Origin: Chiloscyllium plagiosum
Taxonomy: Eukaryota
Length of the DNA stretch: 29,957 nucleotides
Direction: 5' to 3'
NCBI RefSeq assembly: GCF_004010195.1
Contig: NC_057718.1
Span: forward strand, 77,330,202-77,360,158
Part shown: positions 1 to 29,957 of the stretch, piece by piece
How positions within the stretch are numbered: the stretch's first letter is position 1
Layout of the letters: each line of letters opens with the position of its first letter
Notes under the pieces: generated by a model
Seen by the model: only the letters and a program-made list of their open reading frames with translations
Databases searched by the model: none
Told to the model about the DNA's origin: nothing
Translations under genes and position numbers: made by a program

Positions 1-720
1 ATAGAATCCCTACAGTGTGGAAACAGGCCCTTCGGCCCAGCAAGTCCACCCCCACCCTCCAAAGAGTAACCCAACCAGACCCCTTCCCCTATTTCTCTAC
101 ATTTAGAAGACTGAGAGGGGATCTGATTGAGACATAAGATTATGAAAGGATTGGACACTCTGGCAGCAGGAAACATGTTTCCGCTGATGGGTGAGTGCCG
201 AACCAGAGGACACAGCTTAAAAATACGGGGTAGACCATTTAGGACAGAGATGAGGAGAAACCTCTTCACCCAGAGAGTAATGGGTGTGTGGAATGCTCTG
301 CCCCAGAGGGCAGTGGAGGCCCAGTCTCTGGATTCATTTAAGAAAGAGTTGGATAGAGCTCTCAAAGATAGTGGAATCAAGAGTTATGGAGATAAGGCAG
401 GAAGAGGATACTGATTAGGAATGATCAGCCATGATCATATTGAATCGGGGTGCAGGCTCGAAGGGCTGAATGGCCTACTCCTGCACCTATTGTCTATTTA
501 CCCCTGACTAATGCACCTAATCCACACATCCCTGAACACTATGGGTAATTTAGCATGGCCGGTTCCCCTAAACTGCACATCTTTGGATTGTGGGAGGAAA
601 CCCATTCAGACACAGGGAGAATGTGCAAACTCCATCCAGATAGTTGCCCGAGACTGGAATTGAATCCAGGTCCCTGGCGCTGTGAGGCAGGAGTGCTAAC
701 CAGTGAGACACCATGTTGCC
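1..720 (-). mobile_element. HE1-type tRNA-derived V-SINE, split by a CR1 insertion (SINE parts ~1..105 and ~496..720)
   Basis: The reverse complement has a tRNA-like head with A/B boxes (~720..650), the V-domain (TGGAGTTTGCACATTCTCCC...TTCCTCCCACAATCCAAAGATGTGC) and the LINE-derived 3' tail (GGGCCTGTTTCCACACTGTAGGGATTCTAT). It is collinear with the uninterrupted copies at 13025, 15051, 20127 and 22487. Confidence 0.85.
101..500 (+). mobile_element. CR1-clade LINE 3' fragment nested in the SINE
   Basis: Encodes a typical CR1 ORF2 C-terminus (RLRGDLIE..., TRGHSLKIRGRPFRTEMRRNLFTQRV..VWNALP), followed by a CR1 3' UTR ending GGCCTACTCCTGCACCTATTGTCTAT. ATTTA flanks both ends (101-105 and 496-500). 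Confidence 0.9.
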
Positions 721-829
721 GCAAGGATCCATGGGGACCTATGTAAGATTTCTCAGTCCTCAAAAGGATCAAGGCTGTTACAGATTCAATTTGGGCCAGA
801 TCACATACTAGTTTTCATGTGACAAGGTC

Positions 830-1440
830 AATGCTGCAGCCCAGGCTTTACCCAACTTCACCTATGTGCCATGAGCCATAATCACCAGGCTACAATGGCA
901 TCATGTTCAGAGTGTCATATTATAACCTAACTATGTTTGTCAACAAAAAGAAAGTTCAATTTTGTTAATATAGTCATCTGTCATTGGTTCCACTTCTCAG
1001 AAATCTGTACTAGGTACCCTTGAAACTGCCATGATGCCCAAATGCTTGAGAATACTCATTTTCACATTTCATTTAAAGGACTAGGTGCCTTACAAAGGAT
1101 GATCATTGGGCGATAAAGGCTTACATCTGTGAACACAGCTGATGACTCCTTTATGGAGCCCTTGAAATCAACTGTTGTTAAAATACAGCCCATTCTTCCA
1201 CAATGGCCACAGTGGAGCAACGGCGGGCCCCCTGAAGATGTGGTTGCAATGCTTGGATCAGCCTGGGGAAGTGTTCAGGCCATTGGGGAGTGATGCGGGT
1301 GGCTTCCAGTACACCTCAAACATATTGTATTGCATAATCCAGCATGCTGTGCTCTGCACACCTAGAACTGGTAGAGGATGGGTGCTGATTAACTGGGAAT
1401 GTGGCAGTGGTCTTCTGACGAGGAAGATGAGGCCATTTCC
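830..1440 (+). pseudogene. Decayed PIF/Harbinger DDE transposase (HARBI1-like) remnant
   Basis: Manual translation across stops and frameshifts gives ordered motifs: FVNKK (~FVNRKG), YP*NCHDAQML (~WPGSCHDSFIL), LGDKGLHL*TQLMTPL (~LGDSGYPLRPWLMTP), HSSTMATVEQ, LKMWLQCLD (~LKMRFRCLD), FQYT and ACCALH. Confidence 0.75.
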
Positions 1441-1519
1441 CAAAAGGCATATCACCTTTACCATGATATAATTCTCCAGTATCAGGCACTACAAAGCAGC
1501 AAACCACACAGGACACAGT

Positions 1520-2110
1520 CGTAGATGCATAAAGCACAGAAACAGATCATTCAAACCACTCAGTCCATGCCGAACATAATCTCAAACTACACTAGTACCA
1601 CTTGCCTGCTCCCGGCCCATATTCCTCCAAACCTTTCCTATCCATGTACTTTTACAAATGTCCTTTATACATTGTAATTGTTCCCACATCCATCACTTTC
1701 TTGGGAAGTTCATTCCACACGCGAACCACCCCTCTCTGTAAAAGTTTTGTCCCATGTCTTTTTAAAATCTCTCTCCTCTTACCTTAAAAATGTGCCCACA
1801 GTCTTGAAATACACCATCTGGGGGAAAAGACAGCTACCATCTATATTCCTCACTATTTTATAAACCACTCTCAACTTCCTACGCTCCAGTGAAAAAAGGT
1901 CCCAGCCTATCCTGCCTTTTTTTTTAAAAAAAATAACTCAAATCCTCCATACCCGGCAACATCCTGGTAAATCTCTTCTGCATTCTCTCCAGTTTAATAA
2001 TATCCTTCCTATAACTGTGCAACCAGAACTAGACACAGCATTCCAGAAGAGGCGTCATCAATGTCCTGTACAATCTCAACATGACTTCCCAATTCCTATA
2101 CTCAAAAAAC
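1520..2110 (-). mobile_element. CR1-clade LINE 3' fragment
   Basis: Reverse complement resembles the CR1 ORF2 C-terminal region and 3' UTR. It is homologous to the CR1 copies at 6070-7030 and 7820-8400. Confidence 0.8.
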
Positions 2111-2295
2111 TGGTTTCCTCCCACAATCCAAAGATGTGCAGATTTGGTGAATCGGTCATGCTAAATTACCCGTAGAGTTGGGTGCATTAGTTAAGGGGGA
2201 ATGGGACTGGTGGGTTATTCTTCAGAGGGTTGGTGTGGACTTGTTGGGCCGATGGGCCTGTTTTCACACTCTAGGGAATCTAATCTAATCTAATC
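2111..2295 (+). mobile_element. 5'-truncated HE1-type V-SINE
   Basis: Contains the end of the V-domain (GGTTTCCTCCCACAATCCAAAGATGTGCAG), the LINE-like tail and a terminal (TAATC)n repeat. Confidence 0.85.
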
Positions 2296-2545
2296 AATAA
2301 ACGATCAAGTGGACGTAGAAAGGGAAAAAGCTTCCTGGTTTAGGGTATGTTCAGATCACACAAAGTGAAAAGTTTTACCACTGAACTTTGAGCGAACAAT
2401 ACTGACATTGCAATGATTCCTGGAGGCCATACCAGCATGCTGTAGCCACTGGATGTTTGCATCAATAAACCTTTTAAGGACTTAGTATGGAAGAAATGGG
2501 ACACTTGGATGCAAGAAGGGGAAGGCATAGCAGGCAGAATGGAGT
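2296..2545 (+). pseudogene. Decayed pogo/Tigger-family DDE_1 transposase remnant
   Basis: One frame reads NKRSSGRRKGKSFLV*GMFRSH...TDIAMIPGGHTSML*PLDVCINKPFKDLVWKKWDTWMQEGE. This matches the pogo signature LLVWDxFRxH...IPGGxTxxLQPLDVxxNKPFK, with in-frame stops. Confidence 0.8.
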
Positions 2546-3836
2546 TAAAAATCACACACCATTTCAGAGCCCTGCTCCTTCATCAGGTGGTTCATTGCCT
2601 GCAAACTTTTTGTTATTCAAAAACAAACATTTCCAGTTTAGATCCAGAAACAAATGCAATTTTTGTTTTCTTCTACCTTAGATTTTCTTATTTGATAAAT
2701 GTTCACATGAACAATATCAAGATGTTATGCTCCATTAGGTATTAGGGAAAGAGTTTTGCTTTTTCTTACAGGTTCCTAACAATGGTATGGCTTTGTGGAT
2801 AGTTAACCTTGTAGCTTCTTGCTTATTGTTGCTGATACTATGACCGTCAATCAGATAGATGAGCATCTAAAGTGGCAATATATTTAATAAACATCCAAAG
2901 TGTCATCTCTGCTATCTCTCTACTACCAGAAGCTTTTCTGTTTCATTTTCCTCACTCTGTTTGTACTGTGAAGGGCTATTCATGGCTGGCAGTGTTTGAA
3001 GTGAAGCACAGTTAAGCTTTAAACAACTAGTTACAATTTAAAGATTGCATCTGACCAGAGCAGGTATTGATCCTGGAGCCAACATTTGTGGGAAAGGTAA
3101 GAGACAACCTGATGCATTACCAAAGTCTGGTGTAATACTGAACCTTTTACAGCATGATTGGTCTTCGTCATGAAGGATAGCTTCCATCTCGAAAGATATT
3201 TTGAATAAATGGGAACATTAGTTCTAATTTAAGGATATTCATTACTCATTTGGACTCTGGGAGAATGAGAACAGGCATACACTACACAGAATGATTGTAG
3301 ATTATTTTGTTTAATAAAGTTCATTAACCACTCCTTCTTAGAGCTGTTATAAGAAATGAGTAATACAGCCAAAGTTACACAATGCAGTGAAGCAGATTAC
3401 AGGCGGATTGTTAAACATTTACTCCAATATGATTTCCAGTAGTTTACTGCAATAACAATCAGAAAATGACTGTGAAGTGCATTGTATTACACTATTGTAA
3501 ATAAGCAGAACATTGTTATTTCACTTACTGGTCATATGGTTACTGCATAGCACAATAGGCATCTGCTGACCATTATTTTCTTGTGTAATAATGTTTACAA
3601 CTGTCATATAATACTGTGTGAAAATAAAATTTGTTTCTATCACTTGTGATAACTGGTTCAGTAGCACCCAATGGTTGGTTTGGTTTCCAGACAAAAATAA
3701 ATTACAATACCTGTAAACTATTTTTAAATGAAAAATAAATAAATTACCCCCAAGAACTGTGTTTCCATTTGTGAAGAATTTAATACCTTAATTTATAAAA
3801 TTAAAGTAACTGGGGTTAAAACAAAAGTTCAACTAT

Positions 3837-5771
3837 TTAATTTTGAAAGCAGCATTCACTAAGCAATGGAGGATTCCGTGGACCCCACAGAAAAGAACCA
3901 AAACATTCTTTTCTATTAGAAGAGCCATCCAGATGGGGCTCACTTTTACTTTTTGCACTCTTTGGTTGCTGTAATATCTTTGGCATCTTCTGCAATTCCT
4001 GCATTATGATCCTTATGTTTATAGGGTCCCGGGAAGCCTTTAGTGTTATTTCATTAAATGGAAATGTCAGTATAAAATCACCAATGCGGTTCTTAGGCTT
4101 CTTATCAACTTCTGAAAGACTATACTGAGGAAAAGATGCTAGTTTGTATCTTTGCAAATCAACTGAAGGAAATCTTGGGCCCATTTTATGAAAATTCCCA
4201 TTAGATTGTTCATATTTTGCTCCCAGCAACATTACTCTGCCCACTGGATTCTGTGTGCGTATATAACTTCTGTTCATCTTTTCTCTCATCTGTGAAGTCA
4301 AGGTTTTCTTTGGCAGTGATCTAGTGGGCTTCACATTCTTTATGCATTTCTTAGTGTCCAAACAATAGACAGACACAGCACCTGTAGAACTATATACCTT
4401 CTTGATATTTTTCCCAGAATCTTCCCCAGTGGAACGTGGCATGTGGGAGAACTGTTTGCTGGTATAAGATGATTTGTTCTCTTCTTCTACTTTTTGGGAA
4501 TCCATCTCTTGATCTTCACTTTGGTTGTACCCATTAGATTGATTACAATTTTTACGATAGACTAACAGTGAATCATTTTGGGTACTGGACCAAATTTCTT
4601 TTGCTTTTTTAGAAGCATTGGAGTGAAGAGGCAGCACATTTCCAAATGAGTTAGTCACATAAAAGGAAGGATGGCTCCGAGAAAGTATATTATATTGCCA
4701 AGGACTTGGGTAACCACGTTGGCGCAATCTATCGACCTCTTTATAATTCAGCAGATCAATGAGGTCATATAAAAGCCCTTTCTTCACTATTACATCAGCA
4801 TTACAGTCTACCATTAGTGCTGGACTATAATTTACTTCTAAAAGCCATGGTTTTATGTTTTCATCTATTAGGATATCAAACCCAAAGAGTTCAAGACAGT
4901 TAGGAGGGGATGGAATGGAGGGAGTAATTGTTAGCAAAGTCATTGTCACAATATTGCTTATCCTCTGCCACATGAGTGGTTCATTTATATTAAGACTATG
5001 CAGAAAAGCACGGAATTGACTCATTGTCCATTTGCAACCAGAACCAACCCGTTCTTTATCCACTGTGTAGGAAGGTCCAAATCTATTGATGCTGGTGTTT
5101 GTCAAATGAGCATATACATTATCTAAAGATGCAAGACTATACTTTTCTGTCCCAAACCGCACCAGACCTTCTTGATAAATATAAACTATCAATGGACAGA
5201 AACTAGTGACACAAACATAGATTCGCAAATCAAATTTGTAACCAGAGATAAGAAGAGGATTGCTGATATATTTTTGTACGATAACAGAACAGCTGTAAGT
5301 CAAATCTTTAATATCTTGAAATATAAATATTCCTCTACCACGAGAGAGATCAACAGGCTTGCATATCCAGTATCCAAGCTTTCCGCCATTTGCCTTCTTG
5401 TCTTTTGTATATTCAGCGACAAATTTGGTGTAATCATTGGGAAGAATGAAAGCTATAGGGCTAAAGTTATATGTTGTAGAGCCATAAACCCCTGACATAC
5501 GCTTTAAATTACGAGCAAGATTGTCTTTTCGAGTTATGCCCATGATTTTTGGGTAGTGGATCAATCTTTGCCAAGGCATAATGTTTTCATACTCTGCATT
5601 GGAAAAACCCGATCGCCAATATAAATTCCAATCATTTTCATCCTGTTCTTCCTCATTAAATTCCACCCAACCACGCTCAAGGAGAACATCACGCACAATT
5701 TCAGGTGTGCCTTCATGGAGACGAAAGACCAATGACTTGGTTAGATCTTCTGATCCAGATTGACATGACAT
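3837..5771 (-). CDS. TTLL2: Probable tubulin polyglutamylase TTLL2 (TTL/ATP-grasp family), 644 aa, whole CDS in one exon
   Basis: Intact 1935-nt ORF with TTL motifs WNLYW, TRKD, YWICKP...SRGRGI, VQKYI, KFDLRIYV, HLTNTSIN, ELFGFDILID and WLLEVNYSP. Blocks I recognise from vertebrate TTLL2 include LVFR..E.TP..V..VLLERGW, PNDYTKFVAEY, GCKWT and the C-terminal GDFILTFPFN. Kozak context is accATGt, with in-frame TAG/TAA just upstream. Confidence 0.92.
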   Translation of the reverse strand: MSCQSGSEDLTKSLVFRLHEGTPEIVRDVLLERGWVEFNEEEQDENDWNLYWRSGFSNAEYENIMPWQRLIHYPKIMGITRKDNLARNLKRMSGVYGSTTYNFSPIAFILPNDYTKFVAEYTKDKKANGGKLGYWICKPVDLSRGRGIFIFQDIKDLTYSCSVIVQKYISNPLLISGYKFDLRIYVCVTSFCPLIVYIYQEGLVRFGTEKYSLASLDNVYAHLTNTSINRFGPSYTVDKERVGSGCKWTMSQFRAFLHSLNINEPLMWQRISNIVTMTLLTITPSIPSPPNCLELFGFDILIDENIKPWLLEVNYSPALMVDCNADVIVKKGLLYDLIDLLNYKEVDRLRQRGYPSPWQYNILSRSHPSFYVTNSFGNVLPLHSNASKKAKEIWSSTQNDSLLVYRKNCNQSNGYNQSEDQEMDSQKVEEENKSSYTSKQFSHMPRSTGEDSGKNIKKVYSSTGAVSVYCLDTKKCIKNVKPTRSLPKKTLTSQMREKMNRSYIRTQNPVGRVMLLGAKYEQSNGNFHKMGPRFPSVDLQRYKLASFPQYSLSEVDKKPKNRIGDFILTFPFNEITLKASRDPINIRIIMQELQKMPKILQQPKSAKSKSEPHLDGSSNRKECFGSFLWGPRNPPLLSECCFQN

Positions 5772-5794
5772 GGTTCTATGCAGTACTTACTATC

Positions 5795-5840
5795 CTTTAA
5801 AGGCAGAGAGAGAGGGAGGGAAATAAAAGATTAATAATTC
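5795..5840 (-). other. TTLL2: Splice acceptor and polypyrimidine tract of the TTLL2 coding exon (exon starts at 5794)
   Basis: Minus strand reads ttattaatcttttatttccctccctctctctctgcctttaaAG|gatag, 23 nt before the ATG. Confidence 0.8.
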
Positions 5841-6069
5841 TTATATCACAACATAATGACAAGTCCATTGCTCAATCTAAACAAAATCAATGTATGTTGG
5901 GCAAGAGAATTTGAAAAGTTAAGTTAAAACAATACAATACTCCAATCTAGCCAATAATTAAGCACCACACCTCACTAGTTAGTGGAATGAATGTATTAAA
6001 TTGATGGAGCAGTAGCATTCCATTTCTGAAGGGGCAGTGTTTAGAGGTTGTCTAAAAAATGTGAAGACC

Positions 6070-7030
6070 AAATATAAATAAGTATATTGGATGTGAATAC
6101 AGGAGGTATGACCTCCTTTGTACATGATACAAAATTGGTGTTGTAGTGGACAGCAAAGAAGGTTATCTCAGAGTATAATGGGACCTTGATCAGATGGGTT
6201 GATGGGCTGAGAAGTGGCAGTTGGAGTTTAATTTAGAATGTGAGATGTTGCATTTTGGAAAGGCAAATCAGGGCAGGACATATACCTAATGGTAGGATCC
6301 TGGGGAGTGTTGTCAAACAAAAAGACCTTAGGGTAAGCGTCAAAGTCCCTTGAAAGTGGAGTAGCAGGTAGATAAGACAATGAAGGCAGCATTTGGTACA
6401 CTTGTGTTTGTTGGTCAGTGCATTGAGTATAGATGTTGGCATGCCATGTTGATGTTGTACAGGACATTAGTTAAGCCGCTAATGGAAAACTGCATTCAAT
6501 TCCAGTCTCCCTGCTGTAGGAAAGATGTTATGAAACTTGAAAGGGTTCAGAAAAGATTTGCAAGGATGTTGCCGAGGTTAGAGGGTTTCAGATATAGGGA
6601 GAGGCTTAATAGGCTGGGGCTGTTTTTCCTGGAATGTAGGAAACGGAGGGGTGACTTTATAGACATTTATAAAATCATGACGGACATGGATAGGGTGAAC
6701 AACCAAGGTCTTTTTCCCAGGATAGAGGAATCCAAAATCAGAGGGCACATGTTTAAGGTAAGAGGGAAAAAATTCAAAAAATAACCTAAGGGGAAAGCTT
6801 TTCACACAGAGGATGGTCCCTGTATGGAAGGAGCTGCCAGAGGAAGTGGTGGAGGCTGGTACAATTACAGCATTTAAAAGGCATCTGGATGGGTACATGT
6901 ACTGGATGGATTTAGAGGGATATGGGCCAAATGTTGTCAAATAGAACTAGATTAATTTATGATATCTGGTCAGCATGGACGTGTTGAACTGAATGGTCTA
7001 TTTTCATGCTGTTCAACTTTGTGACTCTAG
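6070..7030 (+). mobile_element. CR1-clade LINE 3' ~1 kb (RT C-terminus and 3' UTR)
   Basis: ORF 6380..6784 reads LYRTLVKPLMENCIQFQSP...LERVQKRFARMLP...RGDFIDIYKIM. A degenerate (F)ADDTK-like motif lies near 6120, and the 3' end reads CATGCTGTTCAACTTTGTGACTCTA. Confidence 0.9.
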
Positions 7031-9369
7031 ATTCTGAATGCTGGTGGCAAACTGATGGGAATTGTGTTGTGTTCGTGAACACCCTCCTACTAGATTGGTA
7101 AGTAGGTTCAAGTTACTTGAAAATCTCAAAATCGCTTTACCTAACAGACAAAATGATAGTTTGCAGGTACAAAGCAACTATGTACTTATCTTTAGCCAAG
7201 TACGTTGTTAATTGGATTCCACGTAGCCACTGGTCATGTGATGTTATTCTCATTTTTGGTCATTCAATTCAAAACAGTGACATGGAATGGAGAGGTGGCT
7301 CCCTGCCCTCAAACCTATGGATTTTGTGAGCTGGTAATACGTCTAACAGGACAAACTACTGCCTACTGATTGATTTAAAAGATATTATGCAATGCAAGTG
7401 ACTAGTTAGGCAATTAATCATTCTGTGAATCCATCCATTTTTTCACTATTTTCACAAAGAGCACAAAGCTATAAAACCAAAAACAACGAGCTACAATTTA
7501 AAGATTTACACTTACATTCTGGTTTTGTGACTGTCTACTTAATTCTTGGGTTTTTTAATATATAAATCAGGTCTTGAAATCCCTAGCTGCAAGTTGAACC
7601 AATGACCCAGAATTTTCAGTCAATGCCAGTACCTCATGAAAAAAGTCAGTTACATACATGTTGGCAGATGCAAATCTCAAAATTGGAGTTACGTGCTTGG
7701 CTGCTCATAAATTACAAAAAGTCAAGTCTGACTGAATATTGGAGCACCTGACTGAAACAGTAGGAGGTAAGCAGCGAAACAGCTGAGTTTACTGTCAGAT
7801 AGCTGGAAAGGATGGTGTTAAACATAGAACACTACAGGTCTATTGGCTCTCAATGTTGTGCTGAACTTTTATCCTACTCGAAGATCAGACAAATCTACAT
7901 ACCCTTCATTGTACTACTACCTTCCATGTGCCTATCCAAGAGTTGCTTAAATGTCCCTAATGTATCTGACTCTACTGCCACTGCTGGCAATGCATTCCAC
8001 GCACCCACCACTCTGAGTAAACAGCCTACCTCTAACATCTCCCCTAAACGCTCCTCCAATTACATTAAAATCATGACCCCTCATGACAGAAATTTCCGTT
8101 CTAGCTATCCACTCTATCTATTTTGTACACGTCTGTCAAGCCACTTCTCATGCTCCTTTGCCCCAATTAGAAAAGCTCTAGCTCCTCAACCTTTCTTCAT
8201 AAGACATGCCCTCCAGTCCAGGCAGCATCCTGGTAAATCTCGTCTGCACTCTCTCAAGTTTCCACATCTTTCCTGTAATGAGGCGACCAGAACTGAACAC
8301 AATATTCCCAGTGTGGTCTAACCAGGACTCTATAGAGTTGCCGCATAAGCCCGTGGCTCTTAAACTCAATCCTCGTGCTAATGAGGATTCTTAAACAACC
8401 CTATCAACTTGGGTGACAACTTTGAGGGATCTATGGAATGAACCCAAGATCCCTCTGTTGCTCCATACTGCCAAGAATCCTGCCTTTAACTCTGTAAAGT
8501 GCATTCAGATCCAACCTTCCAAAGTGAATCACTTCACTTTTCCAGGTTGAATTCCATCTGCCACTCATCAGCCCAGCTCTGCATCCTGTCATTGTCCCGT
8601 TGAAACCTACAACAGCCCTCCACAGTATCCACAACTCCACCAACCTATGTGTCATCGGCAAACTTACTAACCCACCCTCCACTTCCTCACTCAAGTCATT
8701 TGTAAAAATCACAAAAAGCACAGGTCCCAGAATTGATCCCTGCAGAACACCACTGGTGACTGAGCTCCAGGGTGAATATTTTCCATCTACTACCACCCTC
8801 TGCCTTCTATGGGCCAGCCAATTCTGTATCCCTACAGTCAAATTTCCCTGTATCCCATGCCTCCTCACTTACCAAATGAACCTACCATGGGGAACCTTAC
8901 CAAACACCTTGCTAAAATCCATGTACACAACATCAACTGCTCTACCTTCAATAAGGATTGTTAGGCATGTTCCATCCCTCGCAAAGCCATGCTGACTATC
9001 TCTAATCAAACTATGGTTTTCCAAGTAATCATAAATATTGTCTCTCAGAATCCTCTCCAATACTTTGCCCTCCACTGACATGAGATTGACTGGTCTGTAA
9101 TTCCCAGGGTTATCCCTATTCCCTTTCTTGAATAACATTTGCCACCCTACAATCATCTGGCACTACTCCAGTGGACAGTGAGGACGTGAAGATTATCGCC
9201 AAAGGCACAGCAATCTCTTCCTTCACTTCCTGTAGTTAGCTTGGGTATATCCCATCTGGCCCAGGGGATATATCCATTCCAAATTTTCAACACAGCCTCC
9301 TTCTTAACATCAAACCGTTTGAACATATCAGTCTATTTCACGCTTTCCTCAGAAATGTCATGGTCCCCC

Positions 9370-9994
9370 TATGGAAAATAATGAACATGAAAGCATGGGA
9401 AGGGTTAAAGCATGAAGACCACTGGCAATCTGTGGTCTGTAAAGGCAGGATGGGATATGAATAGTGGAATGCTCTTACACTAATTAGCAGAGTAAGGTTA
9501 AGGCTGAAAGGTCACTATGGCGAGGTAAGATAACACAAGTAATAATGCAAGTTACTCTGTTAAGTGTTATTATGACAGGATTGGGCTTAATTAGTTAGTA
9601 GAGTCAGCTTGAGACAGGAGACTATTGTAATAGATGGAATAGCTAAATATCTATCATGACAGGTTAGTCTGAAATGGAAGATCACTGTAGCAGAGTTAGC
9701 AATAAATATCTAACCGTGACATTAGGATAACATTAAGTAGAATGTACAACTAAAGAGATAATGGGAACTAACATCACTGGTTTATTGTGTAGCTAGAGTG
9801 AGGGACTTTGATTAATATAGTTGGACATGCTGATAAGCTAATAGAAACATGATAAAAAAAAATCCACGGACCCTGAGGTTCGGGGGCATTCGAGAATCTG
9901 CTTTCTCAGTGTCACGGTTTTGTGTTTGCAAATAAAGTACCTACTTCTTGAAGAACTCTGTCTCCTGGTGATTCTCTATATTTTCTCCACAACA
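9370..9994 (+). mobile_element. Probable solo LTR (~625 bp; ERV or Gypsy type)
   Basis: Clean insertion into CR1 with CCCC on both sides (9366-9369 and 9995-9998). Termini are TATGGAAAA (likely decayed TGTGG) and TTCTCCACAACA. It has a TATA-like A-run near 9851, AATAAA at 9931-9936, imperfect internal repeats (AAATATCTA...TGACA) and no long ORF. Confidence 0.75.
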
Positions 9995-10158
9995 CCCCTC
10001 AGTAGTGAATACTGAAACAAAGTATTAATTGAAGACCTCCCCTACCTCCAACTCCAGACACAAGTTCCCTCCAGTATCCCGAATTGGCCCTATCCTCACT
10101 CTTGAGAGTGTGGTGCTGGAAAAGCACAGCCCGTCAGACAGCATCCAAGAAGCAAGAC

Positions 10159-10194
10159 AATCGACGTTTCAGGCATAAACCCTTCATCAGGAAT
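10159..10194 (-). ncRNA. Minimal type I hammerhead ribozyme motif (core intact) in the Penelope pLTR
   Basis: Minus strand reads auuc CUGAUGA A GGGU-UUAU-GCCU GAAA CGUC gauu. It has the conserved boxes, stem II with two G-U wobbles, a palindromic ACGU stem III and a GUC cleavage triplet. Stem I is very short. Confidence 0.75.
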
Positions 10195-10767
10195 GAGGCT
10201 CATGTGCCAAGAGGGCAGATATAAAAATGGGAGGGGTGGAGCTGGGGGGAGGGGTGGGGTAAGGTAGCTGAGAGTGTAATCGGTAAACGAAGGTGGGGGT
10301 GAAAGTGATTGGTCAGAGAGGATGGTGGAGCAGATAGGTGGGCAGGAAGATGGACGGGTAGAACAGGTCAAGAGGGCAGTGCTGAGTTGGAAGGTTGGAT
10401 CTGGGATAAGATCGGGGGAAGGAGAAATGAGGAAACTGGTGAAATCCACATTGATCCCATGTGGTTGGAGGGTCCCATAGTGGAAGATGAGGTGTTCTTC
10501 CTCCAGGTGGCAGGAGATAAGGGTTTGGCAATGGAGGAGGCCTCGGACATGCATGTCCTTGGGGGAGTTAAAGTGTTCAGCCACGGGCCGGTGGGTTGTT
10601 TCTTGCATGTGTCCTGGAGACGTTCTCGGAGGCATTCTGCAAGTAGGTGTCCTGTCTCCCCAATGAGGAGGAGACCACATCGGGAGCAATCGATATAATA
10701 AATGACGTGTGTGGAAGTGGAAGTAAATCTCTGACAGATGCGGATGGCTCCTTTGGGGCCTTGGGCA

Positions 10768-10779
10768 NNNNNNNNNNNN
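10768..10779. other. Assembly gap (12 N)
   Basis: Run of N inside the Penelope-like element. Confidence 0.98.
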
Positions 10780-11796
10780 ACAAGAGTCTGCCAGAGGGAA
10801 TGGCCTTTACAGAACATATCACTGGTAGTGGGGTCTGTTTGTAGGTTGCAGAAATGGTGGATGATGATGCAATGTATAATAGGTTGGTGGAGTGGAAGGT
10901 GAGGACCAGGGCGATTCTGTCCTTTAACGGTTGGAGGGGTGGGGATCAAGGACGGGGGTGTGGGAAGTGGCTGATATGCGTTGGAGGGCACCATTGACCA
11001 TGTGGCTGGGGAATTTGCGGTCTTTGAAGGGGATGATCATCAGGCATGTTCTGTGGTGGAACTTGCCCTCCTGGGAGCAGATGCGGCGGAACTGAAGAAA
11101 TTGGGAATAAGGGATAGCGTTTTTATAGGAAGCAGGGTGGGAGGAGGTGTTGTCCAGATAGCTGTGGGAATCAGTGGGTTTGTAGATGGCTGTGTTGGGG
11201 TTTGAGATGGAGGGATCCAGGAAGGGGAGAGAGGTGTTTGAGATGGTCCAGGTGACTTTAAGGTCGGGTTGGAACTTGTTGATGAAGTTGATGACCTATT
11301 CAACCTCCTCGTGAGAGCACAAGGTGGCGCTGATACGGTCATCAATGTTGCGGAGGAAAAAATGGGGCAATGTAGTGGCAGAAGATGGACCGTTCCACAT
11401 ACCCGATGCAGAGACAGACATAGCTAGGGTCCATGCAGATGCCCATGGCTACCCCTTTGGTCTGGTGAAAGTGGGAAGATTCAAAGGAGAAATTATTGAG
11501 GATGAGGACCAGTTCAGCCAAACAAGTGAGAGTAGTGGAAGGGCACTGGTGGGGACAACAGGAGAGAAAGAAACGGAGGGCTTGGAGACCTTTGTCATAG
11601 CGGACAGATGTGTATAGGGACTGGATGTCCATGGTGAAGATGAGTCGTTGGGGGCCAGAGAAACGAAAGTCAGCCCACCTTATCCCAGATCCAACCTTTC
11701 AACTCAGCACTGCCTCTTGACCTGTCCATCTTCCTTCCCACCTATCTGCTCCATCCCCTCCCATTTTTATGTCAGTCTCCTTGGCCCACAAATCTC

Positions 11797-11832
11797 ATTC
11801 CTGATGAAGGGCTTATGCCCGAAACATCGATT
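11797..11832 (+). ncRNA. Minimal hammerhead ribozyme motif in the inverted pLTR (stem III mutated)
   Basis: Reads auuc CUGAUGA A GGGC-UUAU-GCCC GAAA CAUC gauu. Stem II is perfect, but CGUC>CAUC (a CpG-type change) breaks the palindrome. Confidence 0.7.
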
Positions 11833-13024
11833 CTCCTGCTCCTCGAATGCTGCCTGTACTTTTCCAGCGCCACACCCTCGACTCTGATCTCCAGCATCTG
11901 CACTCTGGCCATCCTCTTGTTCCTTACGCAAGTGTAGAAGAATGCCTTAGGACTTTTTTTTTAATCCTACCTGCTAAAACAGTTTCATGTACCCTTCTAG
12001 CTCCTCCAAGTCCATTCTTCAGTTCCTTCCTGGTTACCTTGGAACCTTCTAAAGCCCTGTCTGATCCTTGCTTCCTCGATATTAAGTAAGTTGTCCCCAA
12101 ATTTTGTAGATTATCTTTCTTAAAAAGATAGAATAGAGTTGAAAATGGAGAAGAACTTCTTCAAGAGGAATAAAAGATGATGTAATTGATTTCAAATGAT
12201 TATATAGGATGTACAACACAAAAACAAGCCAGTCAGGCCAATGACTCAATGCGGGTGTCCATGCTCTACTGAAAGTCCTCCCATTTTTCCTCATCTAATG
12301 TAGTCATCTATTCACTTCTGCCACAAATGTTTTCACAGTTTCCCCATAAAGTTGCTTCAAATACATCCTGAGAGAGTATTCCACATCCTCGCCACTCTTT
12401 GTGTAAAACTGTTTCTTCTGAAATTCCCTATTGGATTTCTTGATTACCTTATATTGATGAACTCTAGATATGTTCTTCCTAACAATGTGAAACTTCCTCT
12501 CTGTATCCATTCTCCAAAAGCCTTTCATAATTTTGTAGGCTTCTGTTCGATCACCTCTCAGCCTTCTGTTGTCAAGAGAAAAGAGTCACAGCCTGTCGAT
12601 CCTTTCTGATATGTATGCCCAAATATTTTTGGAATAATCCTTGTAAATCTTCTGTCAGCTCTGCAGTTGCTCTATATCCTTTTCATATAGTGATAAAAGC
12701 TGCACACGGTAATTTAAAATGTAGTCTAATTAAAGTTTTAATACAGGTTTAGTATAACTTGATTACTTCAGCCCTTCTAATAATAAAGCCTAGTACTTGT
12801 TCTTCTTATGACCTTGCTAAACGGTGTAATTTGGCGATTTGTGTAATTGTACTGCTCTATTCTTCTATTCCACCTAGACTTCCACCTAATTTCTTCCTTT
12901 GAAAACGGTGTTGAACTTTATTTACCAATTATTTGCACATCCCTGTAATTTTTTACATTTCTCTTCAGAATTGACCACTCCACTTCTCACCAGAAACTGG
13001 CATCATGTACAAATTTAGAAATTT

Positions 13025-13336
13025 GATTAGATTCCCTACAGTGTGGAAACAGGCCCTTCGGCCCAACCAGTGCACACCAACTCTCTGAAGAGTAACCCAC
13101 CCAGACCCATTTCCCTCTGACTATTGCACCTAACTTATGGGCAATTTAGCATGGCCAATTCACCTGACCTGCACATCCTTGGACTGTGGGAGGAAACTGG
13201 AGCACCCAGAGGAAACCCACACAGACACGGGGAGAATGTGCAAACTCCACACAGACAGTCGCCCAAGGCCAGAATTGAACCTGGGACCCTAGTGCTGTGA
13301 GGCAGCAGTGCTAACCACTGAGCCACCGTGCCGCCC
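13025..13336 (-). mobile_element. Full-length HE1-type V-SINE
   Basis: Head GGGCGGCACGGTGGCTCAGTGGTTAGCAC (A box), GGTTCAATTC (B box), V-domain, and tail ending GGGAATCTAATC. Confidence 0.92.
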
Positions 13337-13737
13337 TAAATCATTGTTATGATTCCAAAGTCCAAATCATTCACATAAATTGTGAATAGATGTGATCCCA
13401 GCACTGATTCTGTGGGTAGACACTTCTCATCCTCTGCCACTCTGAATAACTACTTCTTTAATCACACCTTCTGCTTTCTGTCTTGAAGCATCCTAGCAAT
13501 CCAATCTGCAACTTGTCACCTGACTCCAAATTCAGTGATTTTTATTCATCAGTACATTAGAGACATTTTATTAAAGACATTTTCAAAATCTGGATTAATT
13601 ACATTTTCTGCAGTACTGCTGTCTGCTTTCTTAATCCTGCCAATAAAATCAATAACATCAATCAAACAAGTTTTGCCTGCAAAAATCTATGCTAACTATT
13701 CATTATTATTGTTTCTATATATGTTCTACTATTTTCT

Positions 13738-14668
13738 TGTGAGATATCATATTATGAGATATTGTGTTATACGTTATCCTTAACGCACTCATCAGCTCAC
13801 TATATTCATTAATACAGGGTGTCCGTCCGTTCGGTCGTTCGTTCGTTCGTTCGTCCGTCCGTCCGTTTCATTCAACCAACCAACCAACCGCGATTCTGTA
13901 GTATATTTTACTATCCAAATTTAAAACAGCCCTTTCTACTCAAAACAACCCATTTCAAAATTACTGCATTTTCATACATCATCAGCCCTCGCCACAAGCA
14001 GTGTTTACCTCTGAATACGTTTGGCATACAGAACAATATCATCCCCATCAAGACTCCACAAACATTATATTAAGCAGCCCTTACCGACCAGCTCCTGGAC
14101 CTGAATAGATTCCCAATTAGTGTGTACCTTTTAACTGGGCCATTATCCCTTTAACTAACTGACAAAACAGTGCTTCCATTAAATTGCATGAATGAATGAA
14201 ACTCATATCAGCAAATAGTAAACAAATCTCACAAACCAGCTGTGATAATCAGTTTAAAGTCCTGTATTTTTTTAAAGTATAGGTACAATTTTTAACTTAT
14301 TTAGACCTACAGTAAGCAGGCCTATTTTTTTAAAAACATTTACTAACTTCAAAGACAAAAGGATTAACACCTCTTAATTATGCAAGCAGACAGGACAGAC
14401 ACTCTTAATCCAATCAGCATTTAGCACGTTTTAACCCATCTCCTGCCTCCCAGAACAGAAGCCCTTCAACCTTTGTCTACTATAGATAGAACAATGTAAC
14501 ACCATAGTAATGGAATTTTAATAAATGTAAGAACTATGGTATAAAGGTGCTCTTGTAAGAACTGTATTTCAGGATTCTATTGCCACCTCGTGCTTGTGCT
14601 GTGATTGCTGAATAAAAGGCTATTTTCACCACTCACCGATTCCGGTAATTATTTGAATACGATCCACA
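13738..14668 (+). mobile_element. Possible second solo LTR (~930 bp), not obviously related to the first
   Basis: Termini TGTGAGAT...ATCCACA (TG..CA, imperfect inverted repeat), flanked by TTCT/CTCT (a 4-bp TSD with one mismatch). Contains CCAAT 14410-14414, TATAAA 14540-14545 and AATAAA 14611-14616, and interrupts the old CR1. The 5' boundary is uncertain. Confidence 0.55.
13820..13889. repeat. Compound tetranucleotide microsatellite (GTCC/GTTC)n + (CAAC)n
   Basis: gtccgtccgttcggtcgttcgttcgttcgttcgtccgtccgtccgt...caaccaaccaaccaacc. Confidence 0.9.
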
Positions 14669-15050
14669 CTCTCCAAGAGTAAGAATACCATTTTTCTCCT
14701 TACCACTGATATAAGAAGAATGATCTGTAATTCTCTGGATATATTGTTCCCCTTTTAAATGTACGGTTTGCATTGGGCTTTCACCCAATCTGTTGGTATT
14801 ACAACTGCTAATGAATTATTAAGTATCAATAGTAATACCTTTACTGAATCTTCTTTAGATTGCCTTAAAATAAATGATTGTAATTTATTCAGTCCAGCTG
14901 TCTCACCATCAGAGCTTGCTTAGTTTAGTCAATACATCCTCTTATTTTTATTTAAAAACACAGTCCTCATCAATTAATTTTGTTCCCACATGTTGTATCT
15001 TCCAAATATTGAATTTAGCTTTAATATTTCTGTCATCTCGCTATTGTTAC

Positions 15051-15363
15051 TTAGATTAGATTAGATTCCCTACAGTGTGGAAACAGGCCTTTTGGCCCAA
15101 CAAGTCCACATCGACCCTCTGAAGAGAAACCCACCCAGACCCATTTCCCTCTGACTAATGCACCTAACGTTATGGGCAATTTAGCATGGCCAATTCACCT
15201 GACCTGCACATCTTTGGACTGTGGGAGGAAACCGGAGCCCCCGGAGGAAACCCATGCAGACACAGGGAGAATGTGCAAACTCCACACAGACAGTCGCCCA
15301 AGGCTAAAATCGAACCTGGGTCCCTGGCGCTGTGAGGCTGCAGTGCTAACCACTGAGCCACCC
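15051..15363 (-). mobile_element. Near full-length HE1-type V-SINE
   Basis: Highly similar to the 13025..13336 copy, with a (TTAGA)n tail on the + strand. Confidence 0.92.
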
Positions 15364-15414
15364 ATTATGGTATTATCTTGTTTCTCCCTTAAATGGTCCT
15401 ATTCCCTATTCCAC

Positions 15415-15762
15415 ATTTTTTTTGGGATGAGGATCTCGCTCACTAGGCCAGCATTTATTGCCTATCCCTAAGTGCACAGAGGACAGTTAAGTGTCAACCA
15501 CATTGCTATGGGTCTGGAGTCACATGTAGGTCAGACCAGGTAAGGATGGCAGTTTACTTCCCTGAAGGACATTAGTGAACCAATGGGTTTTTCCAACAAT
15601 TGACAATGGAGTCATGGTCATCATTAGACTCTTAATTCCAGATTTTTGTTGAATTCGAATTCTACCATTTGCTGTAGTAGGATTTGAACCTAGGTCCCCA
15701 GAACATTACCTGAGTCTCTGGATTAATCACCCAGTGAAAACACCACTAGGCCATCACTCCCC
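15415..15762 (-). mobile_element. SacSINE1-like DeuSINE
   Basis: Minus strand shows a tRNA-like head (B box GGTTCAAATCC), a Deu-domain-like block (GGTTCACTAATGTCCTTCAGGGAAG...CCTTACCTGGTCTGACCTACATGTGACTCCAGACCC), a 3' end GGCAATAAATGCTGGCCTAG and an A-tail. Confidence 0.8.
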
Positions 15763-16716
15763 ATTCTATTGCTGTGCCTGTAAAATATTTAACTAACTTA
15801 CATTTGTTCACCATTGTGCATTGTTCATTTTCATTGTTCTTCTTTGCCTTCTTAACTTTTAATTTTTGGCTGTGTTTACTTATGCCACAATACTAGTGAG
15901 AAGCACTCCCTGCACATGTTCAGATACAGTGAGAGTCTGAGGGTTGACGTTTTCCAAAACCGAAAGGACTAAGAACCTGTCTAAATATGACAAATGGGTC
16001 CCAATTCCAGCATTCCCACCCTATTCCTAGTATTTCAATTCTCTTTGGAACGGGATGAGGGCAGGCTTCATTGTAGGGTACACATTTCCTTGTCCACTTA
16101 TGGCTCCATAGTTTTGATTCAGGAACTTTTTGAAAAGGTAAGTGAAAACCATTTTAACTATTCCACTACAGCTCCTCTGTGCCAACTCATGTTTGCATAT
16201 ATCACCATAGCTCCCATGAGAACACTCAACCTGTCCACTATCCCCAATAAGTTCCTCATACATTCCATGCTAATTCAGGGTCCTTCGATTTCCATTCATT
16301 CATGTGCACAACCTATAGGCCTATAGTAACAATGACATGTGTGGAAGTGCTCAAACAACATCACCCATTCACAAATTGCATTTTGAAAAAGAACTACTGA
16401 TTCTACAACCCTGTATAAAAAATTGAGAATTAATCATACCATTGAAGTATCAATAACAAAAGCTTTAAATATGATATTGATAAAACAGATCACAAAAAGA
16501 TAATTCATAACCACAGTGATGTCAGTCATGTTCTCTGCACCATTATAAAAATATTATGTAAGCAAGTTTGTTTACAAGTTTCAGAGCTTCTAGCAAAGCC
16601 TTATACTGCATGCCAGATCTTAATTAGATCTTATACATTAGTTCAATGCCACCTATAAAGAACCCCTCAACCACTAGCCCTCACATAATACACTTAATCT
16701 TACAAAAGAAACTTAC

Positions 16717-17028
16717 AGCCAGTCTCCACAAGATGCTGCAGTACTCGCGATATTAAGGTGTTTGCTTCATCAAGAAACAGGGCAAGGAGTTCTGGTTTTG
16801 AATTCCATTCTAACAGTTGGGCATCCAGTATCAGTGGCACAGAGCTTGTACCAAGTTGATTGTTCCATGACTAGTCAGTCATTGCAGCATCCCTGTGAAG
16901 TAGCACAAACCGTAAGCTTTCATACCATTTTCTGTTCCATTCATTCAATCATTCTTGGCTTATATAATCCTTTCCTATGGATCCATTCCATGAATGAGAG
17001 GGATCGTCAGGAGTAGTCAGGGAAGAAG
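16717..17028 (-). other. Candidate non-coding (5' UTR) internal exon of TTLL2
   Basis: Apparently non-repetitive segment with donor ct|GTAAGT at 16716..16711 and two possible acceptors: ttcacAG at 16893-16894 and catcAG at 17029-17030 after a pyrimidine-rich tract. There is no long ORF, and the support is motif evidence only. Confidence 0.3.
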
Positions 17029-17940
17029 CTGATGATAATGTTGATTATAACAACAAAAGGAAAGAAATACAATAGAGAATACTGGTCTCTTCCCTACTCC
17101 ATTTACTACCAGAAAATATTTGTCTTTTAAAAACTTGGCTATCCACACAGTCTCCTGTCCAGTCTATCTTACACACCTATCAACTCAAATTCATCCAAAT
17201 CCTCCTACCCATTTTTAAAATTTGCACCATATTTGCTTCCATTCATCGTATTTATACTATTTGTATTGACTCCCAGTCCACCAACCTACTAGAATCTTTA
17301 TACTGCCTCCCTCTATAAACCTTTCCTGATCTATAATCCTCTAGTACAGTCAAATACTCTTGGTCTGACTACTGGCACCAAGCTCCAAATTCCAGAATTT
17401 TCTCCTTAAATAGTTTAAAATGGAAAAATCTTTGATTTCTCATTTAAAACATTCCTCAAAACTCTCTTTATGACGGAGTTATCATAAGACTGAACTCCAG
17501 CTGGAACGATTGGCAAACCAGTAAGGAATGTAAAATTGGGCAGAATATCATTGACATTATTCCTTGCACTGGTTCAGCAATTTCTTCATGGTGGCTGGAG
17601 GTCAATGCTAACTAGCACATCTTGAGAACCTAAACTTCCACTCAACATTTCCCTCCTTTGGTGTCAATTATACCTTATTTGAATATACTGCTGAGTTACA
17701 TAAGTGTCTTCTATTGTGAAGACTGATGCAAAGTATTTATTCAACTCCTCTGTCATTTCTTAGTTCCTCATTATCATTTTCCTAACCTCGTTCTCATAGG
17801 TGTCTATGTTTGCTTTGACTTCTGTCTTTTTTATGTATTTAAAGAAACGATTGCTATCCATCTTGCTATTGCTTGCAAGTTTACTCTCAAGATTTATCTT
17901 TTCCCTCTTCATTTTATTTTGATTGTCTTTTACTGGTTTT

Positions 17941-19711
17941 GAGAATACAGCAATATCGTTAGCCTACCTGAAAACAAGAGACACAAGACCATTATTCTAA
18001 ACAAATCAGACTACCTTAAAAAGGCAAATGCTCTGCTTTCAGATACTGACACTTACTCGCAAGTGGTGATAGACCTGACCCCACAATTAGAAAACAGAAC
18101 CTCATCCTTGTTAATAGGACTTCAAAGATTGGGAGAATTAAAGAGGACAGACTTCCAAAATATGAAATCAGATGGATCAAACACACCATGCTTCTACAGA
18201 TTGGCAAAAATACACAAACCTGGGGCCCTCCTCAGACCCACAGTCTCTCTACCTGGTACACCAACATACAGACTAGCCAAGGAACTTCACCAAAAACTAA
18301 AACACCTAATTGAAGATTCACGCCACTCCATTCACTCCACCCAAGAACTCCTGAATATATTCAAAACACCAAGATAGAAGAGGACGAAACAATGGTCTCC
18401 TTTGACATTACAGCTCTTTTCACATCAATTAACATCGACCTAGCCAAAGAAACACTGGCATCACTACTAGGAAAACCAATACCACAAACACCAGACAGCA
18501 CAAACCTCATCAGCAAGCCAACATCCTCAAGCCTGTGTCTGACCACCCACTTCACATTCAATAACAAAACCTATACACCAAAGCAATGGAACACCCATGG
18601 GATCTCCAAGATCAGGGCTCATAGCTAAAGCAGTATTGCAGAGAATAGAACAAAGTATCTATCCAACCCAAACTTTGGGTCCACTACATGGATGACACCT
18701 TTGTCATCACAAAACGGAACAAATTAGTGAAAACATTCAACACCATCAACAATATCCTGACAGGCATAAAATTCAAAAAGAGGAGGTGAACGACAATAGA
18801 CTCCCATTCTTAGAAATAAAACAACAAACACAGACCAAATACTTAACTTCAGAAACAATTGTCCCAATACCCACATTCGGAGCTGCAGCAAGATATTATT
18901 TCAAGGAGCTACATCACACTGCAGCATCCAAGAACTACAAAGAACAGAAGAAAAATACCTATATAATATTTTCAAGAAAAACAGGTACCCAATAAACATA
19001 ATCTGCCAATTCCTCAGAAACAAACCCAAACAGGCAGACACAACACAACCAAAAACTATAGCCACATTTCTGATATGTTTTTGATGTAATGTAATGACTT
19101 CCAGACTACTCAGACACCTTGGCATCATGATAGCCCACAAACCACCTGCCAACACACTTAAACAGTGACTAATGAACCTAAAAGATCCATTAGATACTAC
19201 CAGCAAAACTAATGTCATTTACAAAGATACCATGCAAGGACTGTGAAAAAACACTATTGGACAAACAAGCAGAATACTTGCCACCAGGACGTATGAACAC
19301 CAACTAGCCACCAAAAGACATAACCCATTATCACTAGTTTCTATACGTACAGACAAAGAAGGACACCACGTTGACTGGGACAACACACACATCCTTGGAC
19401 AAGTGAAACAAAGACATGCACGAGAATTCCTAGGAGCCTGGCAATCTAGCCAGAGCTCTATCAATAAACACATCGATTTAGACCCCATCTACCTTTCCTT
19501 GGGGAAACAAAAAAACAGAAATGACATCACACACCTTAAGAAATCAAGACCTATAAATAGAGGTGGAACATACCACCAGCACGTCACTGGAGGCTCTCAC
19601 TGATGATGTTACCTAGTCATGGTGGCAAAACATCTGAAAACAAACCTTCCAGCTCAGTGAGCTAACTTACATCCATATCATCGACCTGAGCTACAAATCT
19701 TCTCAAAAATC
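17941..19711 (+). mobile_element. Penelope-like element (Penelope/Poseidon-like), 5'-truncated and frameshifted
   Basis: RT motifs FYRLAKIHKPGALLRPTVS, MVSFDITALFTSI, GTPMGSP and YMDDTF. GIY-YIG region TNVIYK.PCKDCEKH.IGQTSRILATR..EH. The 3' pLTR ends GAGCTACAAATCTTCTCAAAA. Confidence 0.9.
19596..19640 (+). ncRNA. Degenerate hammerhead ribozyme motif in the Poseidon-like pLTR
   Basis: Reads cuca CUGAUGA U GUUACC-UAGUCAU-GGUGGC AAAA CAUC ugaa. Stems I and II can pair, but GAAA>AAAA and CGUC>CAUC predict an inactive ribozyme. Confidence 0.6.
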
Positions 19712-19834
19712 ATGAATATTCCCAATCCTCTGGCTTACCACTATCTTTGCCACGTTGTATGTTTCTTCTTTTGATATGATACTTTCTTGAACTTCTCTGG
19801 TTAACCATGGTTGGCTTATCATGGGGAAAAGTAG

Positions 19835-19925
19835 AAAAGTAGAGTTGAGGAATATCAAATCTGTCATGATCGCTTTGAATGGCATAGTAGCTTCAATAGG
19901 CTGAATGTTTTCTTCTGTTCCCTAT
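19835..19925 (+). mobile_element. Short CR1 3'-end fragment
   Basis: GTCATGATCGCTTTGAATGGCATAGTAGCTTCAATAGGCTGAATG...CTGTTCCCTAT resembles the 3' UTR at 420-497. Confidence 0.6.
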
Positions 19926-19929
19926 TAAC

Positions 19930-21560
19930 ACCAAACTAACAGGCCTGTAGTCTTGGTTTTCTCTCCCTCTTTTCTTATATAGTGAGGCTGTACTTGCTAT
20001 TCTTCAGTTTGCAGGAATCTATAGAATTTTTAAAGATGACTACTAATGAATCTACTAAATAGTATGTAACTGCATGCTAACTAATCCACTTAGTTTTGAG
20101 CCCTACCTTTTCATAAATACTATTGTTAGATTAGATTAGATTACTTACAGTGTGGAAACAGGCCCTTCGGCCCAACAAGTCCACACCGACGCGCAACCCA
20201 CCCATACCCCTACATTTACCCCTTTAACCTAACACTACGGGCAATTTAGCATGGCCAATTCACCTGACCCGTACATTTTTGGATTGTGGGAGGAAACCGG
20301 AGCACCCGGAGGAAACCCACGCAGACACGGGGAGAACGTGCAAACTCCACACAGTCAGTCGCCTGAGTCGGGAATTGAACCCGGGTTTCTGGCGCTGTGA
20401 GGCAGCAGTGCTAACCACTGTGCCACCGTGCCGCCCTAACTTCTTCACAACTCCCTCGTTTCCCTAGTATTTCCAGGAAATTTTCTGCAGTTCCCCCTGT
20501 AAATGCTGACACAAAGTAATTGTTTAATTCTTCATTACAAATTCTCCTGTCTCCATCTGAAATGGACCCACATTTGACTTTGCTAACCTTTTCCTTTTCA
20601 TATACCTAAAAAAGCTTTTATGGTTGTGTCTTTTTGTTACTCACTAGTTTACATTTACATTCACATTCACTTATTTTCTTTTTTTAATCAATTTGTTGGT
20701 TATCTGTTGCTGGATTATAAATTGCTCCCAATCCTTGGGCGTTTTCTGGCAATCTTACAAACCACTTATTTTAATCGGATGCAATCTTTAACTTCCTTTT
20801 GTTGCCATGGTTGATTCACTTTTTGTATTACATATTTATTGTAGACCACGCAATATTAGCCATTGCTGTCTATCATCAAATTCTGGACATAGGGTAATTA
20901 AGATATTCTATCATTTTCAAACAATGTAAAACTCAATCCTATTGTGCCCTTAACTGCCAAATTACAATTGGCCTCTTCTTATTACATGATACTAAATCTT
21001 CCTCAACTTTGTTTGTTTGAATATAATTCTGTTTTCTGATCCTATTAGCATTTGCCTTCATTTTATCTGCCTTCTAATTTATTTGCATCTTTTTAACTTT
21101 CTGTTATCCATTGTGTCCCTCCGTTCCCAGCTTTCTTGCAGGTTCACATTTTCTGCAAATCTAGTTTAAACCCTCATCAACAGTACTCGCAAATGCCCCG
21201 ATGAGCATGCTAATCATATTCCTGTTAAGGTACAACCTGTTTGTCTTATACAAACCTCATCTGCTCCAGAAATAGTCCCAATGCCTCAGAAATCTGATCC
21301 CCTCCCTACTACACAAATTCTCCTGTCATGCATTCAATTGCTCAATCTTTCTATTCCTGTGCACACTACCACAGGGAATAATCCTGAGCTTAGTGCTTTT
21401 GAGTGCTACTTTTTAATTCCTTTCCTAACTGCCTAAAATATGCTTTAAGGACGTCATCCCTCTTTCCTTATCATTGATATCATTGTGATCCATAGCCTTT
21501 AGTTGTTCTCCCTCTTGCAGAAGAATAGCCTGGAGCTGCTCTGAGACATCTGTAGGATTG
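19930..21560 (-). mobile_element. Old, internally deleted CR1 LINE retaining ORF2 traces and ORF1 esterase-like remnants
   Basis: AAACTAACAGGCCTGTAG (~YRPVSL) near 19935 and GCTGACACAAAGTAATTGTTTAA (~LNNYFVS) near 20505. Around 21170-21420 the minus strand reads LYKTNRLYLNR (~LYKxDGLHLN of CR1 ORF1). Confidence 0.6.
20127..20436 (-). mobile_element. Full-length HE1-type V-SINE, distinct CpG-rich (younger) variant
   Basis: A box TGGCACAGTGG, B box GGTTCAATTCC, V-domain and (TAATC)n tail. It retains many CpGs and differs from the other copies in the pre-tail region. Confidence 0.92.
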
Positions 21561-21810
21561 AGGTTTCTTTTCGATCATTGTTTATTTTCACATAAGAAAG
21601 TCAGGAACTAAATTATATTTTGTTTAATTATGGACAATTCCAAAGCATTTATTTTCAGTTAATGAAGAAAGCCAGGTGAAAAGTAGGGCATTGATTTTCT
21701 GATTGCTATTTTACAACTCAGCTAATGTATACTTGGGTTAACATACGAGAGTAATTTGAAAGAAAATATATGTTTACTCAAAGGCGCAGCTAGCTAAGTG
21801 GTAGGTCTAA

Positions 21811-22018
21811 CAGTCAAGATTATAGTAGCGCTGGAAAAGCACAGCAGGTCAGGCAGCATCCGAGCAAGAAAATCAACATTTCAGGCAAAAGCCCTTCATC
21901 AGGCTTTTGACCAAAACGTCGATTTTTCTGCTCCTCGGAAGCATCCTGACCTGCTGTGCTTTTCCAGCACTACTCTAATCTTGACTCTAACCTCCGCATC
22001 TGCAATACCCACTTTCAC
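21811..22018. mobile_element. Penelope-derived non-coding hairpin element (two inverted pLTR ends) with a 17-bp TSD
   Basis: AGTCAAGATTATAGTAGCGCTGGAAAAGCACAGCAGGTCAGG (from 21812) is the inverted copy of CCTGACCTGCTGTGCTTTTCCAGCACTACTCTAATCTTGACT (to 21986). It is flanked by CTAAGTGGTAGGTCTAA (21794-21810) and CTAAATGATAGGTCTAA (22019-22035), and is homologous to the ends of the 10103..11900 element. Confidence 0.85.
21871..21903 (-). ncRNA. Minimal hammerhead ribozyme motif (stem III altered) at the centre of the hairpin element
   Basis: Minus strand reads c CUGAUGA A GGGC-UUUU-GCCU GAAA UGUU gauu. Confidence 0.6.
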
Positions 22019-22486
22019 CTAAATGATAGGTCTAAGTATATTAGTTTGTGAGATTATTTTGAGGTTTAATTTGTTTTAGATATCAACAGTTGTTGTATAG
22101 TCATATGGCTCTTGTAGCTAAAGGACATTATCTCCAAAATATCTGATTCAGATGTATCAATTCAGACATTTAGGGTAATAGTTAACTACAAGGAGGTGAC
22201 ACTATATGTTCTAAGCAAATGCATTATTTGTTTATTGTTACACCATCATCTTGGTACAGATCTTTGGAACTGGTAAACAAAAAGAGGTAAGCTGTTATAA
22301 AATGGACAATTACCTAAAATGATTTGCATGTAAAAGAATGATAGGAGGAAGACAATTACTGTTTTTAAAGAAATCAATCAAGAATTAGGCTTGGTCTACC
22401 TAGCAAATCCAAAATTGACCATAAACTGTTCATGTACAAATAAGCTATTATAGCTCAAGATACCTCTGTTCATCTACAGAATTGGA

Positions 22487-22826
22487 ATTAGAATCCCAAC
22501 AGTGTGGATTTTGGCCATTTGGCCCAACAAGTCCATATTGACCCTACGAAGAGTATCCTACCCAGGCCCATTCCCCTACATCTATCAATCTACATTTACC
22601 CTAACTAATGCATCTAGCCTACACATCTCTGAACACTATAGGCAATTTAGCATGGCCAATTCACCTGACCTGCACATCTTTGGACTGTTGGGGGAAACCC
22701 ATGCAGACACGGGAAGAATCCTGGGGAGAATGTGCAAATTCCACACTGACAGTTGCCTGAGGTTGGAATCAAACCTGGGTCCCTGGCACTGTGCGGCAGC
22801 AGTGCTAACCACTGAGCCACCGTGCC
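22487..22826 (-). mobile_element. HE1-type V-SINE (same long pre-tail variant as the copy at 1..720)
   Basis: Head, V-domain with a small deletion and duplication (GGGAAGAATCCTGGGGAGAATG), and tail. Confidence 0.88.
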
Positions 22827-22897
22827 ACAGGGCATTGTAGCTAGTAAGGGTTAATAAGGCCTGAGTTTAAATGATGCAAGAATCAGATCAAAGATAA

Positions 22898-23560
22898 ACA
22901 TAAGAACAAGGAACATAGCAGGAAATTCAGCCCCTCGAGCCTGCACTACCATTTGAAATGATCATGGCTGATCTCATCTTGGTCACTCTCTACAGACCTT
23001 CAACCCATTACTATTTAAAGATCTGTCTATCTCCTCCCCACATTTACTCAATGTCCCAGCATCCACCGCACTATAGAGTAGTGAATTCTGCACATTCACG
23101 ACTTTGACAGAATTAATTTCTCTTTATCTGGTTTAAATCTGTTACCCCTTAAACTAAAACTATGACTTCTTGTTCTAGGTTGCCCCAGATGAGGAAACAT
23201 CTTTTCTACATCTATTTTGTAGAATGCCCTCTAGCATCTTGTAGACCTCAATTAGATCTCCTCTCATTCTTATAAACTGCAAAGAGTATAGCCCTAAACT
23301 GCTTAATCTCTCTTCAGAAGACAAAATCATCTCTGGAATCAATCTAGTGAACCTCGTCTGAACTGCCTCCGGTATAACTACATCCCTTAAGTAAGGTGAC
23401 CAAAATTGTATGCAATACTTCAGAGGCAGAGGCAGTCTCACTAATGCCTTACACTAGTGCAGCAACACTTCCCTAATTTTATATTCTATCCTTGAGCAAT
23501 AAATGCCAAAATGCCATTTTCCTTCCTGATTACCTGCTGTACCTTCATATGTGTTTCTGT
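22898..23560 (-). mobile_element. CR1-clade LINE 3' fragment
   Basis: ORF 23175..23441 reads YCIQFWSPYLRDV...EAVQTRFTRLIP...RMRGDLIEVYKML. The 3' tail appears as ACATAAGAAC-type repeats on the + strand. Confidence 0.85.
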
Positions 23561-23669
23561 GGGAAATTAGGAATTAGCAACAAAGACTGGCCTGGTCACA
23601 GATCGTCACATCCCACAAATGACAAAGAAATATTCAAGATGGACATGACTCCAGTTGTCAACAAAAACA

Positions 23670-24345
23670 TTACATACAGCCTCCCATCCTTACCACCACT
23701 AGCCCATCTTGCCATGATCACCTTCCCATTGCTAACATACATTACCTTCCCTCACTTCTTGCACCCACCCAAAGCTGCTACACACTCCTTGTCCCTTTGC
23801 CTCCACACACTCCCTCATTCCCTCACTACCACACACTCCTTCCCTTTGACCCTACATACAGCCCCTCCCCTCTCCATCTCAACTCCCCTTGGTGTGCCCA
23901 CTTGCACCACCTTCCTTCAGCCCCCAATACACCCTTTCTTTTACCATGTTCCCCATGCAGCCCTCCTTCTGCATCACAGCCTCTCCCCTCTACTCCACCC
24001 ATGCCACTACCGTGCATTGCCACAGTGAAAAGCTCAACCTCACCCTTGGCTCCACTATTCTCTTCTCAACTCCTAAAGCTCCCATCTCCCCTTGCTGCCA
24101 TATACTCTCTCATCCCTTTCCCTGCGTACCCCCCTCCCTCACCTCCACCTCTCATGCCGGCATATTCATCCACTTTCCCTTCCCTCCCCTTGGTCCCTCC
24201 TCTTACCTGCGTCCCCTCACTCCCCGCGGCCCCTTCCGAATGTCCTCTCGCCCCTCACTCTCTACCTCATTGCCCTTCCTCTCCTCATTTTCTTTCCCTC
24301 GAGACTGCCCACACTCCAACCCTCTCCTCTCGAAGCTCCCCTGAC
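23670..24345. repeat. C/T-rich low-complexity tract (G/A-rich on the TTLL2 sense strand) at the start of the putative intron 1
   Basis: Strong C over G skew on the + strand, with many CCC-CCCCC runs. Confidence 0.8.
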
Positions 24346-24355
24346 TGACACTCAC

Positions 24356-24450
24356 CTCCTATTCCCGGTTCCTCTACTGCCGGTGCTGGCTGTCGATAAC
24401 TCGACCGCTCGATTCTAAACCGTCTTCAAGGTCGCTAGGCAACAGCACGC
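24356..24450 (-). other. TTLL2: Putative non-coding first exon of TTLL2 (TSS position uncertain)
   Basis: Consensus donor GAG|GTGAGT at 24355..24350, local CpG enrichment and adjacency to the promoter motif cluster. It is on the same strand as the coding exon, whose acceptor needs an upstream donor. Confidence 0.6.
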
Positions 24451-24570
24451 ATCCATGATCATCACAGTAGCCTCTGCGTCACTTCCTGCGTTCCGGCCTG
24501 TGGAGGGAGCGTTCACTCGGGGTCAAAGATCACGGAGAGGATCCAACTTGGAGTTGCCTGGGCAACCAGT
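24425..24570. promoter_or_regulatory. CpG-containing promoter with two RFX X-boxes, ETS sites, a CRE half-site and a DR1 element
   Basis: GTCGCTAGGCAAC 24431-24443, GTTGCCTGGGCAAC 24553-24566, TGCGTCA 24475-24481 overlapping ACTTCCTG 24481-24488, TTCCGG 24491-24496, and GGGTCA-A-AGATCA 24520-24532. Confidence 0.75.
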
Positions 24571-24854
24571 CTCAGTCTTATTGTCTATCCATTAACACGT
24601 GGGCTAGGATTTCCAACTAGGAAGCGATCATTTTAAAAACTGAAGTTTTTTTTTATTTCAAAAATATACTTTATTCATAAATACTTTGATCTATACAACT
24701 GGACATGTCATACATATGTACACATTCCATTTCTTTGCATATCGAAACAGAGTAATCATTCTTATTTACAGGTTGGTGCGATTACATTAAGCTGAGGCGC
24801 CAGCAGAGCCCAAATGACTGCGTGGGCCCTCTGTTCTTCTTAGGCAGGCAGATG

Positions 24855-27800
24855 TTACACGGTGGTCTTTCCCCACCGCGCCTTGGCGGCAGCTGCCCCA
24901 AGCTTCAGTGCATCCCTCAACACGTAGTTCTGGACCTTGGAATGTGCCAGTCTGCAACACTCAGTTGGGGTCAACTCCTTCAGCTGGAAGATCAACAGGT
25001 TTCGGACCACCCAGAGAGCGTCCTTCACCGAGTTGATGATCCTCCAGGCACAGTTGATGTTCGTCTCGGTGTGCATCCCGGGGAACAGACCGTAGAGCAC
25101 GGAGTCCCGCATCACGGCGCTGCTCGGGATGAACCTCGATAATCACCACTGCATTCCTCTCCAGACTTCCTCTGCATAGGCACATTCCAGAAGGAGGTGT
25201 GTGACAGTCTCGTCCCCCCCGCAGCCGCTTCGAGGGCAGCGTGCGGTGCGGCTGAGAGTCCGGGCGTGCATAAAGGATCTCACAGGCAGAGCCCTTCTCA
25301 CCACCAGCCAAGCCATGTCTTGGTGCTTGTGGAAAGTTCTGGCGATGAGGCATTCTGCCAAATGGCTTTGACAGTCTGCTCAGGAAACCGCTTGACAGGA
25401 TCCGCCCTCTCCTTTTCCCGAAGGGTCTCAAGGACACTATGTGCTGACCACTTCCTGATGGACTTGTGGTCAAAGGTGTTTTTCTTCATAAACTTCTCCA
25501 CGAAGGACAGGTGAAACGGAACGGTCCAACTACTCGGAGCGTTCCGCGGCAGCGAGGCCAGGCCCATCCTTCGCAACACCGGGGACAGGTAGAACCTCAG
25601 TACGTAGTGACACTTGGTGTTTACGTACCGGGGATCCACACACAGCTTGATGCAGCCACACACAAAGGTGGCCATCAGGGTGAGGGTGGCATTGGGCATG
25701 TTTTTTTCCCCCACTGCACCGGTCTTTGTACATTATGTCTCTTCGGACCCGGTCCATCTTTAATCTCCACATGAAGTGGAAGATGGCCTGGGTGACTGCG
25801 GCAGCACAGGTTCTGGGGATAGGCCAGACCTGTGCCACGTATAACAATACTGAGAGTACCTCACACCTGATGACCAGGTTTTTACCCGCGATGGAGAGTG
25901 ACCGTTGTTCCCATCTGCCTAGTTTCTGTCTCACCTTCCTGATCCGCTCCTCCCAGGTCTTGGCGCACACCCCAGCCCCCCCCCGAACCAAATACCCAGC
26001 ACCTTCAGGTGGTCAGTCCTGACGGTGAAGGGGATAGAGGATTGCTCGGCCCAGTTCCCGAAGAGCATGGCTTCGCTCTTGCCTCGGTTTACCTTGGCCT
26101 CCGAGGCACATTCGAACTGGTCACAGATGCACACGAGTTTGTGCACGGACAGCGGATCCGAGCAGAAAACGGCGACATAATCCATGTACAGGGAGGCCTT
26201 AACATGCAGGCCCCCGCTGCCAGGAATAGTCACCCTTCTCAGGCTCGCATCCTTCCTGATGGACTCGGCAAATGGTTCTATACAGCACACAAACAAGGCA
26301 GGAGAGAGAGGGCAGCCCTGCCTGACTCCAGATCTGACTGGGAAGTAATCTGATTCCCACCCATTGATTGAGACTGCACTGACAATGTTGGTGTAGAGCA
26401 GTCTGATCCAATTAGCGATTCCCTCCCCGAAGCCCTTTTTGGAGAGGACATCCCTCATATATGTATGCGATATCAGTCAAAAGCTTTCTCCTGGTCCAGG
26501 CTGATGAGGCAGGTGTCCACCCCCCTGTCCTGCACTAGGCAATCGTATCTCTGAGGAGTGCGAGACTCTCAGCGATCTTCCTGCCCGGTACAGCACAGGT
26601 TTGGTCAGGGTGAATCACCGATCCCAGAGCAGACCTGACCCGGTTGGCGATGACCTTTGACAAGATTATGTAGTCTGTGTATAACAGTGAGATCGGTCTC
26701 CAATTTCTAATTTCCTCCTTCTCCCCCTTCTGCTTGTAGATGAGGGTGATGATGCCTTTCCTCATGGATTCACTCATGGTACCTGCCCGAAGCATACTGA
26801 CATACACCTCCAGCTGGTCCTGGCCAATCAAGTCCCAAAGACCGGAATAGATCTCGACCGGTAAGCCGTCGCTCCCGGGAGTTTTATTCTTTTCGAAGGA
26901 CTCGAGGGCCTTGGTCAGCTCATCCAGAGATAGCGGCTCGTCCAGCCTCTCTCATGTTCCGTCGTCTAGGACCTCCGTGATAGAGGACAGGAACAACTGG
27001 GAGGCCGCGCTGTCGGTTGGCTTCGAGTCATACAAACTGGCATAGAAGGATTTACTGATCCTCATGATGTCAGCCTTAGATGACGTTATCGAGCCATCTT
27101 CTTCCTTCAGGCTGCTGAGCACGGAGCTCTCTTTGTGCACCTTCTGGAAGAAGAAACGTGAGCACTTCTCGTCCTGCTCCACTGAGCGGACTCTGGACCG
27201 GAAGATTATCTTGGAGGCCTCTGAGGCAAAGAGCGAGGCTTGCTGGCCCTTCACCTGGAGGTCCTCCGTGACATCGACCCCCAACGTCTGCAGCAGGAGC
27301 AGGTTCTGCATACTTTCCTGGAGTTGGGACAGTTTTCCCCGCCTCTCTCGCTTCCTGAACACCTTTGAGGATGAAGAACCTCTTGATGTTCCCTTTTATT
27401 GTTTCCCACCAGTCCGCTAGGTGACAGTCGGCCAGCAGGAGGCAGTGGTCAGAGAAGAACACCGGCTTGACGTCGGTGGATCTGACCGAGAGCGTTCGGG
27501 ACACAAACAGGTAATCTATCCTTGAGCGGATAGACCCGTCTGCCCGTGACCAGGTGTATCTACGCTGCGCTCCGTCTGCAGGGGTGCTGAAGACATCATG
27601 CAGCTTGGCATCTTTGACCGTGTCCATCAGGGCTGTGGACGTGGCGTCCAGTTTACTGTCCCCCCCGCCGGATCGTCCATCTGCATCAATGATACAGTTG
27701 AAGTCTCCGGCCAGAATGACCGGCCTGGACGTAGCCAGCAACAGTGGAAGTTGTTGCAGGACGGCCAACCGTTCACTCTTACTCGCTGGGGCGTACATGT

Positions 27801-28118
27801 TGATTAGTCTCATGGGAGCGTTTCTGTATGTAACATCAGCGACGAGGAGGCGCCCACCTACCACCTTCTTAACCTCGGAGATGGTGAAGTTGCCTCCTCG
27901 CAACAGAATACCCAGGCCTGAGGAGCGGTTATCGTTGCCCCCCGACCACCCATGGGCCCACAAGCTCGACCATCTCCTGTATCTGCTGAGGTGCAGTATC
28001 CCACACTCCTGCAGAAACAGGACATCGGCTTTCACGTTGGCCAAGAAGGCCAGTGTTGAAACACATCGCGAGCAGATTTTATGCTGCGCACATTAATAGT
28101 TGCAATTTTTAACCCCAT
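24855..28118 (-). pseudogene. Tx1 ORF2 (APE endonuclease, reverse transcriptase, zinc finger), multiply frameshifted
   Basis: Motifs MGLKIATINVR, LQE, AGDFN, SRIDY, FSDH, NWRPISLL, GVRQGCPLSPALF and CPRSGCGGDETVTHLLLEC. The catalytic YMDD is mutated to YMDY. The ATG lies 4 nt after the ORF1 stop (TAA-CAAA-ATG). Confidence 0.9.
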
Positions 28119-28122
28119 TTTG

Positions 28123-29404
28123 TTAACAAGTTGTAAGGTTACCCATGTCCGATTGTCGCTGATCCTGCCCCTCTGGGGTAGCTGTCTGCATCCCCATGCA
28201 GAACACGAACTGCTGGATCCTCGCAGGGCTGAGCTAGCTGTCCAGCTCCTCACTTGGCCCATTTGCCCGCTTTGATGTCATCGGGCCGCGGCCAGGGTCC
28301 ACGTTGTCTGTCAGAGGGTCGCTGCTCCCAGTGACCTGGAGCTGTGTGGCGGTGAGGCCCTCTGCTTTCACCTGGTGGGGGATGGTAGTTTCCCATTTCC
28401 TCAGGAGGTTCGTCCCTTGGTTGGCAGTTGCTGCTCTCCTTTCTCCTCGCAGCGCTCTGCCTCTTCTTTTGGTGACGACTCTCCTTACGCCCGTCCTCAC
28501 CCTCCGAAGAGCTGTCCATGTCTTCCCCATGCAGCTGCCTTTCCCCCTTTTTCTGGTAGGTCTTGGTGGCCGGGTGGGTTTTCCTCCTCTTGTTTTGCAC
28601 CACGGTCCATTCCTCTGCCTCCTTCTTTCCGTTCTCCACTTCCTCCTCCTCCGCCTGTCCTGTCGGAGCTTCGCTCGGCAGCTGTCCCTCTCCGGTAGCT
28701 GTCATCTGCTCTGCTCCGGCCTGTCCTTCATTTTGCGTGCCCCCAGACACCATTCCCTTGCCTGTTTGTGGTGCCTTGCCATCCTTTAGTGGCCCACCTC
28801 CGGCCATCTGCGCGTAGGTGGCGGCCCCTCGTCTTGGGCAGGCCCTGTACACGTGGCCCGCCTCCCCACACAGATTGCAGTTCTTTTCCTCCTTGCATTC
28901 TTTGGTCGGGTGGCCCTCCTTCTTGCAGTTCCGACAGATCGTGACCTTGCAGTCCGCCGCCATGTGGCCTGACCTCCCACAGGTTCGGCACACTTTCAGC
29001 TGCCCTGCATAAGTCATGTACCTTTTGCTCCCTCCGATAGCAATGCTGGAGGGTGGGTGGAGGATATTCCCGCTGGCATCAACCCTCAGGGTTACCTTGA
29101 CCTGTCGTTTGCTGGTCCAGATCCCGAAAGGGTCAACCACATCGGTGCTTTGTCCCTCAACCTGCACATATCTTCCCAGGAACGTCAGGACATCGGTTGC
29201 TGGCACGTAGGGGTTGTACATGTGGACCGTAACAACCCGACTCCTCTGTGCAGGAAGCACACACAAGGGGACCGCCGACAAGATGGAGAACAGCAGCTCC
29301 CCTTCCTTTTCCTTGAAGACCTTCAGGAGCTGCTCGCATTGCTTCACGCTCCTGAACGTGACGTCAAAGTAGCCTGCCCCAGGGAAATCCTGCAGGCAGT
29401 ACAC
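28123..29404 (-). pseudogene. Tx1 ORF1 (gag-like RNA-binding protein with three CCHC zinc knuckles), with a frameshift near 28355 and a premature TAG at 28236..28234
   Basis: CRTCGRSGHMAADC, CRNCKKEGHPTKEC and CNLCGEAGHVYRAC follow an RRM-like region (FDVTF...GIWTSKRQV). The reconstructed C-terminus is ...ELDS*LSPARIQQFV...NLTTC*. Confidence 0.88.
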
Positions 29405-29957
29405 TTTGTTTTTATTTCAAAATATACTTTATTCATAGAAATAAATCTTTGGTACTTGTACAATTTGTCATGTCGTTCATAGGTATATACATTGCATGTC
29501 TTAACATTACAAAGAACAGATTGAATTACTCGAATTTACAGTTATCCTATTTACAGTTCCCTTTATTAACCATCCAGTCTCTTATTATTTAGCTGTGGCT
29601 TCAGCAGAACCCACCTACTGAGTGGGTGCCCTGTTATACTATAGCAAATGAACCTTTTTTAATTCCAGTTTATGGGGTTACCGTTGTCCATTTGACTGTC
29701 CTGTCTCTGGGGAAGCTATCTGCATCAGCATGGTGAGCACGAACTGCTGGACCCTCGCTGGGCTGAGGTAGCTATCCAGGCTCTCACTGTGGTCATTTAC
29801 CTGCTCTGGAGTCATTGAGCCAAGGCAAGGGTCCGCACCGTCCAGTTCTGTGTCTGACAATGGGACTGTCAGAGGATCGCAGCTCTCAGTTGTCTGAGTT
29901 TTGGGGCAGTGGGTACCCCTTGGGTCTCACTGGGTGGAGGGTGGACTTCAGGGGGTC
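29405..29957 (-). mobile_element. 3' end of a related Tx1-type element in which ORF1 is followed directly by the 3' UTR and A-tail (candidate ORF1-only, HAL1-like); runs off the window
   Basis: The frame ending at 29678 (HPPPSETQG...DPLT...SLDSYLSPARVQQFVLTMLMQIASPE) is homologous to the ORF1 C-terminus at 28123-28390. Bases 29405..29677 are homologous to the Tx1 3' UTR at 24646-24854, with AATAAA at 29433..29428. Confidence 0.75.

Follow-up and report, generated by a model that had tools for sequence, protein, structure and literature searches.

Several lineages of LINEs have given rise to elements that lack ORF2 and keep ORF1. The mammalian HAL1 ('half-L1') elements have several independent origins, according to the available text of three papers (PMC5753468, PMC3627910 and PMC8535693, citing Bao and Jurka 2010), and the long upkeep of ORF1 in guinea-pig HAL1 is described in excerpts of one of them as implying that ORF1p acting in cis and ORF2p acting in trans are both needed (PMC3627910). 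Excerpts of another study name HAL1, HeT-A and Ag-Sponge, from the L1, Jockey and CR1 clades, as the non-autonomous LINEs retaining ORF1, and suggest that their proteins form mixed multimers with the autonomous partner's proteins (PMC5786205); its main text mentions Tx1 and sharks 0 times. ORF2 was lost repeatedly in Drosophila telomeric elements, as set out in part of PMC13534243. Within the Tx1 clade, members that prefer other mobile elements as targets are known, and Tx1-Mar has been reported to mobilise non-autonomous partners in trans (PMC4494074, available text). The literature that we searched, with supplements, Repbase and Dfam outside the search, yielded no Tx1-derived or shark ORF1-only family in the text available.

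The locus described here lies at the end of the window, by which we mean the whole stretch of 29,957 nucleotides of Chiloscyllium plagiosum DNA that was analysed. On the minus strand of 29405..29957, the end of a Tx1-type ORF1 is joined to a Tx1-type 3' UTR and an A-tail. We refer to the family of this copy as family B and to the neighbouring Tx1-type LINE as element A (Table 1). The visible part of B comprises 553 nt at the 3' end, its 5' end and full ORF1 lying beyond the window. We favour the reading that this stretch is the 3' end of a dead copy of a multi-copy non-autonomous family, which probably derives from a Tx1-type LINE by a near-exact loss of ORF2 and is ORF1-only and HAL1-like.

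Table 1. Positions of element A and of the family B copy in the window.
Feature	Position	Strand	Details and basis
Element A, ORF1	28123..29404	-	Without the first ~50 codons; frameshifted at ~28355-28362; two ZCCHC3-type RNA-binding domains and CCHC knuckles (Pfam PF23057, PF23058, PF00098)
Element A, broken ORF2	24855..28118	-	APE endonuclease and reverse transcriptase (PF03372, PF14529, PF00078), in separate frames
Element A, 3' UTR and A-tail	24646..24854	-	Sequence; alignment to the B UTR
Family B, ORF1 3' end	29678..29957	-	One-base frameshift near 29895; extends past the window edge
Family B, junction in place of ORF2	29645..29677	-	~33 nt, no ATG; breakpoint ~29644-29655; partly alignable to the boundary between ORF1 end and ORF2 start of element A; spanned by X3 records 21 and 22
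Family B, Tx1-type 3' UTR	29405..29644	-	Hairpin at ~29627-29609; AATAAA at 29433-29428; short A-tail ending at 29405

An earlier note, made by eye from the letters, had likened the frame ending at 29678 to the C-terminus of the neighbour's ORF1, and pairwise alignment bears out the resemblance. From 29944 to ~29655, 216 of 279 aligned columns are identical to the ORF1 end of element A (77%), with a score of 208 as compared with a maximum of 39 in 200 shuffles. Likewise, the B UTR (29644-29405) matches the post-ORF2 UTR of element A (24843-24646) in 155 of 196 columns (79%), scoring 130 against a shuffle maximum of 45; the ordered blocks that the note had quoted as common to the two UTRs were found. 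The last ~35 nt of B are nearly identical to those of element A. The ORF1 stop occupies 29680-29678 and the A-tail begins 261 nt further on, close to the ~270 nt first estimated.

We detected no match to the ORF2 body within 29405-29957, where the best score of 35 stays below the shuffle maximum of 42 and blastn concurs, in agreement with the reported absence of a ~3.3-kb ORF2. About 33 nt separate the ORF1 stop from the beginning of UTR homology, and ORF2, which measures 3.26 kb in element A, is missing almost exactly. A hairpin is predicted at the start of the UTR in both B and A (z -0.52 and +0.37 versus shuffles). It contains a plausible compensatory pair, but the folding of the four stretches evaluated is no better than that of shuffled sequences (z -0.52 to +1.06), and the hairpin was dropped as a recognition signal; Rfam returned 0 matches within the window.

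The copy in the window is itself dead. The frame ending at 29678, which had been described as open, is closed by two TGA stops (29929-29927 and 29950-29948); the HPPP motif belongs to another frame, stopped at 29871-29869. Related proteins read the HPPP part and the C-terminal part in one frame, and tblastn placed the break in B at ~29893-29908. Contigs assembled from public sequencing runs carry one extra base behind 29896, accounting for a depth of 254 of 562 in run X1, 13 of 13 in X3 and 293 of 318 in X16. Because contigs of three runs have this base, the frameshift belongs to the window copy, and an intact ORF1 in this copy is ruled out by the one-base shift near 29895. The copy departs from the majority letters of the contigs at ~12 of 553 places (~2%), as counted among 40 of 64 difference rows listed.

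We then asked how widely the ORF2-less junction occurs. Parts of the stretch are present in 20 of 24 listed rows, which represent 9 studies and 4 organisms, and the contigs of 4 of the 24 listed runs were aligned to 29250-29957 at 85% likeness. The window copy occurs nowhere exactly, the best share of the stretch's words in any listed run being 0.55. In X1, a DNA run by the tool's guess, 897 contigs aligned and were spread across all likeness bands (157, 273, 323 and 144 contigs). The two junction bins reach summed depths of 2363 and 2176, and position 29662 has 2045; the medians are 3434 for seven UTR bins and 2482 for eleven ORF1 bins, and depth does not drop through the junction. Of the eight X1 contigs listed, seven have a depth of 4-10; the eighth (90.5) was left out of the baseline as itself multi-copy. 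Divided by this baseline, depth amounts to ~60 where it is lowest and to 200-300 over the junction, values that are readable only as 'tens to hundreds', because the summed depth of contigs is inflated by their overlaps and does not measure copy number. In the same run, a depth of 11241 out of 12190 goes without the single non-A letter of B's A-tail.

Only 0.01 of the aligned X1 material continues into unlike sequence. Among the loose ends listed, a single one falls at the junction: one contig whose 12 letters are a variant of the junction, without the ORF2 start codon. The X1 listing comprises 8 contigs, none of which crosses the junction, and 928 further pieces and 109 weaker loose ends lie outside it; a minority of the X1 copies may bear ORF2. 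In X3, from a second organism, two contigs span the breakpoint at 29644-29655: record 21 (29610-29681) with 1 mismatch and record 22 (29619-29693) with 7 mismatches and 1 gap. At 29662, 2 contigs of X1 and 1 of X3 have the same one-base variant, indicating that at least two junction variants are common to two organisms. X16, from a third organism and RNA by the tool's guess, covers both sides and leaves the junction unbridged, with a hole at 29653-29671. The contigs of X3 and X16 run 213 and 150 nt past the window end, respectively. No RNA run was listed among those containing the stretch, and 0 reads aligned from the single-cell RNA run X23, of which ~6% was sampled, too little to test expression.

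Since many copies, from at least two organisms, carry the junction, we interpret the ORF2-less join as the mark of a family rather than of a one-off deletion or a misassembly. The earlier note had argued for such a family, and the continuous X1 depth, the two bridging X3 contigs and the variant found in both runs support it. Of its proposal of a non-autonomous family on a shark Tx1 LINE, the ORF1-only part is the likeliest reading, and the openness of the visible ORF1 fails. The outcomes that it had named as fatal were a misassembly and a single-copy junction; contigs of independent runs cross the join, and many X1 contigs and two different X3 contigs contain it.

The assignment to Tx1 draws on domain architecture and not on a reverse-transcriptase tree. 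Relatives of the B ORF1 carry PF23057, PF23058 and PF00098 and not the mammalian L1 ORF1 domain, and this type of ORF1 has been linked to Tx1 (PMC5203782, available text). The Tx1 features found in element A and in related proteins are the RNA-binding domains and CCHC knuckles of ORF1, the APE and reverse transcriptase of ORF2, and the A-tail, so that B and A would both belong to this clade. A sequence search of the PDB gave 13 matches, all to the zinc knuckles and uninformative.

Used as a query for longer proteins, the tail of B retrieved 2 of 63 candidates, neither of them fused to ORF2, which is weak evidence. The clusters of these two comprise five Chiloscyllium punctatum gene models of B's ORF1 subfamily, located on three contigs and available with no DNA context. 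The B tail is 79-84% identical to the four complete C. punctatum tails (P0001, P0002, P0003 and P0005), 62-64% identical to the family of element A and 48-51% identical to a third subfamily (P0006 and P0030). The ORF1 of element A is in turn 85-89% identical to the C. plagiosum proteins P0012, P0036 and P0037. In all four complete C. punctatum tails, the ORF1 stop lies 15 residues before that of the window copy. Such drift of the stop would be expected once no ORF2 follows, the stop of element A being 5 nt ahead of the ORF2 ATG.

The host 'uncharacterized' genes annotated in Chiloscyllium include members of at least three Tx1-type ORF1 subfamilies (models P0001-P0006, P0030, P0012, P0036 and P0037), with four models on one contig. 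A 93-residue piece of a shark-type ORF1 is also filed as a Proteus mirabilis protein (P0031, MBB6707171.1) and is probably host contamination of a bacterial assembly. Searching metagenome, prokaryote-genome and viral collections for related DNA by protein confirmed 0 of 124, 90, 47 and 48 pattern matches, and the terminal motif of B had 0 matches in each of these kinds of collection.

P0002, used as a query against 50% cluster representatives, gave 8 matches, five of which are whale-shark gene models. The ORF1 part of these models is most similar to the B subfamily in five of five cases, and ORF2 pieces are also present in all five. Because they join such an ORF1 to ORF2 pieces, B's ORF1 lineage must once have had an ORF2 of its own and is older than the loss of ORF2; it probably split from the lineage of element A before that loss. 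The divergence from element A, which the earlier note had taken as a mark of independent evolution, may predate the loss. We accordingly set aside element A as the direct parent, the whale-shark models joining B's ORF1 lineage to ORF2; element A is a cousin of B and not a demonstrated parent or helper. Element A is a dead copy with several breaks, and its ORF2 appears to miss a short stretch after the endonuclease, at ~27400 on the minus strand, where the whale-shark models have extra residues.

The tail of B abuts the ORF1 of element A ~50 codons into the gene, at 29404/29405, where X3 and X16 show the normal continuation of ORF1. Either B inserted into a complete element or a 5'-truncated A inserted into the A-tail of B; we looked in the window for a non-A duplication flanking element A and found none. 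Records 4 and 5 among the eight X1 contigs listed (window 29296-29455) repeat the same tail-to-ORF1 join; they reach 51 and 31 nt into the tail side and have 20 and 16 other letters. As they are ~12% unlike the window, compared with the ~2% divergence of the window copy, we infer that they do not represent the window locus. The repeated join may mark a site preferred for insertion inside the Tx1 ORF1 or a point where truncation recurs, or else a composite may have been copied. In addition, 40 X1 contigs have unlike flanks (agreement 0.38) at 29409, after a Tx1-type tail, at a terminal motif that is common to A's family and not specific to B. An ORF1-only Tx1 parasite present in several shark species, with its ORF1 under selection, that lands repeatedly in one ORF1 site of complete Tx1 elements and so disables its own helper type could be imagined, and we regard this scenario as doubtful.

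A CpG-rich stretch at 24300-24645 (up to 9 CpG per 100 nt) starts within ~100 nt of the A-tail of element A and by eye resembles a first exon with a splice donor on the minus strand; the stack of A and B is located directly upstream of a probable promoter. Elsewhere in the window, a 649-codon open frame at 3837-5786 on the minus strand contains a tubulin-tyrosine-ligase domain (PF03133, E 3.5e-76) and probably represents one large exon of a host gene in the TTLL family. The degraded frames at 10096-11698 (minus strand) and 17943-19603 (plus strand) are presumably pieces of a Penelope-type reverse transcriptase and of GIY-YIG.

LINE insertion needs ORF2p, and a family devoid of ORF2 must therefore borrow it. 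We propose that master copies of B would be transcribed from their own 5' UTR and would make an ORF1p whose RNA-binding domains and zinc knuckles coat their own RNA in cis. The endonuclease and reverse transcriptase may be borrowed from an autonomous Tx1 family via the conserved ~35 nt at the 3' end together with the A-tail, and new copies would insert by target-primed reverse transcription.

Whether ORF1 contributes to this cycle is the point on which a different account turns, namely that B is a multi-copy, internally deleted derivative that owes its spread in trans to its 3' end, much as a long SINE or bipartite non-autonomous LINE would, with ORF1 as a neutrally decaying passenger. It would fit the frameshift of the window copy, the partial C. 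punctatum models (five of 217-327 residues versus 490 for a full ORF1), the earlier stop common to the four complete tails, and the lack of codon bias in the visible ORF1 tail, where 3 of 17 listed differences fall at third positions and no constraint is visible. Yet at the point where the window copy breaks, most matching contigs of the three runs read on in frame, and P0004 is open over 327 codons, with its second RNA-binding domain and knuckles intact and identical to those of the full-length P0030 at 124 of 130 positions. The tail is moreover a low-complexity region that diverges fast between other families too: the domains of P0004 are 83-95% identical to those of the other two subfamilies, compared with 53-57% for the tail. 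Of the 14 differences listed for the first RNA-binding domain, 13 are at third positions (p 6e-6), in contigs that may mix several families. We consider the passenger account unlikely, if worth keeping in mind.

The remaining accounts dispense with trans mobilisation of an ORF1-only family altogether. Amplification of a single old deletion copy as DNA, in a tandem array or by segmental duplication, or an ORF1 domesticated as a host gene family like L1TD1, without further retrotransposition, would explain why P0001 and P0005, as well as P0002 and P0003, are on common contigs and annotated as genes, and why the join at 29404/29405 recurs in two X1 contigs; mammals do possess such an ORF1-derived host gene, L1TD1 (PMC4161310, available text). 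We find this very unlikely, since the models are spread over three contigs, the X1 contigs populate every likeness band (157/273/323/144), the repeated joins are ~12% off a window that itself departs at only ~12 listed places in 553, and the window copy has both a frameshift and a terminal A-tail. No likelier is a mostly autonomous family in which copies without ORF2 make up a minor or recent deletion subfamily, or in which the deletion is private to the window copy, an idea prompted by the ORF2 pieces in five of five whale-shark models with such an ORF1 tail and by the partial listing of loose ends and pieces: an ORF2-bearing majority should produce strong loose ends on both sides, of which there are none among those listed, whereas depth in X1 is continuous, two X3 contigs bridge the junction and its variant is seen in both organisms. 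An assembly artefact joining the ORF1 end to the 3' UTR is scarcely credible. The window copy is exact in no listed run (best word share 0.55), but this low share fits ~2-3% of private changes (0.65 would be expected from the 12 listed places alone), and contigs of independent runs, such as X3 records 21 and 22, cross the join. The multi-copy ORF1-only family hence remains our preferred interpretation of B.

Several described systems resemble B without coinciding with it. The Tx1 clade, represented by Tx1L in Tx1D, Keno, and Tx1-Mar with SINEU, is the probable parent clade of B (PMC4494074, available text); the partners of Tx1-Mar described there are non-coding SINEs, whereas B retains ORF1 sequence, and the flanks after Tx1-type tails vary here. 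HeT-A and the other ORF1-only elements of Drosophila telomeres have, like B, a gag-like ORF1 with zinc knuckles and rely on the ORF2 of relatives (PMC13534243 and PMC5786205, in part), but they belong to the Jockey clade and are specialised for telomeres, whereas B lies beside a LINE, just upstream of CpG-rich sequence, and shows no hint of belonging to a telomeric array. The Anopheles element Ag-Sponge is an internally deleted non-autonomous LINE that kept ORF1 (PMC5786205, in part), but it is a CR1-clade element of a mosquito.

The copies of such a family, devoid of a reverse transcriptase, may escape repeat filters and enter annotations as host genes, as the five C. punctatum 'uncharacterized protein' models suggest. 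Family B also offers a natural test of whether a cis-encoded ORF1p is needed for mobilisation in trans. HAL1 is the system to which it compares most directly: both consist of ORF1, a 3' UTR and an A-tail without ORF2, both are multi-copy and both need ORF2p in trans (HAL1 as described in the available text of the papers above). The parent of B is of the Tx1 type, with a ZCCHC3-like ORF1, in contrast to the mammalian L1 ORF1 of HAL1, and the shark origin is independent. Long maintenance of ORF1 is reported, in the excerpts available, for guinea-pig HAL1, whereas B is represented by a frameshifted 553-nt end. Judged from its architecture, B would work like HAL1 while standing outside HAL1 in the strict sense, which has the mammalian L1 type of ORF1. 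Family B would support the loss of ORF2 with retention of ORF1 as a general route to LINE parasites, which is not a new principle, and would add the Tx1 clade and the cartilaginous fishes to the short list, so far formed by L1, Jockey and CR1, of groups with ORF1-retaining non-autonomous LINEs.
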